Shown here piece after piece: positions 1 through 64,000 of a DNA stretch of 64,000 bases. The stretch is taken from contig OZ241890.1 in assembly GCA_965203475.1 (NCBI GenBank), positions 1,873,448 through 1,937,447 on the forward strand, in the 5' to 3' direction. The translations under genes were made by a program, and so were the position numbers. The stretch's first letter is position 1. Each line of letters begins with the position of its first letter. Under the pieces are notes generated by a model. That model was given only the letters and a program-made list of their open reading frames with translations. It did no database searches and was not told where the DNA came from. Source of the stretch: Gammaproteobacteria bacterium (GTDB taxonomy: Bacteria > Pseudomonadota > Gammaproteobacteria > UBA4575).

Positions 1-960
1 TATGGCAACCAAGTGGTTGGCGCCCTAGACAAAGCAAAATCAACTACAGGAACTGCAAACCTGAGAGTATTTAAAAATAAAATTTTGCTATTGGTTGAAA
101 CACTGCAATCCTCTCAAAAAGGAACCAAAAAAGTCAGCAACGATCTTTTCGTTAAACATATCGAAGCAATAAATAATTTGCTTATTGATGTTCGAAGCGA
201 AACCATGAGCTTACATGAGAGCTTGAATATCCTAGAGGATACTACTGCAGCAAATGAAGATGACCAGAAGCGCTTCGATTCATCAATTGAATTATTACGC
301 AAACAAACAACTTCAGTAAATCAGATTTTAGCTGAATATTATATTTTACGATTAAAAGTTTTAGCACGTGCTATACATCAAAAACGTAAGCTTATCGAGA
401 CTAGGGAAGAAACGATTAAAGAAAAACAAATACTGCTTGATGATTATCAAGAGGATTTGAAAAATTCTCAAAATCTTTGGAAGCGCACCATGAAGCGCAA
501 ACAAACCAAAGACGAAACGAAAGAAGCACAACAAAAAATTTATGATTTGGTTAATGAAATTAAGGCTAGTGAAGTAGTAATCGCAGAGAGTGATTTAATC
601 TTATGGTTAGATGCCATTGTAGAAGCCACATTGAATGAAGATTCAAAACAAAGAGTAATTAAGTCTTTACGCCAGGCAAGAATTTCACTTTACTATTTGT
701 TAAATAAGTTTTGCGCATCACAAGAAGCTTCTGCGATTCAAATCGCAAAAAATCCATTTATCCAAGTTGATCCAGAGAAAGCCATTAAGTTTGTGTTAAT
801 GTCTGAACAGTTTATTTTGAATTATTTCACCAAAAAGAAAAATACGGCTACTGCTTGGCTAAGCGGTGCAGCAGAAAATAAAATTGCAGAGCTAGATCAA
901 TTACAAAAAGATATATTGTCTGAACTTAAAAAAGCGAGCAAATCATTTTTTAAAATTTAG
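1..960 (+). CDS. hypothetical coiled-coil protein, probably N-terminally truncated by the window edge
   Basis: The frame is open from nt 1, and the track start at 13 is a GTG. The product is K/E/Q-rich with heptad-like helical sequence. I recognised no family. Confidence 0.45.
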   Translation, partial: YGNQVVGALDKAKSTTGTANLRVFKNKILLLVETLQSSQKGTKKVSNDLFVKHIEAINNLLIDVRSETMSLHESLNILEDTTAANEDDQKRFDSSIELLRKQTTSVNQILAEYYILRLKVLARAIHQKRKLIETREETIKEKQILLDDYQEDLKNSQNLWKRTMKRKQTKDETKEAQQKIYDLVNEIKASEVVIAESDLILWLDAIVEATLNEDSKQRVIKSLRQARISLYYLLNKFCASQEASAIQIAKNPFIQVDPEKAIKFVLMSEQFILNYFTKKKNTATAWLSGAAENKIAELDQLQKDILSELKKASKSFFKI

Positions 961-982
961 AGTGATGTCCTAACTCTTGCTT

Positions 983-1315
983 TTAGTTTAATAAGCTTAA
1001 TTCTTGATTCTGTAACGCTTCTTGGCGTTGCTTTTCGTGTTGTAAAGCAATAATGGATAGTACAGCTGTTGCAATTATCGAAATTGCCAGTGAAATACAC
1101 AAAGAAATGATCCAAACTTTGGTTTTGCGTCTGCGCAAAATCCAATAAAAAATCCAGCTAAATAAGAAAAAAACTAAAAATCCAAAACAGTAGCGTGCTA
1201 CAAATATAGCATCTCTTGCTCCTTCAACATTATTTACAAGCTCAGTGTACAAATGCCAGCCAATAACCGCTAATACCAAAGATAAAATAATATGCAGAAC
1301 AAACCGTGGTTTCAT
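983..1315 (-). CDS. hypothetical small membrane protein (3 predicted TM segments)
   Basis: 110-aa ORF with three hydrophobic stretches. It is preferred over the overlapping 62-aa ORF at 957..1145. Confidence 0.4.
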   Translation of the reverse strand: MKPRFVLHIILSLVLAVIGWHLYTELVNNVEGARDAIFVARYCFGFLVFFLFSWIFYWILRRRKTKVWIISLCISLAISIIATAVLSIIALQHEKQRQEALQNQELSLLN

Positions 1316-1323
1316 GAGTTATT

Positions 1324-1569
1324 TTAGGCAGGTAAATTATTTTGTGGGGGCATTTGTAAATAATAGCCCTGACTTTGTAAACTTTGTACAACTTGCTTTG
1401 CATCCACCATAGCAAGCTTTCGATCTTCTGTAAGTTCAAATTCTAAAGCAAACTGTGGCTTTCCAAATAACTTTAGCAAGGAGTCAGGAACATTATTAAA
1501 TTTATCTTTTTGATCAAGATAAATATAGGTATCAAGTTTCTTTGTACTTTTATAAACAAAACATTTCAT
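1324..1569 (-). CDS. ycgL: YcgL-domain protein
   Basis: 81 aa. The N-terminus CFVYKSTKKLDTYIYL...F..VP..LL..FG and the C-terminus QGYYLQMPP match the YcgL family pattern. Confidence 0.6.
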   Translation of the reverse strand: MKCFVYKSTKKLDTYIYLDQKDKFNNVPDSLLKLFGKPQFALEFELTEDRKLAMVDAKQVVQSLQSQGYYLQMPPQNNLPA

Positions 1570-1606
1570 TTTGCCTATAAAAGCCTAGACAATTGATAAT
1601 GTCAAT

Positions 1607-2488
1607 TTAATTTTCTGTAGGTATGGTTGCAGTATCCGGAATTGTTGAAACTTCTGGCTCAAGCTCTACTTCTGGTTCAGGCTCAACTTCTAGCTCAGGC
1701 TCAGGTTTTGTTTCGTGCACAACTTCTGGATTCAGAATTGCTTCCGTCATCTCTTCTTCTTGAACTACTTCAGGATCTTGAATCTTAACTTCAGGAGGTG
1801 GTGCTGCCGCACTTGGATCAACTAATTTTGATACAGATTTAATTTTGTCATATTTATATTCAAATGATACTTGCCCACCACCGAGAACTTCTTCAACCGA
1901 TATAGATTCTTCCGAATTTGCAATTAGACGCCCTCTTTTAATCACACCATCAACAAATACTACTTCAACATTTGAACCAATTGCAGATCCTACATTCTCG
2001 GCATTTAGTGGTACTTTTCGAATCTTTGGTCTGGCCTGACCCGAAATTGTTTTATCATCTTTAGGTGCCAAGGCTTCAATTTCTTTAGAAGAAAATCGAT
2101 CTTTGTCAGTACTTAAGATTGGATCATAGCTTTCGCCATCGTCCAGTTCGATTTGTGAGGCTAAAGCTTCGTTCGGTAGCGGCTCATCATCGGGTACCGC
2201 AGTGGGAAGATTTTTAACAATTTCTTGCTCGCCAATAAATGGAAGATGTTTGGCGCCACCACCATAGACACCGATTCCAATCAAGACAACCCCAACTAAC
2301 GACATAGCAAAACCATTGCGTGCACTATCTCGTCTCCATTTGACAAAACAATATACTGGGATCAGTGGGGGTACTAGTAATAGAAGTAAGCCCCAAAATG
2401 TACTTTCATTAAATGCATCGAGCAGTACCATGATCATGCCTACTAGTAATAGCAGTAAGGCGAGAATAATAATGATCTGTGCAAACAT
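1607..2488 (-). CDS. hypothetical membrane protein with a Pro/Glu-rich repetitive C-terminus
   Basis: 293 aa with three N-terminal TM segments. The C-terminal tail is PEPELEVEPEPEVELEPEV, encoded by periodic DNA at about 1640-1720. Confidence 0.5.
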   Translation of the reverse strand: MFAQIIIILALLLLLVGMIMVLLDAFNESTFWGLLLLLVPPLIPVYCFVKWRRDSARNGFAMSLVGVVLIGIGVYGGGAKHLPFIGEQEIVKNLPTAVPDDEPLPNEALASQIELDDGESYDPILSTDKDRFSSKEIEALAPKDDKTISGQARPKIRKVPLNAENVGSAIGSNVEVVFVDGVIKRGRLIANSEESISVEEVLGGGQVSFEYKYDKIKSVSKLVDPSAAAPPPEVKIQDPEVVQEEEMTEAILNPEVVHETKPEPELEVEPEPEVELEPEVSTIPDTATIPTEN

Positions 2489-2508
2489 GAATAATCCCTA
2501 GTTCAATC

Positions 2509-4398
2509 CTAATTAAGATAATTTGTAGACTGTAAAATACTTTCCAACTCTTGCAGTAATTCTTCCTTTTTGAGTCCGGGCAGCTCTGCCAGCTGATCAG
2601 ACCATATTTGACGCATATTTGTCATTTCTATATGCACATACGATAATGTCTCTTTTATATTGTCGCCAGGTTCCTCCTCTAAAATTTGATAACTTCCATC
2701 GGGATTTAGTACCACATTAACCGCATTTGTATCCCCAAACAGATTATGCATATCACCGAGTATTTCTTGATAGGCGCCGACTAAAAAAATACCCAGAATA
2801 TAGCCTTGGTCACCATTAATATCATGAAGAGACAAATAGGGCTTAATTGAATTATTTTCTATATAAGATTCAATTTGACCATCGGAATCACATGTCAAAT
2901 CACAAATACGAGCTTTATTACTCGGGTACTTATGCAGTCTATGCAAAGGAACAATGGGAAAGATTTGATCCAGACCCCAAACATCTGGAATAGATTGGAA
3001 CAATGAAAAATTACAAAAATACTTATAAGTTGTTTTATCAAACAAAGCTTCAATTTCTATATTGGCCTCATCCGCAATACTTAATAATTTTCCGTAGCTT
3101 GTGTTAACAAGTTCTTCAGTGTGCGCTATTTCTTTTAGTGAGACTTCTCCATGCATAAATTCATTCTGAATATTATTCGCTAAGAACTTAACTTGATTAA
3201 ATAAATCATAAATTTTTTCACTACTACACAAATTAGCTGAGTGGTTTTTTAACTTCTCGTTAAGATCAATCAAGCTCGAAATATTTTTATTTCCATCGTG
3301 CTGATTAACGTCATCGCAAGTGTAAAAATTTTTAAAAGGCGATTCGATATCGATTACATTAGTCAACAAAACAGCATGATGTGCAACCATTGCACGACCG
3401 TTTTCACTAACAATAATTGGTGATTGTATATGATGCTTTATACAAATTTGATTAACTGTATTTATTACTACTTCTGCATATTCTTCAACTGAATAGTCCA
3501 TCGAAAAGTATGAGCCTGCACTCGAGCCTTCATAATCAACTGCCAAACCACCCCCAATATTCAAATAATTTAAATTAATATTTGCTTGGCTAATTTGCAC
3601 AAAGAATTGCATCGCTTCTTGCACACCTAAATGTATACCTTGCAGGGACGGAATTTGAGAACCCATGTGAAAATGCAACATACATACCCAATCACTCACT
3701 TTGTGTTTAGTTAACAAATTTAAAAGTTGGATAACTTCCCGGGCAGTTAACCCAAATTTTGCATATTCACCTCCACTATTTTGCCAATTGCCCTTTGCAA
3801 TTGACGACAAACGAACACGCAAGCCTAATCTAGGTTGCACACTTAATTGATCTGCTTGATTTAGCACATATTCGAATTCCTGCAGACTCTCTAGCACAAC
3901 AACAATTTCGTATCCGAGTAACTGGCCAATTAAAGCCAAGCGCACGTAACTCTCATCCTTATACCCATTACATATAATCATCTTCTCTGGGGCTTGACTC
4001 ATACACGCCAATAGCTCGGCTTTACTACCTACCTCAAATGCCACCGGCCAATCGGACTGATTGTGAAAATGGCGAAGAATGCACGCCTGTTGATTCACTT
4101 TTACTGGGTATGCAGATAGATATGAATTTGAATAGCAGCTTGTTTTTATCGCTTTGGCAAAAGCTGTATACAAATTATCCAGGGACTGCTGCAAAATTTG
4201 TGGGAAACGAACTAATGTTGGTAATTTTATAGAACTCTCACGAAGCTTTTGACTTAATTTGTGTAAATCAAGCTCTTGCCCAGATATATTTGCTACTACA
4301 TGACCTAAATCATTTACATCAAATTGGCCATTACTCCACTGCTGGATGCGATAATGTTGTCTAGCTGCATCTATTGACCATGAACTACTTAAACCCAT
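2509..4398 (-). CDS. speA: biosynthetic arginine decarboxylase
   Basis: 629 aa. Length and sequence are typical of SpeA (alanine-racemase-fold PLP decarboxylase). It is divergent from speE. Confidence 0.9.
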   Translation of the reverse strand: MGLSSSWSIDAARQHYRIQQWSNGQFDVNDLGHVVANISGQELDLHKLSQKLRESSIKLPTLVRFPQILQQSLDNLYTAFAKAIKTSCYSNSYLSAYPVKVNQQACILRHFHNQSDWPVAFEVGSKAELLACMSQAPEKMIICNGYKDESYVRLALIGQLLGYEIVVVLESLQEFEYVLNQADQLSVQPRLGLRVRLSSIAKGNWQNSGGEYAKFGLTAREVIQLLNLLTKHKVSDWVCMLHFHMGSQIPSLQGIHLGVQEAMQFFVQISQANINLNYLNIGGGLAVDYEGSSAGSYFSMDYSVEEYAEVVINTVNQICIKHHIQSPIIVSENGRAMVAHHAVLLTNVIDIESPFKNFYTCDDVNQHDGNKNISSLIDLNEKLKNHSANLCSSEKIYDLFNQVKFLANNIQNEFMHGEVSLKEIAHTEELVNTSYGKLLSIADEANIEIEALFDKTTYKYFCNFSLFQSIPDVWGLDQIFPIVPLHRLHKYPSNKARICDLTCDSDGQIESYIENNSIKPYLSLHDINGDQGYILGIFLVGAYQEILGDMHNLFGDTNAVNVVLNPDGSYQILEEEPGDNIKETLSYVHIEMTNMRQIWSDQLAELPGLKKEELLQELESILQSTNYLN

Positions 4399-4450
4399 AA
4401 ACGAGAACTATCCAAAAAAATTAGCTGGCTCTACTTAAATTATAATAATA

Positions 4451-5293
4451 ATGCTGAATGAAAATAAAAAATGGTTTACTGAAGAATGTATCGAATGCGG
4501 TAGTGCATATTCGCTTGAGATTAATGAAAAACTACACGAAGAACAAACTCAATTTCAAAAAATTGAAATTTACTCTACCAAAAGCTCCGGAAATTTATTG
4601 GTAATAGATGGTTATATAATGCTATCTGAAAGGGATAACTTCATCTATCATGAAATGTTGGCTCATCCCATAATTTACTGCCACCCCAATCCAAAAAATG
4701 TTGTCATTGTAGGCGGAGGTGACTGCGGCACTCTGCAAGAAGTTGCGAAGCACAAAAAAATTTCATCGATTGTCCAAGTAGAAATTGATCAACGCGTTAC
4801 TGAACTTTCAGAAGAATATTTTCCTCAACTATGTTCAGCAAACAATGACTCAAGAGTTGAATTAATTTTTGAAGATGCGATTGAATGGTTTCAAAAAGCT
4901 GAAATAAACTCAATTGACATCATTATTGTGGATAGCACTGATCCAATAGGTCCCGCGAAAGGTTTATTTTCTACGCCTTTTTATAAGAACTGTTTCCAGG
5001 CACTCAAGCAAGATGGGTTGTTAGTGCAACAAAGCGAGTCTCCATTAATACATTTAGAAAGCATCATTGAACCTATGCATCAATGCATGAATCAAGCGGG
5101 GTTTTCACACACCCAGCTAATCTATTTCCCGCTACCCAGCTACCCTACAGGCTGGTGGAGTGCCACACTCGCAAGCCAAAACAAGATATCACATAGTAAT
5201 TTGATAGATACTAAGGAAATTGCTACCCGTTACTACAATCCAGAAATACATAATGCGTGTTTTGCTACTCCACAATTTTTAATTAACAAATAG
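4451..5293 (+). CDS. speE: polyamine aminopropyltransferase (spermidine synthase)
   Basis: 280 aa with motifs LVIDG, YHEML.H, VVIVGGGDG-like (GGGDCG) and VDSTDP.GPA, which are typical of SpeE. Confidence 0.9.
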   Translation: MLNENKKWFTEECIECGSAYSLEINEKLHEEQTQFQKIEIYSTKSSGNLLVIDGYIMLSERDNFIYHEMLAHPIIYCHPNPKNVVIVGGGDCGTLQEVAKHKKISSIVQVEIDQRVTELSEEYFPQLCSANNDSRVELIFEDAIEWFQKAEINSIDIIIVDSTDPIGPAKGLFSTPFYKNCFQALKQDGLLVQQSESPLIHLESIIEPMHQCMNQAGFSHTQLIYFPLPSYPTGWWSATLASQNKISHSNLIDTKEIATRYYNPEIHNACFATPQFLINK

Positions 5294-5321
5294 CACATGC
5301 ACCCTTTTAAGGGCGCATGTG
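5294..5321. terminator. hairpin between convergent speE and amtB (candidate bidirectional terminator)
   Basis: Arms cacatgcaccc / gggcgcatgtg (11 bp, one mismatch) with loop ttttaa, immediately after the speE stop. Confidence 0.5.
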
Positions 5322-5376
5322 TTGTGATATGTGTAATTCTACTTTGTATTTCAAAGTAATATTTACGGGGGAACAT

Positions 5377-6633
5377 CTACTTAAGCACAAATTCAGGATA
5401 GGCCTCCATTCCACATTCAGAAATATCAACACCATCATATTCATCTTCATCACTAACCCGAATTCCGATGATCATCTTAATAATTATCCAAGCAATTAGA
5501 CTAACTACAAATACCCAAATGAAAATTGTGGCTGCTCCAATTAATTGGCCACTAAAACTAGCTCCACCATCTTCAGTCAAAGGATTTGTAATAGGTACTA
5601 ACAACAATCCTAGCAAACCCACAACACCATGAACTGAAATTGCACCAACAGGATCATCAATTTTCAATTTATCGAACATCAGAATACTGAATACGACTAA
5701 AATACCTCCCGAACCTCCAAACAAAGTAGCTTGCAACGCAGTTGGCGTAGAAGGTTCCGCAGTAATTGCTACTAACCCTGCAAGCGCTCCATTTAATGCC
5801 ATGGTGAGATCAGCCTTACCAAACATTAGTCGAGCTGTAATGAGTGCTACAATTAAACCACCTGCTGCTGCTGCATTTGTATTCATAAATACTACAGCGA
5901 CTGAATTCGCGCTTTCTACGCTAGCAGTTGCTAAAACTGAACCTCCATTGAATCCAAACCAACCAAGCCATAACACAAAGGTACCTAAAGTAGCTAAAGG
6001 CAAATTTGCGCCTGGTATTGCTTGCACAGAATTATCTGGTGCATATTTCCCTTTGCGAGCCCCAAGCAACATCACGCCCGCTAAAGCAGCAGCAGCTCCA
6101 GCCATATGTACAATTCCTGATCCAGCAAAATCAGAAAACCCTAAATCCGCTAAAGTATATATCCCAAATACGGATTCACTTCCCCATGTCCAACTTCCTT
6201 CCATGGGGTAGATGAATCCGGTCATGACTACAGCAAACAATAAAAAGGCCCAAAGTTTCATGCGTTCTGCAACTGCACCAGATACGATAGACATTGCTGT
6301 TGCCACAAATACAACTTGGAAGAAAAAATCTGCGGACGGAGCATAAGTAGCAGGTTCCGATTCACCCGACACACCATCTCCTACGATTCCATCTAAAAAC
6401 CACGTAAACTCATCCCCGCCATACATAATGGAATACCCACAAACCATATACATGGTGCACGCAACAGCATACAAAGAAACATTTTTCGTTAAAATCTCAG
6501 TTGTATTTTTCGCGCGTACAAGACCAGCTTCCAGCATGGAAAAGCCTGCAGCCATCCACATTACCAATGCACCACACACCAAAAAATAAAAAGTGTCCAT
6601 GGCGTATTGCAATTCAAAAATTTGATTTTCCAC
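5377..6633 (-). CDS. amtB: ammonium transporter
   Basis: 418 aa, polytopic, with Amt family motifs (DFAGSG.VH, GFNGGS). It lies downstream of glnK. Confidence 0.92.
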   Translation of the reverse strand: MENQIFELQYAMDTFYFLVCGALVMWMAAGFSMLEAGLVRAKNTTEILTKNVSLYAVACTMYMVCGYSIMYGGDEFTWFLDGIVGDGVSGESEPATYAPSADFFFQVVFVATAMSIVSGAVAERMKLWAFLLFAVVMTGFIYPMEGSWTWGSESVFGIYTLADLGFSDFAGSGIVHMAGAAAALAGVMLLGARKGKYAPDNSVQAIPGANLPLATLGTFVLWLGWFGFNGGSVLATASVESANSVAVVFMNTNAAAAGGLIVALITARLMFGKADLTMALNGALAGLVAITAEPSTPTALQATLFGGSGGILVVFSILMFDKLKIDDPVGAISVHGVVGLLGLLLVPITNPLTEDGGASFSGQLIGAATIFIWVFVVSLIAWIIIKMIIGIRVSDEDEYDGVDISECGMEAYPEFVLK

Positions 6634-6667
6634 AATTCTCTCCTAAACAATTAAATTTGTTTTCCTC

Positions 6668-7072
<405 letters not shown>

Positions 7073-7086
7073 TTATTATTTTGTTT

Positions 7087-7809
7087 CTATTTGCCCCACT
7101 TCATGATGTCGAATGATCGATGGATACCTACATAAGGTTGTGTTTCATCATCATCACCATCAGGTGCTAGCCCTAGCGGATCATTGTCGTAGTCGGTATG
7201 TACAATAGCGGCGGTAACATCAAAGCCTGCTACTTCAAACCCATATCCCGCTTCGATATACTCACCTAACGAATCTTCTGCATCATCACCAAACATTCCG
7301 TAGGTCACATAAACTCTTTTCCAACCACCGGTAATGGCTAAGAAATCATACTCATCACCTTCAACACCTCCATCATCACCAATGAAGTCACCGTTATACT
7401 CTCCAGTTGAATATTCGATATCAAAATTGAAATCATCATTTGACCAACCTGTATAAAAATTCACTTCGTTATATTCCGAATCAAAATTATCAGAATACTG
7501 ATAACTGGTGCCACCAATTCCTAGATAAAATCCATTTAAAAATTCGTGAATGTAGCCAGCATAAATGTCATATTCATTTCCTTGACCCACATCTCCTATC
7601 CAGGTGCCTAAGTAAAAACCGCCAACTTCTAAGTCAAGTCCACCATTTCCAGACGAATCATTTTGGGGAACACCACGAAATATGTATTCTGATAAAATTC
7701 CTGCGTTGCCTGAAAGCGTTGCCTCTACGGCAAATGCATGACTAGTGAACACTGCGATACTGCTTACCAAAAAGCCCGTCATCGCCAAGTGCTGTAATTT
7801 TATATTCAT
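7087..7809 (-). CDS. TorF-family putative outer-membrane porin (TIGR02001-like), first gene of the glnK-amtB operon
   Basis: 240 aa with a signal peptide, an alternating beta-strand pattern and the motif SEYIFRG. It has a GGGAGG SD and, as is common for this family, sits next to amtB. Confidence 0.65.
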   Translation of the reverse strand: MNIKLQHLAMTGFLVSSIAVFTSHAFAVEATLSGNAGILSEYIFRGVPQNDSSGNGGLDLEVGGFYLGTWIGDVGQGNEYDIYAGYIHEFLNGFYLGIGGTSYQYSDNFDSEYNEVNFYTGWSNDDFNFDIEYSTGEYNGDFIGDDGGVEGDEYDFLAITGGWKRVYVTYGMFGDDAEDSLGEYIEAGYGFEVAGFDVTAAIVHTDYDNDPLGLAPDGDDDETQPYVGIHRSFDIMKWGK

Positions 7810-7859
7810 TGATAATCCTCCCTATACATAGGTGTTGTTTATAATTCGCTGTTTCTCTT

Positions 7860-7875
7860 TGCAGATGCCATGCCA
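7860..7875 (-). promoter_or_regulatory. sigma54 (-24/-12) promoter for porin-glnK-amtB
   Basis: The minus strand reads TGGCAT-GGCAT-CTGCA, against the consensus TGGCAC-N5-TTGCA, with correct GG..GC spacing. It lies about 50 nt upstream of the porin ATG. Confidence 0.7.
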
Positions 7876-7944
7876 ACTTTTAAGAATATTTTTTTATTTT
7901 TAATATCAATAACTTATAAAATTTAATACATATTTCTGCATCGA

Positions 7945-7995
7945 TGCACTTCTACCATGCATTGTGAATACACTTGGGTGCACGGCATTAGTGCA
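7945..7995. promoter_or_regulatory. two NtrC-type enhancer sites
   Basis: TGCACttctaccaTGCA (7945-7961) and TGCACggcattaGTGCA (7979-7995) match the 17-bp TGCACC-N5-GGTGCA dyad. They lie about 70-120 nt upstream of the sigma54 promoter. Confidence 0.6.
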
Positions 7996-8050
7996 TGAAT
8001 TAATAATGTTTTCAGTTACACTAAATGCTGATTTTTGGGAGAGATGAAAT

Positions 8051-8314
8051 ATGAAATTTGATACAGAAAAACTGGATCAAGCCATTAATGAAATTGTGCA
8101 AAAAATTTCGGCTGTTGTTCCTGATGATTTAGTCAACGCTAAACAAAGTTTGGAAAAGAATGCGCGAGTAGCGATTGAAAGTGTCTTTCAACGTATGGAT
8201 TTAGTAACTCGTGAAGAATTTGATGTTCAAGTAAACATGTTGCAAAAAAGTCAACAACAAGTAAAAGAACTTGAACAACGCATCAATGAACTAGAGCAAA
8301 AATTTTTAAATTAA
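8051..8314 (+). CDS. ubiK: ubiquinone biosynthesis accessory factor UbiK (YqiC/BMFP family)
   Basis: 87 aa coiled coil. The motif DLVTREEFDVQ..ML is typical of YqiC/UbiK. Confidence 0.7.
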   Translation: MKFDTEKLDQAINEIVQKISAVVPDDLVNAKQSLEKNARVAIESVFQRMDLVTREEFDVQVNMLQKSQQQVKELEQRINELEQKFLN

Positions 8315-8335
8315 AATTCACTTGGGGATTTCAAA

Positions 8336-9847
8336 ATGACTCTAGCAACGATTTATTCCCGAGCACAAACTGGAATGGATGCACCGCTAGTTACTGTTGA
8401 AGTTCATTTGTCCAACGGATTACCTGGCCTATCTATCGTTGGATTACCTGAAGCAGCCGTAAAAGAAAGTAAAGATCGTGTACGTGCTGCACTATTAAAT
8501 TCAGGTTTTCAATTTCCCACGCGAAGAATTACTGTGAATCTGGCGCCTGCTGATTTACCCAAAGAAGGAGGAAGATTTGATTTACCGATTGCATTAGGAA
8601 TTCTTGGAGCATCTGAACAACTCAACCAAGACCACTTACATGAGTATGAGTTTGTTGGTGAGTTAAGTCTTAGTGGAGAATTGCGACCCATACATGGAGT
8701 GTTACCTGCCGCTGTAGCCAGTCATAAACAAAACCGCGCCATTGTGGTGCCGATTGATAATGGCGGCGAAGCTTTGTTAGCCAAACAAACAACCGTACTA
8801 GCGAGCAGCACTTTGCTTGAAATTTGCGCTCATTTAATAGGACAAGAAATGCTAGTTCCACATTCACAGGAACTTGATATTAATTCAACAATGAGCTCTG
8901 TAGATCTAGGCGAGGTACGTGGACAACCGCGGGCTAAACGTGCACTGGAAGTTGCGGCTGCAGGCGGACATAACATGTTAATGGTGGGATCCCCGGGTAG
9001 CGGTAAAACCATGTTAGCCAGTAGACTGCCTGGGATATTGCCACCACTGACTGAAACCGAAGCCATAGAATCTGCCACTATCTATTCAATAAGCCATGGA
9101 GGGTTTAATCATCAACACTGGGGCAAACGACCATTTCGTGCACCACACCACACAGCATCGGGTGTGGCTTTGGTGGGTGGAGGCTCCTATCCCATGCCGG
9201 GTGAAATTTCACTGGCACATCACGGTGTATTGTTTCTGGATGAGCTTACAGAATTTGATCGACGCGTATTAGAAGTGTTACGTGAACCTTTAGAAACCGG
9301 AACTATCGCCATCTCGCGTGCTGCGCGACAGGTAGAGTTTCCGGCTCGCTTTCAATTAGTGGCTGCTATGAACCCCTGTCCCCAGGGTTGTGATATTGAC
9401 GCCAATGGAAATTGTGCATGTACGCCAGAACAGATTCGACGCTATCGTACACGTATCTCTGCACCTTTATTGGATCGTATCGATATTCATATAGATGTAC
9501 CGCGTGTACCTAAAGAAATGATTCGAGAACAAGGAAATAATAACGCAGACACAAGTCATGATGTGCAACAACGTGTATGTGTAGCGCGTACATTGCAAAT
9601 GCAGCGACAACAAACTCCTAATGCCTACATGTCAAACAAAGAGATTGAATCGTTTTGTAGATTAAATTTAGAAAGTGAACAGCTAATTGATAAAGCTTTT
9701 GATCAACTAGGTTTATCTGCACGTGGGTATCACCGCACATTGAAACTTGCACGCACTATTGCCGATCTTGATGCTGCAGAAAATATACAAGCGCAACACA
9801 TCAGTGAAGCGATTAGCTATCGCTACTATGATCGTTTGTTAAATTGA
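8336..9847 (+). CDS. comM: YifB/ComM family Mg-chelatase-like AAA+ ATPase
   Basis: 503 aa. The N-terminal Lon-protease-like domain starts with AxxYSRA, followed by Walker A GSPGSGKTMLA and the motif GEISLAHHGVLFLDE. Confidence 0.9.
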   Translation: MTLATIYSRAQTGMDAPLVTVEVHLSNGLPGLSIVGLPEAAVKESKDRVRAALLNSGFQFPTRRITVNLAPADLPKEGGRFDLPIALGILGASEQLNQDHLHEYEFVGELSLSGELRPIHGVLPAAVASHKQNRAIVVPIDNGGEALLAKQTTVLASSTLLEICAHLIGQEMLVPHSQELDINSTMSSVDLGEVRGQPRAKRALEVAAAGGHNMLMVGSPGSGKTMLASRLPGILPPLTETEAIESATIYSISHGGFNHQHWGKRPFRAPHHTASGVALVGGGSYPMPGEISLAHHGVLFLDELTEFDRRVLEVLREPLETGTIAISRAARQVEFPARFQLVAAMNPCPQGCDIDANGNCACTPEQIRRYRTRISAPLLDRIDIHIDVPRVPKEMIREQGNNNADTSHDVQQRVCVARTLQMQRQQTPNAYMSNKEIESFCRLNLESEQLIDKAFDQLGLSARGYHRTLKLARTIADLDAAENIQAQHISEAISYRYYDRLLN

Positions 9848-9863
9848 AGTGTGAAGTAGAAGA

Positions 9864-10352
9864 TTACTGTACCGACGCAACCATATAGTCAACGAGTTTC
9901 TTAATATCATCATCTGATAAATCCACACGCCCACCCTTAGGAGGCATCCCACCAATTCCATTGATAGCGTTGGTATACATGGTTTCAATGCCCTTAGCGA
10001 GTCTTGGTTCCCACGCAACTTTATCTCCGAGCTTAGGGGCGCTGAGCACACCGGTTGCATGGCAAGCATTACAGGCTTGATACATCTCTTCAACAGAAGC
10101 GCCAGCATTTTGTTCGGCGGCACTAGCATCGCCTGAAGAAGATTCGGCTTCTGCTACCATGGTCGCTTCACCATTGACGGTAACACTACCGACCGGTTCA
10201 ATGCGTTCTGAAATATTACCTTGAATCAATGGATCTACAGTATATTCAGGCTCACCAATGAGCACGTTAGCAAGCGCTAAAACACCTATAGTTGAAGCCA
10301 CTAATACAACGATTATAATCATCAATGTCGATGCAAATTTAGTCGTACTCAC
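9864..10352 (-). CDS. membrane-anchored cytochrome c5-family protein
   Basis: 162 aa with an N-terminal TM anchor, a single CNACH heme site and a distal GGMPPKGG motif. Confidence 0.75.
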   Translation of the reverse strand: MSTTKFASTLMIIIVVLVASTIGVLALANVLIGEPEYTVDPLIQGNISERIEPVGSVTVNGEATMVAEAESSSGDASAAEQNAGASVEEMYQACNACHATGVLSAPKLGDKVAWEPRLAKGIETMYTNAINGIGGMPPKGGRVDLSDDDIKKLVDYMVASVQ

Positions 10353-10507
10353 AAAAACTCCTAATGATAATTCCTAGTTGAGAAGTATCTCTGCCAAATT
10401 CGCTGGGAATTATAGTGAATGATGAATACTAAACCCAATAGCTCTAACGCAGTGGTTATAGAGAATTTTTTGCCGTTCATCCAACTACTCACAGTATCAA
10501 TATTCGC

Positions 10508-12337
10508 ATGAACTTCCCGTCTGCACCGGATCCACATGCGATTTCAGTACTGATTCTTACGATCATCGCATTAATTTTATTTACCCGGGACCGCATTCCC
10601 CTTGAAACATCAAGTTTGCTGGTGATTGCAATACTAGCCGTGGGGTTTGAATTATTTCCTTATGAGTACCGAGGAAAAAATCTACAGTCCATTGAGTTGT
10701 TCTCTGGTTTTGGGCATGAGGCATTGATTGCGGTGTGTGCACTTATGATCGCAGGTCAAGCCTTGGTACGTACGGGTGCGCTTGAGCCAATCGGTCGATC
10801 CTTAGCCAAACTTTGGCGTAAAAATCCTTCCCTGTCTTTGCTGCTTACATTACTCATTGGAGGAGCCTTAAGTGCCTTTATTAATAACACTCCAGTCGTC
10901 GTTTTATTGCTACCTATACTAGTGAGTGTTTCTTTGCGTACTCAACGATCACCTTCTGACGTACTAATGCCCATGGGCTTTGCAACTTTGGTAGGAGGCA
11001 TGTGTACCACCATTGGAACTTCTACAAATTTATTAGTGGTGTCTGTTGCATCCGATTTAGGAGTAGCAAAGTTTTCTATGTTTGACTTTATTCTCCCGGC
11101 GAGTATTGCATCTGTTATCGGAGTAATTTACTTGTGGCTGATTGCACCCAGAATCGTGGCCAAGCGTGAAATTCCTTTAAGCGATTCTTCGCCAAGAGTA
11201 TTTTTAGCTCAATTACATATCCCAGAAAATAGTTCCAGTGTAGGTAAAACACATGCTGAGCTCGTTGAATTAACGCACGGCGCAATGAATGTTGAGCGCA
11301 TTCAACGCGGAGAAAATACCTATCTATCGTTACTTCCTGATGTAGAAATTAAAGCAGGTGATCGATTATTTGTTAGAGATACACCTAAAGAATTAAAAGA
11401 ATATGAAGAAGTACTGCAGGCTACTTTATATTCAAACAATGAGCCCGTAGGTGAGCAAGAATTAGTTTCAACGTCTCAACAACAACTAGCAGAAATTGTT
11501 GTCTCTCAAGGATCTGCCTTAGAAAACACGACTTTATCTCGTATAGGTTTTAGAACTCGCTTTGAGCTAATTCCGCTAGCATTACATCGAGCCGGAAAAG
11601 CGATAGAGAATCTTTATTCTAGTGTGCGCGAAGTGTGGTTGCGAACGGGAGATATATTATTAGTACAAGGAAAGTCAGAAACTATTGCAAATCTAAAAAA
11701 AAGTGGTGATCTGCTGATCTTAGACTCTACTGAAAACTTGCCGCACACTTCAAAAGCCCCTTTAGCACTTTGGATCATGATTGCTATTGTTGGAACGGCC
11801 GCTATTGGTTTACTACCGATTGCCATCAGTGCAGTTTGTGGCGTTTTATTGTTAATCATTACCGGCTGTTTAAATTGGCGTGAAGCCACGCAAGCGTTGA
11901 GTGCTCCCATAATTTTAATTGTAGTTGCAAGCCTTGCTATGGGAGCGGCACTAGTTAAAACCGGAGGGACAGATTATCTCGCAAGTTTATATTTATACTT
12001 TACAGCTGGCGCAAAAGCACCCGTGGTGTTAAGCGGTTTAATATTACTTATGGCTTTACTCACTAACATTGTTTCGAATAATGCAGCAGCGGTCATTGGC
12101 ACACCGGTAGCCGTAAGTATTGCAGATCAATTGGGTCTGCCAGCAGCTCCATTTATTTTAGCAGTACTATTTGGCGCGAATATGAGTTACATCACACCCA
12201 TGGCATATAAAACGAATTTACTGGTAATGAATGCGGGCGGGTATAAGTTTATGGATTTTGTCAAAGTAGGTACGCCATTAACGATCATCATGTGGGCCAG
12301 CTATTCTTGGTTGCTGCCGCTTATCTATAAGCTATAA
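10508..12337 (+). CDS. SLC13/DASS-family anion permease with central TrkA-C domains
   Basis: 609 aa. Two hydrophobic halves flank a soluble region of about 200 aa, which is typical of CitT/SLC13-like permeases with RCK-C domains. Confidence 0.7.
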   Translation: MNFPSAPDPHAISVLILTIIALILFTRDRIPLETSSLLVIAILAVGFELFPYEYRGKNLQSIELFSGFGHEALIAVCALMIAGQALVRTGALEPIGRSLAKLWRKNPSLSLLLTLLIGGALSAFINNTPVVVLLLPILVSVSLRTQRSPSDVLMPMGFATLVGGMCTTIGTSTNLLVVSVASDLGVAKFSMFDFILPASIASVIGVIYLWLIAPRIVAKREIPLSDSSPRVFLAQLHIPENSSSVGKTHAELVELTHGAMNVERIQRGENTYLSLLPDVEIKAGDRLFVRDTPKELKEYEEVLQATLYSNNEPVGEQELVSTSQQQLAEIVVSQGSALENTTLSRIGFRTRFELIPLALHRAGKAIENLYSSVREVWLRTGDILLVQGKSETIANLKKSGDLLILDSTENLPHTSKAPLALWIMIAIVGTAAIGLLPIAISAVCGVLLLIITGCLNWREATQALSAPIILIVVASLAMGAALVKTGGTDYLASLYLYFTAGAKAPVVLSGLILLMALLTNIVSNNAAAVIGTPVAVSIADQLGLPAAPFILAVLFGANMSYITPMAYKTNLLVMNAGGYKFMDFVKVGTPLTIIMWASYSWLLPLIYKL

Positions 12338-12342
12338 GCGGC
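12316..12342 (+). terminator. hairpin overlapping the permease stop codon
   Basis: Arms gccgcttat / ataagcggc (9 bp) with a 9-nt loop. The T-tract is weak. Confidence 0.3.
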
Positions 12343-12394
12343 TATACGTTAAATACAAAATTTAGCTAACTTTTCAAATATTCTGGAGTCATAC

Positions 12395-12919
12395 ATGAAC
12401 ACTACACGGATGGTAGATATGAATCAGTTGAAATTTTTAATTATTGTAATTAGCAGTATGGTGTTTATCGTTGCATGCTCGCATACACCAAATAAACCTC
12501 CTGTTACACAAAACACTAAAAAAGTTTCAACGATCACAAAAATTGCTAATTCTCAAGGTGAACAAATTGCAGGAATTGCGCAATCCATGTTGGGCAAACC
12601 CTACAAATATGGCGGCAAATCACCTAACGGATTTGATTGCAGTGGGCTAGTGTATTACAGCCATAGTAAACTCGGTATCTCAACACCGCGTACCTCCTCA
12701 CAGCAACACAAACACTCCACACCGGTTGCTTTATCTCAATTGCAAACAGGAGACTTAGTGTTTTTCACATTAAATTCTAAAAATATTTCACACGTAGGAA
12801 TTTATGTTGGAGATAATCAATTTATTCATGCGCCAAAATCAGGCAAAAGAGTTTCTGTGAGTTACTTGAATGACCCTTACTGGAAAACACGCGTGGTCGG
12901 TGGTGGGCGTTTTTACTAG
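12395..12919 (+). CDS. NlpC/P60 (C40) family peptidoglycan endopeptidase lipoprotein
   Basis: 174 aa with a lipobox-like IVAC, the catalytic motif GFDCSGLV and the downstream motif HVGIY...FIHAP. Confidence 0.85.
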   Translation: MNTTRMVDMNQLKFLIIVISSMVFIVACSHTPNKPPVTQNTKKVSTITKIANSQGEQIAGIAQSMLGKPYKYGGKSPNGFDCSGLVYYSHSKLGISTPRTSSQQHKHSTPVALSQLQTGDLVFFTLNSKNISHVGIYVGDNQFIHAPKSGKRVSVSYLNDPYWKTRVVGGGRFY

Positions 12920-13067
12920 CTTCTAAAACATGAACTAGGTCTGATTTTCCCTATTTGTAGACCCCAATAATCCTCAACTACTAACCATTTATCTACATTG
13001 ATCCAAGCTAAATTCTTAAATCGATTATTATAAGTATTACCTTACACACGGACGTTAAGGGGATATT

Positions 13068-13229
13068 GTGGACAAGGAAGTTAGACAAAAAGTCTCGCCC
13101 ATTTTTGAGAAATTACGCAAGCCCGACCCATCGGTAAAAACCCGTAAAACTGATCGTTTGAATGTCGAGCAAATGCTGCTTGAGCATGAAGAAAACGAAA
13201 TTGAACATTTAAGAAGAATTACCGAGTAA
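13068..13229 (+). CDS. possible small basic/acidic protein (53 aa, GTG start), absent from the ORF track
   Basis: I read this directly from the DNA. An aagggg SD sits 5 nt before the GTG, and the frame is open to the TAA at 13227-13229. No family recognised. Confidence 0.3.
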   Translation: MDKEVRQKVSPIFEKLRKPDPSVKTRKTDRLNVEQMLLEHEENEIEHLRRITE

Positions 13230-13253
13230 CGACAGCTACAAGTTCTCTAATAG

Positions 13254-13934
13254 TTAATTAGCTTCTTGCTTAGCTAAAATTTCGATCAATTCTAAAACTT
13301 TTTCATAACCACCAGCACTACTGGCATTGGTACGATATTTACCATTGACGATTACGGCAGGCACAGAAGTTGCGCCATATTGTCGAGATAGCTGATCTGC
13401 CCGTTTGATTTTAGTTTCGACATAAAACGAGTCATAGGCTTTTTTAAATTCTTCAGCATCTACCCCGTGTTGGGATAAAAAACGCGACATGGATTCAACA
13501 TCGCGTAAACGTCTTCCTTGGGCATGAATAGCTTCGAAAATAATTGGATGAACGCGTTCTATTTCACCCATGGTCTCTAATGCATAATATGCCCGTGCAT
13601 GCGGCACCCAACTTCGATTCAACACGGCTGGCATTGGTGTAAACAAAATGTTTTCGGCTTTGTTTGGTTTCCAAACTTTTAAATATTTTTCAAATTCATA
13701 ACAGTGGGGACATCCGTACCAAAATAATTCCACCACTTCTACTTGACCTTCTTCTACATCGGTAGCCACTGTTGGAGAAAGTCGGTGAAAATGTTGTCCT
13801 TCAACAAACTGTGTAGATGGCGGTTTGCTTTCTTCTGCACACGCCGTAACAAAACTAATTGCGGTAAATAGAATTACACAAAAGATATATTTTACTTTTA
13901 CTACTTGAGTAGAGTAATTTTTTAATAAGTTCAT
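13254..13934 (-). CDS. dsbA: thiol:disulfide interchange protein DsbA
   Basis: 226 aa with a signal/anchor sequence, the thioredoxin active site CPHC and a DsbA-like C-terminal VPAVIVNGKY. Confidence 0.88.
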   Translation of the reverse strand: MNLLKNYSTQVVKVKYIFCVILFTAISFVTACAEESKPPSTQFVEGQHFHRLSPTVATDVEEGQVEVVELFWYGCPHCYEFEKYLKVWKPNKAENILFTPMPAVLNRSWVPHARAYYALETMGEIERVHPIIFEAIHAQGRRLRDVESMSRFLSQHGVDAEEFKKAYDSFYVETKIKRADQLSRQYGATSVPAVIVNGKYRTNASSAGGYEKVLELIEILAKQEAN

Positions 13935-14022
13935 AATTCTAGTTATTAGGAATAATTAAGCATAAGACCAAAGGTAAAAATAAAAGTTCTAATGCTAATT
14001 TTTTAGCTAGCACATCAGTGGC

Positions 14023-14664
14023 TTAATGCAAGCCTGCAATATATTCAGAAACGGCATCAATTTCGATATCCGTCATATAACTGGTAATTTGTTTCATCAT
14101 ATTCAAATTATCATCGGGCTGATAGCGCGCACCAGAACGATAGGCTCTTAATTGTGCGGCTGTGTAGACTGCATGTTGGCCATCAAGACGTGGAAATTTT
14201 GCGGGCGCATTACCTGCACCATCTGGGCCATGGCATGACATACATGCAGGTACGCCAGTAGCAGGGTTCCCGCCGCGGTAAATTCTTTCACCAATGGTAT
14301 AAAACTTTTCACCTTCAAATTCTTTATCTGGATCTGCAGAGCCGCCAGTTTGTTCTTGTGCCGCATAATAAGCCGCCAAATCTAAAATATCTTGCTCACT
14401 TAAATTGGACGTTTGAGGATTCATTAACGTGTTTACACGAATTTTATCTCTAAATAATCGTAGCTGATCGATAAGATATTTTTCGCCTTGTCCTGCAATT
14501 TTGGGCCAAGCCGGATTTACACTATTTCCATCTACGCCATGACAAGCAACACAGGGTTCAGATTTCTTTTTACCTGCATCTGCATTTCCTTCAGCAAATA
14601 CTTTTCCTGAGAATAGACCAATAAGTGCAGTCGTTAGTAGTAATGACCAAAAGACCTTATTCAT
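14023..14664 (-). CDS. cc4: diheme cytochrome c4
   Basis: 213 aa with a signal peptide and two heme sites, CVACH and CMSCH. It sits next to dsbA and engB, as in Pseudomonas. Confidence 0.88.
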   Translation of the reverse strand: MNKVFWSLLLTTALIGLFSGKVFAEGNADAGKKKSEPCVACHGVDGNSVNPAWPKIAGQGEKYLIDQLRLFRDKIRVNTLMNPQTSNLSEQDILDLAAYYAAQEQTGGSADPDKEFEGEKFYTIGERIYRGGNPATGVPACMSCHGPDGAGNAPAKFPRLDGQHAVYTAAQLRAYRSGARYQPDDNLNMMKQITSYMTDIEIDAVSEYIAGLH

Positions 14665-14909
14665 GCTTATGTAACCTTGTTTTTTATCTGTAGTTATTTA
14701 TTTCGAATATCATCAGAGCTAGGGTTTAAACGGCAGCTTGGTATACCACAATCCCCGCATAGCCGCAAAATACGCCCCTTCTCCTAAACGGGACATCATG
14801 GACTCAATTTTCAAGTACAGTATCGCCGTAGGCGCTAATATCTTACTATCACAGACTTTCGCTGACAGCCATACCAAGGCAACAATTGTACACATTGTTT
14901 GTATCCCCA

Positions 14910-15530
14910 ATGAGTATTCCTTTTACTAAAGCACAATTCTTGCGCAGCGCTTCATCGGCTGGAGATTTTCCAATTGATGCCGGCGCTGAAATTGCATTTT
15001 GTGGTCGATCCAATGCAGGGAAATCAAGTGCTATAAATGCACTTTGTAATCAAAATAATTTAGCTCGCACCAGCAAGACGCCGGGACGTACTCAATTAAT
15101 TAATTTTTTTACACTGGATGGTGATACTCGTTTGGTTGACTTGCCCGGCTATGGTTATGCTAAAGCGCCCGTAAACGTACAGCGACATTGGCATGAGTTA
15201 ATGGAGACCTACTTGGTCAATCGGCAAGTGTTGTACGGGCTCGTTTTGCTTATGGATATACGCCACCCACTCACTGAAATTGATTGGAAAATGATTCATT
15301 GGAGTCAACATTACCAATTACCTTTATATGTATTGCTGACCAAGGCCGATAAAGTAAAACGTGGAAAAATGATGCAAACTGTAACCAAAGTTGCTGCACA
15401 ACTTGAACAAGAGATGCCGGAAACCGCAATTCAGGTGTTTTCCGCTACCAAAAAAATGGGCGTTTCCCAGGCTCAAAATCACCTAGCAAATTGGCTGGAA
15501 TCGGCTCTTACTGAAAAAACGCCCCGGTAA
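14910..15530 (+). CDS. engB: ribosome-biogenesis GTPase EngB/YihA
   Basis: G1 motif GRSNAGKSS, followed by DLPGYGY and TKADK. I prefer the ATG at 14910 to the TTG at 14886 given in the track. Confidence 0.88.
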   Translation: MSIPFTKAQFLRSASSAGDFPIDAGAEIAFCGRSNAGKSSAINALCNQNNLARTSKTPGRTQLINFFTLDGDTRLVDLPGYGYAKAPVNVQRHWHELMETYLVNRQVLYGLVLLMDIRHPLTEIDWKMIHWSQHYQLPLYVLLTKADKVKRGKMMQTVTKVAAQLEQEMPETAIQVFSATKKMGVSQAQNHLANWLESALTEKTPR

Positions 15531-15623
15531 CGATTACCGGGGCCAAGCTTAAGGACTCGGTTGGGGACCCCGAGCCGTTAAATGCCCGCTAAGGGAGGGA
15601 AGCGGGAGCGCATTATCTGCGCT
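15514..15623 (-). ncRNA. candidate sigmaE/AlgU-dependent sRNA (ErsA/Spot 42 locus equivalent)
   Basis: The minus strand reads as follows: a promoter (next feature), hairpin GCGCAgauaaUGCGC, hairpin CCCGCuucccucccuuaGCGGG, hairpin CUCGGgguccccaaCCGAG, then the terminator GCCCCGGUAAucgUUACCGGGGC followed by G and UUUUUU. The stretch is GC-rich in an AT-rich genome. The ends are approximate. Confidence 0.55.
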
Positions 15624-15629
15624 TATTCC

Positions 15630-15656
15630 TTAGAGGATAAAAATAAGAAAAAGTTC
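15630..15656 (-). promoter_or_regulatory. sigmaE/AlgU-type promoter
   Basis: The minus strand reads GAACTT-N16-TCTAA, against the consensus GAACTT-N16/17-TCTGA (AlgU) or TCAAA (RpoE). Confidence 0.55.
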
Positions 15657-15734
15657 GCCTTATATTTCAAGACGATAGAAAAGTTTAGATGCTGTTTGAC
15701 GAATTTGTGGACAATGCTAAATTAAAACGGATAT

Positions 15735-16112
15735 TCAAAACCGCGTTTTGATCGAAATGCCGTAACCGTCTTCGTCCTCATCAGGAATGATGCGATCGTA
15801 GCGATCTTCAGCTCGTATCTGATCTAAATTGTCCCCTTGATACAATTGAAAGGAAAATTTTTTCTGTATAGGAGAATTGGTTTCTAAATCAAGAATGGTA
15901 TTGCTACGCATATTAATATCAAGATTTTGGCTGTTTTTAATAATGGCATTGGGCGACCAGATAAAGGGAAAACTGGTCTCTGAAGTTTCGAAGCCCTCAT
16001 ACTCTAGATCCAATGCCATCGCCACCTGTGCTACAGATGAAGCTGATGTTACTAGCGCGAGAAATAAAGTTACTTTTATGACATTCCTTATCATGCAAAA
16101 GTCCTTGAGCAT
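15735..16112 (-). CDS. hypothetical secreted protein
   Basis: 125 aa with a signal-peptide-like N-terminus. No family recognised. Confidence 0.4.
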   Translation of the reverse strand: MLKDFCMIRNVIKVTLFLALVTSASSVAQVAMALDLEYEGFETSETSFPFIWSPNAIIKNSQNLDINMRSNTILDLETNSPIQKKFSFQLYQGDNLDQIRAEDRYDRIIPDEDEDGYGISIKTRF

Positions 16113-16330
16113 TGTTCACTCTTAATAAAGAGTGTTCTTTAACTTCAGGCAATATATAAGAGTAAAAAGAGTAATTGCTACGACGCGAGATAAAATGTAG
16201 GTCGTAAAAGATAAGTGGGAAATGCTTACAGTACCCAATTTCCTTGAGTGATCAACATTGTTTCATTGTAATGTTTGTAACGTACTAATTTTGGATGAGT
16301 TGCAATTAGTATCTATACATAATCAATAAG

Positions 16331-19063
16331 TTAATGTGCCTCATCCCAATTGTCACCAATAGCAACATCCACCACTAGCGGAACCGATAGTTCTGCAGCT
16401 CCCTGCATGTCTAGAATTACGCGTTGTTGTACCGCTTGCAAATCCTTCTCATTTACTTCAAATACTAATTCATCATGCACCTGCATAATCATCTTGCAAT
16501 CATGTTGCTGCGTTTGCAGCCAAGCATCAATTTGAATCATAGCGCGTTTAATAATATCAGCTGCTGTACCTTGCATTGGGGCATTAATGGCAGTGCGCTC
16601 TGCGTATTGTCGTCGTTGCACATTTTTATTATTTATATCGGGCAAATAAAGTCTTCGACCAAACAGTGTCTCAACATATCCTTGCGAGCGGGCTTGCTCA
16701 CGTATGTTATCCATGTATTTTTTTACGCCTGGATAACGTTGAAAATATAAGCTGACATATTTTTGTGCCTCGGTGCGGGTAGTTCCAAGTTGTCGTGCCA
16801 ATCCAAAAGCTGACATGCCATAAATTAAGCCAAAATTAATTGCTTTGGCTGCTCGGCGTTGCTCTGCTGCAACCTCGCTCAACTTCAAACTAAACACTTC
16901 TGCTGCTGTGGCACGATGAATATCTTCGCCATCTGCAAACGCTTCACAAAGTCGCTCATCATTGGATAAATGCGCCATGATGCGCAATTCAATTTGCGAA
17001 TAATCGGCTGCTAAGATTTTACACTCTGGTGCTGCAATGAATGCTTTACGTATACGGCGTCCTTCTTCATTACGAATGGGTATGTTTTGTAAATTTGGAT
17101 CAGTAGACGACAGTCTTCCAGTAACGGCAACCGCTTGATGATACGAAGTGTGCACTCGATTGGTTTTAGCATTGATTAGCATGGGTAATTTATCCACATA
17201 GGTAGATTTTAATTTGCTCAGCATACGGTGTTCTAACAATAATTTTGGTAGTTCATAATCGTTAGCTAATTCTTGCAAAACATCCTCTGCTGTAGAGGGT
17301 TGACCTTTCGGTGTCTTACGCCGCACAGGTAAGCCCTGTTTCTCAAATAGAATTTCCTGAATCTGTTTAGGAGAACCTAAATTAAATTTCTCGCCTGCAA
17401 CGTCAAAGGCTTGTTTTTCTACGTCGGTTATTCGTTTTGAAAGTTGCTTACTTTGTTGTTGTAGTTGTTTGGCATCGAGCAATACTCCATTTCTTTCTAT
17501 ATTTGAAAGAACCGTTAACATCGGTAATTCAATCGTTGTATAAAGCTCTTTTTGTTTTGATTTATTCTTCTGCTGCAATTCAGACCAAAAAATATTGTGC
17601 AAACGCAGCACCATGTCGGCATCTTCAGCTGCATAGTCCGTAGCCGTTTCAAGATCTACTTGATCAAAAGTAATTTGGTTGCTACCTTTTCCTGCAACAT
17701 CTTCAAAATGAATATTGGTATGGTCTAGATGCTTTTCACATAGGGTGTCTAGATCATGTCGACTAGCTACTGAATTACATACATAGGACTGCAACATTGT
17801 GTCGTGTTGAATTTCATTCAAATGGACATCATGATTTAGTAGTACGCTTCGATCATATTTTAAATTATGGCCTATAAGTTTGGACGGATTCGCATTAAAC
17901 ACAGGTTCCAGTTGTTGTAAAATTTCTTCACGATGTAATTGCTTTGGCGCATCAGGATAGTCATGCACAAAAGGTACATATGCTGCCTCACCAGGTTTAT
18001 CCGAGAAAGAAATTCCCACCACGTTAGCCTGAATATAATCTAAACTGTCTGTTTCGGTATCAAATGCGACAAGCTTTGCTTTTACTAAACGTTTTAACCA
18101 ACGCTGAAAATCTTTTTTAGTAAGAATCAATTCATATTTGCCTTTCCCTGTGACAGGCTTGTCTTTTGTTTGTACTTCATCGTCAATTTCAGACTCATCA
18201 ACATCTAGTGTTTTCAACCAAGACTTAAACTCAAGTGCTTTATATAATTTGTATAGCTGTTTTGAATCTGGCGACTGCACTCGCAAGTCATCAATCGATT
18301 GCTCAAGTGTTACATCACATTTAATGGTCGTTAACTCCGAAGATAGTGGTAGTTGATCGATATGATCACGTAATTTTTCCCCCACCTTACCTTTAATTTG
18401 TTCTGCATTTTTTACCACACCATCTAGCGTTTTATATTCGTTTAACCATTTAGCCGCCGTTTTGGGTCCAACACTGGGCACACCTGGAATGTTGTCTGAC
18501 TTGTCTCCCATCAATGCCAGATAATCAATAATTTGATCCGGAGTTACACCAAATTTTTCTTTCACGCCCACCTCATCCATGCTGGTATTACTCATCGTGT
18601 TTACCAACATGACATCCTTATTTACGAGTTGCGCCATATCCTTATCCCCTGTTGACACTAAAACCTTATGTCCTTTTTCCACTGCAAGTTTGGCAAGTGT
18701 GCCAATTACATCATCTGCTTCCACACCTGGTTCCGAGATTAAAGGCAAGCCTAAGGCTTGCACTAACTCATGTAAGGGCTCTATCTGTGTTTGTAAATCC
18801 TCAGGCATCGAAGGACGATTAGCTTTGTATTCCTTGTATAAATCATGTCGAAATGTTTTACCTTTGGCGTCAAACACAACAGCCATATGTGTAGGATTTT
18901 CATCAGCCTGTAATTTCTTAATCATATTAATCACGCCATACACAGCGCCTGTTGGTTGGCCTGCTGATGTGCTGAGATGTTGCAGGTTCGGCACATGATA
19001 GGCTCGATACAAATAGGATGAGCCATCGACTAAAACCAAAGGCGTTGAATTTTTTTTAGGCAT
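16331..19063 (-). CDS. polA: DNA polymerase I
   Basis: 910 aa with 5'-3' exonuclease, 3'-5' exonuclease and family A polymerase domains. Motifs include DYSQIELR and QVHDELVFE. Confidence 0.97.
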   Translation of the reverse strand: MPKKNSTPLVLVDGSSYLYRAYHVPNLQHLSTSAGQPTGAVYGVINMIKKLQADENPTHMAVVFDAKGKTFRHDLYKEYKANRPSMPEDLQTQIEPLHELVQALGLPLISEPGVEADDVIGTLAKLAVEKGHKVLVSTGDKDMAQLVNKDVMLVNTMSNTSMDEVGVKEKFGVTPDQIIDYLALMGDKSDNIPGVPSVGPKTAAKWLNEYKTLDGVVKNAEQIKGKVGEKLRDHIDQLPLSSELTTIKCDVTLEQSIDDLRVQSPDSKQLYKLYKALEFKSWLKTLDVDESEIDDEVQTKDKPVTGKGKYELILTKKDFQRWLKRLVKAKLVAFDTETDSLDYIQANVVGISFSDKPGEAAYVPFVHDYPDAPKQLHREEILQQLEPVFNANPSKLIGHNLKYDRSVLLNHDVHLNEIQHDTMLQSYVCNSVASRHDLDTLCEKHLDHTNIHFEDVAGKGSNQITFDQVDLETATDYAAEDADMVLRLHNIFWSELQQKNKSKQKELYTTIELPMLTVLSNIERNGVLLDAKQLQQQSKQLSKRITDVEKQAFDVAGEKFNLGSPKQIQEILFEKQGLPVRRKTPKGQPSTAEDVLQELANDYELPKLLLEHRMLSKLKSTYVDKLPMLINAKTNRVHTSYHQAVAVTGRLSSTDPNLQNIPIRNEEGRRIRKAFIAAPECKILAADYSQIELRIMAHLSNDERLCEAFADGEDIHRATAAEVFSLKLSEVAAEQRRAAKAINFGLIYGMSAFGLARQLGTTRTEAQKYVSLYFQRYPGVKKYMDNIREQARSQGYVETLFGRRLYLPDINNKNVQRRQYAERTAINAPMQGTAADIIKRAMIQIDAWLQTQQHDCKMIMQVHDELVFEVNEKDLQAVQQRVILDMQGAAELSVPLVVDVAIGDNWDEAH

Positions 19064-19211
19064 TTATTTGCACAAGAGTTGTATATCGCTAGTGATCAAA
19101 CTGAAGGGGCGCTATTATGTCGCCACATTTTAATCGATCGACGCATTGAAAATTACCACTACATTAGCCCGGTATCTTTTGATTGAAAAATAGTAATACC
19201 CATAAACAAGT

Positions 19212-20153
19212 ATGTCAGTCTATACAATTATCGAGCAAGCCGAGCTTGAAGATTTTCTCAAGAATTATTCTGTTGGGAAATTAATTCATTTTGCTGGAAT
19301 TAATGCTGGCATTGAAAATACAAACTATTTCGTAACTACAGAAAACGGTGAATTTGTACTCACTATTTTTGAAGAAATCGGTTTTGATACCTTACCTTTT
19401 TACTTATCTTTAATGGCACATTTGTCAGATCATGGCATGCCTACTGCGCATCCCATTGCGGATCTATATGACGATTATCTTCGCGTCTTAAAAAATAAAC
19501 CGGCCGCTATTGTACGCAGACTTGAAGGTAGCAATGAATTAAATCCAAATCCGGTGCATTGTGAAGCGATCGGACACGCACTCGCACAAATACACAAACT
19601 TGGTCAGCATTTTACCGATTCTTTAGCAAACCCTCGTGGCGTGGAATGGTCTGAAGAAACGGCGAATCAAGTCATGTCCAAACTTACTGCCGAAGATCAA
19701 GCCTTATTAAGAAATGAAATTGAATACCGCAAGAACATTCCTAATAAACCGCTACCACAAGGGGTAATTCACGCAGACCTATTTCGTGATAACGCAATGT
19801 TTAAAGATAATGCACTGACTGGAATTATTGATTTTTACTATGCATGTAACGATCACCTGCTGTATGACTTAGCCGTTACGATAAATGATTGGTGTAGCCA
19901 GAAAAATGGCGAATTAAACATGGCATTGTACGAATCGTTGATTAATGCATATCGATCTGTAAGAGCATTTGAAATGTATGAGCAAGAAACGTGGCAGTAC
20001 ATGTTACGTGCAGCCGCTTTGCGGTTTTGGCTGTCACGATTGCGCGACAAGATTTTTCCAAAAGATGGAGAAATTACACACGTGAAAGATCCCAATGTTT
20101 TTAAAAACATCTTATTGGCAAGAATAAACCATGCGCCTACATTACATATGTAG
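19212..20153 (+). CDS. thrB: homoserine kinase (ThrB, aminoglycoside-phosphotransferase-fold type)
   Basis: 313 aa. The N-terminal MSVYT...L..FL..Y and the motif GVIHADLFRDN are typical of the Pseudomonas-type ThrB. It is divergent from polA. Confidence 0.85.
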   Translation: MSVYTIIEQAELEDFLKNYSVGKLIHFAGINAGIENTNYFVTTENGEFVLTIFEEIGFDTLPFYLSLMAHLSDHGMPTAHPIADLYDDYLRVLKNKPAAIVRRLEGSNELNPNPVHCEAIGHALAQIHKLGQHFTDSLANPRGVEWSEETANQVMSKLTAEDQALLRNEIEYRKNIPNKPLPQGVIHADLFRDNAMFKDNALTGIIDFYYACNDHLLYDLAVTINDWCSQKNGELNMALYESLINAYRSVRAFEMYEQETWQYMLRAAALRFWLSRLRDKIFPKDGEITHVKDPNVFKNILLARINHAPTLHM

Positions 20154-20170
20154 TCTCTGAAATATATATT

Positions 20171-20677
20171 TTGTATCAATCTTTAGAAAAAATATGTAAT
20201 CGTATCGATACGTTAAATGAACGTGTGGGCCAATTTACTTCATGGCTAGTACTAGCTATGGTGTGCGTGACATTTGCGGTGGTTGTAATGCGTTATGGCT
20301 TTGATTTTGGTCGCATTGCAATGCAAGAATCCATTACTTATTTGCATGCATTTGTGTTTATGTTGGCAGGCGCTTATACCTTAAAACATAACGAACATGT
20401 TCGGGTAGATATATTTTATCAGAGCATGGATTCGAAAAATAAAGCGAGGGTAGATTTTTTTGGAAGTATTTTTTTATTGCTTCCAATTTCAATTTTTATT
20501 CTCTGGATTAGTTTTGATTATGTAAGTAGTTCATGGAAATTACTTGAACAATCACGTGAGGCTGGAGGATTACCATTTGTTTATATTTTAAAAACAGTAA
20601 TCCCAGCAATGGCAATACTTTTACTTCTACAAGCGTTATCTATGTGCGGTAGGGCTTGGTTACGTTTACACAAGTAA
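20171..20677 (+). CDS. TRAP transporter small permease (DctQ-like)
   Basis: 168 aa with 4 TM segments and a TTG start. It lies immediately upstream of the large permease. Confidence 0.75.
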   Translation: MYQSLEKICNRIDTLNERVGQFTSWLVLAMVCVTFAVVVMRYGFDFGRIAMQESITYLHAFVFMLAGAYTLKHNEHVRVDIFYQSMDSKNKARVDFFGSIFLLLPISIFILWISFDYVSSSWKLLEQSREAGGLPFVYILKTVIPAMAILLLLQALSMCGRAWLRLHK

Positions 20678-20684
20678 AAAAGCT

Positions 20685-22064
20685 ATGGAGGTTGTCGCAT
20701 TTATACTTTTCTTGGTCGTAATCTTAGTTTTATTGTTTGGCTATCCTGTGGCTTTTACACTGGGTGGGGTGTCTTTGTTGTTTGCATTTGCGGGAATTGT
20801 TACAGGCACATTTGATCAAGCATTATTGCACGCATTTCCTAGCCGCTTGTTCGGCATTATGACGAATGAAACGCTGATCGCAGTGCCCCTGTTTGTATTT
20901 ATGGGCGTCATGATGGAACGCTCAAAGATCGCAGATGAATTGTTGGACACCATGGCCTCTTTATTCGGCGCTTTACGTGGTGGCCTTGGAATTTCTGTGG
21001 TGCTGGTTGGAATGCTACTCGCCGCCAGTACTGGAATTGTCGGTGCCACAGTAGTCACATTGGGTTTGTTGTCACTTCCCACCATGTTAAAAAAAGGCTA
21101 CCAAGCTGAAATTTCAACCGGGGTAGTTTGTGCTTCTGGCACTCTAGGACAAATCATTCCACCATCCATCATCTTAGTGTTATTAGGTGATGTGCTCTCA
21201 TCAGCTTATCAACAATCTCAGCTAAGCCAAGGCGTCTATTCTCCTGAAACGGTATCGGTGGGTGATTTATTTATTGGTGCAATTATTCCAGGCTTACTGT
21301 TAGTGGCGCTATATCTTTTGTATATCATTTTTGTTGCTTATAGCAAACCCGATACCATGCCGGTGGTGCAGCAAACTACCGAGGTTGATTTTGGCAAATT
21401 AGTGAATCGAATTTTTCGTGCACTGCTACCTCCAGTATTTTTAATAATTGCCGTGTTGGGTTCCATCATTGCTGGAGTGGCTACTCCTACAGAAGCAGCA
21501 TCCGTAGGTGCAATAGGTGCATTGTTATTAGCTTTAATCAATCGCCGGCTTGATCTTCACTGCCTGCGTGATGTGATGCGTAGATCAGTACGTGTTACTT
21601 GCATGGTGTTTATGATTTTTATAGGCGCTTCAATTTTCTCACTCGTGTTTAGAGGTTATGGTGGTGATGATGCTGTACACGAATTTTTAACACAACTTCC
21701 TGGTGGTGTATTTGCAGCCGTATTTATTGTAATGCTACTAATGTTTTTGCTTGGATTTATTTTAGATTTTATTGAAATTACTTTTGTAGTCGTACCAATA
21801 GTTGGACCAGTGCTGTTAAGTTTAGGAGTAGATCCAGTCTGGCTAGGAATAATGATTGCAATAAACTTACAAACTTCTTTTTTAACACCGCCATTTGGTT
21901 TTGCTTTATTTTATTTGCGAGGTGTCGCCCCACAACAAATTCAAACCAAACAAATTTATCGCGGAGTTGCACCTTTTATTGTGATTCAGGTGTTCGCATT
22001 GGCTCTAATTGCTTATTTTCCAGAACTGGCAACCTGGCTGCCGGCAGAAGTGTATACAAAATAA
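20685..22064 (+). CDS. TRAP transporter large permease (DctM-like)
   Basis: 459 aa, polytopic, with DctM family sequence features. Confidence 0.85.
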   Translation: MEVVAFILFLVVILVLLFGYPVAFTLGGVSLLFAFAGIVTGTFDQALLHAFPSRLFGIMTNETLIAVPLFVFMGVMMERSKIADELLDTMASLFGALRGGLGISVVLVGMLLAASTGIVGATVVTLGLLSLPTMLKKGYQAEISTGVVCASGTLGQIIPPSIILVLLGDVLSSAYQQSQLSQGVYSPETVSVGDLFIGAIIPGLLLVALYLLYIIFVAYSKPDTMPVVQQTTEVDFGKLVNRIFRALLPPVFLIIAVLGSIIAGVATPTEAASVGAIGALLLALINRRLDLHCLRDVMRRSVRVTCMVFMIFIGASIFSLVFRGYGGDDAVHEFLTQLPGGVFAAVFIVMLLMFLLGFILDFIEITFVVVPIVGPVLLSLGVDPVWLGIMIAINLQTSFLTPPFGFALFYLRGVAPQQIQTKQIYRGVAPFIVIQVFALALIAYFPELATWLPAEVYTK

Positions 22065-22091
22065 AAAGGCGTTACAGAGAACGCCTTTTTT
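22063..22091. terminator. rho-independent terminator (bidirectional geometry)
   Basis: Arms aaaaaggcgtt / aacgccttttt with loop acagag. An A-run lies before it and a T-run after it. Confidence 0.8.
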
Positions 22092-22115
22092 CTTAAACAA
22101 TATTGTTTTTAAAAA

Positions 22116-22355
22116 TTATTCGTACGGCGAGAAGGTTGGTACCAACTGAAAGTACGCTACTATGGTCATTACTGCATACGCAATACCAAACAGAAACATG
22201 ATGCTTCGATTGAGTGTCGTGGCCCCTTTACCAGCTTCACGCATCGGAATTGAAGTAATCCACAGCGCGATGATTAAATTAACAAGAAAGAATAATTGTG
22301 TTGTGTATTCTTTGGCATCCCACATGGTCCGCCATTTGACGTAAAATTCTTCCAC
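22116..22355 (-). CDS. hypothetical small membrane protein
   Basis: 79 aa with two hydrophobic segments. Confidence 0.35.
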   Translation of the reverse strand: MEEFYVKWRTMWDAKEYTTQLFFLVNLIIALWITSIPMREAGKGATTLNRSIMFLFGIAYAVMTIVAYFQLVPTFSPYE

Positions 22356-22419
22356 TATTCTGCCTCCATTTCTGGACTTTTTTTATGGTTATTCTTAACT
22401 TTAATATGCCAGTTGTATG

Positions 22420-23526
22420 CTATCCAGCACGTAAGTTCAAGTAGGCTCGCTCAGAAATATCCAGCCAGGCCCTAGATTTCTTGAAAAATTCACGGTAAGA
22501 ATCAAATATTCTGCGTGCCAATGGGTCACTATAGCCAAGTTCAGCCGTGGCTTCTTCTGAAAGTTTAGCTAATTTTTGTATCACTTCATTCGGTAATTCA
22601 CGTACATCTACGTTGTGCTCATTCACCAAGGTTTCGAGTGCATCGTTATTGCGAGCGACGTATTCCAACAACATATCTTGATTAGCCACACGACAGGCAT
22701 TCATCACAATACTCTGCAAATCTTCCGGTAACTCATCAAATGCTGTTTTGTTGATAAAGCATTCTAAAGTCGTACCTGGTTCATGCCAGCCTGGATAATA
22801 GTAATACTTGGCTATTTTATGAAAACCAAACGCCAAATCATTGTAGGGCCCCACCCACTCCGTGGCATCGATCGCACCCGATTGTAATGACGTAAATAAC
22901 TCGCCCCCGGGTAAATTCACCGGTGTACCTCCTGCGCGTTTTAAAACTTCTCCCGCTAACCCGGGAATGCGCATTTTTAAACCTTTTAAATCATCCAGCG
23001 TATTTATTTCTTTATTAAACCAACCCGCCATTTGTACTCCAGTATTTCCCGAAGCCGCAGGTACTAAACCAAATTGACTATACGCATCTTTCCATAACCC
23101 CATGCCTCCACCATGGTACAACCAACTATTCATTTCTAAAGCCGTCATACCAAAGGGTGTGGTGGAAAAAAACTGTAATGCAGGATATTTGCCTTTCCAG
23201 TAATAAGCTGAGCCATGACCCATCTGTGCAGAACCATTAGCGACTGCATCAAAAATTTCAAAAGCAGGAACCAACTCACCTGCACCATATACTTTTACAT
23301 GAATACGTCCATTGGACATGGTGTTAATTTGCTCTGCTAAAAATTCAGCACCGGTACCCAAGCCTGGAAAATTTTTAGGCCAGGTCGTAACCATTTTCCA
23401 TTCCCAGGTTTGTGAATTACCACTAGTGACTTCAGAGGTTTCAGAATTAGTTTCTTTTTGACATGCCGCCAATCCACCTAAAGCTGCACTTGCACCGGCA
23501 TACTGTAAAAATTTTCTTCGTTTCAT
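22420..23526 (-). CDS. TRAP transporter substrate-binding protein (DctP family, COG4663-like)
   Basis: 368 aa. The N-terminus RRKFLQYAGASAALGGLAAC is Tat/lipobox-like, followed by a DctP-type solute-binding fold. Confidence 0.8.
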   Translation of the reverse strand: MKRRKFLQYAGASAALGGLAACQKETNSETSEVTSGNSQTWEWKMVTTWPKNFPGLGTGAEFLAEQINTMSNGRIHVKVYGAGELVPAFEIFDAVANGSAQMGHGSAYYWKGKYPALQFFSTTPFGMTALEMNSWLYHGGGMGLWKDAYSQFGLVPAASGNTGVQMAGWFNKEINTLDDLKGLKMRIPGLAGEVLKRAGGTPVNLPGGELFTSLQSGAIDATEWVGPYNDLAFGFHKIAKYYYYPGWHEPGTTLECFINKTAFDELPEDLQSIVMNACRVANQDMLLEYVARNNDALETLVNEHNVDVRELPNEVIQKLAKLSEEATAELGYSDPLARRIFDSYREFFKKSRAWLDISERAYLNLRAG

Positions 23527-23551
23527 AATTGAGATTCTTGTAATTACTTTT

Positions 23552-25720
23552 TTATGCGATCACTTGTAAGTTTGCATAGGCGATTACTAACCATTTACTC
23601 CCTGCTTGCTCAAAGTGCACTTGCACGCGCGCACTGCTACCTTTGCCCTCACAATCTAATACTATACCCTCTCCAAATTTTGCATGGGATACTCGACTGC
23701 CAATTTTTATCCCAATCTCTTCTTCGAAAGTGCTGGTCTCTTTTAAAGAACGCTTCGGTTGTGTAACCATGGCACGCGGTCGTACTTCAGCAATCAATTC
23801 CGCAGGTATTTCACTGATAAACCTTGATGGAGGATTATAACTATCTGACCCATATTGCCGGCGGGATTCTGCATAGGTAATGACGAGTTGTTGACGCGCA
23901 CGTGTGATACCTACATAACAAAGTCGACGCTCTTCTTCTAAACGTCCCGGCTCCTCCATCGACATGCTGGAAGGAAATAGTCCTTCCTCTAACCCCACAA
24001 TAAACACTAGAGGAAACTCTAACCCTTTGGCTGCATGCAGTGTCATCAATTGCACGCAGTCATCCCATTGAGCGCCTTGGCCTTCTCCAGCTTCCAATGC
24101 CGCATGGGTTAAAAAAGCATCTAGAGGCTGCATTTCTGCATACAGTTCGTTATCTAGTTGAAAACCCCGTGCCGCAACCACTAATTCTTCTAAGTTCTCA
24201 ACCCGTGACTTGGCTTTTTCGCTGTTATCACGTCCATGATAGTTCACAAGCCCAGAAGCGTGTATAACATGATCGACCTGTTCGGCTAAACCTAAGGTAT
24301 CAATGTCCTGGGTTAATTTTTGCATCAACTGTAAAAACGTTTGTACAGCATTGCCGGCTCTTGCCGTTAACATATTCGCCTGCAAAATTTTCTCTGATGC
24401 TTGCCATAAAGTAATGGAATGTTGTTTGGCAAAATCACGAATCAAAGCAACAGTTCTTTGCCCAATACCTCGAGTTGGAACATTGATAATGCGCTCAAAC
24501 GATGGATCATCATCTAAATTTTTAGCTAAGCGCAAATAGGCCAGCGCATCTTTTATTTCTGCGCGTTCGAAGAATCGTAAACCTCCGTACACGCGATATG
24601 GAATACTTTGTGCAATAAATACTTCTTCAAACACGCGTGACTGTGCATTGGAACGATACAAAACGGCAACTTCTTCACGCTTACCATTACAAGTTTCTAT
24701 CCAATGTTTTATTTTATCTGCAACAAAACGCGCTTCATCTTGCTCATTAAAGGATGCATATAAATAAATAGGTTCGCCATCATCGCCATCGGTCCATAAC
24801 TTTTTACCCATGCGGCCTTGGTTGTTTCCAATTAAAGAATTGGCGGCTGATAAAATGGTATTGGTCGATCGATAATTTTGTTCAAGCCTAAATATTTCTA
24901 CACTTTTAAAATCTTTTTCAAAGCTATAAATATTTTCAATACGCGCACCTCGCCAACCATAAATCGATTGATCATCATCCCCTACCGCAAAGATTGGGTT
25001 ATTTTGTCCAGCCAAAATTTTTAACCATTGATATTGAATGCTATTAGTGTCTTGAAATTCATCCACCAAAATATGTCTAAATTTGGTTTGATAATGAGTC
25101 AGTAGTTCTGAGTTTTGTTGTAGTAATTCTAGAGAACGTAATAACAACTCAGCAAAATCAACTAGTCCGGTTTGCTCGCATGTTTCTTGGTAGGCTGTAT
25201 AAATTCGTATTAGTTGTCGCTCGGTGATGTCACCATGGTCTTGTAAATCTTTTGGCCGTATACCTTCTTCTTTTTTAGCATTGATATACCAACGTGCATG
25301 TTTTGGTGGCCATTTAGTATCATCTAAACCTAAACCTTGAATAATACGTTTCACTAAGCGTAATTGATCATCGCTATCAAGAATTTGAAAATTTTGCTTA
25401 AGCTTGGCTTCTTGCCAGTGACTGCGTAGTAGACGATGCGAAATACCATGAAAAGTACCAATCCACATGCCACCCAATTGAGAATTCAACAAACTCTCCA
25501 CCCGTGCCCGCATTTCAGAAGCAGCCTTATTAGTAAAGGTGACCGCTAAAATACTAAACGGCGAAATCCCCTCCACATCACAGAGCCATGCCATGCGGTG
25601 CACCAATACCCTTGTTTTACCGCTGCCAGCACCAGCAATGACCAATGCCGGATACATGTCTGAAGTGACCGCTTCACGCTGAGCATCGTTTAGGGGATCA
25701 AGTATTGACGTTACGTCCAT
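23552..25720 (-). CDS. uvrD: DNA helicase II
   Basis: UvrD/Rep SF1 motifs GAGSGKT, DEFQDT and QNYRS. I set the start at MDVTSILDPLNDAQ (ATG at 25720), which removes the overlap with ubiB. Confidence 0.93.
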   Translation of the reverse strand: MDVTSILDPLNDAQREAVTSDMYPALVIAGAGSGKTRVLVHRMAWLCDVEGISPFSILAVTFTNKAASEMRARVESLLNSQLGGMWIGTFHGISHRLLRSHWQEAKLKQNFQILDSDDQLRLVKRIIQGLGLDDTKWPPKHARWYINAKKEEGIRPKDLQDHGDITERQLIRIYTAYQETCEQTGLVDFAELLLRSLELLQQNSELLTHYQTKFRHILVDEFQDTNSIQYQWLKILAGQNNPIFAVGDDDQSIYGWRGARIENIYSFEKDFKSVEIFRLEQNYRSTNTILSAANSLIGNNQGRMGKKLWTDGDDGEPIYLYASFNEQDEARFVADKIKHWIETCNGKREEVAVLYRSNAQSRVFEEVFIAQSIPYRVYGGLRFFERAEIKDALAYLRLAKNLDDDPSFERIINVPTRGIGQRTVALIRDFAKQHSITLWQASEKILQANMLTARAGNAVQTFLQLMQKLTQDIDTLGLAEQVDHVIHASGLVNYHGRDNSEKAKSRVENLEELVVAARGFQLDNELYAEMQPLDAFLTHAALEAGEGQGAQWDDCVQLMTLHAAKGLEFPLVFIVGLEEGLFPSSMSMEEPGRLEEERRLCYVGITRARQQLVITYAESRRQYGSDSYNPPSRFISEIPAELIAEVRPRAMVTQPKRSLKETSTFEEEIGIKIGSRVSHAKFGEGIVLDCEGKGSSARVQVHFEQAGSKWLVIAYANLQVIA

Positions 25721-25730
25721 CTTGGTTAAG

Positions 25731-27293
25731 CTAGAAATACCACATCGATAACAGTACACCAGCCAATGATATCAACACGACAGCAATTAAGTTTCGGTTG
25801 GATTGTTTAATTTCTTTACGAATAGCTTCCAGTTCTTGACTGTGCATTTCTAACCGGGTGTTGCCTTGCTCAATGGTTTTAAGCGTTGAATACACTAGAT
25901 CCGGAATTTCTGGTAAGCGTTCAGCTACTCTTGGTAATTGTTTTTGAAGGCCTGTTACCAATGCACGAACACCAACCTGTTCGCTCATCCAGCGATCTAA
26001 AAAGGGTTTGGCGGTTTTCCACAAATCTAAATCAGGATCTAGTTGCCGACCTAGGCCTTCAATATTTAAAAGTGTTTTTTGTAATAACACCAATTGCGGT
26101 TGTACTTCCATATTAAAGCGTCTTGCCGTTTGGAACAGTCGTAGTAATAAATTACCAAAGGAAATTTGGCTTAATGGACGTTGGAAAATCGGTTCACATA
26201 CGGTTCGAATAGCCGATTCAAATTGATCCACGCGTGTATCAGATGGAACCCAACCAGATTCCAAATGAAGTTCTGCTACGCGATGGTAATCACGATTTAA
26301 AAATGCAAGTAAGTTTTCAGCTAAGTAACGTTGATCAGAAGGTGACAAAGTACCCATAATGCCAAAATCAACGCCTACATATTTTGGATCTTCTGGATTT
26401 TCATACGAAACAAAAATATTTCCAGGATGCATATCGGCATGAAAAAAATTGTGGCTGAACACTTGCGTAAAAAAGATATGACTGCCGCGATCCGATAATT
26501 TTTTAAGATTAACACCATGTTTTCGCAATGCGTCAATATCATTTACCGGAATTCCATGAATACGCTCCTGCACCATGACATTGCGCGTACACAATTCAAA
26601 ATATACTTCAGGTACATACAAATCACTTGAGTTTTCAAAATTTCGACGCAATTGGCTGGCATTGGAAGCTTCACGCATTAAATCCAATTCATCTATAATG
26701 ATTTGTTCATATTCTTGGACCACTTCTTTGGGGCGCAAGCGTCGTCCATCCTCCCAATAGCGATGTGCAATGGCAGCCAAGGCATGCATCAGTTCTAAAT
26801 CTTTTCGCACCTGTTTTTCCACACCAGGCCGTAACACTTTTACTACAACTTCCGTTCCATCATGCAGCTTGGCAGTATGCACCTGAGCAATGGAAGCTGA
26901 AGCTAGAGGTTCTACACTAAATTCAGCAAAGGCTTGAGATACAGGCTGTTTTAAGGATTTTTCAATCAGTTGCTGTGCAATTTCACCAGAGAACGGGGGA
27001 ACCTGGTCTTGCAGTTTCGTGAGCTCATCAGCGATATCTTCTGAGAGCAAATCACGCCTTGTGGATAACGCCTGACCAAACTTAACAAAAATTGGACCTA
27101 AGTCTTCAAGTGCACCTCGAATTCTTGCGCCATCAGAGATTTCAAGTTTTCGAAACCAATGCCAGGGTAGTAAGAACAATAAAAAACGGATGGGCCTGAA
27201 GAAAGGTACTTCAAGTAGCACTTCTTCTAAGCCATGGCGAAACAACACCACATTAATGTGAAAAATTCTAAAGATGAGCCGAAGATAGCGCAT
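25731..27293 (-). CDS. ubiB: ubiquinone biosynthesis regulatory protein kinase UbiB
   Basis: 520 aa, ABC1/ADCK family (ASIAQVH, HADMHPGN), with C-terminal TM segments. It belongs to the ubiE-ubiJ-ubiB operon. Confidence 0.93.
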   Translation of the reverse strand: MRYLRLIFRIFHINVVLFRHGLEEVLLEVPFFRPIRFLLFLLPWHWFRKLEISDGARIRGALEDLGPIFVKFGQALSTRRDLLSEDIADELTKLQDQVPPFSGEIAQQLIEKSLKQPVSQAFAEFSVEPLASASIAQVHTAKLHDGTEVVVKVLRPGVEKQVRKDLELMHALAAIAHRYWEDGRRLRPKEVVQEYEQIIIDELDLMREASNASQLRRNFENSSDLYVPEVYFELCTRNVMVQERIHGIPVNDIDALRKHGVNLKKLSDRGSHIFFTQVFSHNFFHADMHPGNIFVSYENPEDPKYVGVDFGIMGTLSPSDQRYLAENLLAFLNRDYHRVAELHLESGWVPSDTRVDQFESAIRTVCEPIFQRPLSQISFGNLLLRLFQTARRFNMEVQPQLVLLQKTLLNIEGLGRQLDPDLDLWKTAKPFLDRWMSEQVGVRALVTGLQKQLPRVAERLPEIPDLVYSTLKTIEQGNTRLEMHSQELEAIRKEIKQSNRNLIAVVLISLAGVLLSMWYF

Positions 27294-27904
27294 TAGTTAT
27301 TCTGCGCCTGTACCACACGTTCAATTCGTGCCTCTAATCGTTCTACATCGGCACCCAAGTTATCAACATCATTAACGAATTTATTAATTTCAACTCGTGT
27401 AGGCACAATGCGAGATTCTTCCTGTAAATATTCGCTAACATCTAAACGAAAATTCTCTGTAGAACGTTTTCGATACTTATGAAACCGTTTTGCAAAAATA
27501 CCTAATTGATAAGCGATAGGATCACCTACATATTTCGAAGCTATTTCTTCCCAATCAATTTCAACTTCTTTAACAATATTCTGCAGCTCATTGGCAAATT
27601 CGGTATCGCCCTCAATTTTTATCGAATCTGTTTGTAGTAGTGATTGAAAATTAGCACCTAAGCCTAATCGAAGTAAACTTACGATGTTGCTTTGGATGGT
27701 AGTAGTAATATTTTCTGCTTCAATTTGCTCCGTAACTTCTTCCACAACTAATGTTGAATCTTTAGGCGTTATTAAAAAATCTTGTTTTATATCGGTAAGT
27801 TTTAATAATAATGTTTGATCGTTAAATTGGTTTAGCTGAGTTGCAATTTCTGGATCTGCCGCAAAATATTTATTTATGGCTTTGTTAATTACATCTAACA
27901 ACAT
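27293..27904 (-). CDS. ubiJ: ubiquinone biosynthesis accessory factor UbiJ (SCP2 domain)
   Basis: 203 aa, located between ubiE and ubiB, with a start/stop overlap with ubiB. Confidence 0.75.
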   Translation of the reverse strand: MLLDVINKAINKYFAADPEIATQLNQFNDQTLLLKLTDIKQDFLITPKDSTLVVEEVTEQIEAENITTTIQSNIVSLLRLGLGANFQSLLQTDSIKIEGDTEFANELQNIVKEVEIDWEEIASKYVGDPIAYQLGIFAKRFHKYRKRSTENFRLDVSEYLQEESRIVPTRVEINKFVNDVDNLGADVERLEARIERVVQAQNN

Positions 27905-27912
27905 GATGAATA

Positions 27913-28662
27913 CTATGCTGAAAGTTTATGGGCACGGTGAATGCAAACTATTCCACCACTCATGTTTAAATAATCGCATTGCTCAAAACCTACATCTTCT
28001 AACATGTTTTGCAATGTTTGTTGATCAGGGTGTTTGCGAATGGATTCGGCTAGATACTGATAACTAGAAGCATCTTTTGCAATGAGCTCACCCATTTTTG
28101 GTAATACATTAAATGAGTAGGTATCGTATATTTTATGTAACCAAGCCTGTGGTTTTGAAAATTCTAAAATGAGTATCTGTCCACCCGGTTTAACCGTTTT
28201 ATAAATACAACGTAATGCGTTTTCTTTATTGGTAAAATTTCGAAGACCAAATGCAAGTGTGACTCGATCAAAACAATTTTCAGGGAATGGCAAATCCTCC
28301 GCCATCGCCTGTACAAATTTAACTTGTTTAAATAAACCTCGATCAATGAGACGTGCTCGCCCTTCTTCTAACATGGCCCCATTAGAATCGCACATGGTAA
28401 TTAAACCTTGTTCATTCAATTTAGGCGCCAAAAGTGCTGTGATATCACCGGTGCCGGCAGCTAAGTCTAAAATTTGAAAATGTGGTCGAATATTTGCAAT
28501 GTGCACAAAATAACGTTTCCAAATGCGATGCATACCGAATGACATGACATCGTTCATCAAATCATAGTTTTGAGCAACCGAGTCAAACACCGCCCCGACT
28601 TTTTCAGTTTTTTCATTCGGGCTGACATCTTCATAGCCAAAATGTGTGGTTTTTTCAGGCAT
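27913..28662 (-). CDS. ubiE: ubiquinone/menaquinone C-methyltransferase
   Basis: 249 aa with the SAM motif LDLAAGTGD and the motifs FGLRN and GG...ILEFS. Confidence 0.95.
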   Translation of the reverse strand: MPEKTTHFGYEDVSPNEKTEKVGAVFDSVAQNYDLMNDVMSFGMHRIWKRYFVHIANIRPHFQILDLAAGTGDITALLAPKLNEQGLITMCDSNGAMLEEGRARLIDRGLFKQVKFVQAMAEDLPFPENCFDRVTLAFGLRNFTNKENALRCIYKTVKPGGQILILEFSKPQAWLHKIYDTYSFNVLPKMGELIAKDASSYQYLAESIRKHPDQQTLQNMLEDVGFEQCDYLNMSGGIVCIHRAHKLSA

Positions 28663-28809
28663 TTACGATCGATGGAATTATTCTTCTAATGCCTACAGTT
28701 TAAACAAAATATCAGGGCATGGGCATTAGAATTTATGCTGCTAGGATTAGTTGATATTTGCTAGAGTTAATTGCATTGAAACCGGTTGTGGGCATTGGAC
28801 ATTATCAAT

Positions 28810-28995
28810 ATGGAATCATTTATCAACATGAATCTACCCTCATTTTTGATGTTGATATTTTTCATCGGTGTCGTGATTTCTATTTGGAAGGCACTAGACC
28901 CGATTCGACAACAAAACCGAAGGCCAAAATATTTTTTAATCACACTAGTTTGTTTTATAGGATTTTTATTTGTTAGTTATTGGGATAAAACTTAA
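28810..28995 (+). CDS. hypothetical 2-TM small membrane protein (first ORF of accessory island 1)
   Basis: The ATG lies directly after the repeat-end-like 13-mer ggacattatcaat. There are two hydrophobic helices. The ORF ends 5 nt before the acetyltransferase ATG. Confidence 0.35.
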   Translation: MESFINMNLPSFLMLIFFIGVVISIWKALDPIRQQNRRPKYFLITLVCFIGFLFVSYWDKT

Positions 28996-29000
28996 AAATT

Positions 29001-29447
29001 ATGACCAAAGTCAAAGTTCTAGGAAAGGATGACTTTAAATCCTTAAACGAGTTGTTAAGATTATATGAAGACGTCTTTGAAATGAAAGACTTTGTTATGC
29101 CTAGTGATAACTATCTTCAATCATTACTAGTAAAGGAAGGGCTTACTTTTTTAGTTGCGATAATTGATGAAAAAATTGTGGGTGGACTAACGGCACATGA
29201 CTTGCCTTCAACTTATTTTGAAGCTAATGAAGTGTATGTTTACGATTTGGCGGTTGCAAAAAAACACCAATACCAGGGCATTGGGAAATTACTTTTAACT
29301 GAGCTTAAAAAGATATGTCATCAAAAAGGTGAGCGTGAATTCTTTTTACAGGCTGATATCAATGATTCACATGCCATTGACTTTTACCGCTCAACCGGTG
29401 GAATTCCGGAAGAAGTAATTCACTTTTCGTATAATACTACTAAGTAG
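29001..29447 (+). CDS. GNAT N-acetyltransferase of the AAC(3)-I (gentamicin 3-N-acetyltransferase) family
   Basis: 148 aa. It aligns by eye along its whole length with AacC1: P.D.YL..LL, VGGL.A..LP, E.Y.YDLAV...H..QGI, QAD..D..A..FY...G, EV.HF. Confidence 0.75.
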   Translation: MTKVKVLGKDDFKSLNELLRLYEDVFEMKDFVMPSDNYLQSLLVKEGLTFLVAIIDEKIVGGLTAHDLPSTYFEANEVYVYDLAVAKKHQYQGIGKLLLTELKKICHQKGEREFFLQADINDSHAIDFYRSTGGIPEEVIHFSYNTTK

Positions 29448-29474
29448 AATAAATTAGGTTGGTACCAATAAACT

Positions 29475-29595
29475 ACAAACATAAATTGTCGGCTTGCGAC
29501 CCTGAGCGCATGGATGCGCGAATAAGAGTTCCATCAAGGATGATGCAGCAGATTAATATTCTTATAATGCCTGCTAACGACCCAAAGCGGACATT
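29475..29595 (+). repeat. structured 121-nt repeat, copy A1 (full element)
   Basis: Positions 29501-29595 are 95/95 identical to 30202-30296. The ends are imperfectly inverted (aattgtcggcttgcgaccc / gacccaaagcggacatt). Internal hairpins are gcgcat-gg-atgcgc and catca-agga-tgatg. Confidence 0.9.
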
Positions 29596-29622
29596 ATAAA
29601 TTCAAATCAATTTCCTCTAAGA

Positions 29623-30117
29623 ATGCTAAAAAAGATTGAACGATCTAATGCTGACAAAATTTTAAGACGATTTGCTAATCGAATTAAACCAATAGGATTT
29701 ATCAGGACGAAAACAACATTCTTTGTTCGAGATACTGATTTAGTTGCAGAATTTATTCATGTGCATAAATATACTTTTGGACCATACTTCCGCATACATA
29801 CATGTATAAGAGTTCTAAATGATGCGAGAGACTTTATTGCCTTAACTGGCCCAATTGAGAGTGAATTTAAAACAAAGACATATAAATTTGAATTTGATGA
29901 ATCAAAAGAGTCTGTGGAAAATTGTGCTGAGGAAATGGCTAATTTTGTAGAAAATGAATCTGTTCCTTGGTTTAAACGTTGGGAAAATACGAAGTTATTG
30001 CTTGATGATGACTCTCCATTAAATGATCAAGATAAACAGTATTTAACTGATGCGATGCAAGGAAATGTAATAAAAAAATACGTAGAGCAATCAAGAGCAT
30101 TACTGAAACTTCAATGA
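29623..30117 (+). CDS. hypothetical protein (pattern reminiscent of DUF4304)
   Basis: 164-aa ORF lying between repeat copies A1 and A2. Confidence 0.5.
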   Translation: MLKKIERSNADKILRRFANRIKPIGFIRTKTTFFVRDTDLVAEFIHVHKYTFGPYFRIHTCIRVLNDARDFIALTGPIESEFKTKTYKFEFDESKESVENCAEEMANFVENESVPWFKRWENTKLLLDDDSPLNDQDKQYLTDAMQGNVIKKYVEQSRALLKLQ

Positions 30118-30175
30118 TCGCTATTGGCTGAAAGGAGACTTAATTGAGGTTTAAAGAGGTTGGATTCAAAAATTT

Positions 30176-30296
30176 ACAAACTTAAAACGTCAGCTTTCGA
30201 TCCTGAGCGCATGGATGCGCGAATAAGAGTTCCATCAAGGATGATGCAGCAGATTAATATTCTTATAATGCCTGCTAACGACCCAAAGCGGACATT
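30176..30296 (+). repeat. structured 121-nt repeat, copy A2 (full element)
   Basis: See A1. The 5' 26 nt have diverged (acaaac.taaa..gtc.gctt.cga.cc is conserved). The 3' end lies 4 nt before the next ATG. Confidence 0.9.
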
Positions 30297-30300
30297 TTGA

Positions 30301-30672
30301 ATGTTAGACATCTTTTCAAAACCTGTAATCGCATTAATTTTAGTCGCAATAATTTTCATTTTGCTTTTTGGTAAGTATTGGCGAGTACCTATTGATCATG
30401 CGCATTGGAATAAAAATACGAAGCGCGCTACTTACCTCACAATTTTAATAATTCTAACAGGTGTGTTTTTAACTGATATAGATGCAATAAGATCATCAAT
30501 TTACTGTATTGGAGCATTGTCACTATTACTTTATCCATGGTTTAGATGGGATACACCAAGAAGGTATTTTCATGAACTTGCGCCAATAGAATATAATTTA
30601 GTATTTGGTTGGGCTGGGATAATAATTTGTTTATCTTGGGTTATTTTTCGGCTCTACACTGATAATTTTTAG
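30301..30672 (+). CDS. hypothetical membrane protein (4 TM)
   Basis: 123-aa hydrophobic ORF lying between repeat copies A2 and A3. Confidence 0.45.
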   Translation: MLDIFSKPVIALILVAIIFILLFGKYWRVPIDHAHWNKNTKRATYLTILIILTGVFLTDIDAIRSSIYCIGALSLLLYPWFRWDTPRRYFHELAPIEYNLVFGWAGIIICLSWVIFRLYTDNF

Positions 30673-30704
30673 CAAGTATTTCTAGTACAAGAATGGCCAC
30701 TTCT

Positions 30705-30813
30705 GGCCGAAAGTCGACGTTTTAAATTCTTCGAACTTTAACCGGTTGCATCGTCCCTGATGGAACTCTTATTCGCATATCCCTATGCTCACTATTGGCC
30801 GAAAGCAGACATT
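30705..30813 (-). repeat. repeat copy A3: two partial, inverted pieces of the A element
   Basis: 30705-30725 is approximately the reverse complement of the A2 5' end. 30759-30813 is approximately the reverse complement of the A1 left arm (gatggaactcttattcgc is exact), and contains the hairpin gcata-tccc-tatgc. Confidence 0.75.
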
Positions 30814-30831
30814 AGGAATGTAAGCTGTCTA

Positions 30832-31194
30832 CTAATTCTGACTGGGCTCATAGCCCGCTTCTTTCAAACGCTCTTGATATTTTTTCCAATTTGCTTCTTG
30901 ATTAATGCCTAAATCATACAAATGATCCCAGGAAAAAATGCCGGAATCATGATTATCATCAAAGACTAATTGCACGGCGTAGTTCCCCACAGGATTAATG
31001 GCGGTGATATTTACATCTTCCTTGCCTACTTGTAGTACTTCTTGTCCAGGGCCATGGCCTTGTACTTCGGCCGAAGGAGAATGAGTGCGTAAATATTCAC
31101 AAGACAACTCAAAGTGCTGACCATCATCAAATTCAATTTCAAGAAATCTTGATTTTTGGTGTAGTTCAATTTTTGTAGGAACAGCTTTTGCCAA
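30832..31194 (-). CDS. DUF971 (gamma-butyrobetaine hydroxylase-like N-terminal domain) protein
   Basis: 120 aa. The motifs L.I.F.DG....L..EYLR..SPSAE and I.NY A..L.F.D.HDSGI(F/Y)SW..LY are typical of DUF971. Confidence 0.7.
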   Translation of the reverse strand: MAKAVPTKIELHQKSRFLEIEFDDGQHFELSCEYLRTHSPSAEVQGHGPGQEVLQVGKEDVNITAINPVGNYAVQLVFDDNHDSGIFSWDHLYDLGINQEANWKKYQERLKEAGYEPSQN

Positions 31195-31206
31195 TGAAGT
31201 AATCCT

Positions 31207-32535
31207 TTATAGTATATATTTTGAAAGATCTTGGTCTTTAACCAATTCACCAATATTGTCATCTACGTAATTTGCATCCACCATCACTTTGCTGCCACTT
31301 TCATCTGGTGCTGCATAAGAAATATTTTCTAACAAGCGCTCCATTACGGTGTGCAAACGTCGTGCACCAATGTTCTCTGTAGATTCATTTACATCATGTG
31401 CAATTTGCGCCACTTTTCGCACTCCATCTTCCGCAAATGAAAGCGCAACACCTTCCGTTTCCATTAAGGCCGAATATTGTTCGGTTAGTGAAGCATCCGG
31501 TTCTGTCAAAATGCGTACAAAATCATCCGCACTTAAAGCTTTAAGTTCTACCCGAATCGGCAATCGCCCTTGAAGCTCTGGAATTAAATCGGAAGGTTTG
31601 GATACATGAAAGGCACCCGAAGCAATAAATAAAATATGATCGGTTTTCACCATGCCATACTTAGTGTTAATGGTGCAGCCTTCAACCAGCGGTAATAAAT
31701 CACGCTGTACGCCTTCACGTGATACATCCGCACCACTGGTTTCACCGCGTTTTGCGACTTTATCGATTTCATCTAAAAACACGATGCCGTTTTGTTCTAC
31801 ATTATCAAGAGCGGTGGCTTTTAATTCTTCTTCGTTAATTAGCTTATGTGCTTCTTCATCGATTAAAGCTTTCATCGCATCTTCAATACGCATTTTGCGC
31901 GTTTTCTTGCGACCGGGATTCATGTTTTGAAACATGCCCTGTAATTGACTGGCCATATCTTCCATACCAGGGGGCGTCATAATTTCAATTCCGACTGGAG
32001 CCGCAGAAAGCTCAATTTCTATTTCAGTATCGTTTAAATCCCCTTCACGTAACTTTTTACGAAACTTTTGACGAGTCTCACTGGCAAACTCAGGTTTGTC
32101 TTCGCTTAAAGGATCTACACGTGGTGGAACTAAAATATCTAAAATTCGCTCTTCGGCGGCTTCTTCCGCACGAAAACGCACTTTTTCCATTTCGATTTCA
32201 CGCGTCATCTTTACCGAACGATCGACTAAGTCTCGAATAATAGAATCAACTTCTTTACCGACATAACCCACTTCTGTGAATTTTGTCGCTTCAACTTTTA
32301 TAAATGGCGCATTGGCAAGACGCGCAAGACGACGCGCAATTTCTGTTTTTCCTACGCCGGTAGGGCCCATCATTAAAATATTTTTCGGCGTTACTTCTGC
32401 ACGTAATTCTTCAGGCAATTGTTGGCGCCGCCAACGATTTCGCAACGCAATCGCTACCGCACGCTTGGCCTCATCTTGTCCTACGATGTGTTTGTCCAAC
32501 TCTTGGACAATTTCTCTTGGGGTCATGTTTGACAT
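31207..32535 (-). CDS. hslU: ATP-dependent protease ATPase subunit HslU
   Basis: The start is set at [10 protein letters not shown] (E. coli has MSEMTPREIV). Walker A is [13 protein letters not shown]. The 21-aa extension in the track is discarded. Confidence 0.95.
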
Positions 32536-32542
32536 AGAGTCG

Positions 32543-33076
32543 TTACAGCTCTTCGATAGAAATATTTGTATTGGTGTAAATACAAATGTTAGCCGCAATG
32601 TTGAGAGATTTTTCTACAATTTCGTTTGCACTTAACTCTGTGTTATCCAGCATGGCACGTGCGGCTGCTTGGGCAAAAGGTCCGCCCGAACCGATTGCCA
32701 CTAACGAGTCTTCTGGCTCAATTACATCACCATTTCCAGAAATAATAAGTGATGTATCTTCATCCGCTACCGCAAGTAAGGCTTCTAGTCTTCTCAACAT
32801 GCGATCAGTGCGCCAATCTTTCGCCAATTCCACCGCAGCACGCGTCAGTTGGCCATTATGCTGTTCCAGTTTGGTTTCAAAACGTTCAAATAAAGTAAAC
32901 GCATCGGCTGTGCCTCCAGCAAATCCGGCAATCACTTTGTCTTGGTACAGGCGACGAATTTTTCGTGCATTACCTTTCATAATGGTATTACCCAACGAAA
33001 CCTGACCATCGCCGCCGAGCGCTACCTTACCATTGCGTCTTACAGACACAATGGTAGTGCCTTTGAATTGTTCCAT
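32543..33076 (-). CDS. hslV: ATP-dependent protease subunit HslV
   Basis: 177 aa. The N-terminus [11 protein letters not shown] is followed by GGDGQV. Confidence 0.95.
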
Positions 33077-33113
33077 GGATAAAATTGAATTGTTTATTTA
33101 GACATCCTTATTG

Positions 33114-33143
33114 TACATGAGGATGCCCTTACACTTTTTCAAG
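33114..33143 (-). promoter_or_regulatory. sigma32 heat-shock promoter of hslVU
   Basis: The minus strand reads CTTGAAA-N14-CCTCATGTA, against the consensus CTTGAA-N13-17-CCCCATNTA. It lies about 40 nt upstream of the hslV ATG. Confidence 0.7.
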
Positions 33144-33185
33144 TGCAACGAAAAAAGTTTTAGATTCCTTGGAGAAAAGTGAGGT

Positions 33186-34178
33186 TTATGCTTCGTTATT
33201 GTCTTCAGAATTTTCGTCTATGGACAAATGCTCATCTATTTTGTCACTTGACGATGCATCATGTTTTCTAGCACGTGGATGCGCACGATCATACACCTGG
33301 GCCAAATGTTGAAAATCGAGATGGGTATAGATTTGTGTGGTACTGATGTCAGCGTGCCCCAGCATTTCTTGCACCGCACGCAAATCTCCACTGGATTCCA
33401 GTAAATGACTGGCAAAAGAATGGCGCAACATATGCGGATGTACATGTTTATCTAGCCCCTGTTCTCTTCCCATTTGTGCCATGCGTTGTTGCACGGCACG
33501 GGGTGATAATCGATTTCCGCGATTATTTACAAATACAGCCTGTTCATTTTCGGCCACGATGGTCGGTCTTGCATCTAACCATCTGCGCAATGCCTTGCAT
33601 GCCGTAGTACCAATCGGTAGATAACGAGTTTTGCTACCTTTACCTGTAACCTGCACTTGGGCATTAGTCAGATCGACAGTATCCACATTCAAGTTAACAA
33701 GTTCTGCTAAACGCAGGCCTGATGAATACATCAACTCCATCATAGCGTGATCACGCAGCTTTAATGGGCTTTGTGGACCTTCGGTGAGCAAGCGATTTAC
33801 TTCATCCACATCCAGCAGATGCGGAAGTTTTTTCTCAGCACTGGGAGCACGAACATCAGCCACGGGATTATGTTCCACTAAATGCTCACGCATTAAGAAA
33901 TTGTAAAAACCTCGAATGGCGCTTAAAGCGCGTTGCAAACTACGTGCCGATACTCCACGACGTCGGCGTGAGCCTGCAAAGTTTCGCACATGCAAACTAT
34001 CAACTTCACAACAATCAGTTACGTTGATAGCGTTAATAAATTCAATAAATTGCTGAATATCGCGCTGATAATTTTCAATCGTAGCGAAGGAATATCTACG
34101 TTCGTCTTTTAAATAACGTAAATAATTTTGAAGGAGTTCTTCTGTTGTTGCCGGACTGGTAACTATCGCCATAGGCAA
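33186..34178 (-). CDS. xerC: tyrosine recombinase XerC
   Basis: 330 aa with the motifs R..ARSLSA.R.FY, HMLRHSFA.HLL and LGH..I.TTQIYTH. It sits in the conserved dapF-DUF484-xerC context and has an acidic C-terminal extension. Confidence 0.9.
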   Translation of the reverse strand: MPMAIVTSPATTEELLQNYLRYLKDERRYSFATIENYQRDIQQFIEFINAINVTDCCEVDSLHVRNFAGSRRRRGVSARSLQRALSAIRGFYNFLMREHLVEHNPVADVRAPSAEKKLPHLLDVDEVNRLLTEGPQSPLKLRDHAMMELMYSSGLRLAELVNLNVDTVDLTNAQVQVTGKGSKTRYLPIGTTACKALRRWLDARPTIVAENEQAVFVNNRGNRLSPRAVQQRMAQMGREQGLDKHVHPHMLRHSFASHLLESSGDLRAVQEMLGHADISTTQIYTHLDFQHLAQVYDRAHPRARKHDASSSDKIDEHLSIDENSEDNNEA

Positions 34179-34272
34179 TTCATTTCTACAAAAGTTATTA
34201 CTACTTTAACACTTTTTAGAAATTTTTTATTTTTAGAAGTGTTTTAAAAGATAAAAGTATTGTAATTACGTA

Positions 34273-35007
34273 TTAAGTGGCAAATTGTTGTAGTTTTGCA
34301 CTAATAATTTCGCCCAAGTTTCCTAAAAACATTGTTCCCATTCCGCTTTGGAAACGTGCAGCATCTGTACTGCCTAAAAATAATACGCCAAATCTTTCTT
34401 CGCGCTTTAACGCAACCGCTGCAGCCGACCGAATTGGTTTTTTATCGTTATCAATGATGAAAGCACTATCAATTTGGCGTTTGGTCAAAAAAGCAACGCC
34501 ACGACGTCGGCTGGAGAATAAGTCTTGCACTAATTTTGATTTCTGTAATTCTGCACTCATTTTTTTACAATTAGCCATCTTTGTGGTGGGCATAGTGCCA
34601 AATAACTGCATATTCACCAGCGTACCTGGAAAATCTTTGCGCAAAAGCTCTTGTACATTGTTTAGTGTGTCATCAAACCCAACAATAGAAACGATGCCTA
34701 GGGTTAATGCGTGCAATCGACGGTTAACTTTTTCATTATCCTTGGCAACCGTGATGAGTTGATGCAGTTTGTGCTCAATTTCTTTATTCTTTTCCCGAAG
34801 CATTTCCACTTGACGCTCAACCAAAGAAACAGCTTCACCCGTTTCGTGTGGTATAGCGAGTGTTTCAATCAGCTCACTATGGTGGGTAAAGAAGTCACTA
34901 TGCGTACGCAAATATCTTGCAACATCTTCACGCGTTAGTTTGGGAACAGAAACGGCAACATTACTATTGGAAGAAATTTCTGTTTTCGTCTTGGTTTGTG
35001 TGGTCAT
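34273..35007 (-). CDS. DUF484 family protein (YigA-like)
   Basis: 244 aa, located between dapF and xerC, overlapping the dapF stop by 4 nt. Confidence 0.7.
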   Translation of the reverse strand: MTTQTKTKTEISSNSNVAVSVPKLTREDVARYLRTHSDFFTHHSELIETLAIPHETGEAVSLVERQVEMLREKNKEIEHKLHQLITVAKDNEKVNRRLHALTLGIVSIVGFDDTLNNVQELLRKDFPGTLVNMQLFGTMPTTKMANCKKMSAELQKSKLVQDLFSSRRRGVAFLTKRQIDSAFIIDNDKKPIRSAAAVALKREERFGVLFLGSTDAARFQSGMGTMFLGNLGEIISAKLQQFAT

Positions 35008-35834
35008 AGAGTTAGGCTCCCCTCAAAACTTAATTCTGCTGGGCCGGTCATGTATACCGGTACAGCGGATTCGGAACATTCAATGTGTAAATTTCCGCCA
35101 GGTAACTGCACAGTAACTTTCTCCTCTAATAAGCTCTGTGTCTGGCCAACGGCAACTGCAGCACAAGCGCCTGTGCCACATGCGCTAGTTTCACCCACGC
35201 CACGCTCGAAAACGCGTAAAGCAATATGCGCACGATCAAGGATCTGCATAAAACCGACGTTGGCTTTATTAGGAAACATAGAATGTGTTTCGATTAAGGG
35301 GCCTAATGTTGAAACCGGTGCTTGATCAATATCTTCGACTTGTAAAACTGCATGTGGATTGCCCATGGAAACCGCACCAATCTCTATTTTCTGGCCTTCA
35401 ACTTCGAGCATATAGCTCGTAGCTTGATGGGCGACAGAAAATGGGATTTGTTGTGGTTCGAAGACAGCTGGGCCCATGTCCACAGTAACCAAGCCATCAT
35501 CGCGAAGATTAATATGATATACACCACTAATTGTTTTGATATTTATTGATGATTTATCGCTGAGTCCATTTTGTGAAATGAATTTACCAATACAACGTGC
35601 TCCATTTCCACATTGCTCAACTTCCTCACCATTGCTGTTGTAGATTTGATAATTAAAATCAATATCATTTTCTTGTGATGATTTTATGACTAAAATTTGA
35701 TCGCATCCTACACCTAATCTTCGATCTGCAATCCAACGTAATTGTTCAGTTGAAAGCTGAACATTTTGATTAACAGAATCAAAGATAACGAAATCATTAC
35801 CTAATCCGTGCATTTTTGCAAATCGAAATTGCAT
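35004..35834 (-). CDS. dapF: diaminopimelate epimerase
   Basis: 276 aa. The N-terminus F.KMHGLGNDF is followed by the two catalytic Cys motifs GNGARC and ACGTGA. Confidence 0.95.
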   Translation of the reverse strand: MQFRFAKMHGLGNDFVIFDSVNQNVQLSTEQLRWIADRRLGVGCDQILVIKSSQENDIDFNYQIYNSNGEEVEQCGNGARCIGKFISQNGLSDKSSINIKTISGVYHINLRDDGLVTVDMGPAVFEPQQIPFSVAHQATSYMLEVEGQKIEIGAVSMGNPHAVLQVEDIDQAPVSTLGPLIETHSMFPNKANVGFMQILDRAHIALRVFERGVGETSACGTGACAAVAVGQTQSLLEEKVTVQLPGGNLHIECSESAVPVYMTGPAELSFEGSLTL

Positions 35835-35897
35835 AACAGTAATTTGTTTGTGGAATGACTTTACGTGAAGTTTAAATCTTTAGTTTAAGAATATTGT

Positions 35898-36332
35898 TTA
35901 ATTCATTAAACGCACATACTCTTTGTATATGCATCTGTCCATCACAGTAAAAATATTTTCTCGAACTGCAATGTCTGCACTAGCCTGGTCAATTACTCCT
36001 TCTTGTAGCCATATTGCTGGTGCATTTATAGCGATGCATTGTTGTGTGATTACAGGAATAAATTTAGGTGCACGAAAAACATCTACCACATCCACTGCAA
36101 AGGGTATATCAAGTATAGAGGCATAGGCTTTTTCCCCCAATACTTCTTTAACAGCGGGACGTACAGGGATGATTTCATAACCAAAGTCTTGCATGGCTTT
36201 CGCAACTCGATGACTGGGTCGGTTAGATTTTGGGGATAAGCCAATGACTGCTATCTTTTTAACTCGATTGTATAACGCCGTGATATCCTCATCACTTGGC
36301 GGTGTGTAATGTATTTCAGATACAGTGTTCAT
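35898..36332 (-). CDS. CoA-binding domain protein (YccU/YneT-like)
   Basis: 144 aa with the motifs IAVIGLS.K..RPS..V and P.NP. Confidence 0.7.
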   Translation of the reverse strand: MNTVSEIHYTPPSDEDITALYNRVKKIAVIGLSPKSNRPSHRVAKAMQDFGYEIIPVRPAVKEVLGEKAYASILDIPFAVDVVDVFRAPKFIPVITQQCIAINAPAIWLQEGVIDQASADIAVRENIFTVMDRCIYKEYVRLMN

Positions 36333-36340
36333 GACAATAA

Positions 36341-37000
36341 TTACTGATGACCGTAAATTAGCATATGCCGATCACTGATTTGTTCAATTTTAAGTCGATT
36401 AAGGCCTGCTTGGGACAATTGATCTGCAACTTCTTCCAATGTAAAAGCAGCCAATAAGGAATTGTAAAAATCCCGTTGTAAAATTTCGGGCTCATTTGAG
36501 GCGTAATGATTCACCATTTCTTGTGCCTGTTGTTGTGAAGTGGGTCTAAATAAATCAGCAATAAAGATCGCGGTAGATTCTGACGCGAATTTATCAATAC
36601 AGTTCCATAAATCTCCTGGTTCATGCAAATGATGTAGCAGGCTATTTGAAATAATTGCCTGATAAGGTGCATTCAATGCATTACAGTCTTTTAATGTACA
36701 ACAATGCAGGGTGATGACCGATTGCAAATCATACTGCTTAATTTGCAACTGAGCTTGCTTTAACATTTCAGGTGCGGCATCCACTGCATCAATTTGGCTG
36801 TGTGAAAACAATTTAGCAAATCGAATCGAAATATCAGCAGTGCCACAACCTAAATCTACTATCGTACTCGGCTGTACATCTGGAAATACTCTGGAAAAAT
36901 GTTGCACGATTTCACTATGTGCTGCTTCGAAATCAGCATTGGCATAGGCCTGAACCTGTAGTGGATCATTCATTAACTCGGGTTCAGGCTGGCGTTGCAT
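36341..37000 (-). CDS. class I SAM-dependent methyltransferase
   Basis: 219 aa with motif I VDLGCGTAD. Confidence 0.7.
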   Translation of the reverse strand: MQRQPEPELMNDPLQVQAYANADFEAAHSEIVQHFSRVFPDVQPSTIVDLGCGTADISIRFAKLFSHSQIDAVDAAPEMLKQAQLQIKQYDLQSVITLHCCTLKDCNALNAPYQAIISNSLLHHLHEPGDLWNCIDKFASESTAIFIADLFRPTSQQQAQEMVNHYASNEPEILQRDFYNSLLAAFTLEEVADQLSQAGLNRLKIEQISDRHMLIYGHQ

Positions 37001-37004
37001 GAGG

Positions 37005-38249
37005 TTAGGGAATAATTTCGTTTTCCATCAATTGATCGAATGTATCGCGTTTGCGAATCAGATAAGACTGATCTCCATCCACTAATATTTCTGCAGCGCG
37101 CAAACGAGAATTGTAATTACTCGACATCACAGCGCCATAGGCACCTACTGCATATACGGCTAGCAGACTGCCTTCTTGGACCCGAAGCGAACGTAATTGA
37201 CCCAAAAAGTCACCTGTTTCACACACCGGCCCCACCACATCATAGAGATTGGAGTCGATTGGTACTTGCTCCACTTCTCGGATTTCGTGATGTGCAGAAT
37301 AAAGTGATGGACGAATTAAATCATTCATGCCCGCATCAACTAATGCAAAATTTTTGTCTTGTGTAGTTTTTAAATGTTCCACTTTTGTTAATAAAACACC
37401 CGCTTCACCGACAATAGAGCGACCGGGTTCTAAAATGAGTTGCAGATTTCTATTCTGCATAAAGGGCTCAAGCACAGCCGCATACTCTGATTCTGTAGGA
37501 ACTTGATCATTCTCAGAATATTGAATGCCCAAGCCACCGCCAATATCGATATGTTGAATCTGTATGCCCTGTCCTTGCAGTTTATCCACCAATTCAAAAA
37601 TTTTTTCAAAACAACTTTCAAACGGAGACAAATCTAACAATTGCGAACCAATATGGCAGTCCACTCCTATGGCATTTAAATGCGAGCATTGTTCAATGTG
37701 TTGATACAACGCTATGGCCTGCTCAATATCGACACCAAATTTATTTTCTTTCAATCCAGTAGATATATACGGGTGTGTCGTTGCATCCACATCTGGATTT
37801 ACACGCAAAGATACATTGGTCTGCTGATCCATTTCTTTAGTGATTGCATCGATACGCAAAAGCTCGGCTTCGGATTCAATATTGAAACAATGGATGCCCA
37901 TCACCAGTGCGCGCCGAATTTCATCACCGCGCTTGGCTACACCTGAGAACACGACTTTTTTCACATCACCACCGGCACGAATTACGCGCTCTAATTCACC
38001 AATGGAAACAATGTCAAATCCAGCGCCTAAATTGGCCAACATGTTTAGAATGGCGAGATTAGAATTAGCTTTCACCGCATAACAAATTTGAGTTGGCCAT
38101 TTGTTAAATGCTTGGGCTAAATTATTATAGTTGTGTTCAATAAGGCCTTTTGAATATACATAACAAGGTGTGCCGTAAGCATTTGCCAGCTTCAACAAAT
38201 TTACATCTTCTGCATACAACAGATCGTTACGATATTGAAATGGATTCAT
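37005..38249 (-). CDS. lysA: diaminopimelate decarboxylase
   Basis: 414 aa with the motifs YAVKANSN, GGG.G and EPGR typical of LysA. Confidence 0.95.
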   Translation of the reverse strand: MNPFQYRNDLLYAEDVNLLKLANAYGTPCYVYSKGLIEHNYNNLAQAFNKWPTQICYAVKANSNLAILNMLANLGAGFDIVSIGELERVIRAGGDVKKVVFSGVAKRGDEIRRALVMGIHCFNIESEAELLRIDAITKEMDQQTNVSLRVNPDVDATTHPYISTGLKENKFGVDIEQAIALYQHIEQCSHLNAIGVDCHIGSQLLDLSPFESCFEKIFELVDKLQGQGIQIQHIDIGGGLGIQYSENDQVPTESEYAAVLEPFMQNRNLQLILEPGRSIVGEAGVLLTKVEHLKTTQDKNFALVDAGMNDLIRPSLYSAHHEIREVEQVPIDSNLYDVVGPVCETGDFLGQLRSLRVQEGSLLAVYAVGAYGAVMSSNYNSRLRAAEILVDGDQSYLIRKRDTFDQLMENEIIP

Positions 38250-38292
38250 CGTGCTTACATATAACCCAGCTTAGTGCAAAGGTGTTTAGCGC

Positions 38293-38433
38293 TTAAGATT
38301 GGGATTGATCTTTGGATTTTTGTTTAGGATCATCTTCCGGTAAAAATAGGTCACCGGTTTGGCCACAGGAAGCCATAGCGCTAGTACATAGCACTACAAA
38401 AACGAAACTAAAAACATGCATGCGTGTAACCAT
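38293..38433 (-). CDS. lptM: small lipoprotein LptM/YifL-like (46 aa), absent from the ORF track
   Basis: I read this from the DNA as MVTRMHVFSFVFVVLCTSAMASCGQTGDLFLPEDD.... It has a lipobox followed by the CGQ.G.L.LP signature, and sits in the usual position upstream of lysA. Confidence 0.6.
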   Translation of the reverse strand: MVTRMHVFSFVFVVLCTSAMASCGQTGDLFLPEDDPKQKSKDQSQS

Positions 38434-38481
38434 AAGCTAATATTGTATAGAGTTCGCGAACAATAAACTATTCAAAACCTG

Positions 38482-39156
38482 ATGCTGGAATTCATTCAAA
38501 TCGAGACACATGAAAACCCAGATTGTGCTGTCATTTGGCTACATGGATTAGGCGCCAATGGTAATGATTTTGTTCCCATCATTCCTGAGCTAAATTTACC
38601 AAATGATTTTCGTGCCCGATTTATATTTCCTCATGCGCCGATACAGCCAGTGTCTTTAAATAATGGTATGCACATGCCTGCCTGGTATGACTTGTATGGC
38701 CTAGATATGGATAGTAAAGAAGATCGAGTTGGGCTAGAGAAAGTTACGGTCGAGATCGACCAACTCATTGAGCACCAAATAGAGTCTGGCATTGAATCTA
38801 AGCGAATCGTACTGGCAGGATTTTCACAAGGAGGTGCACTTACATTGTATGCAGGACTAAGCTATGCAGGCCGTCATGAAAAACCACTAGCAGGACTGCT
38901 TGCTTTATCTTGCTATCTACCCCTGCACCACGAGCTCAAAAGCTATGCCGCGCATAGTGAGAAATCCTTATCCATTCATTTAGCCCATGGAACTTTTGAT
39001 GATGTAGTGCCCATTGAGTTTTCCAAAATTGCTTACCAGTGTTTACAGCAAATGGATTTTGCCATTGAATGGAAAGAGTATCCCTGTGCACATACCGTTT
39101 GTGCAGAGCAACTAAATGATATTCAAAAATGGTTAATCGCTTGTTTGAAATACTAA
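38482..39156 (+). CDS. alpha/beta-hydrolase carboxylesterase/phospholipase family protein
   Basis: 224 aa with the motifs WLHGLGA and the nucleophile elbow GFSQGG, plus a late His. Confidence 0.8.
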   Translation: MLEFIQIETHENPDCAVIWLHGLGANGNDFVPIIPELNLPNDFRARFIFPHAPIQPVSLNNGMHMPAWYDLYGLDMDSKEDRVGLEKVTVEIDQLIEHQIESGIESKRIVLAGFSQGGALTLYAGLSYAGRHEKPLAGLLALSCYLPLHHELKSYAAHSEKSLSIHLAHGTFDDVVPIEFSKIAYQCLQQMDFAIEWKEYPCAHTVCAEQLNDIQKWLIACLKY

Positions 39157-40550
39157 GCTTTAAAGTTTTTTAAACGCTCTACAGCCAATTTAAGTTGTTT
39201 GGCGACTTGTTTCGGTGAGGTACCCCCATAGGTGTTTTTAGAAGCAACGGAGCCCTGCGGTGATAGCACATCATATACATCATCGTTAATAGAAGGGCTA
39301 AATTTTTGTAATTCATCCAATCTTAATTCATCAAGTTTTTTATTTTGTGCAATGGCATATTGCACAGTCTTGCCAACCACTTCATGTGCATCTCTGAAAG
39401 ATACTTTCTTTTGCACAAGATAATCCGCTAAATCAGTAGCCGTGGCATAACCTAGCTGGGCCGCTGCTAATAATTTTTCTTGATTCACTTGTATATGAGG
39501 AATCATATTGGCAAATGCCAACACGCAATCATGCGTGGTATCAATGCTGTCAAACAATGGCTCCTTATCTTCCTGGTTATCCTTGTTATAGGCCAGAGGC
39601 TGACTTTTCATTAAGGTCAACAGTGCCATTAAGTTCGCATACACACGTGCAGTTTTCCCACGCACCAATTCGGGCACGTCGGGATTTTTTTTCTGCGGCA
39701 TAATGGATGAGCCCGTACAGAATCGATCAGGTAACTCAATAAAATTAAATTGTGCAGAAGTCCAAAACACCATTTCTTCTGCCATGCGCGACAGGTGAGA
39801 AAATAATATTGCTGCAAAAGCACAAAACTCAATCGCAAAATCTCGATCACTCACTGCATCTAAACTGTTATGGCAAAGCTCAGTAAAACCAAGTTCTTTT
39901 GCAACAAAATCTCTATCTAAATCAAAACTACTGCCTGCCAGCGCAGCAGCACCCAATGGCGAAATATTTGTACTGTTTCTACATTGTTGTAAACGTGTTC
40001 GGTCACGATGAATCATCTCAAACCAAGCCAACATGTGATGACCAAAGGTTATCACTTGCGCGGTTTGCAAATGTGTAAACCCCGGCATGATGGTATTTAC
40101 TTCTTTATTCGCAAGCCCAAGAATAGCTTTTTGCAAGGTTTCAAGTTGCGAGTCTAAAGCGTCAATTGCTTCACGCAAATACAAACGCACATCTGTAATG
40201 ACCTGATCATTACGCGATCTTCCGGTATGTATTCGTTTACCAAGATCCCCTACAATTTCGGTTAATCTCGCTTCAATATTCATATGCACATCTTCTAAAG
40301 CCGCATCCCAATTGAACTCTCCATTTTCGATTTCCAATTCAATTTGATTAAGAGCTTTTAATAAGGCTTCACTATCATTACTATTAAGCACACCAATACG
40401 CGCAAGCATTTGAGCATGCACTTTAGAACCTTGTATATCTTGCTTATAAAGGCGTTTATCGAAACCAACAGAGGCATTAAATTGTTCTACGAACTCATCT
40501 GTTGCTTCCGTAAACCGGCCACCCCATAACTTTGAGCTTTTATCTTTCAT
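39153..40550 (-). CDS. argH: argininosuccinate lyase
   Basis: The start is set at MKDKSSKLWGGRF (ATG at 40550). It carries the fumarate-lyase signature GSS.MPQKKNPD. The 34-aa extension in the track is discarded. Confidence 0.95.
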   Translation of the reverse strand: MKDKSSKLWGGRFTEATDEFVEQFNASVGFDKRLYKQDIQGSKVHAQMLARIGVLNSNDSEALLKALNQIELEIENGEFNWDAALEDVHMNIEARLTEIVGDLGKRIHTGRSRNDQVITDVRLYLREAIDALDSQLETLQKAILGLANKEVNTIMPGFTHLQTAQVITFGHHMLAWFEMIHRDRTRLQQCRNSTNISPLGAAALAGSSFDLDRDFVAKELGFTELCHNSLDAVSDRDFAIEFCAFAAILFSHLSRMAEEMVFWTSAQFNFIELPDRFCTGSSIMPQKKNPDVPELVRGKTARVYANLMALLTLMKSQPLAYNKDNQEDKEPLFDSIDTTHDCVLAFANMIPHIQVNQEKLLAAAQLGYATATDLADYLVQKKVSFRDAHEVVGKTVQYAIAQNKKLDELRLDELQKFSPSINDDVYDVLSPQGSVASKNTYGGTSPKQVAKQLKLAVERLKNFKA

Positions 40551-40623
40551 TACTCGAGTACTTAACAACAAAGTAGCAGTATAACACCAGCCTCGAATTA
40601 GACGACGTATAAGCACTGCATAC

Positions 40624-41712
40624 ATGGCGGACCTTAAAGAAGAAAACAACACAAAAAACTCTGAAGCAGAAATTGCGGAACGAACTTTTCTGCCAGATTT
40701 TTGTAACTCGCGAGTTATATTTCTGGTAATTCTGATTGCGCAATTACTAGCATGGATATTAACGCTGGCCGGAGGTACAAGTCGCAGTGACTTTTGGGTG
40801 TATCTTGCTCTTGTCTCACTCTTTATAACCTGGATTGCCTTGGGTAATATTTTGGTTTTATGTGTGAGTCGCCGCTTTTTACAAAAAGCACATCCAATCG
40901 TAACCTCACTCAGTTATTACGTGTTGAGCTTAAGTGTCACATTCATTGTGTCGGTAGTCGCCATTTGGTTCACTCCTTCGGAAAATATTCAGTCCGCATT
41001 ATTACCAAGTTTATTAAGTAGTGACTTCTTAATAAGAAATATGGCCATTAGTGCCATCGTATCTGCCGTGGCATTGCGTTACTTTTATATACAGCACCAA
41101 TGGAAATCAAATATACAGGTGGAGGCCAAGTCCAGAATTCAGGCACTTCAAGCAAGAATACGTCCGCATTTTCTATTTAATAGTATGAATACGATTGCAA
41201 GCCTTACGCATACTCGCCCCGAGTTGGCTGAAAAAGCGGTGGAAGATTTAGCCGACTTATTTCGCGCCTCATTAGGGCACCAAGATAAAGTCACCTTGGA
41301 AGAAGAACTAAATTTCACCAAACGTTATATCAATATGGAGAAGCTGCGTTTGGGTAAACGACTTAAAGTTGAATTAAAAATAGAAGAAGGTATAAGCTTC
41401 AAGACTCAGGTACCAGCCCTTATATTGCAACCGATAGTGGAAAACGCTATTTACCATGGAGTAGAGCCTTTAACACAAGGCGGCACCGTAAATATTGACA
41501 TAACATCCTCAGAACATGACTTATACCTTACTATTAGTAACCCGGTAGGTGATATAAATATTGACCAAAAACGTCCGGGCAATAAAATGGCGCAAGACAA
41601 TATTAAACAACGGTTACAATTAGCGTATGGTGACTTCAGTAAAATGGAAATACGCCATGCACAGGGTTTTTACACGGTTTCATTTAACATTCCTATTGAG
41701 GCAGATGTATGA
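40624..41712 (+). CDS. algZ: LytS/AlgZ(FimS)-type sensor histidine kinase
   Basis: 362 aa with N-terminal TM segments and the His_kinase motif RIRPHFLFNSMNTI. It lies between argH and algR, as in Pseudomonas. Confidence 0.8.
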   Translation: MADLKEENNTKNSEAEIAERTFLPDFCNSRVIFLVILIAQLLAWILTLAGGTSRSDFWVYLALVSLFITWIALGNILVLCVSRRFLQKAHPIVTSLSYYVLSLSVTFIVSVVAIWFTPSENIQSALLPSLLSSDFLIRNMAISAIVSAVALRYFYIQHQWKSNIQVEAKSRIQALQARIRPHFLFNSMNTIASLTHTRPELAEKAVEDLADLFRASLGHQDKVTLEEELNFTKRYINMEKLRLGKRLKVELKIEEGISFKTQVPALILQPIVENAIYHGVEPLTQGGTVNIDITSSEHDLYLTISNPVGDINIDQKRPGNKMAQDNIKQRLQLAYGDFSKMEIRHAQGFYTVSFNIPIEADV

Positions 41713-42440
41713 AAGTATTGATCGTAGATGACGAAGCTCCGGCACGTGATCGTCTAGCACATATGCTCACCAGCATAGATGACGTACAAGCGGCGGGCGA
41801 AGCAAGCAATGGTATTGAGGCTGTAGAAATGGTGCAGTCTGCAAGACCAGATGTAGTACTCATGGATATTCGTATGCCGGGCATGGATGGTTTGGAAGCA
41901 GCCAGACATCTAACAGAAATGGACGAGCCTCCTGCCATTATTTTCACAACTGCCTACAGTGAACATGCATTAGAAGCCTTTGATACTTCAGCCGTAGGTT
42001 ATTTAGTAAAACCTGTACGTCAGGAAAAACTAGAGACATCTATTGCTCGCGCAAAAAAATTAACCAAGGCGCAAATTGCTACTCTTAATCAAGAAACCAA
42101 CACACAAGGTCGTAGTCATATTTGTGCTCGCATTCGTGGAAATCTTGAATTAATTCCCGTCGATGAAATTTTATATTTCCAAGCCGACCAAAAATACATC
42201 ACGGTCCGCCATCTTGGTGGAGAAGTATTGATTGAAGACGCATTGAAAAATCTTGAAAACGAATTTGAAGGCAAATTAATTCGAATTCACCGCAATGCAT
42301 TGGTTAGCACCAGTTTTGTAAGCGGCATGGAAAAAAATCAGGATGGTCGTTTTGTTGTGACTTTCCGGGAAATTGAAGATCGTCTGGAAATTAGCAGAAG
42401 GCATGTTGCGGAAGTACGTAAGTTCTTAAAATCTCGATAA
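41709..42440 (+). CDS. algR: LytTR-family response regulator AlgR
   Basis: 243 aa with a receiver domain (VDDE, DVVLMDIRMPGMDG) and a LytTR DNA-binding domain. Its start overlaps the kinase stop. Confidence 0.85.
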   Translation: MKVLIVDDEAPARDRLAHMLTSIDDVQAAGEASNGIEAVEMVQSARPDVVLMDIRMPGMDGLEAARHLTEMDEPPAIIFTTAYSEHALEAFDTSAVGYLVKPVRQEKLETSIARAKKLTKAQIATLNQETNTQGRSHICARIRGNLELIPVDEILYFQADQKYITVRHLGGEVLIEDALKNLENEFEGKLIRIHRNALVSTSFVSGMEKNQDGRFVVTFREIEDRLEISRRHVAEVRKFLKSR

Positions 42441-42559
42441 CGAATTCTGATTTATAGAGATATGTCGTTAAAGTCGGATTCAGAATGCTCATGTATGCGT
42501 TTATACACTCCGCTTCTTCATCGTCCTTTGCCTAATCTCGCAGATAAATCAGTATTCGT
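42438..42559. repeat. pair of 17-nt inverted repeats spaced about 90 nt apart in the algR-hemC gap
   Basis: aacgaattctgatttat (42438-42454) matches the reverse complement of ataaatcagtattcgtt (42543-42559) at 16 of 17 positions. The interior has weak similarity to the A-repeat core (gctcatgtatgcg versus gcgcatggatgcg). Confidence 0.5.
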
Positions 42560-42623
42560 TTAGTTTCACCATCAATCATAAAATGTCTTTCCTTATTTTT
42601 AGATAAGGAAATTTAAACCGATT

Positions 42624-43538
42624 GTGCATATAAAAATAGCAACACGAAAAAGTGCGCTTGCCCTATGGCAAGCTGAGGAAGTTGCGCACTTACTATGTGC
42701 TGCACATAACGATGTTTCAACTGAATTGGTGAAAATGACCACTACCGGTGATCAACTTTTAAAAGAGTCACTCGCTACCCAAGGGGGGAAAGGTTTATTT
42801 GTTAAAGAGCTAGAACGCGGCCTCATGGACCACAGTGCCGACATCGCCGTACATTCGATGAAAGATGTACCGATCGAGCTACCCAGAGGCTTACACGTAC
42901 CTGTTATTTTAGAGCGAGAAAATCCGTGCGATGCTTTTGTGTCAAATGATTATGCTTCACTGGATGAACTTCCTGAAAATGCCATTATAGGAACTGCAAG
43001 TTCACGGCGCGCATGTCAATTGAAAGCTTGTTACCCGAAACTAGAGATTAAATTATTACGTGGCAATGTAAACACACGTTTAGCGAAACTGGATGCTGGC
43101 GAATATGACGCCATCATTCTTGCGGTAGCCGGATTAAAGCGCTTAGGATTCTCTGATCGCATACGCTCTACAATAAGTACCGAAGATTCACTGCCTGCAA
43201 TTGGGCAGGGTGCAATCGGTATTGAATGTCGTGCGGATGACAGCAGTGTACAAACCCTCATTGAGCCACTTAATCATGTTGATACCAACATTTGTGTTAC
43301 CGCTGAACGTGCCGTAAGTCAAAGCTTACAAGGTGGGTGTCAGTTGCCCATTGCCGGATTTGCCGAACTGGGTACGTCTGATATGCGTTTGCGTGCTTTA
43401 GTGGGAATGCCTGATGGTAGTAAAATTTGTCGTAGCGAACTACAGGGATCAACGTCAAATCCCATTGAATTGGGACAACAAGTCGCTGAAGACTTACGCA
43501 AACAAGGTGCGGAAGAAATTCTAGCGGCCTTACAATAA
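42624..43538 (+). CDS. hemC: hydroxymethylbilane synthase (porphobilinogen deaminase)
   Basis: 304 aa with a GTG start and the motifs IATR.S.LALWQA and RGNV.TRL.KL. Confidence 0.95.
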   Translation: MHIKIATRKSALALWQAEEVAHLLCAAHNDVSTELVKMTTTGDQLLKESLATQGGKGLFVKELERGLMDHSADIAVHSMKDVPIELPRGLHVPVILERENPCDAFVSNDYASLDELPENAIIGTASSRRACQLKACYPKLEIKLLRGNVNTRLAKLDAGEYDAIILAVAGLKRLGFSDRIRSTISTEDSLPAIGQGAIGIECRADDSSVQTLIEPLNHVDTNICVTAERAVSQSLQGGCQLPIAGFAELGTSDMRLRALVGMPDGSKICRSELQGSTSNPIELGQQVAEDLRKQGAEEILAALQ

Positions 43539-43601
43539 TCATACTGTCATCCCGTCGCCTGTAAATTTCTGGCACAATTATTTTTTTTGGCCTAATTTGA
43601 A

Positions 43602-44381
43602 TTGCTCATGTTGTTTGCAGATAAGAATATTGTTGTGACTCGTCCACTGGCGCAGGCACAAAATTTATTTTTACGCTTAGAAAATGATGGGGCAAAGGTA
43701 ATTCATTTTCCCTGCATTGAAATTTCTGCATCAAGCGAGCAGGCAAAAATTCAATCTGTTTTTCAAAGCTTAGAAAAATATAGCTTGGTTATATTTATTA
43801 GTAGTAATGCAGCTTATTATGCACAAGAACTTATTAAACAATTTAAACAGAATTTTTCTAATTGTAATATTGCAGCCATAGGGCCAGCTACTACAAAAAT
43901 GCTAGAAGACTTTGGGTATGAAGTCGCCATTGTTCCATCTGCAAAGTTTTCAAGTGAAGCTTTGTTAGAACTTGAGGCACTGCAAAATGTAAAAGATAAA
44001 AACATTTTAATTGTACGTGGTATGGGTGGGCGCGAGACGTTGCGACAGATTTTGGAAACAAGAGGAGCTAATGTCGAATATGCAGAGGTGTATCAACGTG
44101 AAAAACCTTCCAATCGCAGCCCAGTCAATTTAAGTGACTTATCTGTAAACGAAACGGCTGTACTACTAAACAGTGTAGACACAGCACAAAATCTGTGGAC
44201 ACTTTGCACAACAAATGAACAAAAGTGGTTAGCAGATGTAAAATATGTTGCAGGTAATCAGCGTATTGCAGATGCAGCGATTAAAATTGGGTTCGCAAAT
44301 AACTTTATAATATCGGAAAATCCAAATGATGAATCAATGCTAACGGCATTAAAAAAATGGGTGCAAACAATTGAACGATAA
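43602..44381 (+). CDS. hemD: uroporphyrinogen-III synthase
   Basis: 259 aa, located after hemC, with a HemD-like sequence. The start may instead be the ATG at 43608. Confidence 0.85.
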   Translation: MLMLFADKNIVVTRPLAQAQNLFLRLENDGAKVIHFPCIEISASSEQAKIQSVFQSLEKYSLVIFISSNAAYYAQELIKQFKQNFSNCNIAAIGPATTKMLEDFGYEVAIVPSAKFSSEALLELEALQNVKDKNILIVRGMGGRETLRQILETRGANVEYAEVYQREKPSNRSPVNLSDLSVNETAVLLNSVDTAQNLWTLCTTNEQKWLADVKYVAGNQRIADAAIKIGFANNFIISENPNDESMLTALKKWVQTIER

Positions 44382-45456
44382 AACTACAGACAATCCCCCC
44401 CAGGTATCGAATTCGAATTCATCAAGTGGCTCAGGAAAATTTTTTATTGGCTTGCTTGCTTTATTAGCTTTGGTTATTTCAGCAGCTGGAATCGCTGGAG
44501 GATACTATGGATGGCAACAATTAAACAGACGTATAGATCAGGCGGCGGTAGATCGACAAGCCATTTCACATGAAGTCTCTACGATTGATGAAAATGCAAA
44601 ATTACAAAGTTTTAAAACTCAATTAGAAAAAAATATGACACAACTTGGGCAACAGGTTGAGGGTCTTTCGGTAAAATTGCAACAGCAAGCTGATTTACAA
44701 TCCGAACTCACAGCTTCTGCAGAGGAAACCCTAGCTTATGTAAATCGCAGTCAATTAGAATGGGGTTTAAAAGAAGTCGAACATGTATTACGCATGGCGA
44801 ATCACCGCCTCCATATTGAAGGCGACATTCAAGGCAGCATTGCAGCCCTTAATGCAGCCGATCAACGCTTGTTTGAACTGAATGATCCCAGATTATTACC
44901 GGTAAGAGCTTCTGTTTCAGAGCAGATCGGCAAACTTAAAAACTTTCCCCATCCAGACTGGGCGGGCATCAGCCTACAAATTGATAATGTAATTTCCGGT
45001 CTTAAAGACAAAGTGATTGATGATGCTAAACAACAACAGCAAGAAAATACTGAGGAACAAACGCAAACAGAAACGCAGAACGAGCCAGAATCAAGGTGGG
45101 ATATATTTGTAAATAATATTAAAGACACCATCAATAATTCTGTCACGGTCACTCGTGAAGAACAAAATCTTAAAGTTTTTATTAGCCAACAAGAAAAACA
45201 ACAAGCGTATGAGTTTTTACGCACCAAATTATTAGGTGCTAAATATGCTGTAACTAGTCACGATAATGAAAGTTATCACCGAGAACTAGAAGCTGCTCTT
45301 GCCTGGTTGGAGAATACAAATTCACTAAAAAATCCTGCAAGCCTAAGGCCAGAAATTGAAGCTCTAAATTCCTATGATTTAGAGCCAGAGCTACCAAATA
45401 TTACGGATGCAAACACAGCCTTACAGGAAGTAATTGAGAACATCGAAAATAACTAG
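44371..45456 (+). CDS. hemX: HemX-family membrane protein
   Basis: 361 aa with one TM segment followed by a coiled coil. It occupies the hemX position in hemCDXY. Confidence 0.75.
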   Translation: MNDKTTDNPPQVSNSNSSSGSGKFFIGLLALLALVISAAGIAGGYYGWQQLNRRIDQAAVDRQAISHEVSTIDENAKLQSFKTQLEKNMTQLGQQVEGLSVKLQQQADLQSELTASAEETLAYVNRSQLEWGLKEVEHVLRMANHRLHIEGDIQGSIAALNAADQRLFELNDPRLLPVRASVSEQIGKLKNFPHPDWAGISLQIDNVISGLKDKVIDDAKQQQQENTEEQTQTETQNEPESRWDIFVNNIKDTINNSVTVTREEQNLKVFISQQEKQQAYEFLRTKLLGAKYAVTSHDNESYHRELEAALAWLENTNSLKNPASLRPEIEALNSYDLEPELPNITDANTALQEVIENIENN

Positions 45457-45458
45457 AA

Positions 45459-46634
45459 ATGATGCGCGCCTTATTAATTTTTTTATTTTTTCTTATTCTA
45501 TTCGCTGCCGTCGTTTTATTGGTACTGCAAGCGCCTGGCTTTGCTAGTTTCACTTACGGAAGTACTACAATTGAACTTCCGTTAGTTAAATTTGCGATTG
45601 CATTATTTATTTTATTTACTCTGATTTATTTTGCAATTCGTTTGCTTGGAGTAATTTTTAATGCACCTAAACGCATTCAAAGATCCATCGCTAAAAGAAA
45701 AGTTGCCAAAGCACATGAAGAAACATGTGGTGGTCTTACTAAATTCATTGCTGGTGATTGGAGTAAATCTGAGAAATTATTATTGCGGGGCGTTGAGGAT
45801 GGTGGCTCAGTTGCGATTAATTATATTTGGGCTGCACGCGCTGCTCACCAAAAAGGATTGTTTGATGAACGCGATCAGCATTTGGAGTCTGCAAAAAAGA
45901 GCAGTCCCGATGCACAAGAAGCCATAGCAACACTACAAGCAGAGTTATATCTTGATCAAGATATGCCTGAACAAGCCTTAGCAAGTATTAGTAAACAACG
46001 GGATAAAATTAAAAATAATTCTAAAGTTGCCTGCTTATATGCTGAGTCGTATACAAAACTTGAGGATTGGAAAAACCTTGCGGCAATTTTATCGGATATC
46101 AAAAAATGCAAAGATATTAATCCTGCCATGCTAAGCACCTTTGAACATAGCGCCGTGGCCGGCTTATTAAAATCATCTCAAAGCGAGATAGAAAATATTG
46201 GACGAAAATACCAAGACACCATACAAGTCAATGCAGAATTAAGTAAATTATATGCAGAAGCATTAAGGCGAACTGGCAAACATGAAACTGCGGCAAACTT
46301 TATTAAGAGTGAACTCTCAAAAAATTGGGATTCAGCTTTAGTGTATGAGTATGGATTATTAGAGCATGAAGATGCGAGCCAGGTATTAAACAAAGCTGAA
46401 GACTGGGCAAATGAGCATGATAATGATGCAATTCTTTTTTTAACCTTAGGACGGCTATGTAAAGATGCAAAACTTTGGGGCAAGGCAAAATCTTATTTCG
46501 AATCTAGTATTGCTCGAAAGCCCAGCGCTGAAACCTATGCAGAGCTAGCAGCATTACACGAGCATCTAGATGAAATTGAAGAGGCAAATGAATGTAGAAA
46601 AGAAGGTCTAAAATTAGCAACAAAAATTGGTTAA
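45459..46634 (+). CDS. hemY: HemY-family TPR membrane protein
   Basis: 391 aa with two N-terminal TM segments and TPR-like repeats. It occupies the hemY position. Confidence 0.75.
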   Translation: MMRALLIFLFFLILFAAVVLLVLQAPGFASFTYGSTTIELPLVKFAIALFILFTLIYFAIRLLGVIFNAPKRIQRSIAKRKVAKAHEETCGGLTKFIAGDWSKSEKLLLRGVEDGGSVAINYIWAARAAHQKGLFDERDQHLESAKKSSPDAQEAIATLQAELYLDQDMPEQALASISKQRDKIKNNSKVACLYAESYTKLEDWKNLAAILSDIKKCKDINPAMLSTFEHSAVAGLLKSSQSEIENIGRKYQDTIQVNAELSKLYAEALRRTGKHETAANFIKSELSKNWDSALVYEYGLLEHEDASQVLNKAEDWANEHDNDAILFLTLGRLCKDAKLWGKAKSYFESSIARKPSAETYAELAALHEHLDEIEEANECRKEGLKLATKIG

Positions 46635-46695
46635 ACTCAAACCATCTATATATTATTCGCTTCTTCACACAAATTTTTAGTAAGAACTTTATTAT

Positions 46696-47193
46696 ATGCG
46701 TGGTCTGATTTCAGTCGTTTTACTTTTTATACTATGGCTATTGTTGTCTGGACACTATGATTCGCTCTTGCTGTCACTAGGAATTACAAGTTGTATATTT
46801 ATTACTTGGCTGTCCTTAAAACTGACTCTTTTTAAAGAAGACTACTCAACATTTAAATTTAGTCTTAATCTGCCTAGGTTCTTGCCCTGGTTTTTTATTC
46901 AAGTAATTAAATCAAACATTGATGTAAGCTGGCGGATATTACATCCAAAACTTCCTGTCGATCCTGTGATTACATCTATATCCGTTACTGAGCATAACGA
47001 TATTGGTCGTGCAGTATATGCAAACTGTATTACGCTCACTCCAGGCACATATACCTTAGAAATGGATAAAGAACATATAGAAGTTCACTCGCTAAACAGC
47101 AATTCTGGTGAAGAACTACAAAAAGGTGCTATTAGTAAACGGATTCTGGCACTGGAAGGTAATTCTAATAAATCAACCTCAGAGCAAACGTAA
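46696..47193 (+). CDS. mrpE: Mrp/Mnh antiporter subunit E-like
   Basis: 165 aa. The motif ANCITLTPGT is typical of MrpE/MnhE. Confidence 0.75.
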   Translation: MRGLISVVLLFILWLLLSGHYDSLLLSLGITSCIFITWLSLKLTLFKEDYSTFKFSLNLPRFLPWFFIQVIKSNIDVSWRILHPKLPVDPVITSISVTEHNDIGRAVYANCITLTPGTYTLEMDKEHIEVHSLNSNSGEELQKGAISKRILALEGNSNKSTSEQT

Positions 47194-47201
47194 ATAATCC
47201 C

Positions 47202-47471
47202 ATGTTCATCACTGCAGCTCTTGCAATTATTGTGGTCATGTTAATTGTACTGCTACGTGCAGCATTAGGACCAACCATATTTGATCGAATTTTAGCAATT
47301 AATACGTTTGGCACCACAGCCGTTTTATTAATAGCTCTATTTGGTTTCTTAACCGATCGTCCAGACTTTATGGATATCGCACTGCTGTATGCACTTATTA
47401 ACTTTATTGCAACTATCGCAGTATTAAAAATTTTTCAACACGACAGCCTGGGTAAAAAAATTGATGATTAG
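47202..47471 (+). CDS. mrpF: Mrp/Mnh subunit F-like
   Basis: 89 aa with 3 TM segments and the motif GPT.FDRILA. Confidence 0.75.
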   Translation: MFITAALAIIVVMLIVLLRAALGPTIFDRILAINTFGTTAVLLIALFGFLTDRPDFMDIALLYALINFIATIAVLKIFQHDSLGKKIDD

Positions 47472-47787
47472 TTTAGATACGGTACTACCTTATGTTGGCT
47501 GGACTCTGCTCATGTTAGGAAGTTTCTTTTGTATCGTGGGTTCAATCGGCTTAATTCGTTTAAAAGATTTTTACACACGAGTACATGCTGCTAGTGTTAT
47601 TGATAGCCTAGGTGCTATTTTGATCTTGCTAGGACTAATCACACAAACCCAAGATATTTTAATTTCAATTAAGTTATTTTTAATTCTTCTTTTTATGATG
47701 ATCACCGGACCCACTGCTGTACATGCACTTGCACGTGCAGCTGTTTTAAGTGACAAAGAAGCTGCTCCGAAAGAAAATGAATATTGA
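47461..47787 (+). CDS. mrpG: Mrp/Mnh subunit G-like
   Basis: 108 aa with the motif IGLIRL.DFYTR.HA. Confidence 0.75.
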   Translation: MMISLDTVLPYVGWTLLMLGSFFCIVGSIGLIRLKDFYTRVHAASVIDSLGAILILLGLITQTQDILISIKLFLILLFMMITGPTAVHALARAAVLSDKEAAPKENEY

Positions 47788-48325
47788 AGTTGCTATTGAT
47801 ATTTCACTACTCACATTGCTTGTAGTAACTGCAATTTTATTAATGCGGCTTACAAATCTATTAGCTGTTGTGTTGTTAAGTGCAATTTACAGTTTATTGG
47901 CCGCCGTATTGTTCGTTACATTAGACGCCGTTGATGTAGCATTCACAGAAGCTGCTGTGGGCGCAGGGATCACTACAATTTTTATGCTAGGCGCATTAGC
48001 CATTACGGGACGAGAACAAAGCAGTAACCGACATGGAAAATTACTGCCTATTCTAGTGATTCTAATCACAGCTGGTGCCTTAATATATGGTACTTTTGAT
48101 ATGCCTTCGGTTGGTGACCCAGAAGCCCCCATACACAATTATGTGGCACCACGTTATATCCATGAAAGTAGTCAAGAAATTGGGGTACCAAATATCGTGA
48201 CCTCTGTATTAGCAAGCTATAGAGGGTTTGATACCTTAGGGGAAGTTGCTGTTGTCTTCACTGCTGCAGTTGGCGTGTTGTTATTACTAGGCAAAACACG
48301 AAGAGACAATAAAAATAATGAGTAA
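47777..48325 (+). CDS. DUF4040 (MrpA C-terminal / MbhD-like) membrane protein
   Basis: About 182 aa, hydrophobic. The internal ATG at 47777 is preferred over the start at 47750. Confidence 0.6.
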   Translation: MNIEVAIDISLLTLLVVTAILLMRLTNLLAVVLLSAIYSLLAAVLFVTLDAVDVAFTEAAVGAGITTIFMLGALAITGREQSSNRHGKLLPILVILITAGALIYGTFDMPSVGDPEAPIHNYVAPRYIHESSQEIGVPNIVTSVLASYRGFDTLGEVAVVFTAAVGVLLLLGKTRRDNKNNE

Positions 48326-48746
48326 AAAACAAAACTTAATTCTTCGCGAAGTCAGCAATATTCTCATTCCTGCAATTATGCTGTTTGCTTTATACGTGCA
48401 GTTTCATGGGGACTATGGGCCTGGCGGTGGTTTTCAGGCCGGAGCAATTTTTGCTGCAGCAATATTTCTGTTCGCTTTGGTTTATGGGCGAGACCGAGTA
48501 CAAAAAGTTTTACCCATGAGCATTGTCAGAGTTTTCGTTGCTGTTGGGTTAATTTTATATGTAGGTGTTGGCTACGCAACCATGTTGCTAGGTGAAAATT
48601 ATTTAGACTACAACGCATTATTAACTAATCCATTACACGCACAACATTTAGGTATATTTTTAATCGAATTGGGAGTGGGCATTACTGTAGCTGCAGTAAT
48701 GATAGCCATATTTTACGCGTTGGATGAATTTGCAGAAAAAGAATGA
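48318..48746 (+). CDS. mrpB: MnhB/MrpB-domain subunit
   Basis: 142 aa with the GGGF.GG motif typical of the MnhB domain. Confidence 0.7.
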   Translation: MSKKQNLILREVSNILIPAIMLFALYVQFHGDYGPGGGFQAGAIFAAAIFLFALVYGRDRVQKVLPMSIVRVFVAVGLILYVGVGYATMLLGENYLDYNALLTNPLHAQHLGIFLIELGVGITVAAVMIAIFYALDEFAEKE

Positions 48747-49102
48747 TTTCTGAATTCTACAATTATTGGGTGGTAATCATATTAATGATGATTGGATTCT
48801 ATATCGTGATTTCAGATTCCAACCTCATTAAAAAGTTAATTGGTTTGTCTATTTTTCAATCCTCAGTATTCATTTTATTTATTTCCATGAGCAAGGTCGA
48901 AGGAGGTACAGCTCCGATATTAGTAGAAGGAGTTACTAGCTATTCAAACCCGCTACCACATGTTTTAATTTTAACAGCAATTGTAGTAGGCGTTGCTACA
49001 ATTGCGGTTGGGTTGGCACTCGTTGTACGCATTCAGCGTGCATACGGAAGTATCGATGATGATCTTGTACACAAACAAGATGAGGAGCAGGACGAAGTTT
49101 AG
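48743..49102 (+). CDS. mrpC: Mrp subunit C (NuoK-like)
   Basis: 119 aa with 3 TM segments, NuoK/MnhC-like. Confidence 0.75.
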   Translation: MISEFYNYWVVIILMMIGFYIVISDSNLIKKLIGLSIFQSSVFILFISMSKVEGGTAPILVEGVTSYSNPLPHVLILTAIVVGVATIAVGLALVVRIQRAYGSIDDDLVHKQDEEQDEV

Positions 49103-50586
49103 TGCTCTCACATCAGCTACCGATCTTACAAGTAGTGATTCCGCTATTAGCGGCACCCTTATGCTTTTTACTCTCTAACGGCAGAATCGCCTGGCTTTTT
49201 ACTACACTGGTAAGTGTAATTACATTTGTAGTCTCTATATTATTAGTTGTACAGATTCACAACGTTGGCATTCTTTCTTATGCGCTAGGAGGCTGGCCTC
49301 CACCATGGGGCATTGCATATCACATTGACCACCTAAGTGCTTATGTATTAATTATTGTATCTTTTATCGCCTGTCTCACACTTTTTGCAGGTAGAGAAAG
49401 CATTGAAAACGAAATTCCTTCAGAAAAATTAGGAATTTTTTATTCTGCATTTTTACTATGCATCACAGGTCTGCTTGGAATTGTTGCCACCGGTGACGCA
49501 TTTAATATTTTTGTTTTTCTAGAAATTAGTTCTTTATCATCTTATGCCTTAATCGCTATGGGACAAGACCGAAGAAGTCTAACTGCTTCATATCAATATT
49601 TAATCATGGGCACTATAGGTGCCACCATGATTTTAATCGGTATTGGTTTGTTATATATGCTTACTGGTACTCTAAATATTTTGGATTTACAGTCTAAAGT
49701 TCCTGCGTTAATTGAATCTCGAACCTTACACGCCGCATTTGCCTTTTTTACAGTCGGCATTTCATTAAAAATGGCTTTATTCCCACTGCATTTATGGTTA
49801 CCCAATGCCTACGCATTTGCCCCTTCCATGGTTACTGTATTTTTATCCGCCACCGCGACCAAAGTTTCCTTATATGTATTGTTTAGATTCTTTTTTGGAT
49901 TATTTTCAGATGAAATTTCTTTTGGCCACTTTTTCCTAGATAAAATTTTATTACCACTTTCAGTAATCGCAATTTTAACAGCATCGTTTGTTGCAATTTT
50001 CCAAGACAATATTAAACGCATGTTTGCCTATTCCAGTGTTGCACAAATTGGTTATATGACTTTGGGCATTGGACTAGGCACTAGCAGTGGCAGTGCTGCT
50101 GGATTATTGCATTTATTCAACCATGCCATTATCAAAGGTGGAATTTTCATGGCCATCGCCTGCGTGGTTTTAAAAGTAAAATCCGCTCAATTAGAAGATT
50201 TCACAGGACTAGGCCGTAAAATGCCATGGACCATGGCGGCAATTGTAATGTTAGGACTAGGCCTAATTGGTGTGCCGTTTACAGCAGGCTTTATCAGCAA
50301 ATGGTATTTGCTATTAGCAACCATTGAGCAGCGTCATTGGATTGCGGCTTTCGTGGTTGTAGGGGGTTCGCTGTTGGCGATTTTATATGTTTGGAAAATA
50401 ATTGAGTTTGCCTATTTAAAAACACCCGAACATGAATTCAAAGGTGCGCCCGAAGAAAACATTGAAGCTCCTGTTCAAATTTTAATTCCGTTGTGGATTT
50501 TAGTAACGGCAAGTATCTACTTTGGGCTTGAAACTTCTTTTAGCTATGGGTTTGCCAACACAGCAATTACAAATTTATTTAATTAA
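49102..50586 (+). CDS. mrpD: antiporter-like subunit (MrpD/NuoN family), copy 1
   Basis: 494 aa, Proton_antipo_M-type polytopic protein. Confidence 0.8.
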   Translation: MLSHQLPILQVVIPLLAAPLCFLLSNGRIAWLFTTLVSVITFVVSILLVVQIHNVGILSYALGGWPPPWGIAYHIDHLSAYVLIIVSFIACLTLFAGRESIENEIPSEKLGIFYSAFLLCITGLLGIVATGDAFNIFVFLEISSLSSYALIAMGQDRRSLTASYQYLIMGTIGATMILIGIGLLYMLTGTLNILDLQSKVPALIESRTLHAAFAFFTVGISLKMALFPLHLWLPNAYAFAPSMVTVFLSATATKVSLYVLFRFFFGLFSDEISFGHFFLDKILLPLSVIAILTASFVAIFQDNIKRMFAYSSVAQIGYMTLGIGLGTSSGSAAGLLHLFNHAIIKGGIFMAIACVVLKVKSAQLEDFTGLGRKMPWTMAAIVMLGLGLIGVPFTAGFISKWYLLLATIEQRHWIAAFVVVGGSLLAILYVWKIIEFAYLKTPEHEFKGAPEENIEAPVQILIPLWILVTASIYFGLETSFSYGFANTAITNLFN

Positions 50587-52056
50587 ATGACAACGCAGCT
50601 TCTTCAACACTACGAATTCGCGATTTTAATTCCTATAGTGGCGGGATTATTGATTTTGTTGTTAGACAATGCCCCTACGTTACGTGAAGCTATCTCCATT
50701 ATTGCTGGCATTTGTTTGTTTACTTTTGTTTTACTTTTAGTATTCAATAACGAAACGTTTGAAACTCAAACTCTGTTTCCAATTACGTCAGAACTTACGA
50801 TTGCATTTCACTTAGAACCTTTAGGTGAAGTTTTTGCGCTGCTGGCCTCCGGACTGTGGATTGTCACTACGATTTATTCCATCGGTTACATGCGAGGCAA
50901 TAATGAGAAAAATCAAACACGATTTTATTTATTTTTTGCATTGTCAATTGCATCCACCATGGGAATTGCACTTGCCGCAAACTTGATTACGCTATTTATT
51001 TTTTACGAAGCATTAACCTTATGCACATTCCCATTAGTTACCCACAAACAAAATGCTGATGCAAAGTCCGGTGGGCGTGTGTATTTAGGTATTCTGCTCA
51101 GCACTTCCATACTGTTCTTTTTAACTGCAATTGTGATCACCTGGATTCAAGCTGGCAATTTAGATTTTATTCCCGGCGGCATACTCGACGGTAACATTAC
51201 TCAATTCGGTGCCATATTGCTGTTTACCTTGTTTATGTTTGGCGTAGGTAAAGCGGCTTTAATGCCGTTTCATCGTTGGCTTCCTGCCGCAATGGTGGCG
51301 CCTACACCAGTAAGTGCGTTATTACATGCGGTAGCCGTGGTTAAAGCAGGTGTTTTTTCAGTATTAAAAATTTCGGTGTATGTCTTTGGAATCGATTTTA
51401 TGGCGGAGCAGAATGCTTCACAGTGGATTTTATGGATTGCCGTTGCCACTATGTTAATAGCTTCCATCATTGCGCTTAGTAAAGATAACTTTAAATCAAG
51501 GCTTGCCTATTCCACGATTAGTCAACTCTCGTATATTGTTATTGGAGCCGCCCTTGCTAGTCCCATTGCAGCCCTTGGTGCGGCATTACATATCGTCACC
51601 CATGCCTTTGGAAAAATTACCCTGTTTTTTTGTGCGGGTGCGGTATATACCGCAACAAAATTCACACAGGTAAGTCAATTGGATGGATTGGGTCGGCGTA
51701 TGCCGTTCACCTTCTCGGCATATTTAGTTGGCGCCATCAGTATCATTGGGTTACCACCGCTGGTTGGAAGCTGGAGTAAATGGTTTTTAGTCGAGGGAAG
51801 CATAAGTACAGAACATTATATTGTGTTGCTTGCTTTTGGAATCAGCACACTCCTTAATTGTGCTTATTTGTTGCCGATTGCATTGCGTGCATTTTTCTAC
51901 CCCCCTAAAACGGACATGGATAGCTGGGATCCCAATATTAGAGAAGCACCCATCGCCTGTGTAATTCCTTTATGTTTTACTGCATTTTGTACCTTGCTGT
52001 TATTCTTTTACATTGAACCAATTTATGATTTTTTACAGCCAATCTTTGTACCATAA
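50587..52056 (+). CDS. antiporter-like subunit (MrpD/NuoM/N family), copy 2
   Basis: 489 aa, Proton_antipo_M-type, with the motifs WLP.AM.APTPVSALLHA. Confidence 0.8.
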   Translation: MTTQLLQHYEFAILIPIVAGLLILLLDNAPTLREAISIIAGICLFTFVLLLVFNNETFETQTLFPITSELTIAFHLEPLGEVFALLASGLWIVTTIYSIGYMRGNNEKNQTRFYLFFALSIASTMGIALAANLITLFIFYEALTLCTFPLVTHKQNADAKSGGRVYLGILLSTSILFFLTAIVITWIQAGNLDFIPGGILDGNITQFGAILLFTLFMFGVGKAALMPFHRWLPAAMVAPTPVSALLHAVAVVKAGVFSVLKISVYVFGIDFMAEQNASQWILWIAVATMLIASIIALSKDNFKSRLAYSTISQLSYIVIGAALASPIAALGAALHIVTHAFGKITLFFCAGAVYTATKFTQVSQLDGLGRRMPFTFSAYLVGAISIIGLPPLVGSWSKWFLVEGSISTEHYIVLLAFGISTLLNCAYLLPIALRAFFYPPKTDMDSWDPNIREAPIACVIPLCFTAFCTLLLFFYIEPIYDFLQPIFVP

Positions 52057-52062
52057 CAAATT

Positions 52063-52308
52063 ATGAATGACGAAAAAAAATATTGGTTAGATAAACCTAA
52101 AAATATAAACCTAATTGTTTATACCTTGTACATTGTATGCGCAGCTTTGTTAGTTGCTGATTTTATCTACCACAAACACAGCTATTTTAATTTTGAAAAC
52201 TGGTTTGGGTTTTATGCCTGGTTTGGTTTCCTTGCCTACACTTTCATTGTGATGAGCGCCAAAATGTTACGCAAACTCATTAAACGTAACGAAGACTATT
52301 ATGACTAG
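52063..52308 (+). CDS. small 2-TM protein embedded in the Mrp-like cluster
   Basis: 81 aa. It overlaps the next ORF by 8 nt, so it is translationally coupled. Confidence 0.5.
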   Translation: MNDEKKYWLDKPKNINLIVYTLYIVCAALLVADFIYHKHSYFNFENWFGFYAWFGFLAYTFIVMSAKMLRKLIKRNEDYYD

Positions 52309-53998
52309 CCTGTTATTACATCCCGCATTAGTTTTAATTGCAGGCGGCTTTCTACTACCACTTATTCCAGCATGGTTTAGGAAATTTTATTTATTATTGT
52401 TGCCTATTTTAGGTCTTGCATCGTTACTCAACATAGAGTTTGGAAACTATGGAAACTGGCAATTATTTTCATACCAACTATCACTGATCAGATTAGACTC
52501 TTTAAGTTTTGTATTTGCTTTAATTTTTCATTTAGCTCTAATCATTGTTGCTCTGTACTCATGGCAAGAAGAAGATCGCTTACAACTTGCTAGTATTTTT
52601 GTGTATGCCGGTGGCGCGATCGGTGCAGTACTGTCCGGCGATTTAATTACTTTATTTGTATTTTGGGAAATCACGGCCATTTCCTCCGCCTTATTAATTT
52701 GGGCCAATAAAACTAAGAAAGCTATGCGAGCCGGACAACGCTATTTCATTATTCATGTCACCTCCGGATTATTTTTATTAGCCGGTTGCATACTTCAGGC
52801 ACAGACAACAGGTTCTATTGAATTTAATCACATTGGTATTGATTCTCTGGCCGGCTGGTTAATCTTGATTGCGTTCGGCATCAAGTGTGCGTTTCCGTTT
52901 TTGCACAACTGGCTACAAGACGCCTATCCAGAAGCCAGCGTGATTGGAACGGTTGCATTATCTGTGTACACCACAAAACTTGCGGTATATGCACTGGCTC
53001 GTGGTTATGCCGGTACTGAATTACTGATTTGGGTGGGTGCCATCATGACGGCATTCCCTATCTTCTTTGCAGTGATTGAAAATAATTTACGACGTGTGTT
53101 GTCCTATAGTTTGAACAATCAATTGGGTTTCATGGTGGTGGGTGTAGGCATCGGAACCGAGTTAGCACTAAATGGTACGGCAGCCCATGCTTTTTCACAT
53201 ATTTTATATAAAGCATTGTTGTTTATGTGTATGGGAGCTGTGTTGCATCGTGTCGGCACCATGAAAGCATCTGAACTTGGTGGTTTATATAAATCTATGC
53301 CATGGACCGCGGGCTTTTGCATCATCGGTTCTTTATCCATCTCGGCCTTTCCACTCTTCAGTGGATTCATCTCCAAAGCCATGGTGTTAAGTGCTGCGGC
53401 AGGCGAAGGTTATTGGTTGATTTGGTTGATCTTATTGTTTGCATCCGCCGGTGTGCTAGATCATTCAGGAATTAAAATTCCTTTCTTTACATTTTTTGCA
53501 CACGACAGTGGTAAACGTTGTGATGAAGCACCCTTTAACATGCTATTGGCGATGGGGACCACAGCTGCATTGTGTATCGGTATAGGCATAAACCCGGGAA
53601 TTCTTTATAAAATTTTACCCTACGCGGTGGACTATGCTCCATACACAGCTACTCATGTCATCACGCAACTCCAATTATTAATGTTTTCAGCATTAGCCTT
53701 TGCTGTTTTGTATCGCAGCAAACTTTATCCGCCAGAAATTCCGTCTGTAAATCTGGATTTTGATTGGTTATATCGTAAACCCGGTGCGTATGTGATGCGA
53801 CAATTTGCTTACTTGATTACTCAAAGTGAAAAAATGCTGATTAGCACTTTGAAAAAATTTACCTTCATTACCAGTTCACGATTGCAGAAACATCATGGCC
53901 CTCAAGGTGTATTGGCAAAAACCTGGCCGACGGGAAGCATGGTGTTATGGGTAGCGTTTTTACTGGGTGCATATTTAATTTTTTATTATCTATACTGA
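52301..53998 (+). CDS. antiporter-like subunit (MrpA/D/NuoL-like), copy 3
   Basis: 565 aa, Proton_antipo_M-type polytopic protein with a C-terminal extension. Confidence 0.75.
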   Translation: MTSLLLHPALVLIAGGFLLPLIPAWFRKFYLLLLPILGLASLLNIEFGNYGNWQLFSYQLSLIRLDSLSFVFALIFHLALIIVALYSWQEEDRLQLASIFVYAGGAIGAVLSGDLITLFVFWEITAISSALLIWANKTKKAMRAGQRYFIIHVTSGLFLLAGCILQAQTTGSIEFNHIGIDSLAGWLILIAFGIKCAFPFLHNWLQDAYPEASVIGTVALSVYTTKLAVYALARGYAGTELLIWVGAIMTAFPIFFAVIENNLRRVLSYSLNNQLGFMVVGVGIGTELALNGTAAHAFSHILYKALLFMCMGAVLHRVGTMKASELGGLYKSMPWTAGFCIIGSLSISAFPLFSGFISKAMVLSAAAGEGYWLIWLILLFASAGVLDHSGIKIPFFTFFAHDSGKRCDEAPFNMLLAMGTTAALCIGIGINPGILYKILPYAVDYAPYTATHVITQLQLLMFSALAFAVLYRSKLYPPEIPSVNLDFDWLYRKPGAYVMRQFAYLITQSEKMLISTLKKFTFITSSRLQKHHGPQGVLAKTWPTGSMVLWVAFLLGAYLIFYYLY

Positions 53999-54011
53999 CA
54001 AACTACATTCT

Positions 54012-54452
54012 TTAATGAATGGTTTGTTGAGCACTTTGTTCAGTATCTTTGGTTTGCTCAATACCCGTATGTAATTCTGGGGAAGCATGGTGCAATATCA
54101 TGCGCCAGCCTTGATTTGTATTCGCATATACATTGGTAGCAATAATCTCCGATTGTAATTCGCCATTGATAGATATCGCCTCAATCACATGGTGGATTGC
54201 AAAATCTCCCGCTTCCATGATTTTTATCTGTTTAATCTCAAATTGAATACCGGTTTCGTGCTCAAATATTTGTAACCAGCTTTTGCGTATACGTTCACGA
54301 GTGTCTAATCGCGGTCCGCCAGGGTGAATACAAAAGATTTCTTGATCCTGTGCCCACACATCCATCATCTTATGGATATCCGCACTCTGAAAGGCAATGT
54401 AAAATGCCTCTTCTGCAGAGGAAGAGGATGAAAACGGTTCCGACTCTTTCAT
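54012..54452 (-). CDS. NTF2-fold (SnoaL/DUF4440-like) protein
   Basis: 146 aa with a sequence pattern typical of SnoaL-like domains. Confidence 0.5.
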   Translation of the reverse strand: MKESEPFSSSSSAEEAFYIAFQSADIHKMMDVWAQDQEIFCIHPGGPRLDTRERIRKSWLQIFEHETGIQFEIKQIKIMEAGDFAIHHVIEAISINGELQSEIIATNVYANTNQGWRMILHHASPELHTGIEQTKDTEQSAQQTIH

Positions 54453-54482
54453 AATGATGTTAAATGGTAGCCTGGTAAGTAT

Positions 54483-54824
54483 ATGAGCTTAACTGAAGTA
54501 CAACTCTGTAACCATGATGAAGTACCTGATCCTGGGAGTAAAGGCTTTATTGTCACAGTGAATGAACAAGAGGTACGTTTGTTTATTGTAAAAAGTAAGC
54601 ACAATGTCTATGCCTACATAAATTCCTGTCCCCATACGCTGGGGCCTCTAGACTGGATGCCGGATAATTTTCTCGATGAAGATAAAAAATACATTATGTG
54701 CGCTAATCATGGCGCAATGTTTCAAATTGAAGATGGCTTTTGCATTTATGGCCCCTGTAAAAGCCAAAGCCTAAAGCAATTAGAATGCATTATTAAAGAC
54801 AACAAAATTGTTGTATTGATTTAA
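54483..54824 (+). CDS. Rieske [2Fe-2S] domain protein
   Basis: 113 aa with CPH...(22 aa)...CANH cluster ligands. Confidence 0.8.
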   Translation: MSLTEVQLCNHDEVPDPGSKGFIVTVNEQEVRLFIVKSKHNVYAYINSCPHTLGPLDWMPDNFLDEDKKYIMCANHGAMFQIEDGFCIYGPCKSQSLKQLECIIKDNKIVVLI

Positions 54825-54829
54825 TCTCA

Positions 54830-55765
54830 ATGCTGCATCGCTTTAATACATTTTTCCCGCTATGGGCGATCTTGTTGTCTATTGTTGCTTTTTATTATCC
54901 ACATTTTTTTATTCCTTATAAGCCCACCATTATCTACTTACTTGCACTGGTAATGTTTGGCATGGGGATTACATTACAACCAAAAGATTTTTTAAAACTT
55001 ACACATCTAAAAACAGTAATCATTGTTGGATTATTACTGCAATTTACCGTTATGCCTGCATTGGCATGGCTCATTAGCAAATCATTTAATCTGACGCTAC
55101 CGTTACTTACCGGCATGGTGTTAGTGGGCGCATGCCCTGGAGGTACAGCTTCTAATGTCATTTGTTATTTAGCACGTGGAAATGTAGCTTTGTCCATTGC
55201 CCTTACAACGTTTTCAACATTACTCGCCGTAATTGCCACACCTTTATTAACCTGGCTATATATTGGACAAAAATTAGATGTGCCTGTAACCAATATGATG
55301 CTAAGTGTTTTTAAAGTAGTGATTCTTCCTGTTGCAGCAGGTGTACTTATAAACTATTTTTTTGCCAAAAAAGTAATGCCTATTATTCGAATATTTCCCA
55401 GCATTTCCGTAATTGCGATCTGTATCATCATCGCCATAATTGTGGCTCTATCGCACAATACTCTACAAACGCTAGCCGTTGTAATTATTGCCGCAGTAAT
55501 GCTGCACAATATTCTGGGTTTACTGCTTGGCTATGGCATCAGCTATGTCTTGGGCTATGATGCGCAAATCCAAAAAACACTTGCAATTGAAGTGGGCATG
55601 CAAAATTCGGGCTTAGCAGTGGCGTTGGCGAATGATTTTTTTAAACCAGTGGCCGCACTCCCTGGCGCCGTTTTCTCAATATGGCATAATCTGTCAGGAT
55701 CATTATTATCGGCTTATTGGTCAAACAAAACGAATAACATAGAGAGTACATCCCATGACTGTTAA
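54830..55765 (+). CDS. bile acid:sodium symporter (BASS) family transporter
   Basis: 311 aa, polytopic, with the motif GACPGGTASNV. Confidence 0.85.
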   Translation: MLHRFNTFFPLWAILLSIVAFYYPHFFIPYKPTIIYLLALVMFGMGITLQPKDFLKLTHLKTVIIVGLLLQFTVMPALAWLISKSFNLTLPLLTGMVLVGACPGGTASNVICYLARGNVALSIALTTFSTLLAVIATPLLTWLYIGQKLDVPVTNMMLSVFKVVILPVAAGVLINYFFAKKVMPIIRIFPSISVIAICIIIAIIVALSHNTLQTLAVVIIAAVMLHNILGLLLGYGISYVLGYDAQIQKTLAIEVGMQNSGLAVALANDFFKPVAALPGAVFSIWHNLSGSLLSAYWSNKTNNIESTSHDC

Positions 55766-56048
55766 TACTTCTATTTCACTCATTGCCGCCATTGTTAGTT
55801 GGGCATTAGCTGTTTTTTTAGTAATGACCCTATTGTCAGGCACTTTCGATACGCGTAGCTGTCAGACTACTTGTGTGAGTTACATATTCTGGTCGTCTTT
55901 TGCTATTGCCATTGTCGGTCTTTTGTTTAGTTTGGGAAGTATTTCAGTGGGACAAGGCAGTGTGATTAAAACACTTTCGATGCTGGCCTTGATTGGTTTG
56001 TGTGGTATTTACATTACAACAATGCTAATCGGCACTTTCGGAATTTAG
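55755..56048 (+). CDS. hypothetical 3-TM membrane protein
   Basis: 97 aa, overlapping the BASS stop by 11 nt. Confidence 0.4.
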   Translation: MTVNTSISLIAAIVSWALAVFLVMTLLSGTFDTRSCQTTCVSYIFWSSFAIAIVGLLFSLGSISVGQGSVIKTLSMLALIGLCGIYITTMLIGTFGI

Positions 56049-56084
56049 AAAATCTAAAATCGTCTACATTGAGCAATTCGATTA

Positions 56085-56405
56085 TTATCGGATTCGCGTG
56101 TTTTTAAATTCAATTGAAGTTACTTGGTCACCAGCAAGTGCGAGTTTACAAATGTACTTATTCATTGATCCGCCATGTAAAGTAATCATCTGCTGATTTT
56201 CAACATTTGCTTTAGATACTGTCGTACGCAAATTATATTGCTTTGCATTCGCTAGGACCTTATTTGAAGAATCTCCCGTTTGCATTTGCTTACATGCTTG
56301 CTCAATCCTATCCGGTTCTAATATCCATGAATCGACTAAAATGCTGCCAATAAATACAACTATGAAACCTATTATAACTTTCCATAATATGCTGGGTTGT
56401 TTCAA
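56085..56405 (-). CDS. hypothetical membrane-anchored protein
   Basis: 106 aa with an N-terminal TM segment. It overlaps the upstream DUF1272 ORF by 4 nt. Confidence 0.4.
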   Translation of the reverse strand: MKQPSILWKVIIGFIVVFIGSILVDSWILEPDRIEQACKQMQTGDSSNKVLANAKQYNLRTTVSKANVENQQMITLHGGSMNKYICKLALAGDQVTSIEFKNTRIR

Positions 56406-56644
56406 CGTTTACATCCTTCCGGTTTATATACTCTTTCAGTCGATGCTGGAAACTTTGCAAGAAAATCTCCCGTTCTACTTGGTCTTTTAGTTAATTCGCC
56501 ACCACAATTTGCACACCGATTGTTAAGAATTGTCTTTGCACATGTTGTACACCAAGTACACTCCATTGAACAGATTAAGGCTTCTGTTGAATCTGGTGGC
56601 AAGTCTTTATCACAACATTCGCAATTTGGTTTTAATAGAAGCAT
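56402..56644 (-). CDS. DUF1272 zinc-ribbon-like protein
   Basis: 80 aa with the motifs KPNCE.CDKDLPP, C.ECT.C..C and CP/ANCGG.L..RP. Confidence 0.7.
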   Translation of the reverse strand: MLLLKPNCECCDKDLPPDSTEALICSMECTWCTTCAKTILNNRCANCGGELTKRPSRTGDFLAKFPASTERVYKPEGCKR

Positions 56645-56737
56645 CTTTATTCTCCTTTTATTGATAGATGAATTTGCATTTCAAATAAAATTAATTAGCC
56701 TATCTATTAATTGAGATTTATAGCATACCATGTATAC

Positions 56738-56753
56738 TGTACCGATCGGTACA
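56738..56753. promoter_or_regulatory. perfect 16-bp palindrome, candidate TetR operator
   Basis: TGTACCGATCGGTACA lies 20 nt upstream of the DUF1348 ATG. The operon contains a TetR regulator. Confidence 0.55.
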
Positions 56754-56772
56754 ATCATAATGGAGAATAACA

Positions 56773-57240
56773 ATGTCTGAAAGACCCCCTTTCCCACCTT
56801 TTAGTGAAGAAGATGCAATCCAAAAAGTACGCATGGCCGAAAATGCCTGGAATTTACAAGACCCTGAGAAAATTGCTATGGCCTATACCGAAGATAGCCG
56901 TTGGCGAAATCGGGCAGAATTTTTTAATGGCCGAGAAGAAATCATCGCCTTTTTAAAACGCAAGTGGGCGAGAGAACTTGATTATCGATTGATTAAAGAA
57001 TTATGGACGTATAACGGAAACCGGATTGCGGTGCGTTTTCAATATGAATATCACGATGACTCGGGCAACTGGTTTCGAGCTCACGGAAATGAAAATTGGG
57101 AATTTGATGAACGTGGACTGATGCGAAGAAGAGAAGCCAGCATTAATGATGTTCCGATTCAAGAGAGTGATCGTAAATTTTTATGGGAACAAGGAGCACG
57201 ACCTGATGATTTTCCTGGATTGACTGACTTAGGACTGTAA
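56773..57240 (+). CDS. DUF1348 (NTF2-fold) protein
   Basis: 155 aa with motifs typical of DUF1348: A..KV..AE.AWN..DP..V...YT.DS.WRNR.EF and WEFD..GLM. Confidence 0.7.
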
Positions 57241-57243
57241 TCA

Positions 57244-57798
57244 ATGCCTGCACAAATTTCTGCACGCAGTGAAATAATTCCAAAGCTTGGAGAAATTTTT
57301 AGAGAGTATGGATATGCTGGTACTTCATTGTCAGAAATAACGACTAAAACCAATCTTGGTAAAAGCAGTTTGTATCACTTTTTCCCAAATGGAAAAGCTG
57401 AAATGGCCGAGGCTGTATTAGATGAAATTGATACATGGTTTACACAAAATATATTTACGCCATTACGTAAATCTAAAGATACTAGTACAAGTATTCAAGT
57501 CATGTTTAAAGCAGTGGATGAGTATTTTCAATCAGGAAATCGTATTTGTTTAATTGGTGCATTTGCTTTAGATAATACTCGTGACCAATTCTTACAAATT
57601 GTGAGTTCATATTTTAAAGAATGGATAACTGCATTAGCGGTAGCACTTAAACGCGCTGGTTATAGTTCGCTTGAGGCTAAAGCACTGGCCGAAGAAATTG
57701 TCATAGGTATTCAAGGTGCGTTAGTGCTGGCAAGATCTCAAAATGACCCAAAAACCTTTACACGTGCTTTAAAAAGATTAAAAAATCGATTGATATAA
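57244..57798 (+). CDS. TetR/AcrR family transcriptional regulator
   Basis: 184 aa with the N-terminal HTH F...GY.GTS...I......GK.SLYHFF..K. Confidence 0.85.
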   Translation: MPAQISARSEIIPKLGEIFREYGYAGTSLSEITTKTNLGKSSLYHFFPNGKAEMAEAVLDEIDTWFTQNIFTPLRKSKDTSTSIQVMFKAVDEYFQSGNRICLIGAFALDNTRDQFLQIVSSYFKEWITALAVALKRAGYSSLEAKALAEEIVIGIQGALVLARSQNDPKTFTRALKRLKNRLI

Positions 57799-57804
57799 AC
57801 AATC

Positions 57805-58575
57805 ATGTCTACCTTTGCAGTGAAAGAGAGTAAAGATTTACAGTCTTTAGAAAAGCAATTATTCAATCACATTCTGTATAGTGCAATTCGTACGGAACAG
57901 CACTTGCAAATTTTTATGCAGCACCATGTATTTGCGGTGTGGGATTTTATGTCTCTCATTAAAGCGGTACAAAATTTGATTGCACCTACCTCTATCCCAT
58001 GGGTGCCATCCAAGAATCCGCAGTTTGTTAACTTTATCAATCAACTCGTTATAGAAGAGGAATCTGATGCCTCTTATCCCACTGCTGACAATGTTCCGAA
58101 AAGTCATTTTGAGCGCTACCTTGATGCAATGGATGAGATTGGTGCAAACACCTATATTATTTCACGGTTTATTAACACACTGCGTAATCATGGGCTAGAA
58201 ACAGCGCTTGAAATTCCAAATATCCCCACAGCTTCAAGAGAATTTATGAACTTTACTTTTGAAATAATCAATAGCCAGCAACCACACCTAATTATTGCAG
58301 TACTTGCATTGGGGAGAGAGAATTTGGTACCTCAATTATTTAGAAGTCTACAAAGAAATTTTTTAGTCGATAAAAATAAAACACCAAATTTGTATACGTA
58401 TTTAGATCATCATATACAACTCGATGAACAGCAGCATGGACCCATAGCAACAAAACTGTTAGCCGAAGTTTGTGCAGAATCATCCATTAAACATACTGAA
58501 GCGATCGAGGTCGCTGAAAAAGCGCTTGTAGCTAGACTAAACTTCTGGGACGGCATCCAACAAGCAATTAAATAA
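57805..58575 (+). CDS. DUF3050 (heme-oxygenase-like fold) protein
   Basis: 256 aa with the motif F.M..HVFAVWDFMSL.K.LQ. Confidence 0.65.
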   Translation: MSTFAVKESKDLQSLEKQLFNHILYSAIRTEQHLQIFMQHHVFAVWDFMSLIKAVQNLIAPTSIPWVPSKNPQFVNFINQLVIEEESDASYPTADNVPKSHFERYLDAMDEIGANTYIISRFINTLRNHGLETALEIPNIPTASREFMNFTFEIINSQQPHLIIAVLALGRENLVPQLFRSLQRNFLVDKNKTPNLYTYLDHHIQLDEQQHGPIATKLLAEVCAESSIKHTEAIEVAEKALVARLNFWDGIQQAIK

Positions 58576-58584
58576 CTTAGTGTG

Positions 58585-58706
58585 AATATGGACGAAGTGC
58601 ATGGTTGTGAGCATAGGGAAAAGCGAATATGAGTCGAATCATGAATGATTCGAACAGATTAATCTTTTCTTTATCGAATGTCCGCTAACGATCCAAAGCG
58701 GACATT
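58585..58706 (+). repeat. repeat copy A4 (diverged full element)
   Basis: It aligns with A1 across gagc.cat.gg...gcgaata.gagt..atca.g.atgat...cagattaat...gctaacga.ccaaagcggacatt. It has a local hairpin gaatgtccgc/gcggacattc, and the internal hairpin is replaced by gaatcat-ga-atgattc. Confidence 0.75.
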
Positions 58707-58735
58707 CGTATTCTATACAACAAATTAATATATTT

Positions 58736-59248
58736 TTAATTAATCAAATGTTGATATGAGAACAAATGATTCGTAGTCGTTAATGGTGCATGACATGCTC
58801 GACACTCATTTAAATCTTTCTCAGCCAAAGAACCATCAGGTTTGAAAGCTGCAAAATCCCAATCTTCATTTTTTAAACCATCAGGTAAATTATCGCTGAA
58901 CCCTTTTTCTCGTTGCATTACAGCAATCAATACAAATTTATCTCTGACTCTTCGATTTAAATTACTAGTTATAATTTTGCCTTCTTTATCTTTTTTAGCT
59001 TTATATACTTCAGCTACCAAAACAGAACCATATGGTAGTTTTCCATCTTCACCAGGACCTTGCATAGCTATGTCATTCGCAAATATACGGATAGTCTGAT
59101 CAGGATTCATCAAACGGTCATTACTTACATAGTTAGTAAACGTAGATCTATAATCCACCGGTAGTTGAATATTGTTGTTCCCACTAATTGCCAATGAAAT
59201 TGTAAATGTATAAAAAATTGCAATATAACTAAGTAATCTAATCATCAC
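58736..59248 (-). CDS. cytochrome P460 / c'-beta family periplasmic heme protein
   Basis: 170 aa with a signal peptide and a single C-terminal CRACH. The W.FA.F..DG...C..CH context is typical of the P460 family. Confidence 0.65.
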   Translation of the reverse strand: MMIRLLSYIAIFYTFTISLAISGNNNIQLPVDYRSTFTNYVSNDRLMNPDQTIRIFANDIAMQGPGEDGKLPYGSVLVAEVYKAKKDKEGKIITSNLNRRVRDKFVLIAVMQREKGFSDNLPDGLKNEDWDFAAFKPDGSLAEKDLNECRACHAPLTTTNHLFSYQHLIN

Positions 59249-59341
59249 TCTTCTCCTTTTCTTTCAGTATGGCAGCGACACCTGCACAGTCAGTGGGAAC
59301 AACCGTCTTAGTGCCAAAATTCATAACAGAATAAGTCTATT

Positions 59342-59382
59342 AAAATATGTATAATATATACTTTATATATTATACATATTTT
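59342..59382. promoter_or_regulatory. perfect 41-bp palindrome (19-bp arms, 3-nt spacer) in a divergent promoter region
   Basis: AAAATATGTATAATATATA-ctt-TATATATTATACATATTTT. I verified the arms base by base as exact reverse complements. Confidence 0.7.
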
Positions 59383-59434
59383 TTGATATACTCTAAATGA
59401 CCATTAAAAACATATACATAGCGATTATTGTCTT

Positions 59435-60040
59435 ATGGGCACTCCCAAGAAAATTGTCGACCTTTTAAATCGAAAGGCTTGGACGGTTAATGAGATTGCA
59501 AAAGAGCTTTCCATTTCGAGGAATGCTGCTCATCTTCAAATAAGTAAACTTGAAGCGATGGGTATCGTTGAAAAAAATACACAGCGCCCCCCAAAAGGCG
59601 CTGGAAAACCAGCACATGAATTCCGCACCGTTGCAGGATATGAAGACGCTTTTTCAACAGCGTATAGGCCGTTAATCGATGTGTTAATTCAAACAATGGC
59701 AAATAATTTAAGCACCAATGAGCGTTTAAATTTATTCGAGAAAACTGGTCGAGCGTTAGCTAAAAATGCGGGTTTGCAACCAAGTCATGATGTGCTTAAA
59801 GATATTCAAAATGCGATAATTAAAGTAAATAGCCTTGGCGCAATGGCAGAATTAAATTGCGAAAATGATGAAAACTATATTAGTTGTCATAGTTGTCCTG
59901 TAGCAACATTAGTACATAAAGAACCATTAACGTGTGATTTGGTAGCTTCTTTTTTTTCTGAAGCAACAGGTAATAAAGTCACTGTAAAATGCAATCGCGA
60001 TAAAACTGTTGTTTGTGGATTCCTTGTTGGAAAATCATGA
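59435..60040 (+). CDS. ArsR-like winged-HTH regulator with a Cys-containing C-terminal domain
   Basis: 201 aa with an N-terminal wHTH (I..LL....WTVNEIA.ELSISRNA...H...L...GIV). The C-terminal region carries the Cys residues C..E....SCHSCP...C. Confidence 0.6.
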   Translation: MGTPKKIVDLLNRKAWTVNEIAKELSISRNAAHLQISKLEAMGIVEKNTQRPPKGAGKPAHEFRTVAGYEDAFSTAYRPLIDVLIQTMANNLSTNERLNLFEKTGRALAKNAGLQPSHDVLKDIQNAIIKVNSLGAMAELNCENDENYISCHSCPVATLVHKEPLTCDLVASFFSEATGNKVTVKCNRDKTVVCGFLVGKS

Positions 60041-60133
60041 AAATTTAATTTCAGAATTGTTAACAAATGACCGATAGTGGAAATTAAGATCATCTAACTT
60101 TAATCTGATACAATATCCTTGTTGTAACTCTTA

Positions 60134-60230
60134 TTCGCGCGGTCGCTCCCGACTTCCTGTCTCCCGCGACACTTGTGCGTCCATGCACATCGTCCTGTGC
60201 TCAGGTCGAAAGCAGACATTTTAAAAGAAA
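60134..60230 (-). repeat. repeat copy A5a (inverted left arm of the A element with an insertion of about 35 nt)
   Basis: gtaactcttattcgcgc...gtgcgtccatgcaca...ctcaggtcgaaagcagacatt is approximately the reverse complement of A1 29484-29533. The hairpin is kept as tgtgc-gtccat-gcaca. Confidence 0.7.
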
Positions 60231-60250
60231 AGAATAAACTGCTCGAATCG

Positions 60251-60277
60251 GCAGAAAATTGTTCCTGCATTTTCTGC
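60251..60277 (-). terminator. hairpin downstream of recG
   Basis: Arms gcagaaaat / attttctgc (9 bp) with a 9-nt loop. On the minus strand the T-rich tract begins only after about 12 nt. Confidence 0.35.
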
Positions 60278-60302
60278 ACTTCCCACTTCCATGTAGGTCG
60301 TC

Positions 60303-60325
60303 CATGATTCGACTCATATTCGCTT
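60303..60325 (-). repeat. repeat fragment A5b
   Basis: A 23-nt exact reverse complement of A4 positions 58621-58643 (aagcgaatatgagtcgaatcatg). Confidence 0.8.
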
Positions 60326-60336
60326 AACCCTTACCC

Positions 60337-62439
60337 TCATACCTGCCCAAACTCTATAGATTTTCCTAACCATCGTTCAATAATTGCATCTACTCGTTGT
60401 AGATCATCGTTAAGTAAAGACTTTGCAGTTTGTTGCACTAAGGGAATTAAATCTTGATCACGCATAATGTTGGCAATGCGCAATTGCAACATGCCGGTTT
60501 GGCGTGTACCTAACACTTCTCCAGGCCCACGAATTTCTAAATCCACCCGTGCAATCTTGAAACCATCATTCGTGTTACGCATGGTGTCGATACGTAGTTT
60601 GGCATTTTCGGTAAGTGGTGGATCAAACACTAATACACACGAACTTTCTTCACTGCCTCGCCCTACGCGACCCCGCAATTGGTGCAACTGTGCCAACCCC
60701 AAACGTTCAGCATTTTCGATAATCATTAAACTCGCATTTGGAACATCTACGCCTACTTCAATTACCGTCGTTGCCACTAACAAATCAATTTTTCGGTTCG
60801 AAAACTGCTGCATTACAGCATCTTTTTCTTTACCTTTCATACGGCCATGTACCAGGCCCACTTTCACACCACGTAATAACTGGCTTAATTCACGATAAAC
60901 ATCTTCTGCTGCCTGACATTGCATCGCTTCTGACTCTTCTACCAAGGTGCACACCCAATAGGCCTGTTGTCCATTTCGACAAGCTTTGGCTACACGCTCT
61001 ACTACTTCATTTCTGCGTTCCATAGGAATGGCAATGGTTGTAATGGGTTTGCGCCCGGGAGGCAATTCATCCACCACAGAATAATCAAGATCCGCATAGG
61101 CTGTCATGGCCAAGGTTCTTGGAATAGGTGTTGCCGTCATAATAAGTTGGTGCGGGTGAAATTCATTTTGAATACCTTTTTCACGTAAGGCTAAACGTTG
61201 ATGCACACCAAAACGATGTTGTTCATCGATTACCACTAAAGCTAAATTCTTAAATTCGACACCTTGTTGAAACAAAGCATGGGTGCCAACGATAGCATTC
61301 GCGGTGCCAGTTGCAATGAGCGCTTTCATTTCATTACTTTTGCTTGCCGTAAGCTTGCCGGACAACCAGGCTAGACGAATACCATAGGGTTCTAACCAAT
61401 TCGAAAAATTCCGCAAATGTTGTTCGGCTAAAATTTCAGTAGGTGCCATGACAACAGCCTGATAACCGGCTTCAATCACTTGCATACAAGCGGCAATGGC
61501 AATTAACGTTTTCCCGCTACCTACATCACCTTGCACCAGTCGCAACATGGGATATTCATTTTCTAAATCTTCAAAAATCGTTTGAATTACTCTTTTCTGT
61601 GCACCCGTTAAGTCAAATGCCAAATCATTACCAAGTTGATTAAATAATTTTCCTTCGACTTGTACCTCTACTGCTTGATGTTTTTGTGCTTGCAACCGAA
61701 GTTTGGATAAACTTAATTGTTGAGCTAATAATTCTTCAAAGGCTAAACGACGCTGCATGGCATGTTTGCCTTCCGCCAACGCTTCGGTATCAGCTTCAGG
61801 AGGTGGGCGATGAACAAACTTGAGCGCATCTTTAATAGACACGCGTTGCCCATCAATCTCGGGCGGCATGGGAAGCAAATCCAACTCAGGTATGTTCTCA
61901 CTGTCTACCCACTTCAATGCTTGGGAAGTCAAACGTCGTAAGCTGAGTTGATGCAATCCTTCAGTTGTGGCGTAAATAGGTGTGAGGTGATCTTCAACTT
62001 TGGGAACAGCATCTTTATCTTGTATTTCATATTCAGGATGCACCATTTCAGGCCCTTTAATACCTTGGCGAATTTCACCAAAACATCGAATGGAAACACC
62101 ACGTGCCAGACTTTCACGCTGACTATTATTAAAGTAAAAAAAACGTAACAACACACGGCCGGTTCCATCTTCCACACTTACCAATAGCATACGACGTTTT
62201 CGGTATACCACCTCACTATGTTCCACAGTGCCTATCACTACACATTCATCACCAGGACGTAATGCCGCAACGGAACGTATACGTGTGCGATCCTGATAGC
62301 GAATTGGTAAATGAAAAAGCAAATCCTGCAAGGTGAAAATCTGCAGGCGTTGCAAACGCTCAGCAACTTTCGGCCCAACACCTTTTAAGGTTTCAACCGA
62401 GGGAAAAGCTTTATTTTGCAAAGAAACAGTAGGAACCAC
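60337..62439 (-). CDS. recG: ATP-dependent DNA helicase RecG
   Basis: 700 aa with a wedge domain and SF2 helicase motifs GDVGSGKT, DEQHRFG and TATPIPRT. Confidence 0.95.
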   Translation of the reverse strand: MVPTVSLQNKAFPSVETLKGVGPKVAERLQRLQIFTLQDLLFHLPIRYQDRTRIRSVAALRPGDECVVIGTVEHSEVVYRKRRMLLVSVEDGTGRVLLRFFYFNNSQRESLARGVSIRCFGEIRQGIKGPEMVHPEYEIQDKDAVPKVEDHLTPIYATTEGLHQLSLRRLTSQALKWVDSENIPELDLLPMPPEIDGQRVSIKDALKFVHRPPPEADTEALAEGKHAMQRRLAFEELLAQQLSLSKLRLQAQKHQAVEVQVEGKLFNQLGNDLAFDLTGAQKRVIQTIFEDLENEYPMLRLVQGDVGSGKTLIAIAACMQVIEAGYQAVVMAPTEILAEQHLRNFSNWLEPYGIRLAWLSGKLTASKSNEMKALIATGTANAIVGTHALFQQGVEFKNLALVVIDEQHRFGVHQRLALREKGIQNEFHPHQLIMTATPIPRTLAMTAYADLDYSVVDELPPGRKPITTIAIPMERRNEVVERVAKACRNGQQAYWVCTLVEESEAMQCQAAEDVYRELSQLLRGVKVGLVHGRMKGKEKDAVMQQFSNRKIDLLVATTVIEVGVDVPNASLMIIENAERLGLAQLHQLRGRVGRGSEESSCVLVFDPPLTENAKLRIDTMRNTNDGFKIARVDLEIRGPGEVLGTRQTGMLQLRIANIMRDQDLIPLVQQTAKSLLNDDLQRVDAIIERWLGKSIEFGQV

Positions 62440-62486
62440 TTTGTTTGCGTGGTGTTCTTTAATTGATGTAGTGGGTAGGCTTATGG

Positions 62487-62867
62487 TTAAAGCTCCATAA
62501 TGGCGTCCATTTCCACGCCGACATCTTTGGGCAACGATGCAACACCTATTGCTGCACGCGCTGGATATGGTTGGATAAAATATTCCGCCATAATTTCATT
62601 CACTGTTGGGAAATGCGTTAAGTCTGTTAAAAATATATTGAGTTTTGCAATGTCATTTAGTGTTCCGCCCGCCGCTTGCGCAACTGCTTGCAAATTTCTA
62701 AACACTTGATGAATTTGTGTACCCATATCTCCTGCTACAACTTCCATAGAAGCAGGGTCTAAAGGAATTTGTCCTGACATATATACCGTTGTGCCAACTT
62801 TTACCGCCTGTGAATAGGTGCCAATGGCTTGTGGTGCGTTATCCGTTACAATAATTTCCCTCGACAT
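62487..62867 (-). CDS. ridA: RidA/YjgF family reactive-intermediate deaminase
   Basis: The start is set at [20 protein letters not shown] (ATG at 62867, with an aggagtg SD). The C-terminal motif is PARAAI.V..LP..V.VE. Confidence 0.88.
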
Positions 62868-62891
62868 ATAACACTCCTGGTCAATTTTCAA

Positions 62892-64000
62892 TTAAATTCT
62901 TTTTACTTTATATATCTTTGGCATGTTCCGTATTGCTCGCATAATACGTGCCAGATGCACACGATCCTTAACTGTTAATACAACTGTGATGGTTGTGGTC
63001 GCTCCATATTTTTCATCAAATACAATGTTTTCAATATTTGATTTTTCATCTGAAATTTTTGCCGCTACCTGTGCTAGCACGCCTCGTTCATTTTCTGTAG
63101 TAATGGTAATTTCAGCGGTAAATTCTCCTGCTGAATCACTGGCCCAATACACCTGAATCCATTTGTCTTTACTTTTAGCTTTACTGTTTCTACATTTATT
63201 TTTATGTACAACTAATCCTTTTCCGCTGGTCATAACACCGACCACAGAATCTCCCGGTATTGGGTGACAGCATTTGGCAAAACTCACCACCATGCCTTCT
63301 GTACCACGAATAGCGAGTGGTTTTTTAGAATCAGTTTTGCGTCGCAACTTGATCCAACGTCCACGCAATGAGACCAAATGTTTGGCTACAAATGGAGCCA
63401 TTCGATTTCCCAAACCAATTTCTCGGTAAAGATCTTGTTCAGAATCGACATTCAATTCTTTTAATAATTTCGACATTTCACGACCACTTATATCGGTGAC
63501 ATCTTTTCCATAGGCACTTAGTGCTTGAGTTAATAAACGTTCACCGAGCCCGCAGGCTTCATTTTTTTGTAAATTCTTTAAATAGCTTCGAATATTGGAA
63601 CGCGCTTTTGCAGTAACAATAAAACTTAACCAGGCAGGATTTGGGCGGCCACTTGGAGATGTAACAATTTCTACAGATTGCCCATTGCTCAGCACGGTAC
63701 TCAAAGGTTCTAAACGTCGATTGATTTTAGCCGCCACACAGTGATTTCCAATATCCGTGTGTACAGCATAGGCAAAGTCCACTGCAGTTGCGTTAATAGG
63801 CAGCTCCATAATATCGCCCATGGGGGTGAACACATAAATTTCATCTCGATATAAATCAACTTTTACACTTTCTAAAAATTCTAAAGAACTACCTGAACGA
63901 TGTTGCATTTCTGAAACAGTATTCAACCACTCACGAGTTCTAGCATGTGATGCAGAATGTTCATCGTCACCTTCTTTATACATCCAGTGTGCTGCAATTC
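62892..64000 (-). CDS. spoT: bifunctional (p)ppGpp synthetase/hydrolase SpoT/RelA, C-terminal part (N-terminus lies beyond the window)
   Basis: The frame is open to nt 64000. It contains TGS (VFTP.G....LP.GAT..DFAYAVHT..G), a conserved Cys region and an ACT domain. The spoT-ridA-recG order matches Pseudomonas. Confidence 0.9.
   Translation of the reverse strand, partial: IAAHWMYKEGDDEHSASHARTREWLNTVSEMQHRSGSSLEFLESVKVDLYRDEIYVFTPMGDIMELPINATAVDFAYAVHTDIGNHCVAAKINRRLEPLSTVLSNGQSVEIVTSPSGRPNPAWLSFIVTAKARSNIRSYLKNLQKNEACGLGERLLTQALSAYGKDVTDISGREMSKLLKELNVDSEQDLYREIGLGNRMAPFVAKHLVSLRGRWIKLRRKTDSKKPLAIRGTEGMVVSFAKCCHPIPGDSVVGVMTSGKGLVVHKNKCRNSKAKSKDKWIQVYWASDSAGEFTAEITITTENERGVLAQVAAKISDEKSNIENIVFDEKYGATTTITVVLTVKDRVHLARIMRAIRNMPKIYKVKRI

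What the first reader, a model, noticed from the sequence alone, without database searches (positions are those of the whole stretch)
58585..60325. Second mini-island bracketed by inverted repeat copies: cytochrome P460-family gene plus ArsR-like regulator
**Flanks.** The segment of about 1.75 kb between the DUF3050 gene and recG is flanked by repeat copies. On the left is a full A copy (A4, 58585-58706). On the right are two inverted partial copies: A5a at 60134-60230, and A5b at 60303-60325, which is a 23-nt exact reverse complement of part of A4.

**Parallel with island 1.** A + oriented full copy on the left and two partial inverted pieces on the right is the same arrangement seen in island 1.

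**Cargo.** The island carries a periplasmic single-heme protein of the P460/c'-beta family, whose members bind or oxidise hydroxylamine and NO, and a divergently transcribed wHTH regulator with a Cys-bearing C-terminal domain.

**Interpretation.** This suggests a self-contained, horizontally inserted N-oxide/hydroxylamine sensing-detoxification module that was mobilised or captured by the same repeat system.
Basis: partly seen in the sequence, partly recalled or inferred. Interest (0 to 1): 0.66.

Follow-up and report, generated by a model that had tools for sequence, protein, structure and literature searches.

The report
Accessory haem-sensor cassette beside recG
A small, lineage-specific two-gene cassette (a periplasmic cytochrome c'-beta and its own probable iron-sulfur repressor) sits in a variable hot spot next to recG. 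It is bordered by copies of an abundant, structured intergenic repeat that marks variable DNA but is not shown to move the cassette.

Summary
Repeat copies flank a divergent gene pair between a DUF3050 gene and recG.

- **Haem protein:** it matches Pfam Cytochrome_P460 and is closest to N. europaea cytochrome c'-beta (7S5O). It has Ala at both the Lys cross-link position and the carboxylate position and keeps an Arg cap, so it is a c'-beta and not a hydroxylamine-oxidising P460.
- **Regulator:** it is SufR-like rather than a classical ArsR. It has a winged helix-turn-helix domain, an invariant G-K-P in the wing, and conserved Cys spaced C-X2-C-X12-C-X18-C-X7-C.
- **Module:** the two genes are co-located on at least 31 other contigs. 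They were verified adjacent and divergent in six fetched loci from unrelated contexts. Each of the five intergenic regions examined has an AT-rich palindrome.
- **Site:** four relatives have recG directly abutting a small membrane-protein gene (an empty site). The window carries 4.3 kb there, and two relatives carry other cargo.
- **Repeats:** they belong to a high-copy repeat family with a conserved two-hairpin core and strong covariation, with no Rfam match. Copies occur only in variable stretches. No target-site duplication or transposase was found, so mobilisation by the repeats is unproven.

The parts
56049..60336 (.). Lineage-specific variable region between orf97 (a conserved small membrane protein) and recG. 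It holds orf106, DUF1272, DUF1348, TetR, DUF3050, repeat A4, the haem protein, the regulator, and repeats A5a/A5b.
   Evidence: tblastn synteny: in L003, L004, L005 and L007 the recG stop lies about 30-170 bp from the orf97 stop. L001 and L002 carry other genes there. GC is 0.33-0.40 here against 0.40-0.455 in recG.
58606..58706 (+). Repeat unit A4. It comprises GTGAGC, hairpin 1, GCGAATATGAGT, hairpin 2 (TCGAATCAT/ATGATTCGA), CAGATTAA, a spacer, and the REP hairpin AATGTCCGCT-N10-AGCGGACATT (58677-58706).
   Evidence: Model R1 hit at 58607-58665, 65.8 bits. Fold z-score -4.3. REP scan. The unit is sense-oriented 35 nt after the DUF3050 stop.
58736..59245 (-). Cytochrome c'-beta of the P460 superfamily, 169 aa from the ATG (170 aa from the upstream GTG at 59248). 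It has an N-terminal hydrophobic leader, Arg44 cap, Ala78 at the cross-link position, Ala108 at the carboxylate position, and C148-R-A-C151-H152.
   Evidence: PF16694, 71 bits. 7S5O, E 4.5e-21, with alignment. Residue roles from PMC11928373 Table 2. Family alignment A3.
59342..59382 (.). Perfect 19-bp-arm palindrome AAAATATGTATAATATATA-CTT-TATATATTATACATATTTT. It is the candidate operator, and each arm carries a TATAAT box.
   Evidence: It is unique in the window. The promoter-like site for the haem gene has its -10 at 59369-59374, inside the right arm. Analogous AT-rich palindromes occur in L081, L084, L085 and L086.
59435..60040 (+). SufR-like (COG2345-type) winged-HTH regulator, 201 aa. It has a G57-K58-P59 wing motif, conserved C151, C154, C167, C186 and C194, and H161.
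   Evidence: Pfam HTH_11/HTH_20/HTH_5. NCBIfam SufR_cyano covers residues 7-180 and is hit by 33 of 34 family members. Alignment A2. AlphaFold2 pLDDT 87.9.
60066..60232 (-). Repeat unit A5a. It has a degenerate REP (60066-60086) next to the regulator stop, the central domain (60097-60150), an inserted module of about 50 nt (60140-60192), and a 5' half-REP (60211-60230).
   Evidence: 45.5 bits. Contig depth is 16-22x the flanks.
60240..60340 (-). Repeat unit A5b, in tandem with A5a. The loop of hairpin 2 is expanded by about 52 nt. The 5' TGAG motif supplies the recG stop codon (60337-60339).
   Evidence: I6; the TGA closes the 752-codon frame. R1 gives a weak hit at 60285-60340.
60337..62439 (-). 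recG, the conserved core gene that bounds the hot spot.

Best explanation
**What it is (shown).** The segment is an accessory two-gene cassette lodged at the recG-proximal end of a variable hot spot.

**Gene 1.**
- It encodes an exported mono-haem cytochrome with the P460/c'-beta fold.
- It lacks the cross-linking Lys and the catalytic carboxylate, and it keeps an Arg cap.
- That makes it a NeCP-beta-like cytochrome c'-beta.
- Its likely role (inferred) is binding or turning over small haem ligands (NO, CO, peroxide) in the periplasm. Hydroxylamine oxidation is unlikely.

**Gene 2.**
- It is transcribed divergently and encodes a dimeric SufR-like winged-HTH repressor.
- Its conserved Cys residues probably hold an Fe-S cluster (inferred).

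**How it most likely works (inferred).**
- In the cluster-bound state the repressor sits on the 41-bp AT-rich palindrome, which carries both -10 boxes, and shuts off both genes.
- NO or oxidant damage to the cluster releases it and induces the cytochrome. The analogue is ArnR, which represses hmp.

**Module and site.**
- The pair is a conserved portable module (shown).
- Its arrival here was a lineage-specific insertion (shown from relatives).

**Flanking repeats.**
- They belong to an abundant, structured, REP-associated family that accumulates at junctions of variable genes, immediately 3' of stop codons (shown).
- They may provide short homology for cassette capture, or they may simply settle in tolerant DNA. 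They are not the ends of a demonstrable transposon.
For: **Haem protein.**
- PF16694.
- 7S5O alignment.
- residue roles.
- the family has A/G at the cross-link position, invariant D-R, and CXXCH.

**Module.**
- 31 regulator hits share a contig length with a haem-protein hit.
- the genes are adjacent and divergent with different neighbours, including contigs from Calditrichia and Granulosicoccus.
- The locus tags AB833_27820 and AB833_27825 are adjacent.

**Operator.**
- palindromes in five intergenic regions.
- the -10 box lies inside a palindrome arm.
- the motif is unique in the window.

**Regulator.**
- the SufR_cyano match spans both domains in 33 of 34 members, best E 2.8e-12.
- invariant GKP, and C154-X12-C167 with C194 at +27.
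- Mtb SufR has C179-X12-C192 and C220, a GRP AT-hook that binds A/T-rich DNA, and ArnR represses hmp.

**Insertion.**
- empty site in L003, L004, L005 and L007.
- other cargo in L001 and L002.

**Repeats.**
- the copies.
- 4-22x depth and many contig breaks.
- 90.5% of cells paired, 8 of 12 pairs with changes on both sides, 0 of 500 shuffles as good.
- six hits in the window and none in the recG loci of relatives.
- the REP hairpins found in L001, and the full hairpins found in the window, all lie in variable stretches.
- copies lie next to the module in L081.
- copies lie next to the module in L130.
Against: - No experiment or transcript data exist. No RNA runs were found.
- The SufR model score (26 bits) is far below its cut-off (178.8).
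- The residue equivalent to the cluster-ligating Glu195 is Val170.
- The wing motif is GKP, not GRP.
- The C-terminal fold's best PDB matches are BcsD/CesD at only E 1e-4, so Fe-S binding is an inference.
- The cytochrome's physiological ligand is unknown even for its solved relative.
- Relatives used for the empty site share only 75-84% RecG identity. Loss in several lineages cannot be formally excluded.
- Three haem-protein homologues (L082, L083, L129) lack the regulator.
Confidence: 0.6

Rival explanations
1. **The first reader's reading.** The inverted repeat copies A4 and A5 are the ends of a composite, MITE-pair-like element that transposed the two genes as a unit.
For: - A4 (+) and A5a (-) are inverted, with their REP ends facing the cargo.
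- In L081 the regulator is again followed by a REP plus an A unit in the same relative orientation, and a REP remnant follows the haem gene.
- L130 also has units beside the haem gene.
Against: - No direct duplication flanks the outer ends...GCATGGTT | and | CTGCCCAAAC.
- No transposase or integrase appears among the 37 window ORFs scanned.
- In L130 the unit is sense to the haem gene, whereas A4 is antisense to it. The architecture is therefore not conserved.
- L084, L085, L086 and L131 carry the module without any such repeat.
- The empty site lacks 4.3 kb, not 1.75 kb.
- The repeats are high-copy everywhere.
Confidence: 0.12
2. **Bystander repeats.** They are REP/BIME-like 3'-UTR or terminator elements that proliferate wherever intergenic DNA is unconstrained. 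The cassette arrived by ordinary homologous recombination of flanking core genes after DNA uptake.
For: - Sixteen of 22 units lie sense-oriented within 160 nt downstream of an ORF.
- Copies sit at convergent junctions, where hairpins are useful.
- The copy number is high.
- The hot spot is bounded by conserved recG and orf97 in all relatives.
Against: - The REP hairpins lack a following T-run and were not called as terminators.
- Confinement is strict. All four REPs in L001's 20.5 kb lie in the 3.6-kb cargo, one at every gene junction.
- In the window all six units lie in two small islands.
- This suggests more than passive accumulation.
Confidence: 0.3
3. **Ancestral region.** The region was present in the common ancestor and was lost independently in relatives. 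It is not an insertion.
For: - Relatives are only 75-84% identical in RecG.
- Genome sizes are small (1.8-2.4 Mb), and such genomes often shrink.
Against: - Six relatives show three different states and none shares any of the seven genes.
- The closest homologues of the haem protein, the regulator and DUF3050 are only 74%, 70% and 66% identical (best local BLASTP identity), and the first two were seen to lie in other contexts.
- GC content is lower than in the flanks.
Confidence: 0.08
4. **Non-redox regulator.** The regulator is a metal(loid)- or small-molecule-binding ArsR/MarR/V4R-type sensor, with Cys as a Zn or thiol-switch site. The cytochrome is regulated by something other than NO or redox state.
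For: - Marginal HTH_5 (ArsR) and HTH_20 matches.
- A weak MetOD1 hit, and MsvR hits for two members.
- Five Cys plus one His could equally form a Zn site or a disulfide switch.
Against: - The SufR-type spacing C-X12-C ... C(+27) and the full-length SufR model match in 33 of 34 members.
- The AT-rich operators fit an AT-hook-type wing.
- There is a strict partnership with a haem protein whose relatives bind NO.
Confidence: 0.15

Closest known systems
Nitrosomonas europaea cytochrome c'-beta (NeCP-beta, PDB 7S5O)
   Same: - Best solved relative: E 4.5e-21 over residues 26-169.
- Same fold and same C-terminal CXXCH.
- Arg cap (Arg46 aligns with Arg44 here).
- Ala at the carboxylate position.
- No Lys cross-link.
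   Different: - The cross-link position is Ala here (Ala or Gly across the family), whereas NeCP-beta has Met79.
- The review lists Phe, Met, Leu, Val, Ile or Glu at this position, so a small residue is a further variant.
- The host is not a known nitrifier.
- The gene is paired with a dedicated regulator.
Cytochrome P460 (CytL; NeP460 2JE3, McP460 6HIU)
   Same: Same Pfam family and same overall fold.
   Different: It lacks the defining haem-Lys cross-link residue and the distal Glu/Asp needed for NH2OH oxidation.
SufR-like / COG2345 Fe-S transcription factors (Mtb SufR; C. glutamicum ArnR)
   Same: - N-terminal winged-HTH domain.
- A G-x-P motif in the wing.
- A C-terminal sensory domain with C-X12-C and a third Cys about 27 residues later.
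- A palindromic A/T-rich operator and probable autoregulation.
- ArnR represses an NO-detoxifying haem protein gene, hmp.
   Different: - Far below the SufR model cut-off.
- GKP instead of GRP.
- Val at the Glu195/His ligand position.
- Two extra conserved Cys (C151, C186).
- The target is a periplasmic c'-beta, not suf, nar or hmp.
REP / BIME elements and REPINs of Gammaproteobacteria
   Same: - A 30-nt imperfect palindrome (10-bp arms, 10-nt loop).
- Strictly extragenic and high-copy.
- Mosaic combinations with other modules, in both orientations.
   Different: - It is coupled to a 58-nt two-hairpin core with conserved single-stranded motifs and covariation.
- The core often abuts or supplies a stop codon.
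- Copies are confined to variable gene junctions.
- No RAYT has been identified.
Integron gene cassettes (ORF + attC)
   Same: Small promoterless-looking accessory ORFs are each followed by a structured repeat (island 1; L001 cargo; L114).
   Different: - There are no RYYYAAC / GTTRRRY core sites.
- No integrase was found.
- The repeats occur in both orientations and in tandem.

Membership tests
Cytochrome P460 sensu stricto (CytL) | P460-superfamily fold or profile match | tested here: met
   PF16694 at 71.2 bits against a cut-off of 27, covering the full model 1-125.
Cytochrome P460 sensu stricto (CytL) | Cross-linking Lys (NeP460 Lys70, McP460 Lys78, NsP460 Lys106) | tested here: not met
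   The position aligned to NeCP-beta Met79 / McCP-beta Phe61 is Ala78 (VLVAEVY). It is Ala or Gly in all 38 family members.
Cytochrome P460 sensu stricto (CytL) | Distal proton-accepting carboxylate (Glu96 / Asp102) | tested here: not met
   Ala108 aligns to NeCP-beta Ala109.
Cytochrome P460 sensu stricto (CytL) | 460-nm ferrous Soret band and NH2OH oxidase activity | not testable with these tools
   This needs purified protein.
Cytochrome c'-beta (CytS) | P460 fold with canonical c-haem (CXXCH) and no Lys cross-link | tested here: met
   C148-x-x-C151-H152 is invariant, and there is no Lys at the cross-link column.
Cytochrome c'-beta (CytS) | Distal capping residue (Phe or Arg) | tested here: met
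   Arg44, in an invariant D-R pair, aligns to NeCP-beta Arg46.
Cytochrome c'-beta (CytS) | Export to the periplasm | tested here: inconclusive
   An N-terminal hydrophobic leader (MIRLLSYIAIFYTFTISLAISG) is present in all homologues. No signal-peptide predictor was available.
SufR-like / COG2345 Fe-S regulators | N-terminal winged-HTH DNA-binding domain | tested here: met
   HTH_11, HTH_20, HTH_5 and TrmB matches at residues 6-53. The AlphaFold2 model shows H3-13, H18-24, H29-41 and strands E45-48 and E62-65.
SufR-like / COG2345 Fe-S regulators | AT-hook 'GRP' in the wing loop | tested here: inconclusive
   G57-K58-P59 is invariant in the wing, with Lys replacing Arg. The operators are AT-rich.
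SufR-like / COG2345 Fe-S regulators | Three cluster-ligating Cys (Mtb C179-X12-C192 ... C220) | tested here: met
   C154-X12-C167 and C194 (+27) are all invariant.
SufR-like / COG2345 Fe-S regulators | Fourth ligand (Glu or His) three residues after the second Cys | tested here: not met
   Residue 170 is a near-invariant Val. Invariant C186 and near-invariant C151 and H161 are alternative candidates.
SufR-like / COG2345 Fe-S regulators | Profile membership (TIGR02702 SufR_cyano above cut-off) | tested here: not met
   26 bits against a cut-off of 178.8. The match covers residues 7-180 and is found in 33 of 34 members, best E 2.8e-12. This indicates a distant relative, not a SufR orthologue.
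SufR-like / COG2345 Fe-S regulators | [4Fe-4S] binding and cluster-dependent repression | not testable with these tools
   This needs biochemistry.
ArsR/SmtB metalloregulators | About 100-aa wHTH protein with alpha3N or alpha5 metal sites | tested here: inconclusive
   HTH_5 scores 23.8 bits against a cut-off of 22. NF033788 scores 19 bits against a cut-off of 55. The extra 120-aa domain is not ArsR-like.
Composite transposon / MITE pair | Target-site duplication flanking the outer ends | tested here: not met
   The outer flanks ...GCATGGTT and CTGCCCAAAC... share nothing.
Composite transposon / MITE pair | Cognate transposase | tested here: inconclusive
   None appears among 37 window ORFs scanned, nor in the ORFs listed (not profile-scanned) on repeat-rich contigs L110 and L114. 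The rest of the 2.4-Mb genome was not available.
Composite transposon / MITE pair | An empty site that lacks exactly the repeat-bounded segment | tested here: not met
   The empty sites lack the whole 4.3 kb. No excision joint was seen in runs X1, X3 or X4.
Integron cassette (attC) | R'' RYYYAAC and R' GTTRRRY core sites, and an integrase | tested here: not met
   The unit ends are AATGTCYGCT / AGCGGACATT. No integrase was found.
REP / BIME | Short extragenic imperfect palindrome in high copy number | tested here: met
REP / BIME | Associated RAYT (TnpA-REP) gene in the genome | not tested
   Only 64 kb of the genome is available.

The most novel reading that the evidence does not exclude
The REP-plus-two-hairpin units would be a new kind of structured mobile element that inserts at or just after stop codons and REP hairpins. 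Over time it would build integrase-less, integron-like arrays of single-gene cassettes at hot spots such as recG|orf97. The cytochrome/regulator pair would be one such cassette. The same family can also insert in frame into coding genes, as the 48-nt module does in recG of L039.
Probability: 0.15. Interest if true: 0.8.

Novelty: new variant of a known kind. Interest (0 to 1): 0.5.

Why it matters
- **A predicted regulator for c'-beta.** Cytochromes c'-beta have no settled physiological role, and full-text searches found no paper describing a dedicated regulator for them. A conserved partnership with a SufR-like probable Fe-S sensor gives a direct, testable handle on what signal induces them. 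It would also give the large, mostly uncharacterised COG2345 family a second predicted non-suf regulon after ArnR.
- **A tractable repeat system.** The flanking repeat family has clear covariation and no Rfam match, and it is confined to variable gene junctions. It is a workable case for asking whether REP-type elements take part in gene-cassette turnover in small-genome environmental Gammaproteobacteria.

Tried and rejected
- **Acinetobacter origin (my first guess):** rejected. The nearest genomes are uncultured Gammaproteobacteria/Thiotrichales MAGs.
- **Rfam:** no match on the repeats, at gathering threshold or at E up to 10.
- **tRNA or tmRNA as an insertion target:** none found.
- **attC reading:** the core sites are absent.
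- **Hammerhead-like reading of 'AUGAGU-stem-AAC':** the core does not fit.
- **Plasmid database:** no hit for the repeat or the haem protein.
- **PDB sequence search for the regulator C-domain:** nothing found. Foldseek gave only BcsD/CesD at E 1e-4.
- The zero depth over 59060-60006 is attributed to that filter. Runs X1 and X2 hold all sampled words of 58580-59330, and X4 holds 59868-60018 identically.
- **'Joint' 55716>58970:** it has 21-nt sides, 10 inserted letters and twice the local depth. I treat it as an unrelated contig.
- **RNA runs:** none found.
- **DUF3050 homologue search:** no linkage with the module.
- **Metagenome pattern scan:** about three quarters of the 42 hits were chance matches. 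They were filtered by blastn and the covariance model.
Full report
**1. What is in the sequence**

Between a DUF3050 gene (57805-58575, +) and recG (60337-62439, -) lie two divergent ORFs:
- a 169/170-aa ORF at 58736-59245/59248 (-);
- a 201-aa ORF at 59435-60040 (+).

A window-wide repeat search found one family with copies at six places:
- 29456-29601 (+)
- 30157-30302 (+)
- 30722-30813 (-)
- 58585-58706 (+)
- about 60084-60230 (-)
- 60298-60331 (-)

On closer reading each copy is a modular unit with this order:
- (G/C)TGAGC
- hairpin 1
- GCGAATAWGAGT
- hairpin 2
- CAGATTAA
- a spacer of about 20 nt
- a 30-nt REP-like hairpin, AATGTCCGCT-N10-AGCGGACATT

Many units are also preceded by a half REP.

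- A5a is a whole unit with a roughly 50-nt insertion in hairpin 1.
- A5b is a whole unit whose hairpin-2 loop is expanded by about 52 nt.
- The two lie in tandem on the minus strand directly after recG.
- The TGA of A5b's TGAG motif is the recG stop codon.

**2. The haem protein**

- It matches Pfam Cytochrome_P460 over the whole model, at 71 bits against a cut-off of 27.
- Its best solved relative is 7S5O (E 4.5e-21). The 2025 review identifies 7S5O as N. europaea cytochrome c'-beta, with Met79 at the cross-link position, Ala109 at the carboxylate position and Arg46 as cap.
- In the printed alignment those positions are Ala78, Ala108 and Arg44 in the window protein.
- In 38 homologues the cross-link column is always Ala or Gly. 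The D-R cap and the CXXCH motif are invariant.
- It is therefore a cytochrome c'-beta, not a true P460, and hydroxylamine oxidation is unlikely.
- NeCP-beta forms a compound I with peroxide, and its in vivo role is still open.

**3. The regulator**

- Pfam sees only the N-terminal winged helix-turn-helix domain.
- NCBIfam's SufR_cyano model matches residues 7-180 weakly. It is hit by 33 of 34 family members, best E 2.8e-12.
- The family alignment shows invariant G57-K58-P59 in the wing, invariant C154, C167, C186 and C194, and near-invariant C151 and H161.
- A 2025 preprint on SufR-like (COG2345) factors describes:
  - a winged-HTH domain with a GRP AT-hook in the wing that reads A/T-rich minor grooves;
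  - a [4Fe-4S] cluster held by C179-X12-C192, E195 and C220;
  - ArnR as the only other member with known targets, including hmp for NO detoxification.
- Here the spacing is C154-X12-C167 with C194 at +27. The Glu position is Val170, so a different fourth ligand (C186 or C151) would be needed.
- AlphaFold2 gives a confident model (pLDDT 87.9).
- The C-terminal domain finds only BcsD/CesD-like folds in the PDB, at E 1e-4.

**4. A conserved portable module**

- Of the 66 regulator homologues other than the window's own protein, 31 sit on contigs whose length equals that of a contig carrying a haem-protein homologue.
- I verified adjacency and divergent orientation in six fetched loci:
  - L081
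  - L084
  - L085 (Calditrichia)
  - L086 (Granulosicoccus)
  - L130
  - L131
- One NCBI record has adjacent locus tags for the two genes.
- The neighbours differ every time.
- Three haem-protein homologues lack the regulator (L082, L083, L129).
- The five intergenic regions examined (window, L081, L084, L085, L086) each contain an AT-rich palindrome.
- In the window it has perfect 19-bp arms (59342-59382) and is unique in 64 kb.
- The promoter-like -10 box for the haem gene lies inside one arm.

**5. Is it an island?**

- The nearest genomes are uncultured Gammaproteobacteria with chromosomes of about 2 Mb. Identity over the RecG C-terminus is 80-89%.
- All keep the order spoT-ridA-recG.
- In L003, L004, L005 and L007 the recG stop is followed within about 30-170 bp by the convergent homologue of window orf97 (55755-56048). 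This is an empty site.
- The window has 4.3 kb there, holding seven genes plus the repeats.
- L001 has 3.6 kb of other genes, and L002 has 2 kb of others.
- So the junction is a hot spot, and the cytochrome/regulator pair occupies its recG-proximal end.
- The island has slightly lower GC than its flanks.

**6. The repeats**

- *Copy number.* Contigs of the source sample pile up 4x to 22x over the repeats and break there with many different continuations.
- *More copies.* A metagenome scan filtered by blastn recovered genuine copies on ten metagenome contigs. Blastn of the repeat units also found a copy on L081. The covariance-model search found one on L130.
- *Covariation.* An alignment of 19 cores shows two helices:
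  - 90.5% of cells are paired;
  - 8 of 12 pairs have changes on both sides;
  - 0 of 500 shuffles reach this;
  - slid controls give 17-41% paired.
- *Known families.* Rfam has nothing, even at E up to 10.
- *Distribution.* A covariance model finds six copies in the window, all within the two small islands, and none in the recG loci of relatives.
- *L001.* All four REP hairpins in its 20.5 kb lie in the cargo, one at each gene junction.
- *Position.* Units usually lie sense-oriented just after an ORF. In at least four cases their TGA is the stop codon.
- *Beside the module.* Units or REPs lie beside the module in L081 and L130, and a REP lies beside a lone haem gene in L082.

Evidence against a transposon:
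- There is no target-site duplication.
- Pfam scans of 37 window ORFs found no transposase or integrase, and the ORFs listed on repeat-rich contigs L110 and L114 look like ordinary genes.
- Orientation relative to the haem gene differs between the window and L130.
- Four module loci have no such repeats.

**7. Verdict**

The cargo identification is right at family level but needs refinement: c'-beta rather than P460, and SufR-like rather than ArsR.
- 'Self-contained, horizontally inserted module' is well supported.
- 'Mobilised by the repeats' remains an unproven, minority possibility.
- The most interesting products are the conserved regulator/cytochrome partnership and the uncatalogued structured repeat family.

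Noticed in passing
window 29502-29559, 30203-30260, 30735-30792(-), 58607-58665, 60097-60150(-), 60285-60340(-); also L081, L088, L093, L096, L100, L101, L104, L107, L108, L110, L114, L130: A 58-nt two-hairpin core (GTGAGC / GCGAATAWGAGT / CAGATTAA) shows strong compensatory covariation and has no Rfam match. It is always linked to REP hairpins. Its copy number in the source sample is high, with 4-22x contig depth over the repeats.
   Followed up: partly
window 60140-60192 and L039 4163-4215: The roughly 50-nt module inserted in hairpin 1 of A5a is 87% identical to a 48-nt in-frame insertion (VQGRTSVAGGRMPEAT) in the recG coding sequence of a distant GC-rich gammaproteobacterium. Stem changes between the two are compensatory. 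The same module also occurs in L130 and L093.
   Followed up: partly
window 60337-60339; L093 449; L110 4980 and about 3815: The TGA within the repeat's 5' 'TGAG(C)' motif serves as the stop codon of the upstream gene: recG here, and other genes elsewhere. Relatives end recG with TAA or TAG instead.
   Followed up: partly
L001 10503-14063: In the closest relative, the different cargo at the same recG|orf97 hot spot (a 144-aa ORF, an aldehyde dehydrogenase and an isochorismatase) has a REP hairpin at every gene junction. There are none in the remaining 17 kb.
   Followed up: yes
window 29001-30830: 'Island 1' holds a GNAT acetyltransferase followed by two ORFs with no Pfam match (164 aa, and 123 aa that is membrane-like). 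They are separated by units A1 and A2 and closed by the inverted A3. No comparison with relatives was possible.
   Followed up: partly
L081 4015-7469: In the genome with the closest haem-protein homologue, the module sits between two haem-biosynthesis genes: hemB/ALAD and coproporphyrinogen oxidase.
   Followed up: no
window 56085-58575: The left part of the variable region is a separate accessory block: orf106 and DUF1272 on the minus strand, then DUF1348 (SnoaL-like), a TetR regulator and DUF3050 (haem-oxygenase-like fold) on the plus strand. DUF3050's nearest homologue is only 64-66% identical and is not linked to the module elsewhere.
   Followed up: partly
window 59582-59609 (-): A terminator-like GC hairpin plus T-run lies on the minus strand inside the regulator ORF, in the stretch that encodes the wing (QRPPKGAGKP). 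It is probably coincidental.
   Followed up: no
window 59341-59382; 55716/58970: read laying refuses the AT-rich palindrome, and contigs spanning it seem to be dropped, which gives a false zero depth over 59060-60006. An odd 'joint' 55716>58970 has 21-nt sides and looks like an unrelated abundant contig.
   Followed up: partly
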